In this document: piece after piece, positions 1-64,000 of the stretch
Layout: each line of letters starts with the position of its first letter
Numbering within the stretch: the stretch's first letter is position 1
From: an uncultured Phycisphaerales bacterium
GTDB lineage: Bacteria > Planctomycetota > Phycisphaerae > Tepidisphaerales > Tepidisphaeraceae
NCBI GenBank assembly: GCA_963758525.1
Contig: CAVWVQ010000003.1
Span: 4,128,001-4,192,000 of the forward strand
Reading direction: 5' to 3'
Length of the DNA: 64,000 bases
Notes under the pieces: generated by a model
The model's database searches: none
What the model saw: the letters and a program-made list of their open reading frames with translations, nothing else
Told to the model about the DNA's origin: nothing
Program-made: the position numbers and the translations under genes

Positions 1-1
1 G

Positions 2-385
2 ATGAGTCGTGGTGCGGCAGGTGCCAACGATTCGGCGGTGATGCAGGATCTCTCGCAGATGCGCAGCGGCATCGACCTGTTCGCCAGTGAACATGGCGGG
101 ACCTATCCCAGCACGACGCCTGCGACCTTCATCAACCAACTGACCACGTATACGGACATCACCGGCGCGGCAGTCGCCACCAAGGACGCAACCCACATTT
201 ACGGTCCCTACATCAAGTCGATCCCGGCATTGCCTGTCGGGACCAACAAGGGTCTGAAGACGATCACAGCCACCGGCCCGGCTGGCACCGGTGCGTTTGG
301 CTGGTTTTACGACGGTCTAACCGTATGGGTGAATGATCCGGCGACGGATGTCGACGCCACGGGAACCGCCTACAACACCTACTAA
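2..385 (+). CDS. Major pseudopilin/pilin-like protein (GspG-like), 5' end outside window
   Basis: DLSQMRSGIDLFASEHGGTYP helix and GPY motif typical of GspG-type pseudopilins; first gene of a pilin-like operon. Confidence 0.7.
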   Translation: MSRGAAGANDSAVMQDLSQMRSGIDLFASEHGGTYPSTTPATFINQLTTYTDITGAAVATKDATHIYGPYIKSIPALPVGTNKGLKTITATGPAGTGAFGWFYDGLTVWVNDPATDVDATGTAYNTY

Positions 386-467
386 ACTCAAATGCGCTGT
401 TCCGATTGCCCGGCCACACGTGAGCCGGGCAATCGCTTTTTAATTGCGGCATTGTCGGGGCAGGACG

Positions 468-2630
468 ATGAGAAAGCGATCGCGACCGGGTAACGCATTC
501 ATCTCTGAAGGGGCTTCTTGTCAACGGCGAGACGGCTTGATTGCTAAGTTCCGTTCATTGCTCTCTCCGATCAGCTTCGCGCACTCCCCCTGCGCCCTTG
601 GCGGGGAGGCTAACGAGGCGGGGGTTTGGGGGCAGAGCCCCCAAGTCTTTGTCGTTCTCGGCGGAACCGTGGCTGCCATCCGGCACCGCGCGGGCGGCGC
701 GATGCGGCGGTTGAATTCATCTCTACGCGGTCATCGGACGGACGGGTCGCAATGCCAGGCCGTGTGTTCCGAGCCGAATAAAACCTTGTTCGCGTCAACC
801 GGGCCGAATTCACACTGTCGCAGTCACCAGCAGAACCCGAATCCGACGCCAGTGGCGTCCGATTCGAACCAATGCCTGCCGGGCCGAATGAAGCCGAGTC
901 GCGGTCTCCAGATTGACGAGACATCGTCTTGCATGGCTGCAAGAACTATTGATGTCATAAGCGTTCCGCCGAACCGCTGGTCATGCCAGGATCATCTCCT
1001 CTTCTTGTTTGACAGGTTGTTGCTTAGCAGATTGTTGCTTGAGCCGGGCCTTGTTGGCCGCCCGCTCGTGTCCGGTGGGCTCCTGGCCCTGGTAGGCCGT
1101 CCCGTCGCGGACCATGGCAAAGAGGACACGCAGCAGGCGTCTTCCCATCGCGACGTTCGCCTTGGGCTTGACCATGTGTCCGATCAGCCGCTGGCGGATC
1201 GCCTCCTGCTTCGCGTCGGAGCGGCAGAGGGTGACCGCGGCCTTGCACAACGCCCAGCGCAGCGTGGCGCTGCCCGCCTTGGTGATGTGACCCGACTGGG
1301 TCCGACCGGCCGACTCCTGGTTGTCGGGAGTCAATCCCGCCCAGAACTCGAGGGTGTCGGCGTTGGGAAAACGGGAGAACTCGCCGATCTCCGCGGCGAT
1401 GATGCACGCCCAGATCTCGTCGATTCCCGGCACGCTCTTGAGAATCGCAATCAGGGAGGCGAATCGCCGGTCGCGGTTGGCAAAAATGATTTTCCTGCGC
1501 AGGCAGTCCCGCTGTCGCTCGATCAGGCAGACCAGGTCCAGGAAGTTGCCGAAGGCTTCGCGCTGCACGTCCTTGAGCAGATCGCCATTGGCCAGCAGCC
1601 ATTTCTGGGCGCCGACGCCGTCCAGCTTGGGACCGCCAATGTTGGCGGCCAGGAGCATCGACCGCATGGCGTGCTTGGCGCGGGTGAGGGTGCGGGACAA
1701 ATGCCGCCAGTGCCGGCCGAGCTTGCGGAGCTGCATCACTGCTTCGGGGGCGATCCATCCCAGCGGGCACTCCCCGCGGGAGAGGCGCTGGGCGATGTCG
1801 GCCGCGTCCTTGCGATCGGTCTTGCGCCGCTTACCCCGGAGGTTGGACAACTGCGTCGCGTCGGCGATCTCGATCTTGTCCACGCAGGAGCGGAAGCGGT
1901 CGATGAACCACTCGACAAAGCCGACGGCTTCCACTGCCAGGCGGCTGGGACGCGGCAACGCCAGCATCCATTTTTCGATGCGGTCAACGCACTTGGTGTC
2001 ACAGGTCAGCGCGGCGATCTGCGTCCCCGAAGCATCGACAGCACACAGCGAGACGGTACACTTATGCAAATCCACGCCGACGAACGCGGCGTACGAAACA
2101 GGCACATCAGACATAACAAACTCCGTGTTAGGGACCAAGGGAACTTAGAACACTCCCGGAAGCGTAACGGCTTCCGCAGGCCCCTTCACGGTTTTACACT
2201 GATCGAACTGGTGTTGATGCTCACCATCATCAGCGTTCTAGCCGCCATCGCCGGACCTCGTTACGCGAACTCGCTTGCACTCTATCGGGCCCAGGCAGGC
2301 GCCCAGCGAATCGCTGTTGATCTGGGCCTGGCGCGCTCACAGGCACGCATATCAAGCGCGGGGCAGAGCGTGGTGTTTAATTTGAACTCGAACAGCTACA
2401 GCCTTCCCGGGATGGCGGGCCTTTCAGGTCAGACGTCTCCTTATAACGTCAAGCTGTCCAGCGCCCCTTATATCGCGACCCTGGTCACGGCGTCTTTTGG
2501 ATCAGGATCGTCCGTCTCCTTCGATCAATACGGGCAGCCATCCGCGGGAGGAACCGTTAAAGTTCAATCCGGGGCCTTCGCGAAAACCGTCATTCTTGAT
2601 CCCAACACCGGTCTGGCAACCGTCCAATGA
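468..2630 (+). CDS. GspH/FimT-like pseudopilin carrying an in-frame IS110 insertion in its prepilin leader (155 aa without the IS)
   Basis: ATG at 468 after AGGA. Removing 502-2196 gives MRKRSRPGNA-FTLIELVLMLTIISVLAAIA, a class III signal peptide. The frame stays open through the IS. Confidence 0.85.
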   Translation: MRKRSRPGNAFISEGASCQRRDGLIAKFRSLLSPISFAHSPCALGGEANEAGVWGQSPQVFVVLGGTVAAIRHRAGGAMRRLNSSLRGHRTDGSQCQAVCSEPNKTLFASTGPNSHCRSHQQNPNPTPVASDSNQCLPGRMKPSRGLQIDETSSCMAARTIDVISVPPNRWSCQDHLLFLFDRLLLSRLLLEPGLVGRPLVSGGLLALVGRPVADHGKEDTQQASSHRDVRLGLDHVSDQPLADRLLLRVGAAEGDRGLAQRPAQRGAARLGDVTRLGPTGRLLVVGSQSRPELEGVGVGKTGELADLRGDDARPDLVDSRHALENRNQGGESPVAVGKNDFPAQAVPLSLDQADQVQEVAEGFALHVLEQIAIGQQPFLGADAVQLGTANVGGQEHRPHGVLGAGEGAGQMPPVPAELAELHHCFGGDPSQRALPAGEALGDVGRVLAIGLAPLTPEVGQLRRVGDLDLVHAGAEAVDEPLDKADGFHCQAAGTRQRQHPFFDAVNALGVTGQRGDLRPRSIDSTQRDGTLMQIHADERGVRNRHIRHNKLRVRDQGNLEHSRKRNGFRRPLHGFTLIELVLMLTIISVLAAIAGPRYANSLALYRAQAGAQRIAVDLGLARSQARISSAGQSVVFNLNSNSYSLPGMAGLSGQTSPYNVKLSSAPYIATLVTASFGSGSSVSFDQYGQPSAGGTVKVQSGAFAKTVILDPNTGLATVQ
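519..524 (-). promoter_or_regulatory. -35 box (TTGACA) of a predicted circle-junction promoter of IS copy 1 (copy 2: 2693-2698)
   Basis: Minus-strand TTGACA plus 17 nt reaches the element end; joining the ends gives TTGACA-N17-TAAAAC facing tnp. Confidence 0.65.
640..860 (-). ncRNA. Putative bridge/seek RNA of IS copy 1 (limits approximate)
   Basis: Segments at 809-817 and 751-755 match the target halves; 716-724 and 665-671 match the donor-junction halves; order is target loop then donor loop. Confidence 0.7.
981..2114 (-). CDS. IS110 family DEDD transposase/recombinase
   Basis: VGVDLHK, AVEA and KTDRKDA (DEDD); SVPGI; AGLTP..QESAG catalytic-Ser region; TKAG..LRWAL; ATG at 2114 with GGAG RBS. 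Confidence 0.95.
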   Translation of the reverse strand: MSDVPVSYAAFVGVDLHKCTVSLCAVDASGTQIAALTCDTKCVDRIEKWMLALPRPSRLAVEAVGFVEWFIDRFRSCVDKIEIADATQLSNLRGKRRKTDRKDAADIAQRLSRGECPLGWIAPEAVMQLRKLGRHWRHLSRTLTRAKHAMRSMLLAANIGGPKLDGVGAQKWLLANGDLLKDVQREAFGNFLDLVCLIERQRDCLRRKIIFANRDRRFASLIAILKSVPGIDEIWACIIAAEIGEFSRFPNADTLEFWAGLTPDNQESAGRTQSGHITKAGSATLRWALCKAAVTLCRSDAKQEAIRQRLIGHMVKPKANVAMGRRLLRVLFAMVRDGTAYQGQEPTGHERAANKARLKQQSAKQQPVKQEEEMILA

Positions 2631-5269
2631 GCCGCAAAAACAGACTGCCAACGAGACTTCGCCGAAGTGCTTTCATCTCTGAAGGGGCTTCTTGTCAACG
2701 GCGAGACGGCTTGATTGCTAAGTTCCGTTCATTGCTCTCTCCGATCAGCTTCGCGCACTCCCCCTGCGCCCTTGGCGGGGAGGCTAACGAGGCGGGGGTT
2801 TGGGGGCAGAGCCCCCAAGTCTTTGTCGTTCTCGGCGGAACCGTGGCTGCCATCCGGCACCGCGCGGGCGGCGCGATGCGGCGGTTGAATTCATCTCTAT
2901 GCGGTCATCGGACGGACGGGTCGCAATGCCAGGCCGTGTGTTCCGAGCCGAATAAAACCTTGTTCGCGTCAACCGGGCCGAATTCACACTGTCGCAGTCA
3001 CCAGCAGAACCCGAATCCGACGCCAGTGGCGTCCGATTCGAACCAATGCCTGCCGGGCCGAATGAAGCCGAGTCGCGGTCTCCAGATTGACGAGACATCG
3101 TCTTGCATGGCTGCAAGAACTATTGATGTCATAAGCGTTCCGCCGAACCGCTGGTCATGCCAGGATCATCTCCTCTTCTTGTTTGACAGGTTGTTGCTTA
3201 GCAGATTGTTGCTTGAGCCGGGCCTTGTTGGCCGCCCGCTCGTGTCCGGTGGGCTCCTGGCCCTGGTAGGCCGTCCCGTCGCGGACCATGGCAAAGAGGA
3301 CACGCAGCAGGCGTCTTCCCATCGCGACGTTCGCCTTGGGCTTGACCATGTGTCCGATCAGCCGCTGGCGGATCGCCTCCTGCTTCGCGTCGGAGCGGCA
3401 GAGGGTGACCGCGGCCTTGCACAACGCCCAGCGCAGCGTGGCGCTGCCCGCCTTGGTGATGTGACCCGACTGGGTCCGGCCGGCCGACTCCTGGTTGTCG
3501 GGAGTCAATCCCGCCCAGAACTCGAGGGTGTCGGCGTTGGGAAAACGGGAGAACTCGCCGATCTCCGCGGCGATGATGCACGCCCAGATCTCGTCGATTC
3601 CCGGCACGCTCTTGAGAATCGCAATCAGGGAGGCGAATCGCCGGTCGCGGTTGGCAAAAATGATTTTCCTGCGCAGGCATTCCCGCTGTCGCTCGATCAG
3701 GCAGACCAGGTCCAGGAAGTTGCCGAAGGCTTCGCGCTGCACGTCCTTGAGCAGATCGCCATTGGCCAGCAGCCATTTCTGGGCGCCGGCGCCGTCCAGC
3801 TTGGGACCGCGAATGTTGGCGGCCAGGAGCATCGACCGCATGGCGTGCTTGGCGCGGGTGAGGGTGCGGGACAAATGCCGCCAGTGCCGGCCGAGCTTGC
3901 GGAGCTGCATCACTGCTTCGGGGGCGATCCATCCCAGCGGGCACTCCCCGCGGGAGAGGCGCTGGGCGATGTCGGCCGCGTCCTTGCGATCGGTCTTGCG
4001 CCGCTTACCCCGGAGGTTGGACAACTGCGTCGCGTCGGCGATCTCGATCTTGTCCACGCAGGAGCGGAAGCGGTCGATGAACCACTCGACAAAGCCGACG
4101 GCTTCCACTGCCAGGCGGCTGGGACGCGGCAACGCCAGCATCCATTTTTCGATGCGGTCAACGCACTTGGTGTCACAGGTCAGCGCGGCGATCTGCGTCC
4201 CCGAAGCATCGACAGCACACAGCGAGACGGTACACTTATGCAAATCCACGCCGACGAACGCGGCGTACGAAACAGGCACATCAGACATAACAAACTCCGT
4301 GTTAGGGACCAAGGGAACTTAGAACACTCCCGGAAGCGTAACGGCTTCCGCAGGCCCCTTCACGGTTTTACACTGATCGAGATGGTCACCAGCATGATCA
4401 TTTTGTCGGTTCTGCTGCTGGCGTGCGGTTCGATTGTCATGATGGCGACGCGGGCCACGACCGATGGGTCGGTTCGTAATGTGGCTCAGCTTCAGGCGGC
4501 GGACGCAGCCAGTCAGATGACCGATGATCTGAATGTCGCGATCAACTTCACGCAACGTACCTCCACCGCAACGACGTTTACCGTCCCCGATCGGTTAAAT
4601 GCAGGAACTCCCCAGATTGTCTCCTATAGCTGGTCGGGCACGTCGGGAACCCCGCTTCTGCGCCAGTTCAACGGTGGACCAGCCACGGCCATCCTTTCGA
4701 CCGTCCAAAGCCTCAACCTCGCATACACACCCAGATTGATGGGACCCGCGCCAGGTCCTGTGGAGCAGGTGCTTTTCTCACATGACGCCGCGGTCGGCGT
4801 ATTCAAAGACTACAAAATGGACGACCAGAACTGGGGATCGCAGTATTTTGTTCCGACATTGCCATTTGGCACCAGTTCGTACACGCTGACACGAGTTCGC
4901 CTGATGCTCAAGGGCGCACCGCAGAACGCCGTCATGAACGTCAGCCTGGTGGCTCCAGACGCTTTTGATCGGCCGACGGGCACCACGATTGCGCAGACTA
5001 CCGTTTACGGGTCGGCTCTCAGCAGCCAATATGAATGGATCGATATTCCGTTCGCCGGATTGACGAACCAGAACCCATTGCAAGCGCTTTGTATTGTTCT
5101 GACTCCCGCCAATGGCGGGAAGGACATTGGCAACATTCAAATTGACCAATCGCTGCTGAACATTCTTTCCAATGCCTATTGGTCGACGACGTCAAATGCA
5201 GGCTCCTCCTGGTCGGCGGGCGTCTCGACCACGGTTGCCCGCTTTTACGTCTTCGGAACGATTCCCTGA
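2627..5269 (+). CDS. PilW/GspJ-like pseudopilin carrying an in-frame IS110 insertion in its prepilin leader (315 aa without the IS)
   Basis: ATGA overlap with upstream gene; removing 2676-4370 gives MSRKNRLPTRLRRSA-FTLIEMVTSMIILSVLLL. Confidence 0.85.
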   Translation: MSRKNRLPTRLRRSAFISEGASCQRRDGLIAKFRSLLSPISFAHSPCALGGEANEAGVWGQSPQVFVVLGGTVAAIRHRAGGAMRRLNSSLCGHRTDGSQCQAVCSEPNKTLFASTGPNSHCRSHQQNPNPTPVASDSNQCLPGRMKPSRGLQIDETSSCMAARTIDVISVPPNRWSCQDHLLFLFDRLLLSRLLLEPGLVGRPLVSGGLLALVGRPVADHGKEDTQQASSHRDVRLGLDHVSDQPLADRLLLRVGAAEGDRGLAQRPAQRGAARLGDVTRLGPAGRLLVVGSQSRPELEGVGVGKTGELADLRGDDARPDLVDSRHALENRNQGGESPVAVGKNDFPAQAFPLSLDQADQVQEVAEGFALHVLEQIAIGQQPFLGAGAVQLGTANVGGQEHRPHGVLGAGEGAGQMPPVPAELAELHHCFGGDPSQRALPAGEALGDVGRVLAIGLAPLTPEVGQLRRVGDLDLVHAGAEAVDEPLDKADGFHCQAAGTRQRQHPFFDAVNALGVTGQRGDLRPRSIDSTQRDGTLMQIHADERGVRNRHIRHNKLRVRDQGNLEHSRKRNGFRRPLHGFTLIEMVTSMIILSVLLLACGSIVMMATRATTDGSVRNVAQLQAADAASQMTDDLNVAINFTQRTSTATTFTVPDRLNAGTPQIVSYSWSGTSGTPLLRQFNGGPATAILSTVQSLNLAYTPRLMGPAPGPVEQVLFSHDAAVGVFKDYKMDDQNWGSQYFVPTLPFGTSSYTLTRVRLMLKGAPQNAVMNVSLVAPDAFDRPTGTTIAQTTVYGSALSSQYEWIDIPFAGLTNQNPLQALCIVLTPANGGKDIGNIQIDQSLLNILSNAYWSTTSNAGSSWSAGVSTTVARFYVFGTIP
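2814..3034 (-). ncRNA. Putative bridge/seek RNA of IS copy 2 (limits approximate)
   Basis: Same four guide-like segments as copy 1, offset +2174. Confidence 0.7.
3155..4288 (-). CDS. IS110 family DEDD transposase/recombinase
   Basis: Same motifs as copy 1; three amino-acid differences (G/R, V/A, D/E). Confidence 0.95.
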   Translation of the reverse strand: MSDVPVSYAAFVGVDLHKCTVSLCAVDASGTQIAALTCDTKCVDRIEKWMLALPRPSRLAVEAVGFVEWFIDRFRSCVDKIEIADATQLSNLRGKRRKTDRKDAADIAQRLSRGECPLGWIAPEAVMQLRKLGRHWRHLSRTLTRAKHAMRSMLLAANIRGPKLDGAGAQKWLLANGDLLKDVQREAFGNFLDLVCLIERQRECLRRKIIFANRDRRFASLIAILKSVPGIDEIWACIIAAEIGEFSRFPNADTLEFWAGLTPDNQESAGRTQSGHITKAGSATLRWALCKAAVTLCRSDAKQEAIRQRLIGHMVKPKANVAMGRRLLRVLFAMVRDGTAYQGQEPTGHERAANKARLKQQSAKQQPVKQEEEMILA

Positions 5270-5277
5270 GTTATGCA

Positions 5278-5892
5278 ATGCAAAAGCCCCCGCGCGAAAA
5301 ACATCGAGGCTTTACGCTTGTTGAGGCAACGCTGTCTGTTGCCATCGTGGGCATCTTGTTAGTCGCTTCCACGGCCACATTCGGATCCATCGCACAAGCC
5401 CGCAAGTCACAAGTGGAGAGTCGAGCGGCATTTTTGCTGGCCCAGCAGTTAATGACCGAAATCATGCAATGCTATTTCCGGCAGCAGGGCACGAACCCTG
5501 TCTTCGGGCCCCAGGCAGGGCAGACCCGGCCAACCTTCAATTACGTCGACGCTTATAACGGCTACACCGCCAGTCCCCCGACGTCGCAGGGGGGCGCGAT
5601 TCTCCCGGATTACACCGGTTGGTCCGAAACCGTAACCGTGGCCTTTGTGGATCCGAACACGTTTTCCATCTCGGCAGGCTCAACGCTTAAACAGATCAAT
5701 GTGGTGGTCACCGCGCCGTCCGGAAAGAGCTACACCCTGGTAGGACTCCGATCTCAATTCGGCGCGTATGAGCTGGTGCCTTCTGCTCAAACCAATTTTA
5801 TTACCGGAGTGTCTGTTTCGTTACAGGGGGGCTTTCCGGCGAAAACGATCTACACGGGCGCTCACCCGCTTAATATCTCCTCATCACAATGA
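5278..5892 (+). CDS. PilV/GspI-like pseudopilin with uninterrupted prepilin motif
   Basis: MQKPPREKHRG-FTLVEATLSVAIVGILL class III signal peptide. Confidence 0.85.
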   Translation: MQKPPREKHRGFTLVEATLSVAIVGILLVASTATFGSIAQARKSQVESRAAFLLAQQLMTEIMQCYFRQQGTNPVFGPQAGQTRPTFNYVDAYNGYTASPPTSQGGAILPDYTGWSETVTVAFVDPNTFSISAGSTLKQINVVVTAPSGKSYTLVGLRSQFGAYELVPSAQTNFITGVSVSLQGGFPAKTIYTGAHPLNISSSQ

Positions 5893-7205
5893 AGAGCAAT
5901 CGCCCAAATACACCCGCTCGCAATAACTTCATCGCGGTACGGCGCAGAGGGTCCGCCTACGTGTTCGTGCTTGGAATCTCACTCATTGTGACCGTGCTGG
6001 GAATGGGCGCATTGACGCTTTCCCGCGTGTTGGCAAAGACGACTGGTGAAGGAAGCGATTGGGAGGCCGCGGGAGTCCTGGCATTCTCCGCTACAGAGCA
6101 CGCGATCTCGTACGTCAACGCTGCCGCCGCCGCTTCTCCTGGAACCTGGAGAAGTGGGTATGTCAGTCGGCAGACCGTGGTCACGCACGCAATGGGCCGT
6201 GGGAGTTTTAGCTGGGCTCTGAAAGATGAGGTGGACGGGAATCTCTCAGCCGACTACCTCCGGCCTTTTCGGGTGTACGGAATTGGGACCGTCGGCAGTG
6301 TGACGCGCGTATATAGCGTCCAGGTGATACCAGCCGGGACTCCGCTGGATGTGCTGCGGACCGCACTGCATTCGAGCGCCGCGATCACGTTGACGGGTAA
6401 TACTCAGGCGGCGAACGGGCCGATTTCGAGCAATTCAAGTGTGAGTCTGTCCGGCAGTGTCTACGCCAGCATCGAGGCGCTTTCCACCACCGGATCCGCG
6501 ACCGGAACGCAAAGCATTACAGCTCCCGCAGCGTCGAAAGCGATGCCTTCTACCAGCATCTTCAACGATCTGCTGCAAAACGCGACTGTCATCAACTACA
6601 GCTCTCTTAGCGGCGGCAATCTGCAGCAATGCCTATTGTCTTCCGCCTCTAACCCGTACGGCACCCCCGACCCCAACGGGGTCTACGCAATCTCGATGGG
6701 AGGTAACCAAACGCTGACCATTACGAATTGCCGCATCGTCGGGACATTGCTTATCCTTGCACCGAACAAAGATAACATCCAGATCAAGGGCCCAGTGGAA
6801 TGGGAGCCTGGAGGCGGAGGCAAACCAATTCTGCTGGTATCCGGCTCAGGTTGCCAGGTGACGTTTTCGGGAAGCCCGACCTGGCTGAGCGAAAGCTCCG
6901 TCGGTGTGAACCTTAATCCGCCTGCCACGCCGTACAAGGGCGCGAGCGACAACGACACGGCGGATGACTACCCGCCGCAGTATCACGGCATCATTCACAT
7001 CATGGGTGGCAGCAGTAACGCGGTGCAGCTCAACGCCAATACTTACATTATTGGAACCCTGATAGCGGACTGCTCCGTAAAGACCACCGCCCAGAGCACG
7101 CTAGTCCAGGATCCGACCATTTACGCTAACCCGCCGTTGGGGTATGCCACAGGCAACGCGATGACAGAAATCCCCGGCAGCTGGAGGTGGGACACTTTGC
7201 CTTAG
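5889..7205 (+). CDS. PilX/GspK-like minor pilin with large Ser/Thr/Gly-rich extracellular domain
   Basis: RRRG-SAYVFVLGISLIVTVLG leader lacking Glu5; last gene of the pilin operon; C-terminal PGSWRW. Confidence 0.75.
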   Translation: MKSNRPNTPARNNFIAVRRRGSAYVFVLGISLIVTVLGMGALTLSRVLAKTTGEGSDWEAAGVLAFSATEHAISYVNAAAAASPGTWRSGYVSRQTVVTHAMGRGSFSWALKDEVDGNLSADYLRPFRVYGIGTVGSVTRVYSVQVIPAGTPLDVLRTALHSSAAITLTGNTQAANGPISSNSSVSLSGSVYASIEALSTTGSATGTQSITAPAASKAMPSTSIFNDLLQNATVINYSSLSGGNLQQCLLSSASNPYGTPDPNGVYAISMGGNQTLTITNCRIVGTLLILAPNKDNIQIKGPVEWEPGGGGKPILLVSGSGCQVTFSGSPTWLSESSVGVNLNPPATPYKGASDNDTADDYPPQYHGIIHIMGGSSNAVQLNANTYIIGTLIADCSVKTTAQSTLVQDPTIYANPPLGYATGNAMTEIPGSWRWDTLP

Positions 7206-7299
7206 GGTTTTTAGACAGAGCCTGGTATGTTAAGGAGATTTGCGTCCTGCGCCGATGATCGAAGGAGCGATTCATTTTCATAGCAAGGGGAGCAGCAAC

Positions 7300-7695
7300 A
7301 TGGCGGCGAAAACTATTCTCATTGCTGACGACGAGCCGCATCTGGTTCATATTTTAAGTTACAACCTTGAAAAGGCCGGCCTTATAGTAGAGATCGCTGT
7401 GAACGGACTCGAGTGCGTCGAGAAAGCCTTGGTGTTGTCGCCGGACCTGATTGTCTCCGATTATCAAATGCCGTTGCTGGATGGGCTGCAGGCAGCGACA
7501 CAGCTCCGGGCGGATCCGCGGACCGCGCATATTCCGGTGTTGATACTCACTGCGCGAGGCCATCGAATAGAGCCCGGCGAGCTGGTCCACACCCACATTC
7601 GGGCGGTCCTTCCCAAGCCTTTTAGTGCGCGCCAGTTGTTGGCAAAAATCGAAGAGATTCTCGGTGCCCCCGATGCCGGAGCAAACGCAGCGTGA
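7300..7695 (+). CDS. Single-domain response regulator (REC)
   Basis: ILIADDE, PDLIVSDYQMP, LTARG and KPF motifs. Confidence 0.9.
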   Translation: MAAKTILIADDEPHLVHILSYNLEKAGLIVEIAVNGLECVEKALVLSPDLIVSDYQMPLLDGLQAATQLRADPRTAHIPVLILTARGHRIEPGELVHTHIRAVLPKPFSARQLLAKIEEILGAPDAGANAA

Positions 7696-9173
7696 ATGAA
7701 TCGCTCCCGGCAGCCCCTCCTTCTCCGTTGCAGGCCAAAATGCTGCGACGCGCCATGGATCTGGGCGTCTACTGCTGGTGTCTGGACCTGCAGCTCAACA
7801 TCAACGCCTCGCCTGATGAACGCGCGGGGAGGGCAGACGCCGGTGTGGTTCCAGCTGTCGTCGCGGCCGCACGCGACTGCCGGCTCAAGGGCCAACCCAT
7901 CGCAAGCACTCCAATCGACGGGCTGAAGTTGCTGGCGCTCCCCGGCCGTGATGGTGTGATCGTGGCGGATCTTTCCTGTAAGCGAGCACCGCAGGTTCCC
8001 GCCGATCTGCTTGTCTCCATTCTGAATAACTATCACACCGATCTCAATCGCGCGGCGACCGATCATTTGGCGATCGGGGGATTCAGCGCGAGCCTGTCCC
8101 AGTCGTACGAAGAGATCAATCTGCTTTTTCGGATGGCGACATCGCTCACCAGCACCGACGATCCGCGCCGGATAGTGCAATTATTCGGCAATGAGCTGCG
8201 CGAGGTTCTTTGCTATGGCTGGTTGGCTGTCGCATTTCAGGCAGGCGAGTCGGTTCTCGAATCGCTACGGGGCTTAATCCAATATTCAGGACGGCTCCCG
8301 TGCAAGGAGCCGGAGTTTCATTCATACCTCGGGACCATCCCCACATCGAAGAAGGCCAGAGTCTTATCCCCCACCCAAAACGTCCTGGCAGCAAAAGCCG
8401 GTTCGGAGCTCATCGCACAGTCGCTGATGCACGACGGCGTCGCCGTTGGTGTCATCGTCGCAGGCAATCGGGGCGGAACTGATCCGGATGTCAGCAGCGA
8501 TGAACTGCAGTTCACGGAAGCGGCTGCGCGATTTCTGGGCCTTTTCCATCAGAACGCACGACGATTTGCAGATCAACGGCAGCAATTTCTGGGGACTCTG
8601 AAGGTACTTACTGCCGCAGTGGATGCCAAAGACCCGTACACGCGCGGTCATTCGGAGCGGGTTGCGAGCCTTGGGGCGCAATTGGCAACTAAATTGGGAT
8701 TCAATCCCGAAACGATCGAGGCAATCCGCGTGGCCGGCCTGCTGCACGACATAGGAAAGATCGGCGTACCTGAAGCCATCCTCAGAAAGCCGGGCAAGCT
8801 GACGGATGAAGAGTTTGATTTTGTGAAGAAACATCCGGAGATCGGCTATCGCATCCTGAAAGACCTCCCGTCTTTGAGCCTTCATCTTCCGGGAGTGCTT
8901 CACCATCACGAGCGATGGGACGGTCGCGGATACCCTTATGGACTTCGCGGCGCCGCGATTCCGATGGTCGCGCGGATCCTTGCGTTCGCCGACACATTCG
9001 ACGCGATGAGTTCAAACCGCTCCTATCGATGCGCAATGGCTCGTCCATGGATTCTGGAAGAAATTCGTAAAGGGTCAGGCACGCAATTTGACCCGCAACT
9101 GGTGGAATTATTTACCTTCCTGGATTTTGCCGAGTTCGATAAGCTGCTGATCTCATCCGCAGCCGCTGCCTGA
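7692..9173 (+). CDS. HD-GYP domain phosphodiesterase with N-terminal GAF-like region
   Basis: DPYTRGHS, LLHDIGK, HHERWDGRGYP, ADTFDAM motifs. Confidence 0.9.
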   Translation: MNESLPAAPPSPLQAKMLRRAMDLGVYCWCLDLQLNINASPDERAGRADAGVVPAVVAAARDCRLKGQPIASTPIDGLKLLALPGRDGVIVADLSCKRAPQVPADLLVSILNNYHTDLNRAATDHLAIGGFSASLSQSYEEINLLFRMATSLTSTDDPRRIVQLFGNELREVLCYGWLAVAFQAGESVLESLRGLIQYSGRLPCKEPEFHSYLGTIPTSKKARVLSPTQNVLAAKAGSELIAQSLMHDGVAVGVIVAGNRGGTDPDVSSDELQFTEAAARFLGLFHQNARRFADQRQQFLGTLKVLTAAVDAKDPYTRGHSERVASLGAQLATKLGFNPETIEAIRVAGLLHDIGKIGVPEAILRKPGKLTDEEFDFVKKHPEIGYRILKDLPSLSLHLPGVLHHHERWDGRGYPYGLRGAAIPMVARILAFADTFDAMSSNRSYRCAMARPWILEEIRKGSGTQFDPQLVELFTFLDFAEFDKLLISSAAAA

Positions 9174-9242
9174 ACGCCCGGTATTCAACCAGGCCTCGCT
9201 TCGCCCCTTGCGTCCCACTGCCGTTCGAAAGGCCTGAGCTTT

Positions 9243-9506
9243 ATGTTTGTGAGAATTTCAAGACCTCACGAGGAGCAGGAGCTGTTGCTCAACGCAGATC
9301 ACATCTCAAAAATCGTCGTGTCGTATGTGATTGGAAACGAACCGAACTACACGAAAACGTCTTTGAAAGATGGGGCAGACAACCCCAAGGCCAAGCGAGT
9401 GTATCAGGTGCACGTTGGATCAGACGTTATTCGCGTTGTCAGCAAGCCGGACGATCCGGTCGTTGCCTTTCTCGAGTCGCTCTATCGAGATGCAATGAAA
9501 GGCTGA
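9243..9506 (+). CDS. Hypothetical protein
   Basis: 87-aa ATG ORF with protein-like composition. Confidence 0.55.
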   Translation: MFVRISRPHEEQELLLNADHISKIVVSYVIGNEPNYTKTSLKDGADNPKAKRVYQVHVGSDVIRVVSKPDDPVVAFLESLYRDAMKG

Positions 9507-9779
9507 GCCGGCAAGGGCACTCCAGCAGCCGTCGTAAAGGTCGCGCGCCCGCCGCTTGCGTCTTTGGGCCGGGTCACCATTCGTCCCGCGTACCCTGACA
9601 GCCTGCGCTATCACCCGGGCAACTCACCGATCAAGTCGAGAAGCAATTGGCCTATTCGCCAGGCTCTCTGAGCGATTGAACGATGGTTCCGGGCCGTTTG
9701 CATTCAATTCTAATCCGGCAGTTCGAGAGGGTCTTACTCAGCGGTGATTACGATGTGACCTTTCACGTCCGCGATTTAA

Positions 9780-10345
9780 TTGGGTGGCTGCAATAAAGAG
9801 CGACAGACACAGGTTTTGGAAGACTGTGAAGGCGCCGAGTCCGTGATTGTGCGGCAACTCGGCGCAGTTTACGACGACTTCAGCGCGTGCCGCGGGCTCT
9901 ATGCGGGCCTTGATCCCGATGAGGCTATTTCCGCGAGATCTGATTTGGCGTTTAATTTTGTCGATGAGTCTGCGGTCGATTACGGAGTCATTGACGAGGG
10001 ACTTTTGTCAGAAGAACTCAGGCGTTGGATCCAGAGTTTCGAGCGGATCATGGCCTTCGACGAGCGGGCGATCATGTATGTGCGGGAGGCCGGTAGCATC
10101 CGCATGTTCTTGGAGAAAACTGGTGATACGGCCCGTGATGTACTTTTTTATCAAGAGCTACGAAAGCTGCATCTCCTCAATGACAATAAGTTTTTGCGGC
10201 ATGTTCGGGCGGAACAAACGGTAATGGAAATGCTCGCTGCGGATACCGATTCAATCGATCGAGCACGTCAACAAATTCTCGAAGAAAAAATCAGGCGCGG
10301 CGAAGTTCGGCTGCCCTGCTGGAAATCGTTTGAGCCCAGGGGAGC
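9780..10345 (+). pseudogene. Hypothetical protein, probably truncated where it runs into the IS4 remnant
   Basis: First ~185 aa look protein-like; the rest of ORF 9780-10988 is antisense to IS4 and DUF3800 sequence. Confidence 0.4.
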
Positions 10346-10707
10346 GCGTGTACCGACGCGACCCGAGCGCACGCAGGCAACTGACTGTTTCGCGCAGGCT
10401 GGAGCGAACGGTGAGTTGCGCGAAGATCATGCAGAGGAGCTGATCCATGCAGGAGAAGCGACCGGCCTTTTTCTCCCCGGCATACCGCTCGATGGCCCCG
10501 TCGAAAGCTCGGCGAGGAAGCAGATCGAGAAGTTGAGCGAAGACGGTGCGGCCATTGTTCATCCGCGTATGGTCGCGGAGACTTGCCGCAAACGTGCGGA
10601 AGATCGGCGAATGAAATTGAAATCGTGTACCCTAACACCCGAGCAGAAGATCCTATGGAAATCGAGTTATGCCGACCCTAACGCCACGTTTTCGCCGGAC
10701 AACAGTG
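10345..10707 (-). mobile_element. IS4-family remnant (left end plus N-terminal DUF4372 region of transposase)
   Basis: MNNGRTVFAQLLDLLPRRAF...FSCMDQLLCMIFAQLT.RSSLRE from 10562; terminal CACTGTTGTCCGG at 10707; truncated after about 70 aa. Confidence 0.8.
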
Positions 10708-10994
10708 GGCCGCCATACCTTTTTTCAGCGCCGAGTGGGCGAGCGGAGCCAGTTCGGTATCGGGATGTGGATTGGGCGGGCTGCGCTTCTGAACCGCTTG
10801 CGCTTCAAGAGTCGCTTGGCCTTCATTTCCGTGACGCGAAGGTTCCGCAGATAGTCAGCGAAGCGATCCTTCTCGGCGGAGCGGACGGCTTGTACCAGGT
10901 TCCACAGGTTATCTTCCGCGATGGCCACGCCAGCCAACACCTCGCACGGCATGTCGTGATGATCGTGTCCGCTTTCATCTATGAATAACAGCAT
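10708..10994 (-). pseudogene. DUF3800 family protein, truncated at the IS4 end
   Basis: MLLFIDESG N-terminal motif typical of DUF3800; frame breaks just before the IS4 terminus. Confidence 0.7.
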
Positions 10995-11024
10995 CGCGTC
11001 TCTTTTCAGCGTTATCGTTTGATA

Positions 11025-12221
11025 TCACGCGGTTTTGCCAAGCTGCGTCGGCGCCGCCGCCGCGGACTGACGACGGGCGAACTCCACGACCTCCATCATA
11101 TCTTCGGGAACCAGGGCCGCGTAATGGCGACGGCAAATCTCCGGACTGTTTCCCATCAGCTTGCTGATCTTGTGCAAGCTGATGTTCGCCATCGCCAATT
11201 GGCTGCCGAACGTGTGGCGGAAGTCGAGACAACCCCACCGCAGGCGGGCCTTGTGGTTGATGTCGCGCAGGTCGTGCGAAAAGTTATCGCAATCCCAGCG
11301 CCGCCCCTGCGGCCCGGGGAAGAACCAGCCATGATCGGACATGCGCGGCTGGTACTTGTCCAGATACGCCCGTAAATCGCTGCTGATCGGCACCGCCCGA
11401 TTGACGCCGGTCTTGGGCTTCCACGACTCGCCACCGATGGACTTGGCGCGCACGCGGATCATGCCATGGGCGCCGGTGTCGTAGTCGATGTCGTCAATGG
11501 TCAGCCACAACAATTCCTCGCGCCGCAACCCCGCGTAAATCAGCATGGCAGCCATCGTCTGCATCTGCTGGCGATCGGCGAGCAGATCCAATTGCTCTTG
11601 GATCTGAGGAAGGGTGAGGAATCGGATCTCCGGCGGGCTCTCCTTGTACCTCTGCACCGCCGACGCCGGATTGATCCCGCCGGCCATGCGGATGCCGCCC
11701 TGCGTCGTGGCCCAGTTGATCAGCGCGGACATGATCTCTCTGTAACGATTAGCGGTTTTGGGTTTGAGGCCACGCGAGAGCATCTGGGCCTGAATGAACT
11801 TGGAAATGTCGGCGGTGGCAATCGCTTCGAAATAGCGGGCCGTGATCAGCTGTGCCCGGCGGCGCCGGTCCTGTCCTTCGCGCGGCTTGCACTTGCGGGA
11901 CCGGGGGCCGATCTTGCGGCTGGTGATTTTCAGGGCATCGCAAACCGGTCCGAACATGTCGCGGAGGTAATACAGATCCGTTTGCGCGCTCTTGGCCGTC
12001 TTGATCGCCCGGATATGCTCCACGTAGCCGCTCAGTACATTGGCAACAGGCGTCTGCGTGGGAAGCGACGAAACCGCTCCCCGTCCCTGGGCGGACTCAA
12101 ACTGCCGCTTCTTTTCCTTGGCGATCTGCAGCGACTCGGTCTCCAGCGAGACCGCCTGCTTCCGTTTGTTCAGGTAGTACGTGAGATACCAGATCGAACC
12201 GCGTTGTTTGAGACCAGCCAT
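11025..12221 (-). CDS. Tyrosine recombinase / phage-type integrase
   Basis: AGLRREE, K, DFRHTFGS, LMGN and HY catalytic motifs; N-terminal arm-binding-like region; GGAGG RBS; adjacent to tRNA 3' end. Confidence 0.92.
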   Translation of the reverse strand: MAGLKQRGSIWYLTYYLNKRKQAVSLETESLQIAKEKKRQFESAQGRGAVSSLPTQTPVANVLSGYVEHIRAIKTAKSAQTDLYYLRDMFGPVCDALKITSRKIGPRSRKCKPREGQDRRRRAQLITARYFEAIATADISKFIQAQMLSRGLKPKTANRYREIMSALINWATTQGGIRMAGGINPASAVQRYKESPPEIRFLTLPQIQEQLDLLADRQQMQTMAAMLIYAGLRREELLWLTIDDIDYDTGAHGMIRVRAKSIGGESWKPKTGVNRAVPISSDLRAYLDKYQPRMSDHGWFFPGPQGRRWDCDNFSHDLRDINHKARLRWGCLDFRHTFGSQLAMANISLHKISKLMGNSPEICRRHYAALVPEDMMEVVEFARRQSAAAAPTQLGKTA

Positions 12222-12278
12222 CGCAACCTCCCGCACTGCGGGGGAAAGAGGATGGCGAGTCGTTTCCTGCTCGGCCGG

Positions 12279-12302
12279 ATGGGGTACAAAATGGGGTACA
12301 AA
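12279..12302. repeat. Tandem 12-bp direct repeat ATGGGGTACAAA x2, candidate integrase arm-binding sites
   Basis: Exact tandem copies between integrase start and tRNA 3' end. Confidence 0.55.
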
Positions 12303-12320
12303 TGCCCATTTTTGGCCAAT

Positions 12321-12352
12321 AAAAAAGGGACTCGCGTTTGCCGCAAGTCCCT
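12321..12352 (-). terminator. Intrinsic terminator downstream of tRNA
   Basis: AGGGACTTGCG/CGCGAGTCCCT hairpin followed by a T-run on the minus strand. Confidence 0.6.
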
Positions 12353-12366
12353 ATCAGATCATCGAA

Positions 12367-12440
<74 letters not shown>

Positions 12441-12559
12441 ATCTTTGAGTTCCTCATCTTATGGCTTCGTCCACCGCACGTCAAGGTTGCGCTACGACAG
12501 TTCCGCCACGACAAGTTCCGCCGCGGGGGTTGGCGCTCGAAAATCGCGATCGGCTCAGC

Positions 12560-12628
12560 GTAGGGGCGGGATTCATCCCGCCGATTTGCTGGCCGGCCGA
12601 GAAAACGGCGGGATGAATCCCGCCCTAC
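12560..12628. repeat. GTAG-type REP doublet (GTAGGGCGGGATTCATCCCGCC, inverted pair)
   Basis: Same unit at 17586-17657, 59086-59153 and a half copy at 60712-60737. Confidence 0.85.
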
Positions 12629-12841
12629 CAGGGCAAGATCCGCAGTCGCCATGATTCGAAGTTACCTCGCCACTGCGCCAGGTTCTGCGGCGCGACAATT
12701 GTGTGGGGTGCTTCCGGAAGGAAGATAGCCTACGGAGCAAACGCCGTGGGCCTTCGGCAGATCGCGCTGCGTCAGACATCCCGTCGGAACGAGCTGCTAC
12801 GCGAGCGCCATGGCGCGAAGGTCGGGGACTGGCGGAATCGC

Positions 12842-15800
12842 TCAATGCAACATCGCCGCGATCAGGTCGGCGCTGCCGTTGGTGCCGACGAGGTTGGCGG
12901 TTTTCAGGAAGGTGATCTTCAGCGTTTGGCCGGCCGAGGCGGCTTTGTAGGTGATGGTATAGACATTGGTGTACAGGCCGGAAACTCCTGACGTGACTGT
13001 GTAGTCGGCGGCGGAGCCGTCGGAGAGATGGGCGGTGAGGGATGTCGAAACATTGTTGCCGCCGGCGTAGATGGTGAGCGTGCGGGTGGTGGTGTCGGCG
13101 GGGGCGGTGAAGGAGTAGCCGGTGTTGAGTGCGCCGTTGCTCCAGATGTAGCCGTGGTCGTTGTTGTCGGAGGCGGTGGGGGAGCCGTCGGTCCAGGTCG
13201 CGTTGCGTGAAGCGTCGGTGTATCCGCCGGAGTTGGCTCCGGCGCCGACGACGGTCGCGTTGGAGATCTGCGACGAGCCGGCGGCTTTGTGGTCGAAGTT
13301 GCCGTAGGCGCCTCCGCGGCCCCAGTGAGCCCAGTCGCTGGTGCCGAGGGTTGTGAGATTGTAGGAAGAGGGGGCGCTGGCGATTTGTCCGGAGAGCGAG
13401 CCGGCGCCTGGCGCGGGGATGGCGATTTGGAAATTGCCCAGCGTGGCCTGCACTGCGGAGTTGTTGCTGGTGTCGGTGACGGAGCCGCCGACAAGGGTGA
13501 CGGTGTAGCTTCCGTTGGCGGCCGTGGTCCAGCCGCCTGAGGGCGCCGCGACAGAGTAGGTCGCGGTGATCGTCGCGCCGTTGCCCGAAGGCGACGCGCT
13601 GACGAACGTGGCGGTCTGACTGGTTGGGCCGGTCAGCCCGATGTTGCCGCTGGCCAGGCTCGAAGCGTTCACCGCGACGTTATCGGTGTACACAATCTGG
13701 AGTGTCACCGCAGTTGAAGACGACGTGAGCGTGGGAACCGGCTGCAGGGTAGCCTGCGGCTTGGTCGTGTCAGGCGCCGCTGCGCCCGCGAGATATGCGG
13801 CGATAAGATCGACGCTGCCGCCGGTGCCGTTGATGTTGGTGCTCTTGACGTAGCTGATCGTCAGCTTCTGGCCCGCTGAAGCAGCCTTGTAGGTGATGGT
13901 GTAGAGGTTGGTGTAGAGGGCGTTGCCGGAAGCGGTGAGGACCACGTCGGTGGCCGATCCATCGGAGAGATGGGCCGTGAGCGTTCCGCCGCTGGAGTTG
14001 CCGCCGGCATAGACGTAGAGCGTGCGCGTGGTGGTGTCGGCGGGGGCCGTGAAGGAGTAGCCGGCGCCGATGGCGGTGTTGGCCCAGATGTAGCCGTGCT
14101 CGTTGGTGTCGGATGCGTCGGGCGTTCCGTCGGTCCAACTGGCATTGCGCGAGTTGTCGGAATAGCCGCCGTAGCTGCCGCTGCCCAGCGTGGTGACGTT
14201 GGAGATTTGGGAAGCACCGGCGGACTTGTGGTCGAAGTTTCCATAAGTGCCGCCGCGGCCCCAGTGGGCCCAGTCGGCCGTGCCGAGGGCGGTGAGGTTG
14301 TAGCTGGAAGCGGCGATCGCTTGACCGCCGGTCAACGAGCCGCGCCGGGCGCGGGAATCGCAATCTGGAAATTGCCCAGCGTTGCCGCTGATGCAAAGTT
14401 GCCGCTGGTATCACTGACGGAGTTGGCCGCGAGAGATACCAAATAGGTTCCATTGGCAGCCGTCGTCCATCCGCCTGCTGGCGCGGCGACGGAGTAGGTC
14501 GCGGTAATCGTCGCGCTGTTGCTGGAAGGCGACGCGCTGACGAACTTGGCGGTCTGACTGGTCGGGCCGCTGAGCGCCAGGTTGCCGGTTGCAAGGTTGG
14601 CCTCGTTCACCGCGACATTGTCGGTGTAGACGACGTTCAATGTTTCCGAAGCGACCGAACTCGTGAGCGTGCTGGTTGGCTGCAACAGAGCCTGCGGCGG
14701 CGTGGCGTCGGGCGCGGGAATGGCAATCTGAAACGTTCCGAGCGTGGTCGCGGGCGTGAAGTTATTGCTTGAGTCACTGATCAAGCTGGCGGGAAGCACA
14801 ATGGAATATGTTCCATTGTCGGAGGTGGTCCATCCGCCGGATGGCGGCGCAGTCGCGACGTAGGTCGCCGTGACGGTGGCGCTATTGGTAATCGTCTCGC
14901 TGCTGTAGTTCGCCTGTCGGCTCGTAGGATAGCCGTTCAGTTGGAGAATGCTGTTGGGGATCTGGCTCAGGTTCAGCGCGACATTGTCGGTGTAGACGAC
15001 AGCGAACGTGGCCGACTGCGACGGGGAGGTAATCGGTGACGGCGAAGACTTCAGCGACGCCTGCGGTGGAATCGTGTCCTGCGTCGGCGCTCCCGGCATG
15101 ACCGCCGCGATGAGATCGACGCTGCCGCCGGCGCCGTTGATATTGGTGCTCTTGACGTAGCTGATGGTCAGCTTCTGCCCCGCGGAGGCGGCCTTGTAGG
15201 TGATGGTGTAGAGGTTGGTGTAGATCGCATTGCCCGAGGCGGTGAAGACAACGTCGGCGGAAGATCCGTCGGAAAGATGAGCCGTGAGCGTGCTGCCGCT
15301 GGAGTAGCCGCCGGCATAAATGTAGAGCGTGCGCGTGGCGGTATCCGCGGGAACGGTGAACGAGTAACCGGCGCCAATGACATTGTTGGCCCAGATATAG
15401 CCGTGCTCGCTGGTGTCTGATGCGTCGGGGGTTCCATCGGTCCAAGAGGCGTTGCGCGAGTTGTCGGAATATCCGCCGTAGCTTGCGCCGCTGCCGAGAG
15501 TGGTGACGTTGGAGATTTGCGAACCGCCGGCGGCTTTGTGATCGAAGTTGCCGTAGGTTCCGCCGCGGCCCCAATGCGCCCAGTCAGCGGTGCCCAGTGA
15601 TGTCAGATTGTACGAGGAGGATGCCGCCGCGGACTGGCCCGAGAGCGTGCCGGAGGGGGTGACGCTCAGCGTCGCGGCATTGCTGGTGGCGCTGTTGACG
15701 GAATTGGTGAAGACGGCGCGAAACTGATTGCCGTTCTGACTTGCCGAGACCGAGGTGAGCGTGAGCGTGGTGGTTGTCGCTGATGCGTTGCCGGTGATAT

Positions 15801-17292
15801 TCGCGAAGGTTTTCCCGCCATCGGTGCTGATTTGCCATTGCACGGTGGGAGCCGGACTCCCCGAGGCGGCCGCAGTAAAGGACGCGTTCTGCCCGGCTGA
15901 AACTCCTACGCTCGATGGATTGGCCGTGACGATTGGCGCTGTCGCGGGAGTGGGAACCAGCGCGGGTAATAGAAGGTTGGCAATGGGGGTTCCGATGCCC
16001 GACGCCAGGTCATATCCGCCGCCGGCGGCGTAGCCGTTGTTACCGGTGGTAATGTCATGAAAGCTGGAGGCCGGGAGGGTGTACAGCGCCGGCAGCGCCT
16101 GGGTGGCGCCGGTGAACGCCGAGTAGCCGCCGATGACGCGGCCCTGATCGGCCACTGCAATCAGCCCGCTCCACATCGGGGTTGAAAGGCTGGTGCCGCC
16201 TTCCGCTCCCGCCAGCCAAGGCGTGGAAGCGCCAAAGTCGGTCGAGTCGTAGAGGGCGACGCCGGGCGCGCTGGGGTCGGCTTCCATCGAGACGTCGGGG
16301 TACGTGCGATGGCTGCTCGACAGGCCGTTGATTTTGCCGACCTGATAACTCGGGATCGGCTCGTATGCGCTGATGCCGCCTCCACCTCCGCTTTTTTTCC
16401 CGCTGGAAGTTCCATTTCCCCAGGCGGACTCGCTGCCGTAAGTGTTATTCGCGCCGACGGTCAGAGTGGTTCCACCGACGGCAATTACATTGGGCGACAC
16501 GGAGGGATACTGCGGAGAAATAGTCGTGGTCCCCGAGGCGTAGGCGCCCGAGTCACCCGTGGAAACGACGAATGTGACGCCGGTGTGATTGAAGATGCTG
16601 TCGGTGGTGGTTTCGCCGGAATATTCGGCGCCGCCCCAGCTATTGGAAACCACCGACACGCCGGCGATGTTCGCGGCGGCCTGATCGGCGGTGTAGAGAT
16701 TTCCCGAGTCATCGTTCGCTTCCACCAACACGATGTTCGCATCCGGCGCGGTGACGTGAGCCCACTCGATGTCCAGCGACTCTTCCACTTCCCAGGAATC
16801 GCCGCTGGGCGCAACGGGATCGATGCCAGGCAGCGGCGACGCGGCGCCGGCCTGATTCAGCTTGCTAAATGACGGGCTGCTGCCGCCGTTGTTGAACAGC
16901 GGCAGCGAAAACTGCGTCGAAAACGCATTGAGGTCGCTCAGGGCGTGTGGATCGTCGTAGGCATCGACGATGGCAATCGTCTGCCCTGCTCCGTTGCCCG
17001 AGACGGCACCGAATCGAAAATTGGTGAGGCCATACGCCCCCTGCATTTGCGCGGGCGTCAGCCCGTACGGAGAGGAGGAGCCATCAGCATTGGATACAGC
17101 GTTGTTGGCGCAATTGGGCGCAGCCCGCCAACCGGCGGGGACATTCAATTCGGCCGGCGAACGCAACGGCGCAATCGAGAGAAGCAGCCGATGCTCCAAA
17201 CACTCGACGAACGCGCTGGCGGCAGTCGTGAAACGACCGCCCTTGCCTTTCCCAGACCGCAGATTCTTCCCTGAACCCATCTCGCGCCACAT
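12842..17292 (-). CDS. Secreted S53 (sedolisin-like) peptidase with Ig-like domain and C-terminal repeats; one frameshift near 14335
   Basis: LEHRLLLS motif; EESLDIEW, STGDSG and GGTSLS catalytic motifs; repeat pattern continues across ORFs 14332-17292 and 12842-14335. Confidence 0.85.
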
Positions 17293-17585
17293 TCTTATCT
17301 ATTGCCCTGACCCAGACTTATCTTCGCTCTGCAAAAGTGAACGAACTGATGTGAGCCGTTTGCTCGGCAACCAACATTCCCCTTGAAGGGACCGCACGCC
17401 GAGCCAACTGATTACTACTCAATTTCAATACGAATACGGAAGACAGCCTTGGAAGTTCTGAGAATGATGATCGTGCCGTTTCGCAGGCTTCTGGGGAGTA
17501 AGCTAATGATGTATTTGAAAAAGTCCAATCAGATTTTTGCGAAGTCCGCTGAAGCGGTATGGCGCTCGAAACTGGCGATCGCCGG

Positions 17586-17657
17586 GTAGGGCGGGATTCA
17601 TCCCGCCGATTTGTTGGCCGGCCGGAAAAAAAAACGGCGGGATGAATCCCGCCCTAC
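17586..17657. repeat. GTAG-type REP doublet
   Basis: Near-identical to 12560-12628. Confidence 0.85.
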
Positions 17658-17712
17658 GATCGCAAAGCCGCATTGCATCGGAGCAATCCGCTGTCCCCGC
17701 TCGACTTATCAC

Positions 17713-17898
17713 TCAGTGCGCTTGTGGCTTTGATGTCGCGGGAGGTGTTGAAGGCGGTAGGGGCGGGGCTGGCGGGGGATTGGAGGCAGCGGTTGCCGCC
17801 ATCTCCGTTTGGATACGCTCCCGCTCGTTGGTCACGAGCCGCAGGAAAGTCCAGACGCACACGCCGGCAACAGCGCAAGTCAGCAGATCGGGAATCAT
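17713..17898 (-). CDS. Small hypothetical membrane protein
   Basis: 61 aa, N-terminal hydrophobic helix, Pro/Ala-rich tail. Confidence 0.45.
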   Translation of the reverse strand: MIPDLLTCAVAGVCVWTFLRLVTNERERIQTEMAATAASNPPPAPPLPPSTPPATSKPQAH

Positions 17899-18237
17899 TC
17901 ATCCGTTTTATCGGCAGAAAACGAGGCGAGCCGCAATACGGTCCGCTCCGCTGGCGGGCGTGCGCGAATTTCCGGGTGCAACCTGTTCGCGGCGATATCC
18001 CGCTCTTGCCCCCTCCCCTGGTACTGCTCCGAAAAGAGGTGTGGGAGACCAAGAAAACGTCCAAGGCCCAATGGCCAACAAAATCCCAAATCACAATGAC
18101 CAATGCGAGAACCAGCCTTGGGCCTTGGACCTTGGGGCTTTGTTGGCCATTGGGCCTTGGACATTTCTGCTCTGAGCAGACATCGCCCGAGTGCGACGTG
18201 GTCCCGCAGATTCCATCGAAACGGCATCGCCGCTCCT

Positions 18238-19029
18238 TCAGGCGGGCGGCAGATTTTCCGGCAGAGGTGGCGGAAGCGGAGGGCTGCCGTGCCGGTACAT
18301 CACGATCAAGACCTGCTCCATCGTGATCATTCCCTCAGTGACCATCGTTTCCAGGTCCGGCAGCAGCAGCCGAATCTTCTCCTCCGTGTCTACAATTTCG
18401 ATGACCACGGGGAGGTCGGTGGACATTTCGAGCAGGGCCGCCTTGTGAACGACGCTTTTGGCGCCGAATCCTTCGGTGCCTCGCAGCACCGTCGCGCCGG
18501 CGAGACCGAGTTCGCGCACCCTCTGCACGATGGCCTCATAGAGGGGCCGGTTGTGGAATCGATCCGACTCGCCGATGAAAACCCGAAGCAACACGCCGTT
18601 TTCGTTGATCTTCATATGGCTCCCTGCCTGCACGCGAGGAATGGTGGAAAGGGGGTCGAGTGCGCCGGCAAGACGCAGCTTCTCCGGCTGGCCGTGGGAC
18701 GCGTCGCGGTACATCATGACCGCGGCGCGCTCCAGCGTGAGCATTCCGCCGACCATGATTTGATCGAGGGGGCCTTGAATGAATCCGATGATCTTCTCCG
18801 CGGTGTCCACCACCTCCACGACGACCGGCACACGATCAACAATCGACCACTTGGAGGATTGAAGCATTCCGTGGTGTCCGGCGCCGAGAATTCCGCGCAG
18901 CACCGTAGCCCCGGCCAGATGCGCGTTCCTCGCCGCCTTCACGATCCGCTGATGCGTGGGGGCGAACGGCGCGCGATCCGCGTTGCGGAGGTAGACCCGC
19001 ATGAGAACTTGTTCACCTGAAAGACTCAT
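18238..19029 (-). CDS. Tandem DUF190 (PII-like) domain protein
   Basis: Two copies of the LAGATVLRG..G.G...PVV.E.VD motif; directly downstream of crcB. Confidence 0.88.
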   Translation of the reverse strand: MSLSGEQVLMRVYLRNADRAPFAPTHQRIVKAARNAHLAGATVLRGILGAGHHGMLQSSKWSIVDRVPVVVEVVDTAEKIIGFIQGPLDQIMVGGMLTLERAAVMMYRDASHGQPEKLRLAGALDPLSTIPRVQAGSHMKINENGVLLRVFIGESDRFHNRPLYEAIVQRVRELGLAGATVLRGTEGFGAKSVVHKAALLEMSTDLPVVIEIVDTEEKIRLLLPDLETMVTEGMITMEQVLIVMYRHGSPPLPPPLPENLPPA

Positions 19030-19057
19030 CGCTTCACTTTCACGCCGGGATGCTCCC

Positions 19058-19436
19058 TTACACCCACCGCGCCAGAAGCATTCCCATGCGGATAGCCAGA
19101 ATTCCGAGAACCACACTCCCCAGGACGTTGACGACGGCTTCAATATTCGCGCCGTCGTCAGCCAGCCGGCTGGACTCATACATGAACGTCGAAAACGTCG
19201 TGAACGCGCCGACGAAGCCCGCGCCGATCGCCAGGCGCGGTGTCGGAAACATTGCGGGTGGCCGCATGCGTCAAAAACCAGCCGAGGAACAGACTTCCGC
19301 TGATGTTGATGAAGAGCGTTCCGATGGGGAAACGAATATTCAACCGCCCGAACAGCGTGGCGATGCCAACGTGCGCAATTGCACCGACGAATCCTGCCAA
19401 TCCGATGGCCAGATATCGCAGCAGCAGCGGCTTCAT
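19058..19436 (-). CDS. crcB: Fluoride channel Fluc/CrcB (frameshift near 19250)
   Basis: GFVGAI, FPIGTLFINISGS and GFVGAFTTFSTF motifs split over two frames. Confidence 0.9.
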
Positions 19437-19449
19437 CCGTTCTCCTTCC

Positions 19450-19488
19450 AAAAAAAAGCCCCGGCGCGCCTGTTCGGCCTGCCAGGGC
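19450..19488 (-). terminator. Leader terminator (attenuator) just upstream of crcB
   Basis: GCCCTGGC...GCCGGGGC hairpin followed by T8, ending just before the crcB RBS. Confidence 0.75.
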
Positions 19489-19495
19489 AATCGAT

Positions 19496-19628
19496 TGAAA
19501 GTCCTATATGACCTTGCGCGATTACGCGTTTCCAAAAACCGTTTAGCGGCTGCCCTTAGGGCAGCATACTGCTCGCAATCGCACGTTCATTTAGCGAGCT
19601 CGGAGCGGTTTCGGCGGACTCCACCGCC
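19496..19628 (-). promoter_or_regulatory. Fluoride-riboswitch-like leader (atypically long)
   Basis: GGCGGTGGAGTCCGCC-GAAACCGC resembles the 5' half of the crcB motif; located upstream of crcB and a terminator. Confidence 0.6.
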
Positions 19629-20029
19629 TGATAGATTTGCTGCATCATACTCGCCACGATGCTGCGTCGCCAATCGCGACCAGTTGCCGCGCCTGGACGG
19701 ACAGGGCAATTGCATATGCCAGTTTTGTGGTGCAGGCTTCCAGCCTGCTTCCCAAGCAGCAGGCTGGAAGCCTGCGTTACAATGGGAAATCGTCCTTCCG
19801 GAAATCACATGCAATATCCCTGACTTGGACGGGACTGGAAGGGGTATTACGATCAATAGTGGCGAGAGTCCGCTCTCGCCCCCTCTCCTGGTACTCCGGG
19901 AAGTGCTGGGGTGAGGGTGATTTCGAACACCAAGTGACTCTGGAATGGCATTCGCGGCCGGTAGCGCAAATTTGGCGCCATTGGCGCGGCTCCTTCTTCA
20001 TTTTGCCGCAAGAGACTCCCAGGAGGATG

Positions 20030-20382
20030 ATGAGAAACTGATGGCGGTCGCGACGGAAACATGTTCCCTCTGCCAGCGCTCCATCGAGTCATGGGAGACT
20101 CCGTATCTCTATGAAAACGATGTGCTCTGCCAAACCTGCTATCAGGTTGCGAATCCCAGCGGTGCACCGTCCAGAAACGTTGCTCCGCCGGTCCACTCCC
20201 GAATGCAGATTCCCGCGTCCCAGGGGACGGCGAAGCGCCAAGAGGCAGCGTCTGCTTCACCGTCGAGAAACTCCAACAGCCCCGCTCCCCGCTGGCAGCC
20301 CAAGTGGCTGCCGACTCCCGAAACACTCCACCCATCGCGGCCCGACCGGCGCAACTCACCCGCTGGATCCTCTCGGCAATAG
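20030..20382 (+). CDS. Small hypothetical protein with two CxxC pairs
   Basis: CSLC...CQTC followed by a low-complexity tail. Confidence 0.4.
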
Positions 20383-20698
20383 CGGCAGCGGTGATCGCCT
20401 GCCTCGGCTATGAAGTCCACGCCCTTCATTTCGAAGCTCGCGCGCCTTGAGTCGGACCGCAAAACGCTCAGCCCGGCGAACCCGTCCCCCGCCGCGACGG
20501 CCGACGGCAACGCGCCTCAATAGATACTGTATAATCCCGTTATGACGGGCGGCATCAGCGACACATTGAGCCTGAGAACTGCTACCACTTCCTAACCGCC
20601 ACCGGAGGCGGGGCCGAATATCCGCCGGCGACTTTGAGAAGCTGATTCGCGTTTCCAGACAGAGCGCTTAAGCTCGGCGTATTTCAGAGTATCCCTCA

Positions 20699-21140
20699 AT
20701 GGGCAAATCGAATCCGAGGCCGGCTGGAGAGAAATCAGAGGCCACAGTGCCGACGGATCTTCGCGAAGTCCTCGCAGCTGCGCCGATGGCCAAGGTTCAG
20801 TGGAACGATCTCACGCCAATCGCGCAGGGATTTTGTGAGTTGGATAGACTCAGCCAAGCAAGCCGAGACACGTCAGCGCCGGATCGAGAAAGCCTGCTCG
20901 ATGCTTGCCGCCGGAAAACGGCGCCCGTGTTGCTATTCAATCGTGTCACTGAATCTCTACCAAGCCCTCGCGGCCGCCCCGACGGCCAAGGCTCAGTGGA
21001 GCGATCTCACGCCGATCGAGCGCAGGGACTTTATTAGCTGGATGGACTCGGCCAAACAACCGGAGGCACACCGACGCCGGATCGAGCAAGTCTGCGCGAT
21101 GCTTGCGGCCGGAGAGCGCCGCCCTTGCGCGATTCGGTAA
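20699..21140 (+). CDS. Tandem YdeI/OmpD-associated domain protein (frameshift near 20825)
   Basis: Two copies of the W.DLTPI..RDF.SW.DSAKQ.E...RRIE pattern. Confidence 0.75.
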
Positions 21141-21214
21141 ACGTTTCCCACACCTGGCCCGTGCTCGCTTGCGGATCAACACCTCATCGGCGCCATCGAC
21201 GTGCAACGCTGCCT

Positions 21215-21545
21215 TGGTGATGCTACGGCACCGGTCGATTCCGTCTGATACCCAATCGGCGGTTTTGACTTGGGCGAGGGTTCGGCCATTAGCGACCGGA
21301 TGGCGTTGATCAGGGCGATGATCTGCTGGTCGTGGTTCTGCAGTTTGCCTTCCAACTCGCTCAGCTTGACGGCGAGCTCACGATGCGTCGAAAGCAGCTC
21401 GCGCAATTTGACGAACGCCCGGACGACGTACACGCTGATCTTGGCGGCGGCCCGCAATGGCCAGGAGCGCGCAAAGCTCCGTCAAAAACATCGTGTAGTT
21501 GGCCCGCTCGGCCCCTTCGGACCGCTCCCATCGGTGGATGAAATC
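21215..21545 (-). pseudogene. Fused remnants: MmeI-like restriction-methylase N-terminus and ORF6N-type protein C-terminus
   Basis: [27 protein letters not shown] abuts [29 protein letters not shown]...PIGY. Confidence 0.55.
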
Positions 21546-23529
21546 AGAAGGAGAGCCGGGTGAAGTGGTGAGAGGCCCCTGCGTGAACGGAGGATGATAA
21601 ATGTTTGCCTTGGGGAGGGCAAAGGCTTTGGGAAGGCGATGTGGGGAAAGCACGGAGGCACCCGGCGCGCCGGGACCTTGCTGCGGCACGAAGCGGGGCC
21701 GGCAAGTTTAGGTAGCCGGCGAGCACCTGTGCTCAGCTGTGTTGAAGGGTGCTCGCTGGGTCCCCGGGGTACTCTGCGTAGTGCTTGGAAATCGGTTTCG
21801 CCTGCGGCGACACGGCGGGCATGCCCACCGGCTAAACGAGGAGCGACATCCGCTGAAAGCACGGTCGTGCTCGGAAAGATAATGTGCCATTTCGTGCCAT
21901 TTCGTGCCACTTTACGGGGGAAGGCTGGGGTCTGGACGTTCTGATTGCAAATTCGGGCGGCAGTAAATGTCGCATCACGAATGGTGATTTCGTTAGGAGT
22001 CAGGAGGTCGGAGACAGTGGGCTGCGCACCAGGCGCAGATCAGTTCCGACGGAGCATCCGTTTGCCTTGGGAGAATCACAATCAAAGTGGATTGCCGTTT
22101 GGGCAATCTGCTAGAAACAGGTTGGATGAATAACTCATCACGGAACGCGGAGAGGGCCGTCGAGGATTCTCGCGGAAGTCGAGGAATGGTCCGCACGGCG
22201 GCTCGACGCTTCCGGCCATTCGAGGCGTACCTTAGGAGCCGCCGAGCGGACCCTACGCCTCGAACAGACCGAATGGTTGCCAGAGGAGAACCGGACGCCA
22301 ATCAATGTCGCACGGGGTCGAGCGAAAATGATACGTGACGCAATCACAACAGATCGGCGGGGACAGCCGCAGGTTCAGCACAAAGGCGCGCTCCGATGGA
22401 CGACGCGCGGAGACCATGGCCGAGCGCATTGAAATCAATGATCGAATGCCCACAAAAAACACAAAAACACAAAAAGGGAGATAGAGAGGCGACACGCAAC
22501 AGCAGAAAGTGAACCGGAAGCTCGCGCGGACACGGATGAAGAGCCGCGAAGGAGCGAAGCAGCGAAGGCAGAAGCGAAGAAAGAAGGGACCAGCCCTGCG
22601 GCTCTTTGTTGTCTTTCCTTCGTCTTTCCTTCGCTCCTTCGCTCCTTCGCGGCTCTTCATTTCTTTGCGGCTTGTCGCGCTGCACAGCTATCAACTGGAT
22701 TCTTTTCGTGCCGACAAGATTTCTGCCGGATGCCGACGAAACGAGAGGCAAAGAATTGAGAGCTCGAACCGCGGATTTCGCGGGTGGCCGCGGATAAGAG
22801 AGGAGAGAGTACGGGGAAATGCGTGGCGCATCGGTTGGTCGTCCCCTTCATCTCCATCCGCGTTCATCCGCGCAATTCGCGGTTCAAATGCATTGGATTG
22901 CGGGCGCAGCCCGCGCCAAGTCGTTTGCGTTTTTTCGTGGCAGTCACTCTTTTGTGCTGGCGCGGCTGGAGTCCGGCGAAGGAGTTGCACGGTGGGCGAC
23001 GAGTGCGTGGGATACCCCGTTTTCAGCAAACGGCGCGCAACTGTTGCGCGCGGTGTCGCGCCAGGCTGGAGAGCATCCCGCGGCAGGGCAAGGAGTTGGA
23101 CGCGGGATGCGACATGCGGCGCTGCAAAATCTGTCGCGCGATGTCGCATGAGCGGGGAGAAGGCACCCGCCGCGGCGGGTAAACTGCGGCACGGAGGAGA
23201 GGAAGGGGAACTGTTTGCCGCGCGTTGGGGCGGGTTAGGAGCGAATGGATCAGTTCCCGACGGACGATCCGTCGGCTTTGGGAGCGCCGATGCGTGAGGA
23301 GTGGTGTGAGAAGGAAGCGGTCAAGGGAATTCATGATCCAGCACGGCGTTTCACGGGAACGTGAGGTGAAGTTTATTCTCTTTCCATCGAGGTATCCGGG
23401 GTACCTGACGCTTCGTCAAATGTGCCTCGACGTCCGAATATTCTCGCAGGGCGCTTTTTCGGCGATATCGTGTGTGCAGGCTTTGCGAATTTGAAATCGG
23501 TTTCGTAGCATATCCGGCGGAGGTAACCC

Positions 23530-24606
23530 ATGAAGATAAAAGAGGCGAAGGACTCCCGTTTTGATCTGATGAGCCTGGGCGAAAGCATGGTGCGACTGTC
23601 CCCTCCGGGACATGGGCGCATCGAGTTCAGCCCGACGCTGGAAGTGTGGGTCGGAGGCGGGGAATACAACGTCGCGTACGCGCTGTCGCGACTGGGAATG
23701 CGGACCGGCTTTCTGAGCCGGCTGGTGGACAATCCGGTCGGGAAGATCATCGTCAATCACGGGCGCTCGGTCGGCATGGACATGAGCCATGTCATCATGA
23801 GCAAATATGACGGCGTGGGCCGGGCGGATCGCATCGGGCTGAACTTCACGGAAGTCGGCACGGGCGTGCGGGCCAGCGTCACGATGTACGACCGCGGTCA
23901 CTCGGCGGCCGCCAACATGAAGCCGGGGATGATCGACTTCAAGAAGGTCTTCGGGCAGGGGGTGCGCTGGCTGCACACCGGCGGAATCTTTGCCGCGCTG
24001 GGCGAGGGGACGGTTGCGGTCTGCAAGGAAGCGCTGATCGCCGCCAAGGAGGCGGGGACAATCGTCAGTTACGATCTGAATTTCCGCTCGAAGCTCTGGA
24101 GCAGCCAGAAGGCACAGCAGGTGACCAAGGAACTGGTGCCGTACATCGACTGTCTGATTGGCAACGAAGAGGACTTTCAGAAGGTGCTGGGCTTCGAGGT
24201 GGAAGGGGTTGACGAAAATCTCTCCGCGCTCGACACCAGCGTCTACAAGAAGATGGTCGAGAAGGTCGTCAAGGCTTATCCGAACGTGAAAGTGGTCGGC
24301 ACAACGCTGCGCGAGGTGAAGAGCGGGCTGGTGAACAACTGGTCGGCCATTCTCTGGAACGACGGGAAGTTTTACGAATCGCGCCGGTTCGATAACCTGG
24401 AGATTGAGGACCGCGTCGGCGGCGGCGACGGATTTTCCAGCGGATTTGCGTTTGGGTTCCTGACTGGGCGCACGCCGCAGGAATGCGTCGATCTGGGAGC
24501 GGCTCACGGCGCACTGCTGCAGTCCACGCGCGGTGATTCGAGCCAGATCGATCTGGAGGAATTGACGCACGTGTTCAAGGGTGGAAGCGCTCGCATCAAG
24601 CGTTGA
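23530..24606 (+). CDS. kdgK: PfkB sugar kinase (2-keto-3-deoxygluconate kinase-like)
   Basis: GGGEYNVA, YDLNFR, GNEED and DRVGGGDGF motifs. Confidence 0.85.
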   Translation: MKIKEAKDSRFDLMSLGESMVRLSPPGHGRIEFSPTLEVWVGGGEYNVAYALSRLGMRTGFLSRLVDNPVGKIIVNHGRSVGMDMSHVIMSKYDGVGRADRIGLNFTEVGTGVRASVTMYDRGHSAAANMKPGMIDFKKVFGQGVRWLHTGGIFAALGEGTVAVCKEALIAAKEAGTIVSYDLNFRSKLWSSQKAQQVTKELVPYIDCLIGNEEDFQKVLGFEVEGVDENLSALDTSVYKKMVEKVVKAYPNVKVVGTTLREVKSGLVNNWSAILWNDGKFYESRRFDNLEIEDRVGGGDGFSSGFAFGFLTGRTPQECVDLGAAHGALLQSTRGDSSQIDLEELTHVFKGGSARIKR

Positions 24607-24607
24607 G

Positions 24608-24713
24608 GTATCACGGGTTTCCAACCCGTGCAAACCATGCGGCAGTAATGGAAGTCTTGATAGCGGCTGTCTTTGAAACGGCGCCGCCGGCACGGGTTGG
24701 AAACCCGTGGTAC
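24608..24713. repeat. Intergenic REP-like inverted pair (CACGGGTTTCCAACCCGTG)
   Basis: Two inverted palindromic units between operon genes. Confidence 0.7.
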
Positions 24714-24724
24714 AGGACAAATGT

Positions 24725-25696
24725 ATGTCAAAGCGAATATTGCTCACCACGACCAGTTTTCAGGACACGCCGGGCAAGCATCATGATGTGCTGACGGCGT
24801 CGGGATACGAGATTATCAAAGCGAGAGGCCCGTTCAGCGAAGCGCAGATGCTCGAACTTGTCACGAAGGGCGGCGGGTTCGACGGGTTGCTGAACGGCGA
24901 CGATCGCATCACGTCCAAAGTGATCGACGCGGCGCTGCCGCGGATGAAGGTGATCGCAAAGTACGGCATCGGGTTGGATTCGATCGACGTGGCATATGCG
25001 ACGTCGAAGAAGATACCGGTGCTCTTCACGCCGGGCGTGAATGAAACGACCGTTGCCGAGCACGCGTATGGTCTGATGATCGGCGTCGCGAAGCATTTCT
25101 GGTTTCACATGAAATCCGTCAAGGCGGGCGAGTGGAAGCGGCAGACCGGGCATGAGCTGTACGGCAAGACGCTGGGCATTCTGGGGCTGGGCCGTATTGG
25201 CAAGGAAATGGTGAAGCGGGCCGGCGGCTTTGGAATGACCTGCATTGGGCACGGCAATCACTGGGACGATGACTTCGCGCGGGAATACAAGCTCGAGCGC
25301 CTGCCGACGCGGGAGGACGTATTGCGGCGGGCGGACATTGTTTCGCTTCACATCAATCTCACTGCTGAAACGCGCGGCTTCATCAATGCCGAGCGCATTG
25401 CGATGATGAAGCCGGATGCGATTCTCATCAACACCGCTCGCGGCGGAGTCGTCGTGGATCAGGACGTCGCGGACGCGTGCAAATCAGGGAAGCTGTTCGG
25501 CTACGGCACGGATGTGACAGATCCCGAGCCGATGAAAACGCCGCACGTCTTCCAGCAGGTCGACAACATCATCGTGACTCCGCATGTCGGCAGCCGCACG
25601 TTTGAAAGCGTGCAGCGGCAGGGTTTGCGGGCGGCAAACAACCTGGTCAACTTCTTCAACGGCAATCCCGATTACATTCAGGCCAACAAATTCTGA
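24725..25696 (+). CDS. D-2-hydroxyacid dehydrogenase (phosphoglycerate dehydrogenase-like)
   Basis: GLGRIG, INTARG, DV..PEP and TPHVG motifs. Confidence 0.9.
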   Translation: MSKRILLTTTSFQDTPGKHHDVLTASGYEIIKARGPFSEAQMLELVTKGGGFDGLLNGDDRITSKVIDAALPRMKVIAKYGIGLDSIDVAYATSKKIPVLFTPGVNETTVAEHAYGLMIGVAKHFWFHMKSVKAGEWKRQTGHELYGKTLGILGLGRIGKEMVKRAGGFGMTCIGHGNHWDDDFAREYKLERLPTREDVLRRADIVSLHINLTAETRGFINAERIAMMKPDAILINTARGGVVVDQDVADACKSGKLFGYGTDVTDPEPMKTPHVFQQVDNIIVTPHVGSRTFESVQRQGLRAANNLVNFFNGNPDYIQANKF

Positions 25697-25708
25697 CGAG
25701 AGATTCGT

Positions 25709-26800
25709 ATGGCACATCAATTCATGATGTCGAAGGCGATGCACAACGAGATCGTCTCGGCGGCATTTCAGAAGCGCGGCTACAACGCGGAAGAGGCGCA
25801 CGCGGCGGCAGAGGTCGGCGCCGCGGCGGCGCTGCACGGCGTCAAGACGCACAACGCCATCAAGGCGCTGCATCTCGATGAGCACTTCGGCTCTGGCGCG
25901 GGCGGCTGTGTGCCGGGCGCGAAGGTTGCGAAGCTGCCGATGAAGTTCAAGGCGGTGGCGCGCTGGGACGCGCAGCGCAAGCTCGGGCAGGCCGTTGCCG
26001 TGGAGGCGATGGGTGAGGCGATGAAGCTTGCCGACGAGTTCGGCGTGGGCACGGTCGCGGTCGACAACGCGTTCCATTATCTCTGGGGCGGGGGCTACGT
26101 AATCGACGCCGCCAGCAAGGGATACATCGCGTACACCTGCTGCACGGCGGCGCTTGCCGAGGTGGTGCCGTTCGGCGGGAAGTTTCCGACGCTGGGGACG
26201 AATCCGCATTCGTGGGCGTTTCCGACGACCGATGCCGTTGGATTTCCTGTGTGCATTGACTGGGCGACGAGCGTGGTTGCGATGGGGCGGGTGCAGCAGT
26301 TCGCGCGCGAGGGAAAACAGATCCCCGCCGGCGCCGGCGTCGACAAGCACGGCAAGGAAACGACGGACCCGAACCTGGTCACGGCACTCCTGCCGTTCGG
26401 GCAGCATAAAGGATATGGCTTGTCGCTGATCGATGAGCTGCTGGGCGCGTACATCGGCGGCTCGCTGCCGACATTGCGGAGCCGATGGGGATCGGCCGAA
26501 AACGAGAAGCACACGCCCGCGTTTTTCTTCCAATGCACCCGGCCGGAAGCGCTGGATTGCGGCAGCTTCGCGGGCGGCCGCTCGCAAAAGCAAAACGTGA
26601 AAGAGGTCATTGCCGACATTCTGGGTCACGGCAATGAGACGGCGATGCTTCCCGGCCAGCCCGAAGCGCGGGCCGCGGCCAAGAGCCGGGAAGTCGGCGG
26701 GTTGCTCTTCACTCATGCGGAGATCGACGCGTTTGAGAAGATGGCGAGCGACGCAGGGGTGAAATTGGATCGGACGAAGTTGAAGCAGGTCGAGATCTGA
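25709..26800 (+). CDS. Ldh_2 family oxidoreductase (malate/L-lactate/ureidoglycolate-type)
   Basis: GVKTH, LGTNP, LLPFG.HKGYGL motifs. Confidence 0.88.
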   Translation: MAHQFMMSKAMHNEIVSAAFQKRGYNAEEAHAAAEVGAAAALHGVKTHNAIKALHLDEHFGSGAGGCVPGAKVAKLPMKFKAVARWDAQRKLGQAVAVEAMGEAMKLADEFGVGTVAVDNAFHYLWGGGYVIDAASKGYIAYTCCTAALAEVVPFGGKFPTLGTNPHSWAFPTTDAVGFPVCIDWATSVVAMGRVQQFAREGKQIPAGAGVDKHGKETTDPNLVTALLPFGQHKGYGLSLIDELLGAYIGGSLPTLRSRWGSAENEKHTPAFFFQCTRPEALDCGSFAGGRSQKQNVKEVIADILGHGNETAMLPGQPEARAAAKSREVGGLLFTHAEIDAFEKMASDAGVKLDRTKLKQVEI

Positions 26801-26991
26801 GCGGCAAACTGCGGGAGAAAGAGCCGCGAAGCAGCGAAGGCGCGAAGGAAACCGCGAAGGAAGAGGGGGCCCGGGAGTTAGGGAAGGTTGAGCGTTTCCC
26901 ACGCTACCTACCGCACCTTTAGCCGCCTGCCTTGGCGGGGGCGTCCTGCGACTGGTATGGCGCGATTGTTACGAGAATTAGGAACAACACA

Positions 26992-27771
26992 ATGAGCTAT
27001 CGCGGATTGGATATTGCGGGAAAAGTGTGTCTGGTCACCGGCGGCACGAGCGGCCTGGGAAAAGCCATTGCCATGGGCTTCGCGGAAGCCGGCGCGAAAG
27101 TCATCGCCGGATCGTCGAGCGCGGACAAAGTCGCGGCGATGAAATCGGAGCTGGGTAAGGGCAACGATGCGGTGCAGATCGATGTGGTGAATGCCGCTGC
27201 GGTCAAGTCGGTGATGGAGCGGATCGTCGAACAGCATGGCCGGCTCGATGCCGTGGTGCATGCGGCAGGAGTCATCAAGCGTGTGCCCTCGCTCGAGATG
27301 GCGCCGGAAGAATTTGAGAAAGTCGTGAAGACGAATCTCGTCGGCAGCTTCATCGTCAACCAGGCGGCGGGACGGATCATGAAAGAGCAGTCGGCCAACG
27401 AGAATGGCCTGCGCGGGTGCATCGTCAACATCGCGTCGCTCAATTCGTTTATTTCCCTGAACGAAGTCCTCGCGTACGCCTGCTCCAAGAGCGGCGTGAT
27501 GGGCCTGATTCGCGGCCTGGCCAATGAGTGGGCGCAATACGGAATTCGCGTGAACGGCATCGCGCCCGGAGTTTTTCCGACGGATCTGAACCGTCCGCTG
27601 ATCGAAGGGACGCCGCGCGGCAAATGGCTGAAGGATCACACGCCGCTGGGGCGATTCGGAAGAGCCGAGGAACTCGTCGGCGCGGCCATTTATCTCATCA
27701 GCGACTCAGCCAGCTACACGTCCGGCGAGACGATCATCGTTGACGGTGGTTTCCTGACCAGGGGTGTGTAG
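26992..27771 (+). CDS. SDR oxidoreductase (KduD/gluconate 5-dehydrogenase-like)
   Basis: TGGTSGLG, NIAS, YACSK and VDGG motifs. Confidence 0.9.
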   Translation: MSYRGLDIAGKVCLVTGGTSGLGKAIAMGFAEAGAKVIAGSSSADKVAAMKSELGKGNDAVQIDVVNAAAVKSVMERIVEQHGRLDAVVHAAGVIKRVPSLEMAPEEFEKVVKTNLVGSFIVNQAAGRIMKEQSANENGLRGCIVNIASLNSFISLNEVLAYACSKSGVMGLIRGLANEWAQYGIRVNGIAPGVFPTDLNRPLIEGTPRGKWLKDHTPLGRFGRAEELVGAAIYLISDSASYTSGETIIVDGGFLTRGV

Positions 27772-27798
27772 GGCGGGTTCGGCGTCGCGCTTCTTCGA

Positions 27799-28161
27799 CT
27801 ATTGGCTGGCGGGCGGTGGGGCCTGGCTCAACAGCGACTCCAGTTGCACGATCAACGGCGGCAGGTGGTCGAAGACAATGCGCCAAATAATATCGTGATT
27901 CACCGCGCCGTAGTCGTGAGCGAGGATATGCCGGGTTGCCGTGATCGCACGCCAAGGGATTTCGGCGTGGGCCGCGCGAAACGCTTCGGATACTCCCCTT
28001 GCCGCCTTGCCAATAATTTCGATGCGCCGTTCCACGGCATCTGCAAATGCCGTATCGTTGTCCAAATCGGGTCGAACCCGCCCTGCAACATAGCGCAGAA
28101 CCAACCGCGCGGACTCGGGCATGTCGTGCAGCAGTGCCGCGTCACGCACCTCAAGCGGCAT
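27799..28161 (-). CDS. HEPN/DUF86 toxin (HepT-like)
   Basis: IPW...RHILAHDY (Rx4H-Y) motif; overlaps MNT gene. Confidence 0.85.
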   Translation of the reverse strand: MPLEVRDAALLHDMPESARLVLRYVAGRVRPDLDNDTAFADAVERRIEIIGKAARGVSEAFRAAHAEIPWRAITATRHILAHDYGAVNHDIIWRIVFDHLPPLIVQLESLLSQAPPPASQ

Positions 28162-28471
28162 ACAGCACCTCTCGGGTGCGCAGAATTTCGTTTCGCCGAT
28201 ATGGGTTGCGCAACAGCGGTTTTTCAACCAGATCGACCGAGCGGCTGAACAAGGATTCCAGTTCATCTTTCAGCGCGAGGAATCGTTCGATGGTCATCTG
28301 CTCTCCAGGCTCAATTTCGAAGAGCAAGTCGACGTCGCTGTCCGGCGTGAAGTCCGCGCACAACACAGAACCAAACACCGAAAGCTCCCGCAATCGATGT
28401 CTTCGGCACAGATCCGCCAGCACGTCGGCTGGAACACCAAGCCGTTCCTGATAAAGAGCATCGCCAAGCAT
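28151..28471 (-). CDS. Minimal nucleotidyltransferase antitoxin (MntA-like)
   Basis: FGSV...DSDVDLL and VDLV motifs. Confidence 0.88.
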   Translation of the reverse strand: MLGDALYQERLGVPADVLADLCRRHRLRELSVFGSVLCADFTPDSDVDLLFEIEPGEQMTIERFLALKDELESLFSRSVDLVEKPLLRNPYRRNEILRTREVLYAA

Positions 28472-28578
28472 TTCGGCCACGATTCTACCGCGGCATGATC
28501 GCGTCCCGCAAACGGCCGCGCGAACCGGTCCCACCAGCCCCGGTCCGCAGTGCGTACAAGACTGGTGACTCGAACTTC

Positions 28579-29627
28579 TTATCTTCCTCGAAACTGCTTC
28601 TCCTGCGGGTGAAACAAGTCGAAGGCCGCATCGGCGATGCTTTCGCCGAAGTCGGCAAAAACCGCCGCCGGTCCTTTTTTCATTCTCTCCACCAGGCGGT
28701 CGACCTCCCGCTCGTCGGAGTTCCCCATCGCGACGTTGATGAGCGTGATCGCCGAGTCGACGGCCACTCCCCCGAGCCCGACGGGGTTCATGACCCTCAG
28801 CAACTTGATCACGCGCGATCCTTTCCATTTATCGGGAAGCAGCGAATCGAAGAAGTCGAGAAGTTCACCCCACGGCACCGCCTTGCCAATCGCGAATCGG
28901 TAGCAGCGCTCGCTCCCTTGCCCCATTCCTCCTTATCCCAGGCTTCCATGACCTCGGTAACAAGGGAGACGAATCCAAGCACCTCTCCCGCGCCGTTGAG
29001 CGCCTTGAGAAACTTTCCGGCCCCGGAGGTGGGTTCGGCGATAACCTCGAGCAATTTTCTGCGCCATTTCGGACCTGCGCCGGCGACCGCCTTAAGAAGG
29101 CTTGTCACGTCCTTTGCGGCAAATTGCGCCTTCCGGAGTTTGAGGTACAAAACCGCCAGCATGCGCGCCTGCTCGGCCCGGGAGACGAGGCCGAAGATGA
29201 TGCCCAGGGACTGCCCCGAATCGATGGCAACGCTCTTCCAGAACTCTGCGAATTCCGCCTCGCGGTGCTCTTTGGCAAACTCCTCGCGCATCACATTGGC
29301 ATGCTCCGCCAGGGCTCCGGCGGCGGGGGGGACGTTGGTCGTGAAGAGCGCGGCGGATGCGACCGGTGAACGGCTCGATGCATTATGCATCCCCACCAAT
29401 CTCTTCAACGTGTCATCGCCTGGATCAATTCGGTCGGTGGGCTGATGTATCCGGCAGACAGATGACTGGAAACGATGGATCGCATTGAGCGTCAAATGAC
29501 CGAATACTCCATCCTCCTTGAGATAACGAAGCGGGGGTCGGATTTGCTCGTTCAGCAGTTTTTGAATCAGCGCGACGTCTGCCGGATTGTTCTTCGCGGA
29601 TCTTCCGACGGAGAACTTCAGTTGCAT
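28579..29627 (-). CDS. Peptidoglycan-binding-domain protein with helical C-terminus (frameshift near 28900)
   Basis: SVG...NNPADVALIQKLLN...DGVFG..T..AI.RFQ...IDPG..T N-terminus. Confidence 0.65.
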
Positions 29628-29680
29628 GTTTTCGCCAACCATCACGCAATTTTATCCGCGTGAGGTGAGCGAGCACAAAT

Positions 29681-31339
29681 TTATTTGCCGCTGGCTTCTC
29701 CAACTTCCCATCCGCCGCCCAGCGCTTTGTAGAGGGCGACGAGATTTGCCGAGACGTTTTGCTCGCTCTGGACGAGTTGATCCTCGGACGCGAAGAGATC
29801 GCGTTGAGCGTCGAGCACGTTGAGAAAATCCGCCAGCCCCTTGGTGTAGAGGAGCGTGGCCAGTTGCACGGCGCGGCGATTGGCATCGGCCGAGTTGGCG
29901 AGGAACTGCCGGCGAATCTGCTCCTGCTGGTAGGCGGTCATGGCGTTCTCCACGTCCTCCAGGCTCGTGAGCACGACCTGCTTGTACTGAATCAGCGCTT
30001 CACGCTGGCGGGCGTCCTGGATGTGTATGTTCGACACGATCTTGCCGGCGTCGAAGATCGGCCAGCTGACGCTGGGGCCGATGTTCCAGAACAAGCTGTT
30101 GCCGCGGGCAAGATCCTTGAATTCCTGGCTCTCGAGTCCCAGGGCGCCTGTCAGGGAAAAACGCGGGAAAAGATCGGCCGTGGCGACGCCGATGCGCGCG
30201 GTGGCGGCGGCCAGTTGTCTCTCGGCGCGGCGGACGTCGGGCCGTCGCCGCAGCAGATCGGAGGGCAGACCGGTCGGGACCAACGAGGGCGGCGGCGGGG
30301 GAATCGGCGCTTCAGTGGACAGCTCTGCCAGAAGTGATTCGGGCGGTTCGCCAAGCAGGATGCCCAGGCGATGAATGCTCTGCTTCAGCGAGATTTCCAG
30401 GGTCGGAACCGCGGCCTCGGTGGTATTCACCTGAGCCTCGGCCCGGGCGACGTCCAGATCGGTCGCGAGACCGGCTTTGAAGCGGGATTGCGTCAGGTCG
30501 AGCGTGTCGCGCTGGGATTTGATGTTGTCGCCGGCAATGTGAATCTGCCGTTGCAGGCCGCGCACCTGGACATAATTGCGGGCGACGTCGCCCAGCAGCG
30601 TGAGCATCGCGTCGCGACGGGCGTTTTCCTGTGCCTCGACATCGGCATCGGCCGCCTCGACGCTGCGCCGGATTCCGCCGAAGACATCGATCTCCCAACT
30701 GGCATCGAAGCCCGCCTGATATAGCTGAATCTTGCTGGGGATTGAAAAGCCCGTTGAACCGCCGGCGCCGGCGGCATTGGGCCGGGCGAGATCGGTCTGC
30801 ACGCCCGGAGAATTTGGCGGCGGGGTGATCTGCGTCGGGGTGCTGCCGCCGTTGGTGGCTCCTCCGCCGAGGAAGCCCGCGAGGCCGGCGGTGCTGCTGA
30901 TGCGCGTGCGGTTGTACCCGCCGACGGTGTTGACCGTGGGGAAGAGATTTCCCGTGGATAGATCGCGCTGCGCCCGCGCTTCGATCACCCGCTCCTGGGC
31001 CAGTTGCAGGTCGAGATTGCTCGCCAGCGCCCGGGCGATGAGGTCGTCGAGCTTCGGATCGTTAAAAGATTGCCACCAGGTATACAGCGCGGGCGGCGAC
31101 GGCTGTGTCGTCGCGAACGACCCGGGAACATCCATCTTCGGCGCCTTGTAATTTGGACCGACCATGCAGCCGCCGACCGCGGCGGCGAGAGGTACGAGCG
31201 CCAGTCTGACGGCGCGACGCTTGAAGGAACGGTAACGCGTTTTGGTGGGGGCAATAGCTGCGTTACGCACCATTACACGTTCCCCGGTAACCGGGCACGT
31301 CCCAACGGGCACGAACCTGCCTGCGGACTCGCGATTCAC
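29681..31339 (-). CDS. Outer membrane efflux lipoprotein (NodT/OprM family); true start probably downstream
   Basis: GGCMVGPNY lipobox, PSDLLRRRPD, LYKALGGGW. Confidence 0.92.
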   Translation of the reverse strand: MNRESAGRFVPVGTCPVTGERVMVRNAAIAPTKTRYRSFKRRAVRLALVPLAAAVGGCMVGPNYKAPKMDVPGSFATTQPSPPALYTWWQSFNDPKLDDLIARALASNLDLQLAQERVIEARAQRDLSTGNLFPTVNTVGGYNRTRISSTAGLAGFLGGGATNGGSTPTQITPPPNSPGVQTDLARPNAAGAGGSTGFSIPSKIQLYQAGFDASWEIDVFGGIRRSVEAADADVEAQENARRDAMLTLLGDVARNYVQVRGLQRQIHIAGDNIKSQRDTLDLTQSRFKAGLATDLDVARAEAQVNTTEAAVPTLEISLKQSIHRLGILLGEPPESLLAELSTEAPIPPPPPSLVPTGLPSDLLRRRPDVRRAERQLAAATARIGVATADLFPRFSLTGALGLESQEFKDLARGNSLFWNIGPSVSWPIFDAGKIVSNIHIQDARQREALIQYKQVVLTSLEDVENAMTAYQQEQIRRQFLANSADANRRAVQLATLLYTKGLADFLNVLDAQRDLFASEDQLVQSEQNVSANLVALYKALGGGWEVGEASGK

Positions 31340-32320
31340 AGATTGCCTCCTTCGGCACTTGCGGCAGTCATGGAACTCTTTACCGGCGCCACTTCCGGTG
31401 CGTCAATGAAGACGTCCATCTGTTGGCCAACGTACACCGGAAGCGCGGTCCGGTCGAATGCGTAGATCACCTGGAGAACCCGCGTGTCAACGCGCTCGGT
31501 GCTGTCGCCGGTGAGAGATTTCTTGGGTATCACATACGGCTCGATGCGTACGATGCGGAGGTGTGTGCTCAGCTGCGGGTTTCCGCGCACAAAAGCGGTT
31601 GCCGCCGCGGTGTTGCTGACACGCCAGGCGTCGTTTTCATCCACATCCACGCGGACGTGAAGCTCGTCGACATTGCCCAGCAGCATCAGCGGCGTGGCGA
31701 GCGGACCGGCCTGGGCGAATTCACCGAGGCGGAGATTGACCTGCAGAACCTCTCCCTCCACCGGAGCCGTGACCGTCATGCGTTCGATGTCCACTTGCGT
31801 GGCGTGCATCTGCGCCTGCGCCGCAGCGACCTGCGCGGCTCGACTCAAGTTGCGCCTCGCCGGTCTGCATTGCAAATTTCTTGCGATCCAAATCCTGGCG
31901 GCTCACCGCGCGGGCATCCGAAACAGATTGGAAAAAATCGAGCTGATTCTTCAGATCATCAAGCTCGGCCTGATCGACGTTGAGCTTCGCCTCTGCGGAA
32001 TCCACCTGCGCTTTCTCCACGGCCAGCGTCGCTTCGAGATTGCGGTCGTCGAGCTTGAACAGCGGCTGGCCTGCTTTGACATGATCGCCGACTTTCACGT
32101 AGAGATCCGTCGCCACCCCGGGAACGGGCGTTGCGACGGCGATATTTTCCGTGGCGGCTTCGACGATGCCCGATCCGGCGACGTATGCCTTATATGGCGC
32201 GTGCGAAGGTTCCGCCGCCGGTGCGGCGACCAGCGGCTTCTTCGCCCCCTCATGAACCATATAGAACCCGAAGATCACTCCCAGCACTGCAAGCAGCGGG
32301 AGAACGTATTTGCGAATCAT
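31336..32320 (-). CDS. HlyD-family membrane fusion protein (frameshift near 31845)
   Basis: N-terminal TM, VKVGDHVKAGQPLF, coiled coil, APVEGEVL across two ORFs. Confidence 0.85.
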
Positions 32321-33108
32321 GACATGGACTCCTCGGCGGGCTTCTCATCGGCGCCGGTGCGCACGGCGTGCGCCTCGGCGTGAAGCTCTTCGGGTGAATC
32401 GAGCAGGCCGACCACCTGCCCGTCATCCATCTTTGCGATGCGGTCGGCAAACTGAAAAATGCGGTTGTCGTGCGTGACGATCACCAGCGCCCGGTCGCGC
32501 GCCACGCCGACGCCGCGCAGAATGTCCATGATTTTCTGTCCCGTGGCGTGATCGAGCGCGCTGGTCGGCTCGTCGCAGACAATCAACTGCGGGTCGTGGA
32601 CCAGTGCCCGTGCGATGGCAACGCGCTGCTGCTGGCCGCCGGACAACTGCGACGGGAGAGAATTCATCCGCTCCCCCAGACCGACGGCGGCGAGTTTCTC
32701 TTTCGCCTTTGTCATTGCATCGCGGCGCGACACTCCGTTGATGAGCAACGGCACCGAAACGTTTTCAGCGGCCGTGAGTGTTGGAAGAAGATTGAAGCTC
32801 TGAAAAACAAAGCCGATGGTCTGCCCCCGATATCGGGTTCGATCGCCTTGTGGCATCGCCTTGAAGTCGTGACCGAAGACGGTGCATTCACCTCGATTCT
32901 GGTCGAGGATTCCGGCGATGACGGAAATCAATGTGGTTTTCCCGCATCCTGACGGGCCGACGAGCATGAGCAGTTCGCCGCGCTTCACGTCCAGGTCGAT
33001 GCCGCGGAGTGCGATGACTTCCGACGAGCCGGCGCCGTACGCCTTGGTTACCCCGCGGCAGCGGACGGCAATTTCGTCGGGCGGAAGATGTGCGGTTTCG
33101 AGGGTCAT
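32317..33108 (-). CDS. ABC transporter ATP-binding protein
   Basis: GPSGCGKT, LSGGQQQR, DEPT and VTHD motifs. Confidence 0.95.
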   Translation of the reverse strand: MTLETAHLPPDEIAVRCRGVTKAYGAGSSEVIALRGIDLDVKRGELLMLVGPSGCGKTTLISVIAGILDQNRGECTVFGHDFKAMPQGDRTRYRGQTIGFVFQSFNLLPTLTAAENVSVPLLINGVSRRDAMTKAKEKLAAVGLGERMNSLPSQLSGGQQQRVAIARALVHDPQLIVCDEPTSALDHATGQKIMDILRGVGVARDRALVIVTHDNRIFQFADRIAKMDDGQVVGLLDSPEELHAEAHAVRTGADEKPAEESMS

Positions 33109-33111
33109 GAG

Positions 33112-34266
33112 TTATTGCTTGAAGACAATCGCCGGCTCCAGTTGGATGACTTTCCAGATGCTCAGGAGTGAGGAAAGAATGCAGATCACGACGATCGCCA
33201 GGGCGCTGATCAGCATGAGCTGCCAGGGGAGAACGAAGGACAGTTCGGTATTGCGAGCCGCCCATCCCGACAGGCAGGCGAGGCCGACGCCCAGGCCGTA
33301 GCCGATGACGCCCACGAGGATCGCCTGGAGGAGGATCATGCGCAGCAGGGTGCCGTTGGGCGTTCCCATTGCCTTGAGGGCGCCAAATTGACGAAGATTT
33401 TCCAGCGTGAAGCTGTAGAACGTCTGCCCGGCGATCGCTGTGCCGACGACAAAACCGAGCGCGACGGAGATCGCGAAGTTGATAGGGATGCCGGTGTTCT
33501 TGAAAAAGTACCACCATGTTTTGTCGATGAACCCCTGTTGCGTGAACGCGGACAACCCGGTGACCGTCTCGATGCGATGCCGAAGCTCATCGAGATTCTG
33601 CCCCGGCTTGGCTTTGACGAGCACGAACGACAGAAGCTTCCGTTCGCGCGGGGCGAAGAGCGTCGCCCGTTGATAGGTTGTGTACACCGTCGGCTGCGAT
33701 TGAAAAGTGCGCGACACCTTGCAGATGCCGACGACGGTGGCGCGATGGTCATTGAGCTCGAGCGTGTCGCCGGGGACCAGGGGCCTGGGCTTGCCATTTT
33801 TGGAAGGATGCGCCAGCTTGTCGGCCGCCCCGACGTCATCGACGATCACACTGTCGGCCCGGCGCAGGTCTTCCAGCTTTCCCCTGGCCATCGCCGGCGG
33901 ACCGCCGATCAGCGTCGCATCGTCCAACCCGATCACGTTGCACGTCTGGAACGTGCCGTCCTCGAGACGCGCCTTGAGCAGCCCTTTGTAAAGCGGGACC
34001 GCCCAGTCGACTCCTTGAACGCCACGGACGCGCAGCAGTTGGGTATCCTGCAGCGGCTTGATGTCATCGATGAACTGAACCTTGGGGTCCATCACCCACA
34101 CGTCGGGCAAGCCCATGTCGGAAATCGAGCCGTACGTACGGCCCATCAGCCCGACGAAAATCGCGGCCTGCTGCGTGATCAGCAGCGAGGCGAAGGTGAT
34201 TCCCATGACGATGCCGAGATATTTGGCGCGATCGCCGACGAGCATTTTGAGGGCGACGAAGTTCAT
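33112..34266 (-). CDS. ABC transporter permease (MacB/DevC-like)
   Basis: N-terminal TM, periplasmic domain, three C-terminal TMs with LKAMG. Confidence 0.9.
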   Translation of the reverse strand: MNFVALKMLVGDRAKYLGIVMGITFASLLITQQAAIFVGLMGRTYGSISDMGLPDVWVMDPKVQFIDDIKPLQDTQLLRVRGVQGVDWAVPLYKGLLKARLEDGTFQTCNVIGLDDATLIGGPPAMARGKLEDLRRADSVIVDDVGAADKLAHPSKNGKPRPLVPGDTLELNDHRATVVGICKVSRTFQSQPTVYTTYQRATLFAPRERKLLSFVLVKAKPGQNLDELRHRIETVTGLSAFTQQGFIDKTWWYFFKNTGIPINFAISVALGFVVGTAIAGQTFYSFTLENLRQFGALKAMGTPNGTLLRMILLQAILVGVIGYGLGVGLACLSGWAARNTELSFVLPWQLMLISALAIVVICILSSLLSIWKVIQLEPAIVFKQ

Positions 34267-34931
34267 GGCGCGGATTCCGGTTTTGAGGGCGTTCGCGCAG
34301 TGCGCAGGCCGGCGAGCGAAAAGCGGGTGATGTGATCCGCCAGCTTTGCGATTGCCCGCGGCGTGTGCTTTTGCGATGGCGCGAGCTTGGCAATCACCTG
34401 CTCCGCATGACGATAAAAGACGCACTGTCCGACGATGCTCATCGCATTCTGCATGACCGCTTCCCGCGAAACGCCCGGGCCGACAATCTCCCGCACGATG
34501 CCGTTGAGACGATCGGAAAGCGGGCGGATGTGCTCCCGCACCACGATGTCCAGGGCTGATGTGGGATCGCTCATCTCGCGCACCATCAGCCGGGCGTAAG
34601 CGCCCTGGGCCGTGCCGATCAGCAGGCGTTGCAGAAACGAGTGAACAAATGCATGAAGTCGGCGCTCCGCCGAGGCGTCCGGCCCCGCGCCGACGTCCGG
34701 CGGATGCTGCCGGAGGGCATCGGCCATCCCGTGCTGGAGCACGGCGGTGTAAAGGCCGGCTTTATTGCGGAAGTGATAGTTCACGGCAGCGATGTTCGCC
34801 CTGGCCGCGAGGCAGATCTCCCGCACCGTCGCCTGGCGAAAACCGTCGCGCGCGAAAATCGCGGCAGCGGCTTCCAGAAGACGCTGGCGGGTTTCATCGG
34901 GAACCGGAGCAGGAACGGTTGATGGAGGCAT
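34263..34931 (-). CDS. TetR-family regulator (CecR/YbiH-like)
   Basis: TRQRLLEAA...ATVREIC...AAVNYHF HTH; heads the efflux operon. Confidence 0.9.
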   Translation of the reverse strand: MPPSTVPAPVPDETRQRLLEAAAAIFARDGFRQATVREICLAARANIAAVNYHFRNKAGLYTAVLQHGMADALRQHPPDVGAGPDASAERRLHAFVHSFLQRLLIGTAQGAYARLMVREMSDPTSALDIVVREHIRPLSDRLNGIVREIVGPGVSREAVMQNAMSIVGQCVFYRHAEQVIAKLAPSQKHTPRAIAKLADHITRFSLAGLRTARTPSKPESAP

Positions 34932-34942
34932 AAAACGTGTAT

Positions 34943-34959
34943 TTCAAACGAGTGTTTAA
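34943..34959. promoter_or_regulatory. Candidate TetR operator TTCAAACGAGTGTTTAA
   Basis: AT-rich imperfect palindrome 12 bp upstream of the tetR start. Confidence 0.5.
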
Positions 34960-35381
34960 CATGAAGCCAAAGGGCGGTCAAGGAGGCAAGAAGGCCGGAA
35001 GCGACCTCAGTCCGCGAAAAACCCGGAGCTGCTTTTCCTTGGGTCCTCCCCTCGTACCGGCTGGGGGAACGAAGGGAAATCGGAAATGTCCAATGGCCAA
35101 TGGCCAACAAAGCACCAAGCCCCAAGGGCCCAAGGTGGGGGGAGAAGGAGAAGTGGCCAACAAAGCACCAAACCCAATAGGCCCAAGGTTGGGTCCCGCG
35201 TTGGTCATTGTGGCTTGGGATTTTGTTGGCCATCCGGCATTGGCCATTGCTGCGTCTCTGGCATCGTGCTTTGCGCGACTTCGAGCAAGCCCCCACCCCA
35301 GCCCTCCGCCGGAGTACCAGGGGGAGGGAAAATAGCTGCAGCACGGCGCCGCGCACAGCAGTTATGCGCGCTTTCAACCGA

Positions 35382-36155
35382 TCAACTGTGTGCGCTTCGG
35401 CTGAAATAGGCGATCGTCAGCGTGGCGGCGATCACCAGGACGATTGCGCGAACGTAAACAGCCGGAATCCGCTGCGCGAAGGCCATCCCTGCGAATCCGC
35501 CGCCGGCGGCGCCGACAGCCATCGCCAGCGCTGTCCACCATTCAACCCCGGCGCCGAGGAAGATGACGACGGCTGCCGCGTTGGCGGTGATCTGGATGAT
35601 GATCTTGAGCGTGTTGGTTTGCTTGACATCGCCAACGCCCGCGACGGCAAGCCCTGCCAGCAGAAGAATCCCGCCGCCCGCGCCGAAGTAGCCGTTATAG
35701 ATGGAAATCAGCAGGAGCAGGGAAAACAGTGATGCGGAGAACTGCCGTCCGCCGCGGTTGGCGTTGCCCGCACGGCGGTTGGACCACGCATTGATTCGCG
35801 GACCGGCGGCGAGCGTGACGGTGGAGAAGAGCAGCAGCCACGGGATCAGACGGCCAAACGCGGTCGTTGACGTCGTTAACAGGAGGATTGCTCCGATGAT
35901 TCCGCCAGCGGCTCCCGTGGCGGCGTATCCCCAGACCACTCCGCGGCTGAGCGATCGAACATCGTCGCGTGCCGCTGCGATGGCCGCCGCGTACCCCGGC
36001 CAGAGCCCGACGGTGCTCGTGACGTTTGCCGCCTTGGCCGTCAGATGCAGCGGCCCAGTGAGCACCGGAAACGTGATGAAGGTTCCGCCTCCCGCGATCG
36101 AGTTCACCGCGGCCCCCGCGAACGCCGACAGCCCAGCCAATGCAGTACGCAACAT
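35382..36155 (-). CDS. TauE/SafE family exporter
   Basis: AGAVNSIAGGG and YNGYFGAGGG-type motifs; multiple TMs. Confidence 0.88.
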   Translation of the reverse strand: MLRTALAGLSAFAGAAVNSIAGGGTFITFPVLTGPLHLTAKAANVTSTVGLWPGYAAAIAAARDDVRSLSRGVVWGYAATGAAGGIIGAILLLTTSTTAFGRLIPWLLLFSTVTLAAGPRINAWSNRRAGNANRGGRQFSASLFSLLLLISIYNGYFGAGGGILLLAGLAVAGVGDVKQTNTLKIIIQITANAAAVVIFLGAGVEWWTALAMAVGAAGGGFAGMAFAQRIPAVYVRAIVLVIAATLTIAYFSRSAHS

Positions 36156-36784
36156 TCACCTGAACGTACAGGCGGGTGAAGAGAAGGGGAAGGCAGGGGC
36201 AGAGGGAGAGGCATGAAGGCGCGAAATGAGTGAGGCACGAAGGCACGGAGGCACGGAGGCACGGAGGGGAGGACGCTGGCGCGGCGGATTTTGTCCTGCT
36301 GGGTCTACTTCCTCCTGTCTCCTGTCTCCCGCTCTCGCGCTACGCGGGCGGGAATTGCAAATTGCAAATCAAAATCGCAAATTGTGACTGATGGGCGACG
36401 CTCTCATGCCAAGTTGGGTCGGTTTCGCCGGACTGTAATCGTCGTGGCTTGCCCTTCGCGGAAGATCACGACGCCAGTTGCCGCAGGCATGACGACCTCC
36501 TTCAAGGATCGCCCGCCGTCCGCAAATCGGGCTGAAGAAAGTCGTTATCAGAATAACCGGCTGATCGAGTGGGCGCTGCCCTTCCCGCGGACCGGCGGCG
36601 TCCTGAAACGCCACAAATAACTTAGCGACGTGATATATTGCAGGCAAGCAGAATCATTATGAGTCGATGCGACGAGCGTGCGCAAATTTCCGGGCGAACC
36701 ATTGTGGTGCAGTCCTTGAGCCTGCGACTGCCCAGGTGCAAACACAGTTTGTTCCTTCGCGCACGGAAATTCGCGCACCTGAGG

Positions 36785-38016
36785 ATGGGCCTTCACTCGC
36801 ACCGGCTGCGCCGTATCTGCATCATTCCCGCGATCCTGCTCGTATCGGGCGCACGGCTGGCTGCGCAACCAACCATTAGCGAGCAGATTCGCTCGCTGCT
36901 TTTCGATCGCCGGGATCGCGGAGGCAATTCATTTCCGCTGATGGTCGATCCTCCGCTCTGGGCCGACACGCGCTATCTGCTGGAAGGGGACTCGCGGACG
37001 CGGATGCTGGCACTGTCGGATGAACTGCTGGCGCAGGACCTCGGGCGAGCCGTGCCGGACCCGCGCGAGCGCGCGTTGCTGCAGCATGCGTTGTGGCAAG
37101 TCTTCGACTGGACACTCCGGGACGATTCTTTTGATCGGGAAGCGCGGGTCGCACTTCGCAAGAAACTCGCCGCCGTCATCTCCCGGCTCGCTTTGACAAA
37201 AGCGCAGATCGAATCGTTGCCGACGAATCTGGCGCCGGGTGATAACGCTGATGCGCCCCCGAATCTGACAGATGAGCGGCAGGGCTGGATCGCGCTGGGG
37301 ATCCCCGGCTCGACTCCGGTGGCCGAGGCGCATCTGAAACAGTTCGGCGGGCGCAGCGCCTTTGGTGTTTTCATCCGGCATCCCGACGGGCCGCAAGCGG
37401 CGCTGGCATATCTGCGGCGGCTGGCGGAGCGCCCTATCCCCCAACCACGCAGCGATCGACCGGCGGATTCTTCGCGCCGGATGCCGCGCCGCAGTTCCCC
37501 GCCGGCACGAAACTCGCGCTGCTCCGGAGGATGATGCTGATCGATCGCGACGAACAATTGATCTGCTCGCCGATCATCGAAAGCGTTCAGGTTCGGACGT
37601 TCCTGAAGATCGAACCGCAGCTGTTGCCGGAACAACTTCGCATGCAGGAGTTCGTCATGGACCGGGAGCAGTACATCGCCGGCGGGAAGCGGGCTCTACG
37701 CGCAGTCGACGCGGGTGATCGAGAGCCGACGGTGTTTGAGTCGCTCGATATCGACTGGTTTGAAAGCGGCCAGCGTAATGACCTCGGCCGCTACGAACCG
37801 CCGGATCGCATCCTGGAGAGCTGCATTCATTGCCACCATGATTCGGGGGTATTGTCGATGAACAGTTACACCCGGCTTTTCTCCCCCGCGCCGGCGACCA
37901 ATCCCCAACTGCAGAACCTGAGCTTCGACCGGGAGATCACCATAACGGTCGACTGGAAAAAGGAGCAGGCGTCGTGGGGAATGCTCCGCGGATACTGGGA
38001 AGCGGGTGACCGGTGA
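36785..38016 (+). CDS. Secreted hypothetical protein with C-terminal CxxCH (frameshift near 37480)
   Basis: Signal-like N-terminus; SCIHCHHD in second ORF. Confidence 0.55.
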
Positions 38017-38142
38017 AGGTCAGCGGGCTTTCGTAACACCATCGTCATTAAGACTGAGCGCATTCTTAATATCGCTCTCGATAATGTCAGCCGATCTTGT
38101 AAATTCCCCTCGATTCACGGTTGATCAGCAGCGAGGAAATTC

Positions 38143-39285
38143 ATGTCCGATCCGATCCCGCCGGCCGACGAAGCAGTCCCCAGCGATATTTCACCCAGGC
38201 GCCGTCTCCTGGAAGGCCGCCAGCGCGTTTGGGCGAGAGTCATCCTTTTCCTCTGCCTCGGCGGTGTGGTGGCTTACGTCGGAGTGGCCGCGGTAAGCAC
38301 GGCACACGAAAGGGAATATCTCCGCCAGACACAGACGCGCACGGTTGCCAGCGCGGGTTTAACCGTCACCGGGCGAAAGGGTCTTTCATCCAAGTTCACG
38401 GACAAGGACGGTCGGCTTTTGGCTGATCCGCCCGCCTCTGCCGACCAATGGATCAATCCCGACACGCTGGTGGTCGCTCACATCGACGGCGCCGACGAGA
38501 ACCCTGGAACATCGTGGGCCGAGTGGGAAGAGCACTTGGCAACGATCACCGGCAAAAAGGTGGTCGATCAGACGTATACCAACAGCGCCAGCCAGATCGC
38601 AGCTGCCGCCTCGGGGAAGGTTACGCTGCTGGCACTGCACGCGGCGGACGCTCCGTTTCTGGTCAACAACTACGGCTTCGAGCCGTTGGCGGTCCTCGGC
38701 GATCAATCCGGAATCAACGGCAATCGAGTGGATCTGATCGTCCCCGCCGGCAGCCCGATCGCTGCTCCCGCCGATCTGAAGGGCCACCGGTTGGTCTGCA
38801 CCACTCCCAGTTCCATCACCGGCTATCGCGCCGCCATTGCGGTGCTCATGCAGGATCAGGGTCTTCGGCCCAACGTCGATTACGAAATCACCTGGTCCCT
38901 GGGCCAAAAGCGCTCCATCACCGGCATCGCCGAGAAAACATTCGAAGCCGCCGCGGTGTCTGATGACAAGGTGCAGTCACTCATGGACAAGGGGACGATC
39001 TCACCCTCTGAATTCAAAACGATCTACCAGTCTCCGGTGATCCCGCGCACGACGATTGGCTGCTTCTACAACCTGAATCCGACGCTGGTTGAGCAGCTTC
39101 GCCAGGCCATCCTCCCCGCCGTCGCTTCTGCGCCGGCGAGCGGCCCGACCACATCGCCCTCAATCGCATCGGACACGCTCAAGTTCATGCCTGTCGACTA
39201 CAAGAGGGATTTCGAATTTGTCCGTATGATCGACGACCAGTTCGATCCGCGGTTCGATACACAGAAACCCTCGCATGCGGAGTAA
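38143..39285 (+). CDS. PhnD-like phosphate/phosphite/phosphonate-binding protein
   Basis: ADLKG.....PSSITGY motif; N-terminal TM. Confidence 0.8.
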   Translation: MSDPIPPADEAVPSDISPRRRLLEGRQRVWARVILFLCLGGVVAYVGVAAVSTAHEREYLRQTQTRTVASAGLTVTGRKGLSSKFTDKDGRLLADPPASADQWINPDTLVVAHIDGADENPGTSWAEWEEHLATITGKKVVDQTYTNSASQIAAAASGKVTLLALHAADAPFLVNNYGFEPLAVLGDQSGINGNRVDLIVPAGSPIAAPADLKGHRLVCTTPSSITGYRAAIAVLMQDQGLRPNVDYEITWSLGQKRSITGIAEKTFEAAAVSDDKVQSLMDKGTISPSEFKTIYQSPVIPRTTIGCFYNLNPTLVEQLRQAILPAVASAPASGPTTSPSIASDTLKFMPVDYKRDFEFVRMIDDQFDPRFDTQKPSHAE

Positions 39286-39311
39286 CCAAACTCTGAAGAC
39301 TGCTCTCAGCG

Positions 39312-40082
39312 TCAGGTCGACGCCCGCGCCATCGTCGCCGTTGCGAGCGTTGCCGGATCGCGGTCATCTTTTAATTCAACTCCGCTGATCCTGCGGACCA
39401 AGGATTGCTCGATGAGCCATGCCAGGACATTTGCGGCGGCGGGGGGGTCCAATTGGCCGGTGCGGATGTTGGAAACGCAGTTGCGCTGTGCGTCGGTGTT
39501 TCCGATCGCTGGGCGATGAACCAGATATCCGCCGAGGCTGTCGGCGGAGCCCAGGCCGGGGCGTTCACCGATCAGGATGACCGCGACTTTGGCGCCGAGC
39601 AGCGATCCGATTTCGTCCTGAACGGCTACCCGGGCCTGTGTGACGATGCAAATCGGCCCCAGCGAAAATCGCCGATCCCGCAGGAGCGGAACGAGATGCG
39701 TCAGGACCGCGGCGGCGTGCCGCTGCGCCGCGACGGCGGATAAGCCGTCGCCGATCACGAGCGCAACATCGACGTCCGCGGTAGCATTCTCAATGACGGT
39801 GGCGGCGCTTCCATCGTCCAGCCGCCGGCCCAGATCTGGCCGTTTAAGGTATGTCTCTCGATCCGGCGCCCTCGAATGGAGCTGGAGAATCGGCAAGCCC
39901 AACGACAACAGCGCATTGGTGAGCGACTGTCTGTCCAGTTCCGAGTAGACAGCATCGCGCGCATCGGCGTGATCCGCCGCGAACGCCAGTAACTCCGCGG
40001 TCGGCAGCGAACCTCCCGCCCGGCCCAGGGCGATCCGCGCTGGCGTATGCCTGCGAAGTTGAGCCCACGGATCGGCCGTCAC
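39312..40082 (-). CDS. eutC: Ethanolamine ammonia-lyase light chain
   Basis: TPARIALGRAG, YLKRPDLGRRL, DGLS, IGERPGL, RNCVSNI. Confidence 0.92.
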   Translation of the reverse strand: MTADPWAQLRRHTPARIALGRAGGSLPTAELLAFAADHADARDAVYSELDRQSLTNALLSLGLPILQLHSRAPDRETYLKRPDLGRRLDDGSAATVIENATADVDVALVIGDGLSAVAAQRHAAAVLTHLVPLLRDRRFSLGPICIVTQARVAVQDEIGSLLGAKVAVILIGERPGLGSADSLGGYLVHRPAIGNTDAQRNCVSNIRTGQLDPPAAANVLAWLIEQSLVRRISGVELKDDRDPATLATATMARAST

Positions 40083-40153
40083 TGCTTCCCGCTCTCCATC
40101 ATCAGGCCGGCGACGATTCCCATTTCTTTTGTGGTCGCCTTCCGTCCGTTGGT

Positions 40154-41137
40154 TTAGCGCAATACTACATCGGCCGATCGACGACGAATCCGGCCATGGT
40201 TTCCAGAACGGACCTGGGTTCGGAAGGCGGCAGTGCCTGGATCGAGCTGATCGCCCGGGTCACGAGCTGGCGGGCGCTTCTGCGCGTAGGGGATCGAATC
40301 GCTGGGCAGAATCAGGTTGCGAATCCGCTCGACGCGATCCGGGGCAGCGGTTTCCAGCAGCGAGCGCAACAGTGCGCGGTGCTCGGCGGGGGCGGTGCGG
40401 AGAAAATGAATCAGCGGGAGCGTGAGCTTTCCTTTTTCGATGTCGCTGCCGAGGGTCTTGCCCACGGTGGCGGGGTCGCCGATCAGATCGAGGATGTCGT
40501 CCTGAATCTGAAACGCGGTGCCGAGCGATCGGCCGTAGATTTCCATGCGGCCGACCGTGTCGGCGTCGGCGCCGGCGAATTGCGCGCCCAACGTGCAGCA
40601 GGCGGCGCAGAGCGTGGCGGTCTTGAGCGTGATGATGCGAAGATACGTTTCTTCGTCCAGGGCGTAGTTTCTGCGATTGTCGATCTGGAGCAATTCGCCT
40701 TCGCAGACCTGGTTGGTGGTTCGCCCGATCAGGCGCGACGCATATTGGGAATCGAGGCTGGAACAGAGGTGGTAGCTATGGCTGATCAGGAAGTCGCCCA
40801 GCAGCACCGCGGCTTCATTGCCGCGCAGATGATTGATGGTAGCGCCTTTGCGCCGCAGCTCGGCTTCGTCGAGCACGTCGTCGTGGACGAGCGTGGCCAT
40901 GTGAACCATCTCGACGACGGTGGCGATCACCACATGGGCGTCGCACAGTACCCCGCACGCCTTGCCGGCCAGCAGCGTCAGGCACGGGCGAAGCATCTTG
41001 CCGCGAAATCGGCTGACGTGGCGCACCAGCGTCTTCACGCACGCCAGGTCGCTGTTGAGTTCCGCATGAAATGCCTCGTCCACGGCCTGGAGCTGCGGAC
41101 GGATGCATTCGGTCAGTTCTGCCAAGAGCGGGGTCAT
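40154..41137 (-). CDS. Polyprenyl diphosphate synthase (C-terminus probably frameshifted)
   Basis: GKMLRP, HDDVLD..RR and FQIQDDILD motifs. Confidence 0.9.
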   Translation of the reverse strand: MTPLLAELTECIRPQLQAVDEAFHAELNSDLACVKTLVRHVSRFRGKMLRPCLTLLAGKACGVLCDAHVVIATVVEMVHMATLVHDDVLDEAELRRKGATINHLRGNEAAVLLGDFLISHSYHLCSSLDSQYASRLIGRTTNQVCEGELLQIDNRRNYALDEETYLRIITLKTATLCAACCTLGAQFAGADADTVGRMEIYGRSLGTAFQIQDDILDLIGDPATVGKTLGSDIEKGKLTLPLIHFLRTAPAEHRALLRSLLETAAPDRVERIRNLILPSDSIPYAQKRPPARDPGDQLDPGTAAFRTQVRSGNHGRIRRRSADVVLR

Positions 41138-41462
41138 TTGACCTCCACGGCTGTCACTGTGCTTCCTCATTTGACGCGGGATTATATGGGGCGTGTCAGA
41201 TAACGCTATGAGCGATGAGAACTTTCGAAAGGAATGAAAGGAGGGGGGAAGGGGCGGAGGAATGCAGGCACGAAGGCACGAAGGCACGTAGGCACGAAGG
41301 GGAGGACGCTGCGCGGCAGATGTTTTTTATCACATCCCCTTCCTTCCCTTCGTGCCTCCGTGCCTTGTCCCCTTGTCCCTTCGTGCCTTGTCCCCTTGTC
41401 CCTTCGTCCCTATCCCTTCCCGCGTATTCCATCGCCCACCCCGCGCAGCTTACAATCCCCTG

Positions 41463-42617
41463 ATGTCCCTCGTCTATCTGGATAACAACGCGACGACCCG
41501 GCCTGCGGCCGAAGTGGTGGAGGCGATGCTGCCGTTTCTGACGGAGTGGTATGGGAACCCTTCCAGCGTGCACCGCTTCGGGCAGCGGGCGCGCCAGGCG
41601 ATCGAGGAGGCGCGGTCGCGGGTGGCGGCATTGATCGGGGCCGCGGAAGCGGAACTCTCGTTCACCGGCGGGGGAACCGAGGCAGTGAACACGGCCATTC
41701 GCGGAATTCTTGCGGGACGCGCTCCGCGAAGGCGAATTGTGATCAGCAGCATCGAACACTCGGCCACGCGCGAGTTGTGCGCGGCGCTCACCCGCGACGG
41801 GTGCGAAATTGTCGAGATCGCGGTCAGCCCGGATGGATCGCTCGATCTGGATCAGTTGCGGAGCCAGCTCAACGACGAGACGGCGCTCGTGAGCCTGATG
41901 TGGGCGAACAACGAGACGGGCGTGCTGTTTCCGGTGGCGCAGATCGGTGAGTGGTGTCGCGCCGCGCGGGTGCCGTTTCATTGTGACGGCACGCAGGCGG
42001 TGGGGAAGATTCCCGTCGACGTGAAGGGGGCGAAGCTTGATGCCATGAGCCTGGCGTCGCACAAATTTCACGGCCCCAAGGGGATCGGTGCGCTGTTCGT
42101 GCGGCGGGGGCTGCGCGTCGGTCCGTTGATCATCGGCGGCCCGCAGGAGCGCGGAAAGCGCGGGGGAACGGAAAATGTTCCGGCGATCGTCGGAATGGGC
42201 AAGGCCGCCGAACTGGCGGGTGAGGCGCTGCCGGGCATGGCACGGGTGGCGGTTCTGCGCGACCGTTTGGAACGGGAGATCCTGGCGCGCATCGATCAGA
42301 CCGCGGTCAACGGACGGACCGATCAGCGGCTTCCCAACACGACCAACATCGGCTTTGCCCGCCTCGAGGCCGAGGCGATTCTTCTGCTGCTCAGCGAGAT
42401 GTCGATTTGCGCGTCGGCCGGCGCCGCGTGCAGCAGCGGAAGCCTGGAGCCGTCCCACGTTCTGCGAGGCATGCGGGTTCCCGAGCATTTCGCCCACGGC
42501 GCCATTCGGTTCAGTCTGTCCCGGTACACCACCGAGGCTGAGATCGACAGGACGCTGGAGGTGCTGCCTCGCATCATTACGAAGTTGCGCAGTGATGCCG
42601 GTGGGGTGAGGAACTGA
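41463..42617 (+). CDS. iscS: Cysteine desulfurase (IscS/NifS type)
   Basis: YLDNNATT, ANNETG, SHKFHGPKG, AACSSG. Confidence 0.92.
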   Translation: MSLVYLDNNATTRPAAEVVEAMLPFLTEWYGNPSSVHRFGQRARQAIEEARSRVAALIGAAEAELSFTGGGTEAVNTAIRGILAGRAPRRRIVISSIEHSATRELCAALTRDGCEIVEIAVSPDGSLDLDQLRSQLNDETALVSLMWANNETGVLFPVAQIGEWCRAARVPFHCDGTQAVGKIPVDVKGAKLDAMSLASHKFHGPKGIGALFVRRGLRVGPLIIGGPQERGKRGGTENVPAIVGMGKAAELAGEALPGMARVAVLRDRLEREILARIDQTAVNGRTDQRLPNTTNIGFARLEAEAILLLLSEMSICASAGAACSSGSLEPSHVLRGMRVPEHFAHGAIRFSLSRYTTEAEIDRTLEVLPRIITKLRSDAGGVRN

Positions 42618-42683
42618 ACCCCCCCCGCCCCTCACGGCCGCTGGACATCTTCGCCATGTCCGCGCACCATCCCGCGAGCTTTT

Positions 42684-43726
42684 ATGTGGAACGACGCTCT
42701 CGAGCCGCACATCCTTTCGACGATGACGACGGCGTTTTTGCTGATCCTCTCGGCCAGCGCGCTTTATGCCGCCTGTCTGGTCGCGCTGCGAGCGGCGCTC
42801 GATCCGTCGGTGGCGAATCCAGGCCGGCGCGCATTGTGCCAGTGGATTCCGGTGGTCGCGACGGCGATCGCGGCAATCCTGATGCGGCATCCGGAAATCG
42901 CGGTCGCCGTCATCTTCGGCACCAGCGTCGCGTATCTTTCGCTGGTTTTGGGCATGGCGAATTACGTCGCCCCCATGAACCCCGATGAGCCGCGGCCACG
43001 GATCTGGGCGTTTGTGCTGGCCCCGGCGCTGCTGGCGCTGGTCGCCGGGTTCAGCGGGGTCTTGACCGGGATCGATGCGGCGATGCTGCTCATTCTTGGA
43101 ATGACAATCTTTGCACTCTGGCACGAAGATTTTGAAAGCGGCGCAATCGCCGCCCCGCGCAGGAGCGAAGCAGAACCTTTCGTGAGATGGGCTGGACGCG
43201 GTGGGTGCAACTGATCGGCGCGGTCGGTCTGGCGTGCGTCGCGGGGAAAGCCGCCGTGACGGCCGCGGTGTCGGCTGCTCAGCAGGCGCGACTGCCGAGT
43301 GAATCGCTGGTTGCATTGAGCGTACTGAGTCCGATGCTCACGCTCCCCTCGCTGCGCACGTGCGTGACTGTCGCCGAGCGTGGCGACGCGCACGGCGCGA
43401 TCTCGGCCGTCGTGGGCACAGTGCTGCTGAACATCTGCGTTTTGCTTCCGGTGAGTGTGCTGCTGTGGTGTTACCTTTCGGGAATCTCATTAAATCCGCT
43501 GCCCCTGTTGCAATCCGCCTCCGCGGATCTGCCCGCACCGGCGCAGGGTCTGATCTATTCCGGCGGGATTTGGCGGCTTGAAACCGTCGCGCTGGTCATT
43601 CTCGGATTCGCCCTGGTTCCCGTCGCCCTGGGCAGAATCACCTTGGCGCGAATGGAATCGGCGGTGCTTGTCATCGGGTACGCGCTGTACCTCGCCGCGG
43701 TCGCGTGGTCTGAAAGACGCGGATAA
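42684..43726 (+). CDS. Na+/Ca2+ exchanger-like membrane protein (frameshift near 43195)
   Basis: Two hydrophobic halves with A...IFGTS and A...VVGTVLLN repeats. Confidence 0.55.
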
Positions 43727-43789
43727 GCGCCCGCACACGAATCACTCGCTCAAACTAATTTCGATGTCGGCGGAGGGGGCGATTCCCTT

Positions 43790-43842
43790 GTAGCACAGCC
43801 GTCTCGGCTGTGATTGAGCCACAGCCGAGACGGCTGTTCTAC
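43790..43842. repeat. GTAG-type REP doublet (GTAGCACAGCCGTCTCGGCTGTG)
   Basis: Inverted pair between convergent genes. Confidence 0.75.
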
Positions 43843-43926
43843 GCAATTGCGTCACTTTCAGCTTCGAAAACGAATGAGTTATTCGTGCGCGAGCACGAAG
43901 CCGATTTCGCGGCTGGGCCTGCACGT

Positions 43927-44757
43927 TCAGACTTTCGGATGTGGAGTGAACAGCACGTCCTTGCCGTTTTCCTTCCGCAGCTCGAAATCGGCAAAAAAGT
44001 TGGGAGCTTCGTGACGCATGATCTCCCACACCGCGATCGCGACGGCGCGAATTTCGTCTTCGGCGTGAAAATTGCCGCGGAGATAGAGGAAATGGCGGAT
44101 CGCGCGGGCGTTGGCGGTGACGAACACCTTGGTTTCCGTCGCGTTGGGCAGAATCGAGCGGGCCGCCTGACGGGCCATCTTGCGGCGGTCGGTTTTCGGC
44201 AGATCGGGCGATTCCTGTTCGATTCGGGCCGAGAGCTTGTTCGTGAGCTCGATGTAGGCGCGCTGACACTCGGCGACGGTTTTCACAAACAGCGCATGCA
44301 GCTCCGGATCGGCAGCGATGACCGGCGGCTCGACAAACTCGCACTGCGATTCGTCGACATATCGCTGGCTCAATTGCGAATAGCTGAACCCGGCGCGATG
44401 GCGGATCAGCTCGTGCGTGAAGGAGCGTGAGACGCCGGTGATGACGAAGTTGTACGACGCGTGCTCGAGCACGCTGCCGTGCCCGACCTCGACGATGTTT
44501 CGCAAATAGGAGCTGTTTCCGCCCGGTCGCGGCTTTGCAAACGACATGTAGCAGATCCGCCCCGCAATTTCCGTGAGCTTTTGGCCGGCCTCCTCGGTGT
44601 CGGTCGACCAGTCCTGCACGTCGTGATCGGCGAGAAAGCGTTCGATTTCCGCCGGTTCGGTCGCCTGCTTTCCGACGAGATAGACCTCGGGCTTACGTCG
44701 AATCTTGACGCCGCTTTCCATGACAACCGGTTCGACCAGTGATTCAGCCTGCGACAT
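43927..44757 (-). CDS. thyX: FAD-dependent thymidylate synthase
   Basis: GHGSVLEH, RHR..FSYSQLSQRY, ARSILP motifs. Confidence 0.95.
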   Translation of the reverse strand: MSQAESLVEPVVMESGVKIRRKPEVYLVGKQATEPAEIERFLADHDVQDWSTDTEEAGQKLTEIAGRICYMSFAKPRPGGNSSYLRNIVEVGHGSVLEHASYNFVITGVSRSFTHELIRHRAGFSYSQLSQRYVDESQCEFVEPPVIAADPELHALFVKTVAECQRAYIELTNKLSARIEQESPDLPKTDRRKMARQAARSILPNATETKVFVTANARAIRHFLYLRGNFHAEDEIRAVAIAVWEIMRHEAPNFFADFELRKENGKDVLFTPHPKV

Positions 44758-44974
44758 GGCACTCCCTTGGCAAGTCCGAAAAGTTGACCCGAGGCGAAGT
44801 CTAGTCAACGGGGGCGAGGTTTCAAATATGCTGCGATCGCAGAGGCCGGCGCAAAGGAGCAAACCGCGTTTGCACGGCGGCAATTGCAGGCTGGAAGCCT
44901 GCACCACAAGAGGTTCCCGGAAGCTCACAAGCGGTTACTATCTCCGCGACCAAAACAGAAAGGCGGAACCGCGC

Positions 44975-45781
44975 ATGCTGAAAGCAGGAGATGGGCAGGA
45001 AAGTTGGAGGGTATTTCGGATCATGACCGAATTTGTCGAGGGTTTTGAAGAACTCTCGACGCTGGGGAGGGCGGTGACGATCTTCGGCTCGGCGCGCACG
45101 AAGCCGGAGGACCGTTTTTATCGCGAAGCCGAGGAGACGGCGCGGCTGCTGGCGAAAGCGGGATTCGGCATCATCACCGGCGGCGGGCCGGGAATCATGG
45201 AAGCGGCCAACAAGGGAGCGTTTGATACCGGCTCGCCCTCGATCGGGCTGAACATCTCATTGCCTCACGAACAGGAGAGCAATCGCTATCAGACCATCAG
45301 CCTGGATTTCCATTACTTCTATGCCCGCAAGGTGATGTTCGTGAAGTACGCCTCGGCGTTCATCTGCTTCCCCGGCGGCTACGGAACGCTCGACGAATTC
45401 TTCGAAACACTGACGCTTGTGCAGACAATGAAGATCGAAGCATTTCCGATCCTCCTGTATGGTTCTGAGCACTGGAGCGGGCTGGTCGATTGGATGCGCA
45501 AGCAGTTGATTCCGCATTTCATCGATGGAGAAGACATCGACATCTTTCGCCTGGTTGACAGCCCCGCCGACGCGGTGCGCGAAGTGCGCCGCGGCGTGCG
45601 CAAGCACTGGTGGCGTCCTTTGGATGACGAATTGAAGGAGGCGTCCGGCCCATCCCGCCGCGGCAAAGTTCCTCTCAGCGGGGCCAAAACCTCCGATACG
45701 GGCGAGGGCACGCGCTACGGCAAACGACCGAAAGCCGCAGTCGGGAAACACGCGAAGGCGGGGAAGAAGCCGACGCAGTGA
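44975..45781 (+). CDS. LOG family (TIGR00730-like) nucleotide-binding protein
   Basis: FGSART, TGGGPGIMEA, PGGYGTLDE. Confidence 0.92.
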   Translation: MLKAGDGQESWRVFRIMTEFVEGFEELSTLGRAVTIFGSARTKPEDRFYREAEETARLLAKAGFGIITGGGPGIMEAANKGAFDTGSPSIGLNISLPHEQESNRYQTISLDFHYFYARKVMFVKYASAFICFPGGYGTLDEFFETLTLVQTMKIEAFPILLYGSEHWSGLVDWMRKQLIPHFIDGEDIDIFRLVDSPADAVREVRRGVRKHWWRPLDDELKEASGPSRRGKVPLSGAKTSDTGEGTRYGKRPKAAVGKHAKAGKKPTQ

Positions 45782-45854
45782 GGGGGAGGAGCAAGAGGTC
45801 GGAAGTCAGGAGTCAGGAGTCAGGAGTCAAGAAAGTCAGGAGTCTGGTCTCAAC

Positions 45855-46787
45855 TCAGCGGGCGGGCCTTGTCGTTGGGGCCGCGTCATCGGTGGGCATT
45901 CCCTGCAGCAATGCATCTACCTCGGTGTTCACCGGCTTCATTACGTAGATTTGTCCGAGTTTGGGATCGTCTTTCACCCTGATCACTTCGAAGCTCTGGT
46001 TCAATCTCATGATGTGTCCGACTTTGGCGGGGTACGAGCCGAGCAAAGTCAGGCTGACTCGCTCGGCCTCGATTGCCGATGTTTGAATGCCCTCGGCAAC
46101 TTTGGCGTTCGTCTCGGAGCCGGGTACCTCGGCGTCGAATTGCCCGGTGACGCCTTCGTCGCTGACAGAGGTGACCATCAGGTCGGGAACGAGCCCTTTA
46201 CTTCCGATGCGAAGAGGTGCGGCAAGACGGAAGGTGCCTCGGATTGCGCTGAGTAACTGCCCCCTCCACTGCGTTGCCTTCTGAAGCGCGGCTTTGTGCG
46301 CGACGAGCTGCTGCTTGTCCGCCGTCAGTTCTTTCTGGTCGTCGGCGAGCACCGGATCCTGCATGACCGCGTCCCGCTCCATTTTCGCAAGGGCGAGCCG
46401 GGCCTTGTTGAACCGCGAACTGGCGTCGAGTTTGTCGAGGCCCTGCGACGTTTTGCGGTCGGCGTCGGCCTGTTTCATCTCCGCGGCCAGTTCGATGTAT
46501 TTCGCGGTGGCCCTGACCGCCGCCACCGCGCGTGTCTGCCCCGGGCCCATGTCTTTTTCCAACTGTTCGATATCGTGATTTGTCTCGGCGATCGAGTCGT
46601 TGAGCCGATCCACGTCCTTATTCAGCAACGCGCGCACCTCGCTGGTGGTTCCCTTCAAGTAATCCGTCAGCGCCCAGACGGTTTCGCCCTTGTCGTTCTT
46701 CGTGTAGAAGTCGGAAGCGTCATCTGCCAGCGCATGCGCAGCGAAGCAGAACGCCAAGCTCAATGCGAGGAAATGGAGTTTTCTCAC
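45855..46787 (-). CDS. Secreted coiled-coil hypothetical protein
   Basis: Signal peptide (AHA-LA), helical body. Confidence 0.6.
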   Translation of the reverse strand: MRKLHFLALSLAFCFAAHALADDASDFYTKNDKGETVWALTDYLKGTTSEVRALLNKDVDRLNDSIAETNHDIEQLEKDMGPGQTRAVAAVRATAKYIELAAEMKQADADRKTSQGLDKLDASSRFNKARLALAKMERDAVMQDPVLADDQKELTADKQQLVAHKAALQKATQWRGQLLSAIRGTFRLAAPLRIGSKGLVPDLMVTSVSDEGVTGQFDAEVPGSETNAKVAEGIQTSAIEAERVSLTLLGSYPAKVGHIMRLNQSFEVIRVKDDPKLGQIYVMKPVNTEVDALLQGMPTDDAAPTTRPAR

Positions 46788-46806
46788 GACATTTGTCCTT
46801 CCCGCG

Positions 46807-48504
46807 CTAGCGGGCGCCGTGCGTCTGTGATGGATCGGACGTGGTGACAGGCAGCACGACCGTGAACGTCGTCCCTTCCTTGGGCACACTCTTGACGGAA
46901 ATCGTTCCCTCGTGCTCCTCGACAATCTTCTTGGCTACTGCCAACCCCAGTCCCGTGCCGCGGTTCCCTTTGGTGGAATGGAACAGCTCGAACATGTGAT
47001 TCATCATGGCGGGGGGGATGCCAATTCCATTGTCAATCACCTCGAAAATAGTCTGACGATTGTCCTCCTCATATCTGCACTCCACGCGAATGAGCCCCTC
47101 CTGCGGCTCAACCGCATCCAGCGCATTGCTGAGCAGATTCATCAGCACCTGATGAATCCCCGATGGATCGAGCGGAACGGCAGGCATGTCTTCTTCGACG
47201 TCGGCCACCACCATTGCCCCTTTTGCATTGGCCGATTGCGCGAGCAACTCCATGCAGTCGTTCACCAGCGTCTTGAGATTCACCAGTTCCAGTTGCGGCT
47301 CGCGAGGTTTGCTGTAGGCGAGAAGGTTCATCGTCAGCGTGTAGATCTTATTGAGATTTCGTTCGACGATCCGCCATCCCTTCGCGGTCTGCGCGAGGTT
47401 TGCGGAACGCAAACCCATTTCGACAACGTCGCCCCCGCCACGCAGGGCCTGGAGGATGTTCTTGATCGAGTGCGAAAGAGCGGCGGTGGTCTCGCCGACG
47501 GCAGCGAGGCGTTCGGCTTCCATTCCGGCTTGAAACAGCTTGGAGTTCTGGATGGCCATGCCTGCCTGCAGCCCGATTGCGGTCAGGAGGCGGAGCTGAT
47601 CGGGGGCATACGTGTAGTTCTTGACCGAGCTGTCGACGTAGATCACGCCGATGATTTCGTCCGCCGCCTGCGCCGCCAGTTTCTTGGCCTTGATCGGAAC
47701 GCACAGCGCGGAGCGGATGCCCAAATTGTGGACGCTCTTTCCCTTGGTGAAGCGCTGGTCCGCCATGGCGTTGCTCGACAGGACGCCTTCGGCCGTGGTG
47801 ATGACATGATTGATAATGGTGCGGGAGGCGTGAATCTTTTCGGGCGCGGGCTTGGCGGCGGACTCGCCCTCGGCGGGGGCGGCCTTGGGCTCGGCGTCGT
47901 CGCGGGAGCGGACGACCTTGGGGATCAGTTCACCATTCTTCGGATCGATCAAAATGATGATTCCGCGATCGGCTTTCATGTGCTCGAACACCAGGTCCAT
48001 GACGACCTCAAGCACCTGATCGACGTTGAAGCTGCTCCCCAGCGCCGCGCTGAGCTGATAGAGGGCCTTGAGATTCGCGGCAGCGGCGGCGGCTGGTTCG
48101 GGGACGGCAAGCACCACCGAGTCTTCGCTGCTGGGCATGGTGTGCATGATTGCACTGTCCATGCCGCTTTCCTCGCCCGCGAGGGAGACGTTTCCCTTGT
48201 TGCTGCGCGAGATGCCGGGAGCCGCGCCAAAGACCATCAGTGTGCGGCCGACGCGCACCTGGTCGCCGATTTTCAGGTATTGCCGTTCGCGAACCCGCTG
48301 GCCGTTGACGTAGGTTCCGTTGCTGCTGCCCGCGTCGCGCACGAGCCATTCGCCGTTGTCGGGAACCAGCTCGGCATGTCTCCGGCTGACGGTGTTATCG
48401 GTGAGGGGGAGTTGCCGGCTGTCGCGGCCGACGAGCGTCGCGCTGTCCGGCAGCTCAAAGCGACGTCCCTTGTCAGGACCCTGAATGACCAGCAGCGTAA
48501 GCAC
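46807..48504 (-). CDS. FHA-GAF-histidine kinase
   Basis: VGR..VSRRHA..SSNGT (FHA); GAF; SHSIKN, NALDA, DNGIG, GTGLGL. Confidence 0.92.
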   Translation of the reverse strand: MLTLLVIQGPDKGRRFELPDSATLVGRDSRQLPLTDNTVSRRHAELVPDNGEWLVRDAGSSNGTYVNGQRVRERQYLKIGDQVRVGRTLMVFGAAPGISRSNKGNVSLAGEESGMDSAIMHTMPSSEDSVVLAVPEPAAAAAANLKALYQLSAALGSSFNVDQVLEVVMDLVFEHMKADRGIIILIDPKNGELIPKVVRSRDDAEPKAAPAEGESAAKPAPEKIHASRTIINHVITTAEGVLSSNAMADQRFTKGKSVHNLGIRSALCVPIKAKKLAAQAADEIIGVIYVDSSVKNYTYAPDQLRLLTAIGLQAGMAIQNSKLFQAGMEAERLAAVGETTAALSHSIKNILQALRGGGDVVEMGLRSANLAQTAKGWRIVERNLNKIYTLTMNLLAYSKPREPQLELVNLKTLVNDCMELLAQSANAKGAMVVADVEEDMPAVPLDPSGIHQVLMNLLSNALDAVEPQEGLIRVECRYEEDNRQTIFEVIDNGIGIPPAMMNHMFELFHSTKGNRGTGLGLAVAKKIVEEHEGTISVKSVPKEGTTFTVVLPVTTSDPSQTHGAR

Positions 48505-48662
48505 GAGAAGCTAGTGTAGCAACGTGCGAAGCCGCTGGCACTATCAGGCCTTGGCGCAGCGATCACGCGCGCATGCATCTTCCCCCTCCCCTGGTACCAG
48601 GGGAGGGGGGAAAGTGGATGTCGCTGTGAATTAAATTGTGCAGGAAATTCGCGCACGCCCCA

Positions 48663-50264
48663 TCACACCGCTGCCGCCGCGACGGCAACATCTTCCTTCG
48701 CTTTGGCGGCCAGGAAAGTGCGCCAGAGCCAGAAGACGAGCCCGACGAGCACCGCAAGCCCTGCGAGGAACAGGACTTTCCCCATCGGGGTGGTAAAGAT
48801 GAGGAACAGGCCCGCGGAAAATGTTCCCGCGCCCAGAATCAGGCAGACGGGCAATGTGAGCACCCAAGCCAACAGCAAATTGCGCAACGTGTTCATCTGA
48901 AGGCCCGAATGATTGGCGGCCATCGTCCCGGCGACGCCCGACGAAAGCACGTGCGTCGTGCTGACCGGCAGTCCGAACATGTCGGCGGCGCCGATGGTCA
49001 TCATCGCGACCAACTCCGCGGATGCCCCCTGGGCGTAGGTCAGATGCTCCTTGCCAATCTTTTCGCCGACGGTGACGACGATCCGCTTCCAGCCGATCAT
49101 CGTTCCCAGGCCCAGCGACATTGCAACCGCCACCTTGACCCACATTGGGATGTATTGCGTGGCTCCGGTCAGCTCGGTCTTGTAGTCGGTCAGCGCTTTC
49201 TCATCGCCCGCTTCCTTGAGCAGTTTCTGTGTCTTGAGCTTGCCGATGGTTCCGCCGAGCAGATAAATCCGGGTGCGGACGGCTTTGACCTGATCCTCGG
49301 GAAAATCGCGGAAGCTGTTTTTGCCGGCCAGGTCCGTTACGAGCTGATGGTTGATCACGGCCATCGCGGAATAGGTGCGATCGCTCACCTTGCCGGTCGT
49401 TTTCAGATAGTCAGACAAGACGTTGGGGGCTTCGTCGGGGGTGACCTGGGCGGCGACGTGAGTGTCGAGCGAGGCCGCCACGCTGCTTGCCGACGCCTCG
49501 AGCTTCTGGAGCGCGGCGGAATTCGCCCCCATGTTCAAGGCGTAAGCGCCAGGGAGAATGCCGATGAGGATCAACAGGATAAGCCCCATTCCCTTCTGGC
49601 CGTCGTTGGACCCGTGGGCGAAGCTCACGCCGGTGCACGTGAGCACCAGCAGCGCGCGAATGGGCATCGGCGGGGGAACATCCTTGGCCGGAGCGGTATA
49701 GAGCGCCGGCTTGCGGATCAGCGACTTCATCACAAGCAGCAGCACCGCCGAGCAGACAAATCCCACCACCGGTGAGACGAGCAGAGAGGTGAAGACTTCG
49801 GTGACTTTGTGCCAGTTGACGCCTTCCCCGAAGACGTGCCCCTTGGCCAGCAGCGAGTTGGCAAGGCCGACGCCCATGATCGATCCGATCAGCGTGTGCG
49901 AGCTGGAAGCGGGCAGGCCGAGGTACCACGTGCCCAGATTCCAGATAATCGCGGAAATCAGAAGCGCGAAGACCATGGCAAATCCGGTGGCCGAACCGAT
50001 GTTGACCACCAGTTCCACGGGCAGCAGCGCCAAAATGCTGAACGCGACCGCCCCCGTGGAGGTCAGCACCCCAATCAGGTTCCAGCAACCTGACCAGATG
50101 ACCGCGATCCACGGCGGCAGCGTGTGCGTGTAAATGACGGTTGCCACCGCGTTGGCGGTGTCGTGAAACCCGTTCACAAATTCAAAGCCCAGCGCCAGCC
50201 CGAGCGCGAGGACGAGAAAAATGCCCGTTCCCATGGATAGGGAGTCCGCCAGAATCAGGTGCAT
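48663..50264 (-). CDS. pitA: PiT family inorganic phosphate transporter
   Basis: NGFHDTANA, PASSSH, AHGSNDGQK, PVSTTH. Confidence 0.92.
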   Translation of the reverse strand: MHLILADSLSMGTGIFLVLALGLALGFEFVNGFHDTANAVATVIYTHTLPPWIAVIWSGCWNLIGVLTSTGAVAFSILALLPVELVVNIGSATGFAMVFALLISAIIWNLGTWYLGLPASSSHTLIGSIMGVGLANSLLAKGHVFGEGVNWHKVTEVFTSLLVSPVVGFVCSAVLLLVMKSLIRKPALYTAPAKDVPPPMPIRALLVLTCTGVSFAHGSNDGQKGMGLILLILIGILPGAYALNMGANSAALQKLEASASSVAASLDTHVAAQVTPDEAPNVLSDYLKTTGKVSDRTYSAMAVINHQLVTDLAGKNSFRDFPEDQVKAVRTRIYLLGGTIGKLKTQKLLKEAGDEKALTDYKTELTGATQYIPMWVKVAVAMSLGLGTMIGWKRIVVTVGEKIGKEHLTYAQGASAELVAMMTIGAADMFGLPVSTTHVLSSGVAGTMAANHSGLQMNTLRNLLLAWVLTLPVCLILGAGTFSAGLFLIFTTPMGKVLFLAGLAVLVGLVFWLWRTFLAAKAKEDVAVAAAAV

Positions 50265-50442
50265 GGATTTGCCTCGCCAAAAACCGAAGGCGTCAGCGTG
50301 CCCGCGCTGAACTCCTCCGCCACAGGTTCTTTTCAGCGGGAAACTCTAACGAGCCGTTCGGGGCGATGTGTTACGAAGATATGAAGATTTCGTGAAGGCG
50401 ACCAAGTGCGGTGCACAGCACCAAATTGCAAACGATGGAACG

Positions 50443-52155
50443 TTACTGGAGGTTCGCGTCTTCCTGCATGACCACATTGTTGTAACGCAGCAGCGTCCCC
50501 TTGGAACGCTCGAGGTGCGCGATCGCGTTGTTATAGTTGCTCAACGCGTTGGCCTCCTCGCGTTGGGCGTCGGCAAGACGCTCCTGCGAATCCAGCTTGA
50601 GCTGCACAAATGTCGGCGTTAACGCCTCGCCGTGTTCCTGCTGTTGCTCGATTGCCAGCAGGGAGTCCGACGCGGCGAAGCGCGCCTGACGCCGCGCGCC
50701 CAGCTCTTCCCAGGTCGTATGCACTTCCCGCAAGGAGGTTTTCACGTCCTGCGAGACCTGCTCGACGAGAAAGCCGTACTGTTCGATGGCCTGTGACCGC
50801 TGCAATTGGGACCGGCGGAAGATCGATCGCGCTTCGCGATTTCCAATTGGCACCTCCAGTTGCAGCCCGATCGAATAGCTGATGTGCCCGTCGCTGAATT
50901 GCTGGCGAATCGCGTTGCCGTCGCTTTCGGAAAGTCCTTGAAGACCAAGGGTGGTCTGCAGATCGAGCTTGGGATACAGGCCGTTCTTGGCCACCAACAT
51001 TGCGGTGTCGGCCGAACTGATGCGGATCTGCTGTTCGCCCAGCTCGTAGCGGTTCTCCAGCGCGGTGTCGATCTGCTCCTTCGGGTCGAACTGAATCAGC
51101 GATTCCAGAGGAAGATCGGAGCTGAGGATGACGACTGCGCCGCTCACGGGGAATTCCGGATCGTTCATCCGGCGTTTCAGATCGTCGGACAGATCCCCGA
51201 GCCGGGCTCTTGCTGCGATCAGCACTGCCTCGCGCGATCTCACGGAAGCGGTCGCCTGCGAAACCTGCACGCGCGATACGTCGCCGCCGGCGACGAAGCG
51301 TTTGATCAGCACGTCGGCGGTGTCGCGGGTGCGGTTGAGAAGCTCCTCCTGAATGATGACTTCCTGCTCGGCCTCCACCAATTGCCAGTAGTCTTTCTCA
51401 ATCTCGGCGATGTTGTCTTCGAGCGCTTTGCGGAAGTCGAGAATGCTGACGCGCTGATCGTTGCGCGCGATCGTGATGCGCGCCCGGTTCACGTCGGCGC
51501 CAAATTCCCGAAGCAACGGCTGGTCCAGTTGCAGCTTGAGCTGATTTTCCCAAAAGGGATTGGTGGTAAACGTCTTCGGCGTGAAGTCGCTGTCCTGCAT
51601 TTGATAGCTGATCGACGCCTGGCCGCCGCTGGCCAACTCCTGCTTCACGCCCGGTTCGATTGTATAGATATCGCCGCGTTCGACATTCAACAGAATGTTC
51701 TTGAGCGGGTTCTCCGGATCGGGGATCAACTGCCCGGCGGTCCGCTGATCGCGGTGCTCGTATTTGAGGTTCGTGAAGAAAATCGGGTCGAAGTGGGCGT
51801 CCGCCTCGATAACCTTGGTCTGGGCGATTGCCGCATCGTATCCGGCGACCTTGACCTCCCGGCTGCTGACGACCGATCGCTGCACGATCTCGCGCAGGCT
51901 CATCCGCACCGTCGGCTCGTTGCCGAGCGGGCGGACTTTGGTGGAGCTGTTGGTGGTTGGCGCCTGTTCTGGCGGCGGGAGTGACTGAAGCGTGGTCGGC
52001 AGCGGCTTCATGGGAAGCGGCTGCAGTTGCGTGGCGCTGCTTCGGTCCGGCTGCTGCAAATCGCGGGGATCAAACGGCGCCGGCTCACTAAGACCGCAGC
52101 CGGCCAAGATTGCCGCGGCAACGGAAAGTCCAGCCATCCTGACTGCTCTGTGCAT
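50443..52155 (-). CDS. TolC family outer membrane protein
   Basis: LAGC lipobox; OEP-like repeats (QPLLR, YWQL, PKLDL, PIGNR). Confidence 0.85.
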   Translation of the reverse strand: MHRAVRMAGLSVAAAILAGCGLSEPAPFDPRDLQQPDRSSATQLQPLPMKPLPTTLQSLPPPEQAPTTNSSTKVRPLGNEPTVRMSLREIVQRSVVSSREVKVAGYDAAIAQTKVIEADAHFDPIFFTNLKYEHRDQRTAGQLIPDPENPLKNILLNVERGDIYTIEPGVKQELASGGQASISYQMQDSDFTPKTFTTNPFWENQLKLQLDQPLLREFGADVNRARITIARNDQRVSILDFRKALEDNIAEIEKDYWQLVEAEQEVIIQEELLNRTRDTADVLIKRFVAGGDVSRVQVSQATASVRSREAVLIAARARLGDLSDDLKRRMNDPEFPVSGAVVILSSDLPLESLIQFDPKEQIDTALENRYELGEQQIRISSADTAMLVAKNGLYPKLDLQTTLGLQGLSESDGNAIRQQFSDGHISYSIGLQLEVPIGNREARSIFRRSQLQRSQAIEQYGFLVEQVSQDVKTSLREVHTTWEELGARRQARFAASDSLLAIEQQQEHGEALTPTFVQLKLDSQERLADAQREEANALSNYNNAIAHLERSKGTLLRYNNVVMQEDANLQ

Positions 52156-52457
52156 GCTCCCTCGTTCCGCGCCTCAACGGTGTTCCACATCAAAAGGCGA
52201 ATTATAAGTTGATGCGACGGCTCCGCCAGTCATTCTCGAAGACGAAATACAAAGAAGCGCCGGCAACGCTCATGCGCGCGCCGCACGCCGAGATATCGTC
52301 CATTGCCGTCGCCCAACTGTCATAAATTGGACGCAATCGCCGATCCGATTCAATGACGGCCCTGATCCTTGCCCAGGTCCGATATTTTCCGGGGTTGTCG
52401 ACCTAAGAGGGAAATTCCCGTTGGCGATCTGAAAATCGCTTGTTACTATGCGGATAT

Positions 52458-52871
52458 ATGCCGCCCACCAACGAGCGAAGCAGTTGCAAGTCAATGCAGG
52501 AACTAATCGACGACGTCGGTGTATACCCTGCGTCTGCGTATCAGTTTGTGCAGGATGCTCTGGGTTTTACGGTTCGCAAGGTACACGGTGCGTGTGAAGA
52601 CTGCGATGCGACCGTCAGCCGGCACGTCACCGGGCAGGATCTGTGCGAAGGGGCGCGGGAATACGCGACGAAGCAGTGGGGGATGCTCGCATACACCGTG
52701 CTTCGCCGCTGGAACATCACCCGCACGATCGATCTGGGGCGGATCGTCTTCGCGCTGATCGACATCGGGCAGTTGCAGAGAACCGAAAACGACACCCTCG
52801 ACGATTTCCGCGATGTCTTCGACCTCAAGAAGGCCCTGGAAGCCGAGTATTGCATCGCACTTGGCTCATGA
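52458..52871 (+). CDS. PVC-restricted small protein (Minf_1886 family)
   Basis: YP..AY.FV..AL, HVTGQDL, W.I..T.D.G.IVF.L, D..DDF pattern. Confidence 0.75.
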   Translation: MPPTNERSSCKSMQELIDDVGVYPASAYQFVQDALGFTVRKVHGACEDCDATVSRHVTGQDLCEGAREYATKQWGMLAYTVLRRWNITRTIDLGRIVFALIDIGQLQRTENDTLDDFRDVFDLKKALEAEYCIALGS

Positions 52872-53086
52872 ACTCCGCCAAGCGATCGGCTGCGCAGCCG
52901 ACTTCTGTTCGGCCCTCCCTCGAACCATTGCCGCCTCTCAAGCCGCGACGTGCGCTGTTCCGCGTCCTCCTGGCAGCGACCGCTCTTTGGATGGTCGCGC
53001 TGCTTTGCATGTATTGGTTCACCGTCCGGCCCCAGCGCATCAACTCACCTGCCGACTTGGCAAATTTTCCAGCGACCAGACCTTGA
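52868..53086 (+). CDS. Small membrane hypothetical protein
   Basis: ATGA overlap; single TM. Confidence 0.5.
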   Translation: MNSAKRSAAQPTSVRPSLEPLPPLKPRRALFRVLLAATALWMVALLCMYWFTVRPQRINSPADLANFPATRP

Positions 53087-54754
53087 TTACGCTTCTCTTT
53101 GAAGCACGCGCCCCTTGGCATCCGCGCGGCCGAGCAAGCCCTTGCGATCGATCAGACTGCTGATCCCTACCAGTATCAGTTCGCCGGCTGTTGCCCAGAG
53201 CCGCAACAGCACGCTGAGAAACGCCAGAAATCCCGCGAGCACTTTTGGATCTGAAAACTTCTGCCGCACCGGGGCGGGGAGTGCCACCTGCATTGCAGCC
53301 ACAAAGACCAACTCGCGCACGCCCAAGCCTCCCGCGCACCAAAATGCGAGAAATCCCGCGCACCATGCCAGGCAATACGCGCCGCCGACGACCCACCACT
53401 TGGTAAATTGCAGGTCCAGCGGCTGGGTCGTGATCATCCAGATGGCCATGCTCTGCCAGAGCAAGCCGAGCATCGCCCAGCCGAGCAGTCCGGCAAGCAC
53501 GCGGAAACGCAGCTTCCGTTCGACCGGCTCCTTCCCCATCTTTCGCAAGATCGCATTGGTGATGCCGTAAAAAACTTTCGGGTGAAGCAGAGCAAGGAGG
53601 ACCGGCGCCAGCAGCGCGACGGACAACAGCCACGCCTGCGCCGTTTCGTGCATCGTTTTGAACCCAAACCACGTCAGACATCCCACGGCCAGCAGCACGT
53701 TGGCCAGCAGAAAAATCGTCAGCTCCAGGATCTGGCTGGTGGAGCAGACCGTCCCCGACACTCCGTACGGACGAACGAGATACACTCGTCCCACTACCTG
53801 CCAGATGACCCCGGGCAGATAACGCGCCAGCTCCGAGGATGACCAGATCCGGGTTGTTGCCGCGATCGGCAGACGGTGCCCCAGCCCGCTGAGGATCCGC
53901 CGCCATGACATCGCGCGGAAGATGAACAAGAACGCGGCAAACATCGCCGACGCCAGCAGCACCAGGCTCCAGTTGGTATGCTCGACACGATCCTTCACCT
54001 GGTCCCACCGCCGATAGACCGGCCGAAGAATCCAGAAGAAGATCGCCAGCGTTAACACCACCCCCGCCCCGCGACGTCCCCATTTCTTCCCGCTGGTCCA
54101 GATGCCGCGCACGGCCTGGCCCCGGTCGAACGCGAAGATTTCCTTGTCGGGCGCGCGGGTCATCGTGCGATCCATCCGCGAGTTCTGCCGCCGCCTTCTC
54201 CTGGGTGGCAGAAGCTCAATCCCATAGCGCCGCAACCACGGCCGCGCCGTCCGCCGCGCCCGCGGCACGGCTGCCAGCGCGCGGTTGAAGAGCAGGATCA
54301 TCGGCGATCCGAAGAGCAGCGTCAGCCCCGTCGCCGCGAGGTAGATCAGCACCAGCAGGCCGCATGTGGCCGGCGAGATGTGATAATTCAGATGAAACGT
54401 TTTGATGACATACGCGATCAGCAGCGTCGGGAGCACCACCGCGAGCACTGCCATTCCCGCCCGAAACACCCGGCTTTCCTCCGGCACCGGCTTGCCGCTC
54501 AGAACGCGTGCCGTGATGCGCCGCTTCCCCGGAAACCAGATCAGCCCGAATCCGATCAGGAACAGAAAAAATCCGATTGGCACCGGCGACAGCAGCCCCG
54601 CCGCCCACGAGCTGATAATCAGAATCCAGCCAAGGATGTTGCGTCCGATGATCCAGCAATAGACCGCCACCAGCGGAGCGCGTCGCCGCGCGGGCAGCGT
54701 TTCGGCTTCGCTTGCCGGGATCGTCTGAGGATGATCGAGCTGATCGGTAGCCAT
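53087..54754 (-). CDS. LPG-synthase TM / flippase-like membrane protein with N-terminal extension
   Basis: W..IL, ARYLPG and GGLGVRE motifs. Confidence 0.75.
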   Translation of the reverse strand: MATDQLDHPQTIPASEAETLPARRRAPLVAVYCWIIGRNILGWILIISSWAAGLLSPVPIGFFLFLIGFGLIWFPGKRRITARVLSGKPVPEESRVFRAGMAVLAVVLPTLLIAYVIKTFHLNYHISPATCGLLVLIYLAATGLTLLFGSPMILLFNRALAAVPRARRTARPWLRRYGIELLPPRRRRRQNSRMDRTMTRAPDKEIFAFDRGQAVRGIWTSGKKWGRRGAGVVLTLAIFFWILRPVYRRWDQVKDRVEHTNWSLVLLASAMFAAFLFIFRAMSWRRILSGLGHRLPIAATTRIWSSSELARYLPGVIWQVVGRVYLVRPYGVSGTVCSTSQILELTIFLLANVLLAVGCLTWFGFKTMHETAQAWLLSVALLAPVLLALLHPKVFYGITNAILRKMGKEPVERKLRFRVLAGLLGWAMLGLLWQSMAIWMITTQPLDLQFTKWWVVGGAYCLAWCAGFLAFWCAGGLGVRELVFVAAMQVALPAPVRQKFSDPKVLAGFLAFLSVLLRLWATAGELILVGISSLIDRKGLLGRADAKGRVLQREA

Positions 54755-55100
54755 GGTTTGCTGGTCTGACAACTGCCGCCGGCGTTCGCTCAAAATGGTG
54801 CGGCGCGATCATACGCGGAATTGGGTCCAAACGGGAAAATGGATCGGGAAGAAGGCTCGGAAGAAGGCACGGAGGCACGAAGCGCAGAGAAGACGCGGAA
54901 GAGCGTAACGTCTTGGCATCGCCAACGGTGTCGCCGTAGTTTACCCTTCGCGGCAGCGAACCGGTTCCCCCTTTTCTTCATTTGCAGATTCGCAATTTGC
55001 AATTTGCAATCCCCGATTTGCAACATGCAACTTCCCGGCATTTCCCGCGACCACATTGCGATGCCTTCCAACTGGCTGGCCCCATCAGTACATTTGGTCA

Positions 55101-55658
55101 ATGCACGACGACATTGAGAAGATCCTGATTTCGGAGGCGACGATCGCCGCGCGAGTGACGGCGCTGGCTGCGCAGATCACCGCCGACCATCTCGCGTCGG
55201 CGGGAGGCGCGGAGTTGATGATCGTTCCGGTCCTCACTGGCGCGATGATCTTCTGCGGCGACCTCATTCGCAAAATTCCCATAGCCATGCGCATCGGTCT
55301 CTGCACCGTCAGCAGCTATCCCGGCCACAGCCTGCGCAGTCAGGGGTCCCAACTGCTCTCCCAACAGCTTGGCGACGTCCGCGGGCGTCACGTTTTGCTC
55401 ATCGAAGATATTCTCGACAGCGGCGGAACCCTCGGCCTCGTCATCCCGCTCCTGCGCGAAATGGCTCCCGCGAGTCTGCGGGTCTGCGTTCTGCTCCGCA
55501 AAGAGCGCCCCGAGGCGCTGTCGGTCAAGGTCGACTACGTCGGATTCAACATCCCCGATGAATTTGTGGTCGGCTACGGCCTCGATTACAACAATTACTA
55601 CCGGAACCTGCCCGACGTCGTGACGCTCAAGCCGCAGGCAATTCGAGCAAAAGCGTGA
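55101..55658 (+). CDS. hpt: Hypoxanthine phosphoribosyltransferase
   Basis: VLLIEDILDSGGT, FVVGYGLDY..YRNLP. Confidence 0.95.
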   Translation: MHDDIEKILISEATIAARVTALAAQITADHLASAGGAELMIVPVLTGAMIFCGDLIRKIPIAMRIGLCTVSSYPGHSLRSQGSQLLSQQLGDVRGRHVLLIEDILDSGGTLGLVIPLLREMAPASLRVCVLLRKERPEALSVKVDYVGFNIPDEFVVGYGLDYNNYYRNLPDVVTLKPQAIRAKA

Positions 55659-56293
55659 TGAAGACCATTCCGCAGTTTCGCAACATCGCATCGCGCCGGC
55701 GCCCGGCGGCGCTCCCCGTTGCGAGGGTTGCCCGTCCTCCCAGCCCGCAGCCGATGCTGTTTCCCATTGAGTCCGCCGCCGTCGCCGCGCCGCTTGCATC
55801 TCCGATGGCAAGCCTTCTGACGCGTCATCTTCTGCGCGACGGAGAGGTGATTCTGCTGGTCCTCAAACCTTCGCTGTGGTTTGTGCTGCTCTCCGCGCTT
55901 CGGTTCATCGCGGCGACGCTGATCGTTGCCATTGCCGCCCGGCTCTGGGCGCATGCTCCCACGCATCTCTGCGCGGAAGGAACAGTGTTGTGCATTGCCG
56001 GCCGGCTGATGCTCGCCACTCTGAATTGGATGGGGCGGTTGTACGTTCTGACCGATCAGCGCGTCCTCCGCATCAGCGGCGTCCTCAGCGTCGACATCTG
56101 CGACTGCCCTTTGCGAAAGGTCGCCCGCACCCGCATTCTCCGCACCTTCCGAGAAAAGATTCTCCGACTCGGGTCAATCGAGATCATTCCCCAGGAAGAA
56201 GAACGTCCCTGTGCCCTATGGCAGACGGTGGCCAGGCCGATTGAAATCAACGAACGATTGATGGAAACGATCCGGCGAGCCAAAGCTGGTTGA
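55655..56293 (+). CDS. Membrane protein with bacterial PH domain
   Basis: Two TMs, then YVLTDQR...G and LGSI pattern. Confidence 0.7.
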   Translation: MMKTIPQFRNIASRRRPAALPVARVARPPSPQPMLFPIESAAVAAPLASPMASLLTRHLLRDGEVILLVLKPSLWFVLLSALRFIAATLIVAIAARLWAHAPTHLCAEGTVLCIAGRLMLATLNWMGRLYVLTDQRVLRISGVLSVDICDCPLRKVARTRILRTFREKILRLGSIEIIPQEEERPCALWQTVARPIEINERLMETIRRAKAG

Positions 56294-56305
56294 AGGACTT
56301 TCCCG

Positions 56306-56416
56306 GTGGCATGGGCGTCCCGCGCGTGTTGGCGATTTTGAAACAGAAAAGAAGCGTTCGATATCCAGGTCATCTCCTGTTCCACGCAGCTAACACGGGC
56401 GGGACGCCCGTGCCAC
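56306..56416. repeat. REP-like inverted pair (GTGGCAYGGGCGTCCCGCSCGTG)
   Basis: Inverted units between convergent genes. Confidence 0.65.
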
Positions 56417-56525
56417 GGGGATACGATCTGAAAATCAGGGAACACGATTACGATAGTTCATCGTTCGTTCTAACATTGCGCAGGTTGCTCGCAGCCGCGG
56501 ATGTACATCCGCGGCTCCTTTTTGC

Positions 56526-57802
56526 CTACGCTCGGACGACGCACGCTGGGCGCCGGCCCGCCCACACGGCGCACGGCTCCGCTTGATTCTCGAGAATTTC
56601 CAGCAACGGCTCGGCGCTGCGAGTCGGGAAAATTGCGATATCCGCGCGGCGGCCAACCATGAGCCGTCCAGACATTTCCTGGCACGCAACCGCCGCGGCC
56701 GCACGCACGGTTGCCATCTCCCAGATCCGCTCCGGCGGAACCTCGGGAGCGAGGTGATGCAGCAGGCGCAGATCATCGACCAGATTCAAATTCGGCGAAC
56801 TGCCCCGGCTGTCAGTTCCCACCGCGACGTTGACCCCGCGAGCCAGCATCTGTCGCCAGCGGTGGGGCGGATGTCCGAAGTATTCGTGCGTTCGTGGACA
56901 ATAGACGACGCTTGCGCGGCCTCGCGCGAGCAGCCGCAATTCATCATCATCGCAGTAATTCACGTGTGCCAACAGAGTTTTGGGGTAATCCAGATATCCG
57001 AGTTCCGCCGCCATGCGGATCGAGCCGCCCGTAAACCTCGGCACCTGCTCGTCCCATCCGCCGATGCGTCCCCACAGCTCGCGCAGCGGGCCGCTGTGGG
57101 CCGCGAGAAACGGTGCTTCGTCGTCGGATTCCGCCAGGTGCGTAGCCACCGGCAACGCGTGCTGACGTGCAACCTCCAGGCAGCGCTGATAGCCGGTGAT
57201 CTCGACCGAATAAGGGGCGTGCGGCGAGATTCCCGTTCGAAGCGTCGGCGATTCGCCGGCACGATTCGCCGCCGTCGCCAGTCGCTCCTCCAGCAGACCG
57301 CGCCGCGCCGCCATCGCAAGCACTTCGCCGTAGCTGACGACCCGCAGAGGCCCGTCGCGCAGCACTTGGCGAGTCAACGTGCAGCGTTGGCTGATATCCC
57401 CGACGCACGTCACCCCAAACCGCAGGCATTCCGCAACGCCTGCCGCAACTGCCTGCCGCACCCGCGCGCGCCCGCTTCCCCTGGCAGCGCCGATTGCTTC
57501 ACCACTTGCCCCAGCCAATCCGCGAGCCCCGGGTTACCCGACGGCGGGCTCAAATCACTCAACTCCAGATGCACGTGCGCATTCACCAGCCCCGGCAACA
57601 TCAGGGCGTCGCCGCATTCTGTCACGGTTGCCCCGGGGAAATCTGCCCGCACCGTCCCCCACGTCCCCACGCCGACGATAAATTCTCCTCGCAAGGCCAC
57701 CGCGCCGTCGCGGATCACAGGCCGATCCATCGGCGCGACCCACATTGCGCGGAGGATCGTTTCCTCCGCCGCGTCCTCTTTCGCAGCTTCGACGAGTGAC
57801 AT
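56526..57802 (-). CDS. Amidohydrolase (nucleoside deaminase-like; frameshift near 57490)
   Basis: PGLVNAHVHLE, SPHAPYS, HLAES, AH, GTDS. Confidence 0.85.
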
Positions 57803-57936
57803 CCGAAAGTCAGTCTAACCGATTGAGGATTTCAAATTTTAAATCGGGGACTTGAACTCGCGATGAACCCCCGTCTCTCAATTCGCAATTTGCAATATTT
57901 GCAATCCCCAATTTGCAATTTGCAACTCCCAGTGCC

Positions 57937-58602
57937 CTATACGACCTGATCTTCCAGCATATCCGCAGCGAGCAGCTTCGCGGTTTCGCGAGCGCGCGCC
58001 AGCCGCGCTTCAGCAATCCTCCGAACGGCTACGAAATGAAACCCTTCCCGGATGCGCGCCTCCCAGTATCCGTACTGCTCGCGTTTTTGCAGGCCGTCGG
58101 CCAGCAGAGCCAGGCCTTCGCCCTGCCGCGCAAGCGCAATGATCTGATTCACAATTCCAATCACGCCAAAGTCATCGAGGTTGACGGCGTCCGCCAGCAG
58201 CTTGGCTTCATCGAGCATCGGGGAGCGGTGGGGCATTTCGTGCAGGAGGCGCGTCGTTCGGTCCAGCAGTGACTCATCGGTGTTCTGGTCCAGCAGCCCC
58301 ACGAGCATCTCGGCAGCATCCTCGCAACGATCGCGCAGGCTGGCGCGCGCGGGCTTGCCGGTCGCAAGACGCTTGCTCTGACGCAGCGGCAACTGCAGCG
58401 CGTAACAGGCCAGCTCGAGTGCGTCGGCGTCGATAATATTACTGAGCAGGCCGAGCTGCTGAAAGCGCGCGACGCGGCGCCAGATGCGCAGCGCGTCTTC
58501 CCGCAGGCGCGGGCCGACGGTCCCATGATCGTCGACGACGGCCAGGGCCTTTTCCAGGCGCTGAACCAGCTTTGAATCCAGCGACATAGGCATCTGATGC
58601 AT
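57937..58602 (-). CDS. Hypothetical protein, degenerate HD-like fold
   Basis: EAKLLADAVNLDDFG resembles an HD C-terminal motif but the His-Asp pair is absent. Confidence 0.6.
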   Translation of the reverse strand: MHQMPMSLDSKLVQRLEKALAVVDDHGTVGPRLREDALRIWRRVARFQQLGLLSNIIDADALELACYALQLPLRQSKRLATGKPARASLRDRCEDAAEMLVGLLDQNTDESLLDRTTRLLHEMPHRSPMLDEAKLLADAVNLDDFGVIGIVNQIIALARQGEGLALLADGLQKREQYGYWEARIREGFHFVAVRRIAEARLARARETAKLLAADMLEDQVV

Positions 58603-59085
58603 CAAGGGATCGGGTTCGGAGGTGTCGTTATCGGACTTGCTTCACGCCTCAACTAGCGCGCCTCGCGGTGTCGCGCGGTGCGGGCATACGCTTCACCCGC
58701 GGGCGACAGACAACTATGATCGACCTTCAACGCGGCCGGAAAGGAATAATTCATGTACGTCGCCTGAATCGGCGGACGACTGGGCGCGTCTGAGTCAGCG
58801 GGATTTTGCCCAGCTTGCCGTCGATGCGGGATTTGCGGGCTGCGATGCCGGGTTTGAGATCGGCTTCGACGATTGCCGAACACGACAGCAATGCGCCAGT
58901 GCGCTTGAACCCTTCGCGCGTGAATCCGCAGGGCCGTGCGCGACTTTCCGGGATTGTGTAACTTTGCATCCTGCAATCTATTTCCCCCTCCCCTGGTGTG
59001 CTCCGGGGGAGGGCTGGGGTGGCGGCAGTGCTTTGTGCAAGTGCACTTCGCGTCTTCACGCCTTGCCCTATTGGGGCTCCAAACG

Positions 59086-59153
59086 GTAGGGCGGGATTCA
59101 TCCCGCCGTTTTTCTCAGCCGGCCGACAAATCGGCGGGATAATCCCGCCCTAC
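59086..59153. repeat. GTAG-type REP doublet (inverted relative to the 12560 copy)
   Basis: Same unit and related spacer as 12560-12628. Confidence 0.85.
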
Positions 59154-59240
59154 TCGGAGCCGATCGCTACCACACCGGCGCCGCCTGACGCGCATGGCCC
59201 GGCTTGGAAACCGGTGCTATGAGAGGTAACGTGCGTTGGT

Positions 59241-60517
59241 ATGAAGGTATTGCTGATCGGAAATGGCGGGCGGGAGCACGCTCTGGCGTGGAAACTGGCC
59301 CAGTCGCCGCGGGTGACGGCGCTCTATGCGCTGCCGGGCAATCCCGGCACGGCACAGTTTGCCGACAACGTGCCGCTGGACGTCATGAACTTCGACAAGA
59401 TCGAGAAGTTCGTCAAGCAGAACGCGATCGGCATGGTCGTCATCGGCCCCGAAGATCCGCTGGCGGCGGGACTGGCCGATCGGATCCTGGCGATGGGCGT
59501 GAAGGTGTTTGGTCCGACCAGGGAGGGGCGCGGATCGAAGCGGACAAGTGGTTCGCGAAGGAAATCATGCGGCATCAGTCGATTCCGACTGCCGAGGCGC
59601 GTTCTTTCACTGATCCGGCAAAAGCGGAGGAATTCCTCAAAGCCCGGGATGAGCCCGTGGTCGTGAAGGCCGCCGGGCTCGCGAAGGGGAAGGGCGTTAC
59701 CGTCTGCTATCGGACTTCCGATGCGATCGAGGCCGTCAATAACGCGATCAAAAAGAAAGCGTTCGGAGACGCCGGCGCTCGCGTGGTGATCGAGGAGATG
59801 TTGCACGGGCCCGAGTGCTCGATTCTGGCTTTCGTGGACCGCCGGTCGATCTACGTGATGGAAACCGCGCAGGATCACAAACCGGTCGAGGACGGGGACA
59901 TTGGCCCGATGACTGGCGGCATGGGGGCCTACTCGCCGACGCCGGTTGTCACCGACGAAATTCTCCACCAGATCGAACGCGACATTCTCGTCCCGGCCGT
60001 CGACGGGCTCGTTCGCGAAGGAATCGACTACAAGGGCATCCTGTACGCGGGCCTGATGCTCACGCCGAACGGGCCGAAGGTGCTGGAGTTCAACTGCCGA
60101 TTCGGGGATCCGGAAACGCAGCCGCTGATGATGCGCCTGCAAAGCGACCTGCTGGAGGTAATGCTTGCCGTCGCCGACGGCAAGCTCGACCAGGTCGAAC
60201 TGAAATGGGATCCGCGCCCGGCGCTGTGCGTCGTCGCAACAGCAGGCGGCTACCCTGGCAAGTACGCGACCGGCCTGCCAATCACCGGCATCGCCGACGC
60301 CGATGCGATGCGCGACGTAAAGGTATTCCAAGCCGGCACCCGGGCGGAGGGCAACGAAATCGTAACAGACGGCGGCCGGGTGCTGAGCGTCGCCGCGCTA
60401 GGCGACACGATCGCCGACGCCAGAAATCGCGCCTACGAGGCAATCAAGAAAATTCATTTCGAAGGAATGCACTTCCGCACAGACATCGGTCATCAGGCGA
60501 TGGGCAGTGAAACGTGA
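59241..60517 (+). CDS. purD: Phosphoribosylamine-glycine ligase (frameshift near 59527)
   Basis: GNGGREHAL, GLAKGKGV, QDHK, TGGMGAYSP, EFNCRFGDPE. Confidence 0.95.
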
Positions 60518-60781
60518 CAAAGCCGGTGATTGGTGATTGGAACGTGACGGGGGACAATTACTGAAAAGTCGCGAGTTGTAAAACGATCGGACGCGGGCCG
60601 GGCCCGGAACTCGGCCGCCGCACCCGCCGTGGCTTGCCCTTCGCGGAGCGCCCTCTTACCGCCGCGCCGCTCGCATCGGCGGGACGCCGATGCCACGGGG
60701 AAGCTCGCCGAGCAGGGCGGGATTCATCCCGCCGATTGACTCAGGCGCGTATCTGCCCGCGACAAAACCAGCCCCGATCAA

Positions 60782-61795
60782 TCACCCCTTCGGCGGCTCT
60801 TTCGCCTTCAACCACGGCATCATCTTGCGGAGTTTGCGGCCCGTGACCTCCACGGGGTGATTGTTGTCGGCTTCGTACAGCCGCTTGAAATTCTTCATTC
60901 CCGATTCGTACTCCGCGCGCCATTCCTTTGCGAACTGGCCGCTGGTGATTTCCGCGAGAATCTTCTTCATCTCGGCTTTGGTCTGGGCGTTCACGATGCG
61001 CGGGCCGCGGGTGAGATCGCCGTACTCGGCGGTGTTGCTGATGCTGTAGCGCATGTAATCGAGGCCGCCCTGATAGATCAGGTCGACGATCAGTTTCACC
61101 TCATGAACGCATTCGAAGTAGGCCATCTCCGGCGGATAGCCGGCTTCGGTGAGCGTCTCGAATCCGGCTTTGATCAGGGCGGAGAGCCCGCCGCAGAGGA
61201 CGGCCTGCTCGCCGAAGAGATCGGTTTCGCATTCGTCCTTAAAGCTGGTTTCGATGATGCCCGACCGCGCGCCACCGATGCCGCGCGCCCAGGCGAGGCC
61301 GATCTCGCGCGCCTTGCCGGTGGCGTTTTGATGGATCGCCAGAAGGCAGGGCACGCCGCCGCCGCGCTCAAATTCGCTGCGAACCAGATGGCCCGGCCCC
61401 TTTGGAGCGATCAGCAGGACATCAACGTCTTTTGGAGGGACGATCGTTTTGAAATGCACATTGAAGCCGTGCGTCGCCCCGAGCGCCTTGCCGGCCTTGA
61501 GATTCGGCGCGATGCTCTTTTCATACACGCCGGGCTGAACTTCGTCGGGGAGCGTGATGATGATCAAATCGCCGGCTTGCACCGCATCGTCGACCGAGAG
61601 CAATTCGAACCCGTGCTCCATGGCAAGCTTGCCGTTGGAACTGTCCTTGCGGTTGGCAACGACGACTTTCACGCCGCTGTCGCGGAGGTTGAGACCGTGA
61701 GCATGGCCTTGCGAGCCGAAGCCGAGGATGGCGACGGTCTTGCCCTTGAGGGCGTCGAGCGGTGCATCTTTCTCATAGATCATGGTGAGCGACAT
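60782..61795 (-). CDS. ilvC: Ketol-acid reductoisomerase
   Basis: [30 protein letters not shown]. Confidence 0.96.
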
Positions 61796-62022
61796 GGGTA
61801 CGGTTCTCCAGGGGCGGTAAATAGGCCAGATTGTCTCTCCGATAGCCGGAGCCGCGTCGATCAAATTGCTGACTTTCGCACGCTCCGCGGGAAGTTGCGA
61901 ATCGCATTATGTAGCGGACAACGCCGAAAAAGTAAAAACTGGCGAGCTGACGACCGGAACGATGGCGCTCAATTTCCGTCCGTCCACTCGGTGGGCGAGT
62001 ACTCCCACCCTAGAATAGCCGT

Positions 62023-63029
62023 ATGCCCGACCGCTTTGACCTTCCGATTCGCCCCCGCCGGTTGCGGCAGCAGCCGCAGCTTCGGGAAATGCTGCGCCGT
62101 CACGTGATCCGGCGCAGCGACATCATCGCCCCGGTCTTTGTCTGCGAGGGCCAGGGCGTGCGCCGAGAGGTGCCCTCCATGCCCGGCGTGTTTCAGATGT
62201 CTGCCGACGTGGCGCTGGACTGGCTGGGCGCCAGAGCGAACGAAGGCTTCGGCGCATATCTGGTTTTCGGCGTGATCGATCGGGCGAAGAAGGACCCGAT
62301 CGGATCGGCCGCGCTGGATGAGGGCAACGTCGTTTGTGAACTGCTGCGCCGCGCAAAAAGCGCCAAACTCAAAATGGCTGGGATCACGGACCTTTGTTTC
62401 TGTGAGTACACGAGCCATGGGCATTGCGGGCCGATGACCGCGGATCATGCGACGGTTCAGAACGACCAGACGGTTGCGCTTCTGGTCCGTCAGGCAATTA
62501 ACCACGCCCGAGCGGGAGCTGCTGTCATTGCGCCCAGCGGAATGATGGATGGCACCGTCGGCGCGCTGCGGAAAGGGCTGGACGCCGAGGGTTTGATCGA
62601 CGTGGCGATCCTGTCATATGCGGTGAAGTACGCCAGCGCCTTCTACGGTCCTTTTCGTGATGCCGCGGATTCGCGCCCGCGTTCGGCGACCGTCATTCGT
62701 ATCAAATGGACGGCGCCCGCGGCATCGACGAAGCGCTGCGAGAGGCCGCGCAGGATGTCGAGCAGGGCGCCGACATGGTGATGGTGAAGCCGGCCGGCGC
62801 ATATCTCGACGTCATTCGAGCGGTTCGCGAGAGTGTGCGGGTGCCGGTAGTGGCGTATCAAGTCAGCGGCGAGTACGCCATGATGGAAGCCGCTTTCCGC
62901 AACAACTGGCTGGAGCGGGAGCGGGCGGTTATGGAGTCGCTGGTTGCCATCAAACGTGCCGGGGCGGATCTGATCATTACCTACTATGCGGAACTGCTGG
63001 GGAAAATGCTGGCAGAGGAGAAGGGGTGA
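62023..63029 (+). CDS. hemB: Porphobilinogen synthase (frameshift near 62678)
   Basis: [39 protein letters not shown]. Confidence 0.95.
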
Positions 63030-63117
63030 GGAGGAGCCAGAAGCCAGGAGTCAGAAGTCAGAAGCGTAAGAAGCCGGAAGCGGGTAGACCAGTTTCAAAC
63101 ATATCCGGAGGTATTCG

Positions 63118-63942
63118 ATGGATCTGCAACTTACGGGAAAGAAAGCATTGGTGACGGGATCGACCGCAGGTATCGGCCTAGCGATCGCGACGGCGCTGGC
63201 GGCTGAAGGGGCTGTCGTGACTGTCAATGGTCGGACGGAAGCGCGGGTCGAGCAGGCGGTGCAGACCATTCGGGCCAAGACCGGCGCCGCGGACGTTCGC
63301 GGAATTGCCGCCGACCTTGCGACGGCATCGGGGTGCAGGCAGCTCATCGCGTTGCTTCCGGCGGTTGACATTCTCGTAAACAATCTTGGCATCTTTGAAC
63401 CGAAGCCATTCACGGAAATCCCCGACGACGATTGGCTCCATCTGTTTGAGGCGAACGTTCTCAGCGGTGTGCGGATGTCACGGCAGTATCTGCCGAAAAT
63501 GCTGGCGGCGGGGTGGGGGCGCGTGATTTTCATCTCCAGCGAGTCGGCGGTGAACATTCCGGCGGAGATGATTCACTACGGAATGTCAAAAACCGCTCAG
63601 ATTGCCGTCGCGCGCGGATTGGCGGAGATGACCAAAGGAACTGCGGTGACGGTCAATAGCGTGCTGCCCGGGCCGACGCGTTCAGAGGGCGTCGAGTTGT
63701 TTCTGAAGCAGATGGCCGGCGCAAAGTCCGCGAGCGATGTCGAGAAGGACTTCTTCACGACGATTCGGCCGACGTCGCTGCTGAAACGGTTTGAGGAGCC
63801 GGAGGAAATCGCGCAGGTGGTGGCGTTCGTCGCCAGCCCGCGCATCAGCCATCAACGGAGCGGCCGTTCGTGCCGAAGGCGGCTGCATCCAGGCGGCACT
63901 TTAGGCAGTGGAATACGGCGAATGACGGCGCGCTGCGTCTGA
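63118..63942 (+). CDS. SDR oxidoreductase (C-terminus probably frameshifted)
   Basis: TGSTAGIG, NNLG, ISSES, YGMSK, PGPT. Confidence 0.9.
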   Translation: MDLQLTGKKALVTGSTAGIGLAIATALAAEGAVVTVNGRTEARVEQAVQTIRAKTGAADVRGIAADLATASGCRQLIALLPAVDILVNNLGIFEPKPFTEIPDDDWLHLFEANVLSGVRMSRQYLPKMLAAGWGRVIFISSESAVNIPAEMIHYGMSKTAQIAVARGLAEMTKGTAVTVNSVLPGPTRSEGVELFLKQMAGAKSASDVEKDFFTTIRPTSLLKRFEEPEEIAQVVAFVASPRISHQRSGRSCRRRLHPGGTLGSGIRRMTARCV

Positions 63943-64000
63943 CGCGATCGGGCGCGCCAAGGGCATGTTCGAAATTCGAATGACGAAGCTCGAATCCTCG

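Follow-up and report, generated by a model that had tools for sequence, protein, structure and literature searches.

The window, a stretch of 64,000 nucleotides from the genome of an uncultured Phycisphaerales bacterium, contains near its beginning two neighbouring pseudopilin genes, each interrupted by a 1695-bp copy of an insertion sequence (IS) of the IS110 family (IS1111 type). Both copies are antisense to the gene and split the motif A-F|T-L-I-E between the Phe and the Thr codons. They differ at 5 of 1695 positions, and their alignment spans from the TTC Phe codon (498-500 and 2672-2674) to GGT TTT (2190-2195 and 4364-4369). The two Phe codons that flank each copy are 1695 bp (565 codons) apart, and the host open reading frames (ORFs) stay open throughout (444/468-2630 and 2627-5269, both on the plus strand). 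The earlier note had described two antisense copies at the same motif with both host ORFs open, and its coordinates, the length of 1695 bp and the codon phase were all confirmed. The genome has 4 copies in total, each occupying a [G/A]-F|T-L-[IV]-E motif and all in a single orientation. The features of the locus are the following.

468..500, plus strand: native start and leader of pseudopilin A, ending with the Phe codon TTC (498-500): M-R-K-R-S-R-P-G-N-A-F
501..2195, minus strand: IS copy A, 1695 bp, transposase orientation minus, open over its full length in the host (plus) frame; IS boundaries ambiguous over the shared TT[C/T] core
501..980, minus strand: RE, the long non-coding end downstream of the transposase, 480 nt
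506..514, no strand: left sub-terminal inverted repeat TGAAGGGGC, read from the sequence
666..960, minus strand: structured bridge/seek-type RNA block (40 relatives compared)
716..724, minus strand: guide-like segment; plus-strand sense TTCATCTCT, i.e., core plus IS left end; RNA AGAGAUGAA invariant in 40/40 relatives
778..785, minus strand: guide-like segment; RNA GGUUUUAU, i.e., the circle junction (right end of the IS joined to its left end), in 39/40
809..817, minus strand: guide-like segment; plus-strand sense TTCACACTG, i.e., the Phe-Thr-Leu codons of the uninterrupted target
887..895, minus strand: guide-like segment; RNA GGCUUCAUU, resembling the target left flank GGN TT[TC] A
981..2138, minus strand: IS110-family DEDD transposase, 385 aa (PF01548, PF02371)
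2139..2195, plus strand: LE, the short end upstream of the transposase, 57 nt; the host strand encodes ..NLEHSRKRNGFRRPLHG-F, basic with a rebuilt Gly-Phe
2180..2188, no strand: right sub-terminal inverted repeat GCCCCTTCA, read from the sequence
2196..2630, plus strand: mature pseudopilin A, TLIE.., GspH-like (PF12019)
2627..2674, plus strand: start and leader of pseudopilin B, M-S-R-K-N-R-L-P-T-R-L-R-R-S-A-F
2675..4369, minus strand: IS copy B, 1695 bp, transposase at 3155-4312 (minus)
4370..5269, plus strand: mature pseudopilin B, TLIEMV.., with N_methyl motif

The ATG of gene B overlaps the stop codon of gene A (ATGA, 2627-2630). The junctions of the element read TT[C/T] on the left and TTT on the right, consistent with a TT core. 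Neither an empty site nor a circle junction turned up: the contigs of four public DNA runs, compared with positions 1-5600, gave element fragments only, none bridging either structure. The transposase at 981-2138 matches PF01548 (47.7 bits) and PF02371 (74.4 bits), both above the cut-off, and, like its counterpart at 3155-4312, it is codon-aligned antisense to the host frame. This antisense frame is open because the transposase has no TTA, CTA or TCA codon.

We compared the element with the IS1111 group, using bridge/seek-RNA-guided DEDD recombinases such as the IS1111-attC elements, IS4321/IS5075 and ISPpu9/10. In passages of PMC11208160, the group is defined by sub-terminal inverted repeats of 7-17 bp and the lack of terminal inverted repeats, the short end lies upstream and the long end downstream of the recombinase gene, and the targets named are REP elements, attC sites and transposon ends. 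The window element resembles this group in its DEDD_Tnp_IS110 and Transposase_20 domains, in having 57 nt upstream and 480 nt downstream of the transposase, in its 9-bp sub-terminal inverted repeat, in the structured RNA of the long end with predicted loops matching target and donor, and in its site- and orientation-specific insertion into a multi-copy conserved sequence. Unlike the targets named in those passages of PMC11208160, the site that it enters is coding, at the junction between the leader and the mature part of a prepilin. It further departs from the group in that its host-sense strand is in frame and free of stops over the whole length, with an end that encodes a leader terminating in Gly-Phe.

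The RNA block of the long end has 56 consensus pairs among 40 relatives, 27 of them with compensatory changes, and 95.9% of the cells are paired versus 30-45% in slid controls. A scan of positions 400-2300 against Rfam (E <= 1) gave no match. The loop segments match TT[CT]ACNNNN, TTCATCTCT and GGTTTTAT. In the segment at 809..817 the four bases past TT[CT]AC vary between relatives, and in the one at 887..895 GGUUUUAUU is found in 5/40 of them. The loops of this covarying RNA are predicted guides to the target and to the element ends, and since they match both, they would fix the site and the orientation of insertion.

On the host strand, the element closes with the codons ..EHSRKRNGFRRPLHGF, after which comes the TLIE of the host, so that the junction in the fused ORF is ..RRPLHG|FTLIE. 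Both fused ORFs have the pattern of a prepilin, in which a basic leader ends in Gly or Ala (position -1) and is followed by Phe (+1), Glu (+5) and a hydrophobic helix. The N_methyl motif (PF07963) corresponds to residues 574-595 and 579-599 of the two ORFs; searches of the fused ORFs against Pfam found no other family in the IS-encoded part (565 residues). The genome has around 56 prepilin-type N-termini and 2 Peptidase_A24 genes (68.8 and 30.9 bits, for a cut-off of 26.5). Two intact IS-free genes have leaders ending in ..RRPLHGF that match the IS end over 31/39 and 15/17 nt. Of 17 interrupted genes, 16 are intact; DUF1559 is matched above the cut-off by 12 of 16.

The open host frame in both copies far exceeds the expectation by chance. 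We took 1893 long ORFs of the same genome as a proxy for antisense openness over 385 codons, and only 8.2% had no stop in the codon-aligned antisense frame (mean of 2.96 stops). The 480-nt non-coding end contains 0 stops in the host frame versus 4 and 6 in the remaining two plus-strand frames. The claim of the earlier note that the open frame goes beyond what GC-rich genes leave open in antisense is upheld by these figures and by the relatives of the element.

We collected 59 complete relatives (51 clusters) with transposases 62-85% identical and GC content of 0.54-0.68, most of them on short contigs or in metagenome bins; among 401 genomes sampling the phylum, the search found only distant transposases (28-34% identity). 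The pooled clusters have a length divisible by 3 in 50 of 51 cases and a stop-free host frame in 48 of 51, the latter open over 528-633 codons, non-coding end included. There are 33 distinct lengths among them, ranging from 1584 to 1899 bp, and 32 are multiples of 3. Over 29,666 codons, frames 0, 1 and 2 contain respectively 39, 569 and 1091 stops, and 36 of the 39 in frame 0 fall in one frameshifted copy. One or two host-frame stops do occur in three lineages (L014, L058 and L062) whose transposase is apparently intact. Taken by itself, the non-coding end is free of host-frame stops in 12 out of 12 elements, versus 4-7 and 1-8 stops in the other frames; its length ranges from 255 to 687 nt, and its variable part changes in sequence and length while the frame stays open. 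The genome-contig copies with a recognisable left end all have a length divisible by 3 (19/19). Both ends were found in 47 of 80 metagenome loci, where the length is divisible by 3 in 45/47 and the frame stop-free in 44/47; the 33 loci outside these counts (17 with the right end only, 1 with the left only, 15 with neither) include many truncated contigs and some members of the two sister clades described below. Taken together, comparison of these sequences demonstrates selection in this lineage for uninterrupted translation across the length of the element.

The right end of the relatives is invariably ..RPLHGF, followed by TL[VI]ELLVV. Of 27 loci in genome contigs, 21 have ..RPLHGF|TL[VI]E just past the transposase start, and 16 of these 21 are open for 554-701 codons upstream. 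Relatives thus have the lengths in multiples of three, the depletion of antisense stops, the conserved basic terminus and the PLHGFTLxE-type pilins beside an IS110 transposase that the earlier note had predicted. Its argument from an encoded leader end in phase with the gene stands as regards conservation, but carries the weight of one inherited feature rather than of many events: the relatives share a single 57-nt end by descent, and the phase at their right junction therefore counts once. The in-frame right junction is a single ancestral event (chance of 1 in 3) that conservation has preserved.

Two sister clades differ from this pattern (the tree of elements is a quick IQ-TREE result). In the first, of low GC content (0.47) and hereafter called the relay clade, the host mini-ORF ends after 11 codons of the element. 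An open frame of 538-540 codons, where the other frames have 16-17 and 42-43 stops, then ends on or beside a start codon carried by the IS, from which a basic leader of 17-26 aa leads to G|F-TLIE. The stop and the start are ATGA in L064 and L066, TAA-A-ATG in L065 and L069, and TTGA in L096. Neither host junction is in phase with this long ORF, which is nevertheless kept strictly open. In the second, a nested clade with a target other than pilins (L075/79/80/81), there are 6, 6, 7 and 4 antisense stops at a GC content of 0.47-0.48, and the transposase is intact. The earlier note had proposed that the IS is either translated as a giant leader or contains a restart. The fused clade, to which the window copies belong, and the relay clade provide both architectures in nature, but the in-frame ATG proposed for the restart (2064/4238), 43 codons ahead of the Phe, is not conserved: the His codon underlying it is CAT in 27/95 genes, which equals the background of 176/616 for the other His codons.

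We think it probable that this IS1111-type element, which enters prepilin genes in antisense orientation at the Phe-Thr codon boundary, is read through and its polypeptide then removed by the peptidase at Gly-Phe, read-through being likely because the whole element is stop-free in the host frame. At the level of sequence we regard as established the site, the orientation and the phase, the selection on the open frame, the covarying RNA, and an IS end made of a basic peptide and Gly-Phe. The RNA would guide the insertion exactly between the two codons of a prepilin-type gene. Translation from the host start codon would then run through the element, with host ribosomes crossing it on the host-sense strand as one fused frame, and the 565-aa extension would remain cytoplasmic. 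The prepilin peptidase would cut off the IS-encoded polypeptide together with the leader at the rebuilt Gly-Phe site, and the released pilin would be functional, such that the interrupted gene and the downstream genes remain expressed. In the relay clade, ribosomes would pass from the stop of the mini-ORF to the 538-540-codon ORF, and from its stop to the IS-borne start, the short basic leader and G|F; this clade likely reaches the same outcome through its stop-start relay. Known prepilin leaders have about 5-30 residues, and to our knowledge the processing of one of around 575 residues is unprecedented. We looked for signs that hydrophobic segments are selected against in the IS-encoded polypeptide and found none; if anything, it is more hydrophobic than the null (maximum Kyte-Doolittle value over 19 residues with a median of 1.78, above 1.6 in 40/55, versus a null median of 1.48). 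Such hydrophobic stretches could disturb the membrane topology.

The open frame or the relay might instead serve only to keep ribosomes on the transcript, against Rho termination and mRNA decay that would silence the genes downstream, with the gene sacrificed and the fusion degraded. The window copies do lie in a pseudopilin operon with an overlapping stop and start, the fused polypeptide is not required in itself, as the relay clade demonstrates, and nothing in the IS-encoded polypeptide points to its having been selected to be harmless and non-hydrophobic. However, the targets are mostly DUF1559 genes rather than operon-internal pseudopilins, the frame of the fused clade continues into the mature part, the interrupted genes are nearly all intact, and the start codon, basic leader and G|F in frame with TLIE of the relay clade are needless for the relief of polarity. 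We thus consider this explanation rather unlikely. That the antisense ORF serves the element itself, as a second IS protein or through antisense translation that tunes the transposase or the guide RNA, with the phase relative to the host being secondary, would account for the strictly open, out-of-phase ORF of the relay clade. Yet the stops of those ORFs abut the pilin start codons, the IS-encoded part has no Pfam family, the non-coding end varies in sequence and length while remaining open, and the nested clade that switched targets lost the open frame and kept its transposase. We give this explanation little chance.

Pure coincidence, in which a GC-rich gene leaves its aligned antisense frame open and the length divisible by three and the terminal peptide are accidental, can invoke the 8.2% of long ORFs of the genome mentioned above and a distant IS110 (L006) with a GC content of 0.68 that also has 0 antisense stops. 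Against it stand the diverged clusters that are stop-free up to and including the non-coding end, the many stops in their other two frames, the lengths that change almost exclusively in threes, and the low-GC pilin-targeting relatives, which have 0 antisense stops and keep the property at GC contents of 0.47-0.54. These data refute coincidence, which we regard as extremely improbable. Returning to read-through followed by cleavage, we lean, on balance, towards its extension to the lineage: a family of RNA-guided IS in Planctomycetota that is transparent to translation, crossed as a fused frame or by relay, re-supplying the leader and Gly-Phe, and excised at the protein level by the peptidase. 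Its solo ends may also seed new leaders of DUF1559 genes.

Other elements live inside genes. Inteins, group I and II introns and IStrons (IS200/605-intron chimeras) can do so since the interruption is taken out once transcription or translation has occurred. The window element resembles them in principle, as it sits inside a gene and its removal is predicted to follow translation, but it is not a member of these classes: instead of self-splicing, it would need a host leader peptidase and read-through. We found no intein or splicing domain in the 565 IS-encoded residues using Pfam, and no ribozyme core using Rfam (E <= 1). Rickettsia palindromic elements are selfish DNA that is likewise in frame and translated within a host protein; they are short, non-autonomous and retained in the mature protein, whereas here an autonomous IS of 1.6-1.9 kb lies where the extra polypeptide can be cut. 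Integrases of tRNA genes, and phage 21 and e14 in icd, carry a replacement 3' end, with the host sequence duplicated at attP. The relay clade is akin to them in bringing a start codon and a leader, but in our elements the IS end supplies a 5' leader, and the ribosomes must also cross the body of the IS.

An IS is usually expected to knock out the gene in which it lands and to have polar effects within an operon. Our literature search found no earlier description of IS at prepilin leaders or of read-through IS, although the supplementary tables of IS110 targets in PMC11208160 might list such elements. What emerges here is an autonomous IS under lineage-wide selection on the strand opposite to that of its gene: three sense codons are avoided in the transposase, the region of the guide RNA is readable too, and indels occur in multiples of three. 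Expression of the host gene across the element is the only purpose evident for this open frame. RNA, protein and antisense-frame constraints are stacked in one DNA, and the bridge/seek RNA is a natural one that would be directed at a sequence encoding a protein motif. For genome annotation, 'pilins' of 700-900 aa with an internal N_methyl motif in Planctomycetota should be regarded as IS-bearing genes. If cleavage takes place as proposed, it would explain the persistence of a site-specific IS whose sole targets are coding sequences, and would reveal a new principle in which selfish DNA lowers its cost by borrowing the leader peptidase of the host. Excision at the protein level, if true, would be a third way of living harmlessly in genes, beside introns and inteins.

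Two consecutive pseudopilin genes of the window, A and B, each carry an antisense 1695-bp element of the IS110 family (copies A and B), and each is read as one continuous ORF.

Features of the two interrupted genes in the window
444/468-2630, plus strand, ORF of gene A with copy A
2627-5269, plus strand, ORF of gene B with copy B
981-2138, minus strand, 385-aa ORF inside the first
3155-4312, minus strand, 385-aa ORF inside the second
498-500 to 2190-2195, copy A, aligned identical stretch from Phe codon TTC to GGT TTT
2672-2674 to 4364-4369, copy B, the same stretch

Over their 1695 bp the copies differ at 5 positions, and both antisense ORFs match two Pfam domains of IS110-family transposases. 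Gene A reads M-R-K-R-S-R-P-G-N-A-F before the element and T-L-I-E-L-V after it, gene B reads M-S-R-K-N-R-L-P-T-R-L-R-R-S-A-F and T-L-I-E-M-V, and the two genes overlap in ATGA, which holds the start codon of B and the stop codon of A. The Pfam search of the fused ORFs placed the N_methyl motif at residues 574-595 and 579-599 and gave no other match in the 565 IS-encoded residues; the mature part of gene A is a GspH-like pseudopilin, that of gene B a second N_methyl protein. What the earlier note had described for these copies holds in every item. The operon goes on (5179-7205) with an uninterrupted N_methyl gene (..RGFTLVE) and a 438-aa ORF without Pfam match; the element is present in 2 of the 3 consecutive motif-bearing genes read there. 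At 2197, a public contig (run X1) continues past the right end of the element with other flanking sequence (..GATCGTCGAATTGCTGGTCGTGATCGGGAT, translating as T-I-V-E-L-L-V-V-I-G), which marks one more insertion, in another sample, of an element nearly identical to it.

A scan of species-representative genomes found 27 loci whose transposases are 55-85% identical, for the most part in Planctomycetota bins. The motif ..RPLHGF / TL[VI]ELLVV.. lies 55-67 nt past the transposase start in 21 of them (136 nt in L032), and upstream of it the host frame is open for 554-701 codons in 16 of these 21; the loci outside those 16 are L014, L024, L032, L033 and L039. The left end is also conserved (ATCTCTGTAGGGGC.., read as I-S-V-G-A-x-C-Q-R, after a basic leader ending in [G/A]-F), and all 19 copies that have it are a multiple of 3 in length. 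Among 12 distinct elements (not counting six duplicates of L019 and L028), the host frame has no stop in 11 and one in L014, against 7-16 and 17-26 in the other frames. The transposase is always codon-aligned antisense to the host frame, and within the non-coding end (255-687 nt) none of the 12 has a host-frame stop, against 4-7 and 1-8 in the other frames. Six loci (L016, L017, L018, L020, L027, L039) come from bins labelled Bryobacteraceae, Terriglobales, Gammaproteobacteria, Gemmatimonadota, Deltaproteobacteria or Actinomycetota; they are mostly on short contigs, and four border on pilin-type sequence (TLVE../TMIE.., or, where the contig ends, ..RPLHGF), which makes mis-binned repeats a likelier reading than true hosts.

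Metagenomes added 80 loci at 62-83% identity, 47 of them with both ends (GC 0.54-0.68), where length is 0 mod 3 in 45 and the host frame stop-free in 44. L058 has two host-frame stops. Length is 1 mod 3 in L105, which has a broken transposase, and in L110, whose transposase match contains an in-frame stop. Clustering the pooled elements at 90% nucleotide identity gave 51 clusters with 33 distinct lengths, 32 of them multiples of 3. The length phase and antisense stop depletion to which the earlier note had pointed extend to these homologs: 50/51 clusters are 0 mod 3 and 48/51 stop-free, with 39, 569 and 1091 stops in frames 0 (host), 1 and 2 over 29,666 codons. The frameshifted L110 holds 36 of the 39. 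A limit on the pattern is that L014, L058 and L062, whose transposases are apparently intact, have 1-2 host-frame stops. Tandem or nested copies occur at L091 and L095 (right flank another element's left end, ISVGAV.. / SYVGA..) and at L103 (left flank another's right end, ..RRPLHGF), with the frame open across them; such copies would be no surprise if the rebuilt GGT TTT / ACN junction can serve as a target in its turn.

Aligned antisense frames of this genome are seldom open: across 1893 long ORFs, used as a proxy, they average 2.96 stops per 385 codons, and just 8.2% have none. The family table (108 rows, the window plus 107 loci, including partial matches and near-copies) has no antisense stop inside the transposase in 98 rows, five low-GC members (GC 0.47-0.50, GC3 0.47-0.55) among them. 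A nested clade (L075, L079, L080, L081; GC 0.47-0.48) has 6, 6, 7 and 4 such stops, and its right end ..PLHAF (..CCCCTACACGCTTTT) adjoins A[AC]TACAAC.., not a pilin motif; these insertions lie in AT-rich, apparently non-coding DNA. On a quick tree it and the low-GC pilin-targeting clade are sisters (SH-aLRT 99), both inside a 94-row family clade. Since the non-pilin clade has stops whereas its low-GC pilin-targeting sister is open, the open frame tracks the pilin target, not base composition or the transposase as such. The data show that selection keeps an autonomous IS open to unbroken translation in the host sense.

A second architecture reaches the same junction. In L064, L065, L066 and L069 the host frame meets a stop after 11 codons of the element, and 2 nt later an ATG of another frame starts an ORF open for 538-540 codons at 47% GC (16-17 and 42-43 stops in the other frames). 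It terminates at ATGA (L064, L066) or TAA-A-ATG (L065, L069), and this last ATG opens M-[KRG]-H-R-x-[ND]-Y-T-..-K-P-I-H-G-F in frame with T-L-I-E-L-L. In L096, which sits on a long branch of its own, a TTGA overlap precedes a 26-residue basic leader. The arrangement is probably a chain of translationally coupled ORFs, the last of which takes its start, leader and cleavage site from the IS. It points to ribosome transit up to the junction as the conserved feature, and to the element end as a portable prepilin leader.

The window's assembly (6 contigs, 6.47 Mb, 60.7% GC) holds 4 near-identical copies in one common orientation, each interrupting a prepilin-type N-terminus at [G/A]-F / T-L-[IV]-E. 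The element is placed exclusively at prepilin cleavage codons, and its end encodes a leader and Gly-Phe site. About 56 such N-termini were found in a six-frame scan, which makes the target a multi-copy sequence; 82% of them use TTT as native Phe codon, and the genome has two Peptidase_A24 genes. An unrelated short repeat family (..attcgtgcagattcgtgttccctcttcatggattc) is also present, with GCGCGG directly after 5 of the 7 listed copies and several more copies seen in a protein-level scan.

Short repeat copies in the window's genome (contig, position, strand)
C2:238386(-)
C3:1736445(+)
C3:2025352(-)
C3:2699628(-)
C3:3454210(-)
C3:3713059(-)
C4:116522(+)

The long end has a conserved fold on the transposase strand, with 56 pairs, 27 of them showing compensatory changes among 40 relatives; pairing holds in 95.9% of cells, against 30-45% with partners slid, and 0/500 shuffles reached the observed values. 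One helix (257-265 / 345-353) shows no covariation, and its two strands are therefore better read as guides than as paired.

Unpaired segments of the fold
GGUUUUAU, 39/40 relatives, equals the right end joined to the left end
AGAGAUGAA, 40/40 relatives, the complement of TTCATCTCT
NNNNGUGAA or NNNNGUAAA, the complement of TT[CT]ACNNNN (codons for Phe-Thr-Leu)
G[GC]NUU[UC]AUU, resembles the left target flank

We infer that this RNA guides recombination here, which would explain the fixed insertion site. With its structured RNA, 57-nt upstream and long downstream ends and 9-bp sub-terminal repeats, the element fits the IS1111 group by the definition in PMC11208160.

Of the 17 interrupted genes whose flank was long enough, 16 have a mature ORF that is intact (197-368 aa), and 12 of these 16 match DUF1559 (PF07596) above the cut-off, most over the full model. 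Two intact DUF1559-type genes of the same genome lack the element.

Element-free genes outside the window (contig C3)
4773152, mature ORF 346 aa, leader ..SSRRPLHGF, 15/17 nt shared with the element right end
687717, mature ORF 278 aa, leader ..SRSRRPLHGF, 31/39 nt shared

Their leaders are likely solo-end remnants reused as leaders, or the source of the element end.

The main rival, that the open frame relieves polarity without rescuing the interrupted gene, seems to us unlikely given the intact mature ORFs, and several observations limit the case for rescue. The right-junction phase depends on one inherited 57-nt end. Hydrophobic stretches are not depleted in the IS-encoded polypeptide, so a well-behaved cytoplasmic giant leader lacks support at that level. 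The in-frame ATG at 2064, which the earlier note had offered as one of two possible starts, is not conserved as a restart, and we know of no precedent for cleavage of a ~575-residue leader. Full-text literature searches gave no earlier description of such an element or strategy; the strategy appears undescribed, in an element of a known IS group. The mechanism we consider most likely, and on balance probable, joins translation across the element to proteolysis: host ribosomes would read through it in the fused frame or cross it by relay, prepilin peptidase would then remove the IS-encoded polypeptide, and the interrupted gene and its operon would stay functional.

Follow-up and report, generated by a model that had tools for sequence, protein, structure and literature searches.

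Two copies of an IS1111-like insertion sequence (IS) interrupt consecutive genes of one operon in the window, by which we mean the whole 64,000-nucleotide stretch of DNA that was analysed, and both lie at the prepilin cleavage motif. It is probable that the element is steered to this motif by a bridge or seekRNA, and it is predicted to be translated through as an oversized leader that the peptidase would remove. The wider proposition, that an autonomous transposon has evolved to live in a disposable pilin leader, placed by RNA, free of stops, furnished with its own Gly-Phe and leaving the mature protein unchanged, we regard as evenly balanced. New here are the multiple-of-three length, the lack of pilin-frame stops and the Gly-Phe end, from which a peptidase-removed leader is predicted; no description of pilin targeting or of a stop-free design was found in full-text searches or in those supplements to the two founding papers that can be searched as text.

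The insertion sequence and its target

The element and its parts were located at the following positions of the window (NCR, non-coding region).

501..2195, minus strand: IS copy 1, 1695 nt or 565 codons, with boundaries taken from the 4 genomic copies and 71 related insertions
2675..4369, minus strand: IS copy 2, placed in the gene next to the host gene of copy 1
981..2138, minus strand: transposase gene, 385 aa, from Pfam and NCBIfam matches (copy 2: 3155-4312)
506..514, no strand assigned: sub-terminal inverted repeat TGAAGGGGC, 9 bp, with its partner GCCCCTTCA at 2180-2188
519..524, minus strand: TTGACA in the NCR end, kept in homologues
2157..2176, no strand assigned: conserved hairpin in the transposase-proximal end, the arms of which differ among homologues and are still complementary

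The genome carries four copies of the IS. Copy 1 separates TTC (Phe) from ACA (Thr) in a GspH-like minor pseudopilin gene, copy 2 resides in a PilV-like minor pilin gene, and further pilin-like genes lie downstream of both in the operon. In the prepilin motif G/A-F|T-L-[IV]-E, all four genomic copies split the Phe codon from the Thr codon, and among relatives from public genomes and metagenomes 71/74 right flanks fit ACN-[YA]TN-RTN-GAR and 70/76 left flanks fit G[GC]N-TTY. The original prediction that the prepilin N-methylation and cleavage motif is the target was thus confirmed for 4/4 genomic copies and nearly all relatives. At the transposase-proximal end, ...RPLHG|FTL[VI]E was read in 21 of 27 genome-contig loci, the remaining 6 being without a motif match there. 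Insertion occurs in one orientation and at one phosphodiester bond, with the transposase gene antisense to the pilin gene.

The junctions share just one base, an A, which leaves a 1-nt ambiguity in the boundaries of copy 1, and there is no target duplication. The base next to the NCR end is G in 45 and A in 26 of 71 insertions, and is therefore taken to be target-derived since it differs between insertions, while the opposite end begins with A in 97/97. In one contig of a relative (L117) both element ends abut directly. The empty site GC(A/T)TTC|ACACTGATCGA, as previously reconstructed, can be read off the sequences flanking copies 1 and 2, and the circle junction CACGGTTTT|ATCTCT fits the variable base after the NCR end, the constant A and the abutment in L117. 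Neither the empty-site joint nor the circle junction was found in the contigs of four DNA runs, and a DNA search of two same-genus genomes for the empty site found nothing; a protein search gave only one uninterrupted homologue (31% identical), with the leader ...RPRGRG|FTLVEM.

The NCR lies 3' of the transposase gene (tnp) and spans 480 nt here and 420-687 nt in relatives, and at the transposase-proximal end only some 57 nt precede the transposase start. Terminal extensions of 7 nt (transposase-proximal end) and 5 nt (GAGAT, NCR end) flank the inverted repeats, for which the clade consensus is GGCCCCTACA (10 bp). The complementarity of the hairpin arms at 2157..2176 was judged by eye and is uncounted. 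Joining of the ends would yield TTGACA-17 nt-TAAAAC, a putative sigma-70-like promoter facing the transposase gene, for which ISEc11 offers an analogue in the accessible part of PMC11187229.

Both the N-terminal DEDD/RuvC-like and the C-terminal Transposase_20 domains are present in the transposase (PF01548, 47.7 bits, cut-off 29; PF02371, 74.4 bits, cut-off 21.3), and NCBIfam assigns it to NF033542, "IS110 family RNA-guided transposase" (184.2 bits vs cut-off 140). Sequence matches in the PDB to ISCro4 and IS621 cover the C-terminal domain only (E 1e-12 to 9e-15). The candidate catalytic residues D23, E70, D108 and D111, and S276-A277 (GLTPDNQESAG) as candidate for the conserved Ser of G--P----S(G/A), show no variation among the 11 sequences of alignment A2, and the transposase measures 377-395 aa across the clade.

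These sequence features place the element in the IS110 family, close to IS1111. As far as the accessible text of Siddiquee et al. 2024 (PMC11187229) goes, it has in common with the IS1111-type seekRNA elements (ISEc11, ISPa11, ISKpn4, ISPst6) a DEDD transposase, a long NCR downstream of tnp, sub-terminal inverted repeats, a 7-nt transposase-proximal extension, promoter-like boxes at the joined ends, a lack of target duplication and, in an RNA that is only predicted here, a top-strand match located 5' of the bottom-strand match and overlapping it in the target. The long NCR and the sub-terminal repeats thus agree with the definition of the group, whereas the extensions (7 (or 6) + 3 bp in the definition, with 5 nt instead of 3 at the NCR end here) and the transposase (330-350 aa, 385 aa here) do not. 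The repeats (9-10 bp here) are 11-13 bp in the consulted portion of PMC11187229 and 7-17 bp in that of PMC11208160. A further difference from the IS1111-type elements, as those excerpts of PMC11187229 present them, is that the target here is a codon boundary in a protein-coding motif and that the element is in frame and stop-free.

The predicted guide RNA

The structured region, its helices and the candidate guide segments are as follows; the region and helices were derived from alignment A1, which comprises 16 homologous sequences.

About 676..918, minus strand (assumed from the family): structured NCR, predicted bridge/seekRNA (copy 2: 2850-3092)
918-908/802-793, minus strand: helix P1
886-876/833-821, minus strand: helix P2
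776-769/737-728 and 763-755/746-738, minus strand: helix P4
710-698/690-676, minus strand: helix P5
889..895, minus strand: M0, 5' target guide GGCUUCA, same sense as the Gly/Ala codon, Phe codon and A of the target
809..817, minus strand: M1, 3' target guide CAGUGUGAA, complementary to TTC ACA CTG
778..785, minus strand: D1, 5' donor guide GGUUUUAU, same sense as the joined ends GGTTTT|AT
716..724, minus strand: M2, 3' donor guide AGAGAUGAA, complementary to TT(C/T)|ATCTCT

In the A1 fold 92.7% of cells are paired and 30/49 pairs exhibit double changes; none of 500 shuffles equalled it, and slid controls reached 24-41%. The fold contains two homologous stem-loops, both flanked by segments of 7 nt on the 5' side and 9 nt on the 3' side, and UUC comes after every one of these segments. 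Single-sequence folding of 640-860 gave no stability signal (z = +1.28), and Rfam had no family for this region or for four homologous loci, a flanking tRNA being the only match. The interval 640-860, to which the RNA had originally been assigned, misses the 5' third of the structured region (about 918-676).

Four guides had been proposed within that interval. The quoted strings are all in place on the plus strand (TTCACACTG at 809-817, AATGC at 751-755, TTCATCTCT at 716-724, AACCGTG at 665-671), and UUC does follow both 9-mers on the minus strand. The 9-mers at 817-809 and 724-716 hold as guides and exceed chance, being invariant or near-invariant and flanked by handles in A1 (n = 16). The other two do not rise above chance. 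GCAUU (755-751) overlaps the apical loop of the variable hairpin P4 (A1 columns 183-187), reads GCACU, GCAUG, GCACA, GCGCG etc. in homologues and does not track the left half-sites; any 5-mer has about 0.5-0.9 chance occurrences per 480-nt NCR. CACGGUU (671-665) is not conserved (CCCGAUU, AAUGAUU, AUCCAUU etc. in homologues) though the donor end is invariant. Better partners, which are conserved, lie at 895-889, outside 640-860, and at 785-778. A model with the four guides as first proposed is hardly credible: each of the strings does occur and fits copy 1, but the two shorter ones vary and match neither the targets nor the invariant donor.

With the partners as revised, both strands of the target are matched, by M0 over G[GC]N-TTY-A and by M1 over TTY-ACN..., as are both strands of the joined ends, by D1 over GGTTTT-A(T) and by M2 over TTY-ATCTCT. 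Neither of the two donor guides varies in A1. AGAGATGAA, the M2 string, is present in 70/70 elements, and GGTTTTA is found upstream of M2 in 68/70, at a distance of 61 nt in 64 elements and with other spacing in 4.

Covariation between guides and insertion sites was assessed over 56 insertions. M0 gave 276/336 matches to the left half-site, compared with 237.4 +/- 6.3 in shuffles (0/20000 reached this value), and its Gly/Ala-codon part alone gave 120/168 vs 97.1 +/- 5.0 (0/20000). The UGAA/UAAA part of M1 covaries with the TTY of the site (p=0.006), but the distal 6 nt of M1 exhibited no covariation with the right half-site (234/336 vs 233.1; p=0.44), and in several lineages carry CGG or TGG in place of Leu codons. 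The test originally suggested, covariation across homologues, gave a mixed picture: M0 and the TTY part of M1 vary with the natural targets, and the distal bases do not. This 56-event test supersedes a lineage-level permutation over 13 lineages (M0 p=0.035, M1 p=0.62). The range of variation is narrow because all lineages share one motif, and the covariation could partly reflect host codon usage in common.

At the occupied sites M1 matches 9, 9, 7 and 8 of 9 bases, against a maximum of 8 at free prepilin-like sites of the genome (n=59; Mann-Whitney p=6e-4), and TTC is present at 4/4 occupied vs 14/59 free sites (Fisher p=0.005). The base-pairing observed covers only about G[GC]N-TTY-AC, and is thus too short to explain that nearly all insertions lie in full prepilin motifs. 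Target choice might then depend mainly on protein-DNA contacts or on survivorship, with RNA-like matches arising from mimicry of the target by the donor ends; GGTTTT|ATCTCT at the donor junction indeed resembles GGNTTY|ACNCTG at the target, pairing extends over a short stretch and the distal bases of M1 do not covary. We nevertheless consider this very unlikely, since M0 varies together with the site's Gly/Ala codon, a position at which the donor always has GGT, the family carries an RNA-guided annotation with a score above cut-off, and insertion is confined to a single orientation and a single phosphodiester bond. For the original reading of an RNA-guided IS110/IS1111 recombinase, the family, the NCR fold, two of the guides and the covariation of M0 speak in its favour, and the guides 755-751 and 671-665 are not supported.

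Which strand is transcribed is a separate matter. Wobble counts (23 G-U vs 21 A-C) do not favour the transposase strand, as the helices suit both strands equally, and the summed helix energies are slightly better on the plus strand than on the transposase strand for P4 (-386.7 vs -350.0) and P5 (-354.5 vs -327.0). A guide RNA from the pilin-sense strand, e.g. by read-through from the pilin promoter, with the four segments acting as reverse complements, would accord with these values, and guides from either strand would address both DNA strands. Such an origin is, however, quite unlikely: seekRNA has transposase sense, the order of the top-strand match 5' of the bottom-strand match and of the target loop before the donor loop fits that sense, and a pilin-sense RNA would be under translation. 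It is also at odds with the experimentally tested elements, the seekRNA of which comes from the NCR downstream of tnp according to the available sections of PMC11187229.

The reading frame through the element

Two predicted read-through frames cross the IS copies, one for each of the interrupted pilin-like genes.

468..2630, plus strand: read-through frame 1, native start with leader MRKRSRPGNAF, then 565 IS codons ending RPLHGF, then TLIELV... (GspH-like)
2627..5269, plus strand: read-through frame 2, 880 aa, composed in order of MSRKNRLPTRLRRSAF, the IS and TLIEMV... (PilV-like)

That the entire element forms an in-frame insert without stops had escaped the original prediction. Lengths are multiples of 3 in 72/75 elements, and 71/75 are without a stop in the pilin frame. 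Elements in genomes are multiples of 3 in 21/21 and have 0 pilin-frame stops in 20/21, the other two frames containing 7-16 and 17-26 stops; among metagenomic elements both properties were found in 51/54, the other 3 being frameshifted. The 38 different element lengths counted (1584 to 1899) are all multiples of 3, as is every one of the NCRs of 12 lineages (420-687 nt), which are also stop-free, a combination expected by chance (dinucleotide shuffling) in 0.25-10% per lineage. TTA, CTA and TCA codons occur once in 6195 codons of the clade's transposase genes and not at all in that of copy 1, and 46 times in 7094 codons of nineteen other IS110-family genes of the same order. At the host rate of 0.85%, the probability of finding none in 387 codons is ~0.04.

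A frame kept open over 530-633 codons in 71/75 elements might represent a genuine gene that the element carries opposite its transposase gene, encoding a protein with a function of its own. We hold this to be highly improbable, as the frame is without its own start or stop and extends to both ends, the amino-acid composition is of the kind that antisense translation typically yields (about 43% Gly, Leu, Ala and Arg together), and the length of the NCR varies widely. The IS-encoded part (565 aa) gave no Pfam or NCBIfam match apart from that to the prepilin motif at its end, where residues 579-599 of frame 2 match N_methyl (PF07963, 26.1 bits; TIGR02532, 22.1 bits), both above cut-off.

The element ends in Gly-Phe codons (GGT TTT), and G|F-T-L-[IV]-E is therefore rebuilt. 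From the multiple-of-three length, the lack of pilin-frame stops and this Gly-Phe end we therefore predict a read-through giant leader. The genome has two matches to the A24 prepilin peptidase family. In-frame remnants of the element end occur as leaders of intact pilin-like genes in three loci (L155, L145, L146), and in longer remnants the frame is still open (L148, 265 codons; L151, 121 codons). An internal start close to the rebuilt site was considered and rejected: in most loci one has to go 42-43 codons upstream to reach a conserved ATG/GTG, this triplet being the His codon of a DLHK motif read in antisense, and such a start is unneeded if the whole frame is read. Against the leader reading, most insertions look recent (copies 99-100% identical), and L157, which belongs to a sister family and is inserted at this motif too, contains 4 pilin-frame stops. 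Only two members of that family (33% identity) were found, the other one being nearly open (588 codons), a sample too small for dating the trait. The hydropathy of the IS-encoded peptide was little informative and in part unfavourable: in several lineages a 19-aa window close to its beginning is hydrophobic (Kyte-Doolittle up to 2.55) and could misroute the predicted leader.

The same frame statistics would suit any benefit from uninterrupted translation. An RNA-guided element might thus be stop-free so as to spare downstream operon genes Rho-type polarity or mRNA decay, or so that antisense translation driven by the host damps transposase expression, with no rescue of the pilin, and copies 1 and 2 do lie in consecutive operon genes with pilin-like genes downstream. 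We judge this unlikely: the multiple-of-3 length and the rebuilt Gly-Phe most simply mean that the downstream part is made in frame and cleavable, and the intact genes with short leaders ending in the IS-derived RPLHG suggest that such leaders work.

In the preferred reading, that of a peptidase-removed leader, a guide RNA would be transcribed from the transposase strand and load the recombinase, and this RNA, from the 3' non-coding end, would steer the element to the Phe/Thr codon boundary. The element would move via a circle, the junction of which (GGTTTT|ATCTCT) may also create the promoter. Ribosomes from the pilin's own start codon would then read across 530-633 IS codons, and prepilin peptidase would cut after the IS-encoded Gly and free the unchanged mature pilin, so that insertion would cost the host little.

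Related systems and significance

Several known elements land on repeated, conserved multi-copy sequences, their targets being non-coding or structural DNA. The present element likewise uses a repeated conserved sequence as a multi-copy landing pad, but conservation of its target stems from a protein motif, and therefore wobble positions vary and the guides tolerate mismatches. Rickettsia palindromic elements are in-frame mobile repeats inside genes. They resemble the IS in being mobile DNA that is in frame and stop-free within a coding region, but are short and non-autonomous, whereas the IS is a complete autonomous element of 1.6-1.9 kb with its transposase gene on the opposite strand. Piv invertase of Moraxella, named as a relative of IS110/IS1111 transposases in the accessible text of PMC11187229, is likewise a DEDD recombinase that acts inside type IV pilin genes; unlike the IS, it inverts a resident segment for antigenic variation and is not a mobile element at the cleavage site.

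Compared with the bridge recombinases IS621/ISCro4 and their bridge RNA (Durrant et al. 2024, PMC11208160, as far as its available text goes; PDB 8wt6, 9t56), the RNA predicted here is similar in that a single molecule has one loop for the target and one for the donor, both DNA strands being addressed by either loop, and in that the guides are unequal (9-base + 4-base in IS621, 9 + 7 here). It differs in lying at the opposite element end, in having two loops that are near-duplicates with shared handles, and in a donor loop without its own closing helix; the overlap is TTYA, with only the A identical, vs a CT core.

The IS110/IS1111 family is the source of programmable bridge recombinases for genome engineering, and natural variants therefore matter. 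The clade's predicted RNA is a compact, near-duplicated two-loop molecule with 7-nt + 9-nt guides, and its tolerance of wobble mismatches informs specificity. Aimed at a protein motif, the predicted RNA-guided element has a whole paralogous gene family as landing pads (59 free sites). If read-through is true, the transposon would avoid doing harm by a novel route, and prepilin leaders could carry >500 extra residues, which bears on the handling of class III signal peptides. It would also explain the oddly long "prepilin-domain" ORFs in genome annotations, and the element would then correspond, at the level of the protein, to a self-splicing intron or an intein, the splicing being left to the peptidase of the host.

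An IS110-family element at the prepilin motif

A cluster of pilin-like genes lies at the start of the window, and consecutive genes of this cluster carry two copies of the same insertion sequence (IS).

501-2195: IS copy 1 (1695 nt)
2675-4369: IS copy 2 (1695 nt)
981-2138, minus strand: transposase, 385 aa (PF01548 and PF02371)

The element belongs to the IS110 family and works as its members do. With NCBIfam NF033542 'IS110 family RNA-guided transposase' (cut-off 140) its transposase reaches 184 bits, and the C-terminal domain has PDB matches to the recombinases ISCro4 and IS621. Four copies in total, 99-100% identical, are present in the genome and are its sole IS110-family genes. A non-coding region (NCR) of 480 nt lies downstream of the transposase gene, and close to the element ends is a sub-terminal inverted repeat of 9 bp, with extensions of 7 nt and 5 nt. 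The element has the IS1111-type layout set out in PMC11187229, with its long downstream NCR and sub-terminal inverted repeats with extensions, but departs from the canonical values in the extension at one end and in protein length. Within the IS110 family it is IS1111-like, two of its measures lying outside those of the subgroup. At the transposase-proximal end, between inverted repeat and start codon, a hairpin at 2157-2176 (and 4331-4350) keeps its pairing among homologues through compensatory changes, as judged by eye; it may serve as a binding site or form part of a structured 5' UTR.

All four genomic copies are inserted between the Phe and Thr codons of the prepilin motif G/A-F|T-L-[IV]-E. 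The genes interrupted in the window are GspH-like (copy 1) and PilV-like (copy 2).

Occupied sites of the four genomic copies
GCATTC|IS|ACACTGATCGAA
GCTTTC|IS|ACACTGATCGAG
GGTTTC|IS|ACGTTGGTGGAG
GCTTTC|IS|ACGCTGGTGGAA

Related loci were collected from public genomes (27, with 55-85% protein identity, mostly from Planctomycetota bins) and from metagenomes (80, with 62-83%). The pattern ACN-[YA]TN-RTN-GAR was found in 71 of 74 full-length right flanks, the remaining three adjoining another IS end, and G[GC]N-TTY in 70 of 76 left flanks. The prepilin motif proposed as target in the original prediction is found at all four genomic copies and in nearly all flanks of the relatives, and all strings that the prediction quoted occur where it placed them. 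Next to the NCR end, 45 of 71 elements have G and 26 have A; since this base varies, it is the target that supplies the Phe codon on that side. The opposite end starts with A in 97/97. Both observations fix the boundaries as predicted, with one shared A ambiguous.

In one related locus (L117, contig positions 622-771) both element ends are abutted (RE|LE) as ...CAGAGAT|AAAACCGTG..., and in two others (L105 and L121) the end abuts a related but distinct element that ends in ...CCCTACATAGCT. These abutted ends represent either tandem insertion into a rebuilt site or a captured circle junction. A plant-associated metagenome contig from a public DNA run (X1; window 2197 end) holds a further copy in which the flank after GGTTTTA, GATCGTCGAATTGCTGGTCGTGATCGG, lacks one base relative to the usual Thr-Leu-Val-Glu spacing, by either off-register insertion or an assembly error.

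A conserved fold of a predicted RNA and its putative guides

The NCR fold was derived from a good alignment of 16 distinct homologous NCRs, from which five helices were read. Over the helices 92.7% of the cells pair, and in 30 of 49 pairs both sides have changed. The observed pairing was reached in none of 500 shuffles, and once the partners are slid by 1-3 columns just 24-41% of the cells pair.

P1: helix surrounding the first module
P2 and P4: homologous stems, CRGCCCGG / CCGG-U-G-A-CYG; P4 with an apical extension
P5: helix after P4
895-889: M0, target segment 5' of P2, G[GC]NUUYA, matches Gly/Ala-Phe-A
817-809: M1, target segment 3' of P2, NNNNGUGAA, matches Phe-Thr-Leu on the other strand
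785-778: D1, donor segment 5' of P4, GGUUUUA(U)
724-716: M2, donor segment 3' of P4, AGAGAUGAA

P2 and P4 are each flanked by a 7-nt segment on the 5' side and a 9-nt segment on the 3' side, with UUC after every segment. Together, M0 and M1 match both strands of the target, and D1 and M2 both strands of the joined ends GGTTTT|ATCTCT. In the alignment both donor segments are invariant; among the 70 elements examined, M2 is kept in 70 and D1 in 68. The two 9-mers originally proposed as guides (817-809 and 724-716) are thus real conserved positions. The two shorter guides of the prediction are not supported: GCAUU (755-751), at the apex of the P4 extension, is freely variable, and CACGGUU (671-665) is unconserved although its supposed partner is invariant. 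The interval first suggested for the RNA, 640-860, holds the structure except its 5' third, which falls outside.

M2 has a G opposite the third Phe base in 70/70 elements, where the circle junction would have T; it consequently fits the integrated TTC|ATCTCT junction (45/71) better than the circle, which may bear on excision versus insertion. Seven related elements (L008, L009, L013, L019, L022, L028 and L029) have a further conserved module, GGATTTTCGGAGGCATGG...CTATCCCTAGGCAGGTTGCGTCCCCGCAGAGCC..., of about 250 nt, which lies between the predicted RNA and the end of the element. This module, absent from the element of the window, is also stop-free in the pilin frame and gave no Rfam match.

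Covariation between guides and insertion sites was assessed over 56 insertion events, with guides shuffled among the events 20000 times as control. M0 matches its own left half-site at 276 of 336 positions, against 237.4 +/- 6.3 after shuffling (0/20000), and its Gly/Ala-codon part alone at 120 of 168, against 97.1 +/- 5.0 (0/20000). At the Phe codon, the third base shows covariation with M0 (0/20000) as well as with M1 (p=0.006). Over the 56 events no covariation is seen for the six distal bases of M1 (234 versus 233.1 expected; p=0.44). Within the genome, M1 matches the occupied sites at 9, 9, 7 and 8 of 9 positions and the 59 free prepilin-like sites at 8 at most (p=6e-4), and TTC is found in 4/4 occupied versus 14/59 free sites (p=0.005). 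At the level of sequence, the data support RNA guidance of the left half and centre of the site, with possible confounding by common host codon usage; target choice set by protein contacts or by survivorship is the rival reading. By its architecture and partial covariation the predicted RNA is bridge/seekRNA-like, and we consider RNA guidance of the element highly probable.

Of the 55 free sites with Phe in the motif, 41 use TTT, compared with about 35% in long ORFs genome-wide (p=2e-9). This excess could reflect evasion of guides specific for TTC, or it could be a feature of the motif in general. The preceding Gly codon also appears over-used as GGT (21 of 65 motif sites, versus about 12% among the Gly codons of long ORFs).

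The RNA is assumed to lie on the transposase strand by analogy with characterised elements. Transcription from the other strand is the alternative; over the helices 23 G-U were counted versus 21 A-C, and helix energies do not discriminate between the strands. In the most likely mechanism, the element would excise as a circle, the junction of which would also form TTGACA-17-TAAAAC facing the transposase gene. The 3' NCR would yield a two-loop RNA that pairs with the target and with the junction, in each case on both strands, and exchange would occur just 3' of the Phe codon.

An open pilin frame through the element

The frame of the interrupted pilin gene is open across the whole element.

2627-5269: read-through frame; pilin ATG, MSRKNRLPTRLRRSAF, 565 IS-encoded codons ending RPLHGF, then TLIEMV...

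Among elements from genomes, length is divisible by three in 21/21 and the pilin frame lacks stops in 20/21, whereas the other two same-strand frames contain 7-16 and 17-26 stops. Of the metagenomic elements with both ends, 51/54 are stop-free and a multiple of three, the three exceptions being frameshifted. The 38 distinct lengths, from 1584 to 1899, are each a multiple of three. Since the pilin frame is the codon-aligned antisense of the transposase gene, its openness means that this gene avoids TTA, CTA and TCA: one such codon was found in 6195 codons of element transposase genes, against 46 in 7094 codons of 19 other IS110-family genes of the same order and a host rate of 0.85%. In each of 12 lineages the NCR (420-687 nt) likewise contains no stop and has a length divisible by three; for a single lineage the chance of this is 0.25-10%.

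The element end GGT TTT rebuilds Gly(-1)-Phe(+1) before T-L-[IV]-E, and the rebuilt motif (residues 579-599) exceeds the curated cut-offs of PF07963 and TIGR02532. An antisense frame encoding a functional protein is another reading of the open frame; the rest of the IS-encoded peptide gave no Pfam or NCBIfam match. We regard it as likely that the frame is kept open for read-through translation, in which host ribosomes would read through the insert. The genome encodes proteins of the A24 prepilin peptidase family, and a prepilin peptidase would then cleave after the IS-encoded Gly. Rescue of the pilin by this cleavage has an even chance or slightly better, the competing view being that read-through serves only polarity or regulation.

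A sister family, with a transposase 33% identical and the end ...CATGGTTTC, is also found at the prepilin motif (L055 in genome G026, L157 in G509); its query matched only 3 genomes in a 401-genome phylum sample. The pilin frame is open for 588 codons in L055 and contains 4 stops in L157.

Two intact pilin-like genes of this genome (G000:C3:4773160 and C3:687725) have short leaders ending ...SRRPLHG|FTLVE, the DNA of which nearly matches the element end. One leader reads MKTHHVLNRIKRSGF-NILREHKSSRRPLHGF-TLVE, the old Gly-Phe being followed by a 48-nt in-frame remnant. A pattern search found the element end sequence in 6/141 genomes of the order, with short-leader genes of the same kind in L145 and L146; no IS110-family match was found in the genome of L146. 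Longer remnants are open in frame for 265 (L148) and 121 codons (L151). These remnants, and the leaders ending in the IS-derived RPLHG, look like decay products of the element.

Neither targeting of the prepilin motif by an IS110-family element nor an autonomous IS that stays in frame and free of stops was found described in full-text searches, in passages of PMC9208149 or in the searchable supplements of PMC11187229 and PMC11208160. An insertion sequence that keeps the frame of the gene it interrupts open and rebuilds its processing motif is potentially a new host-sparing principle.
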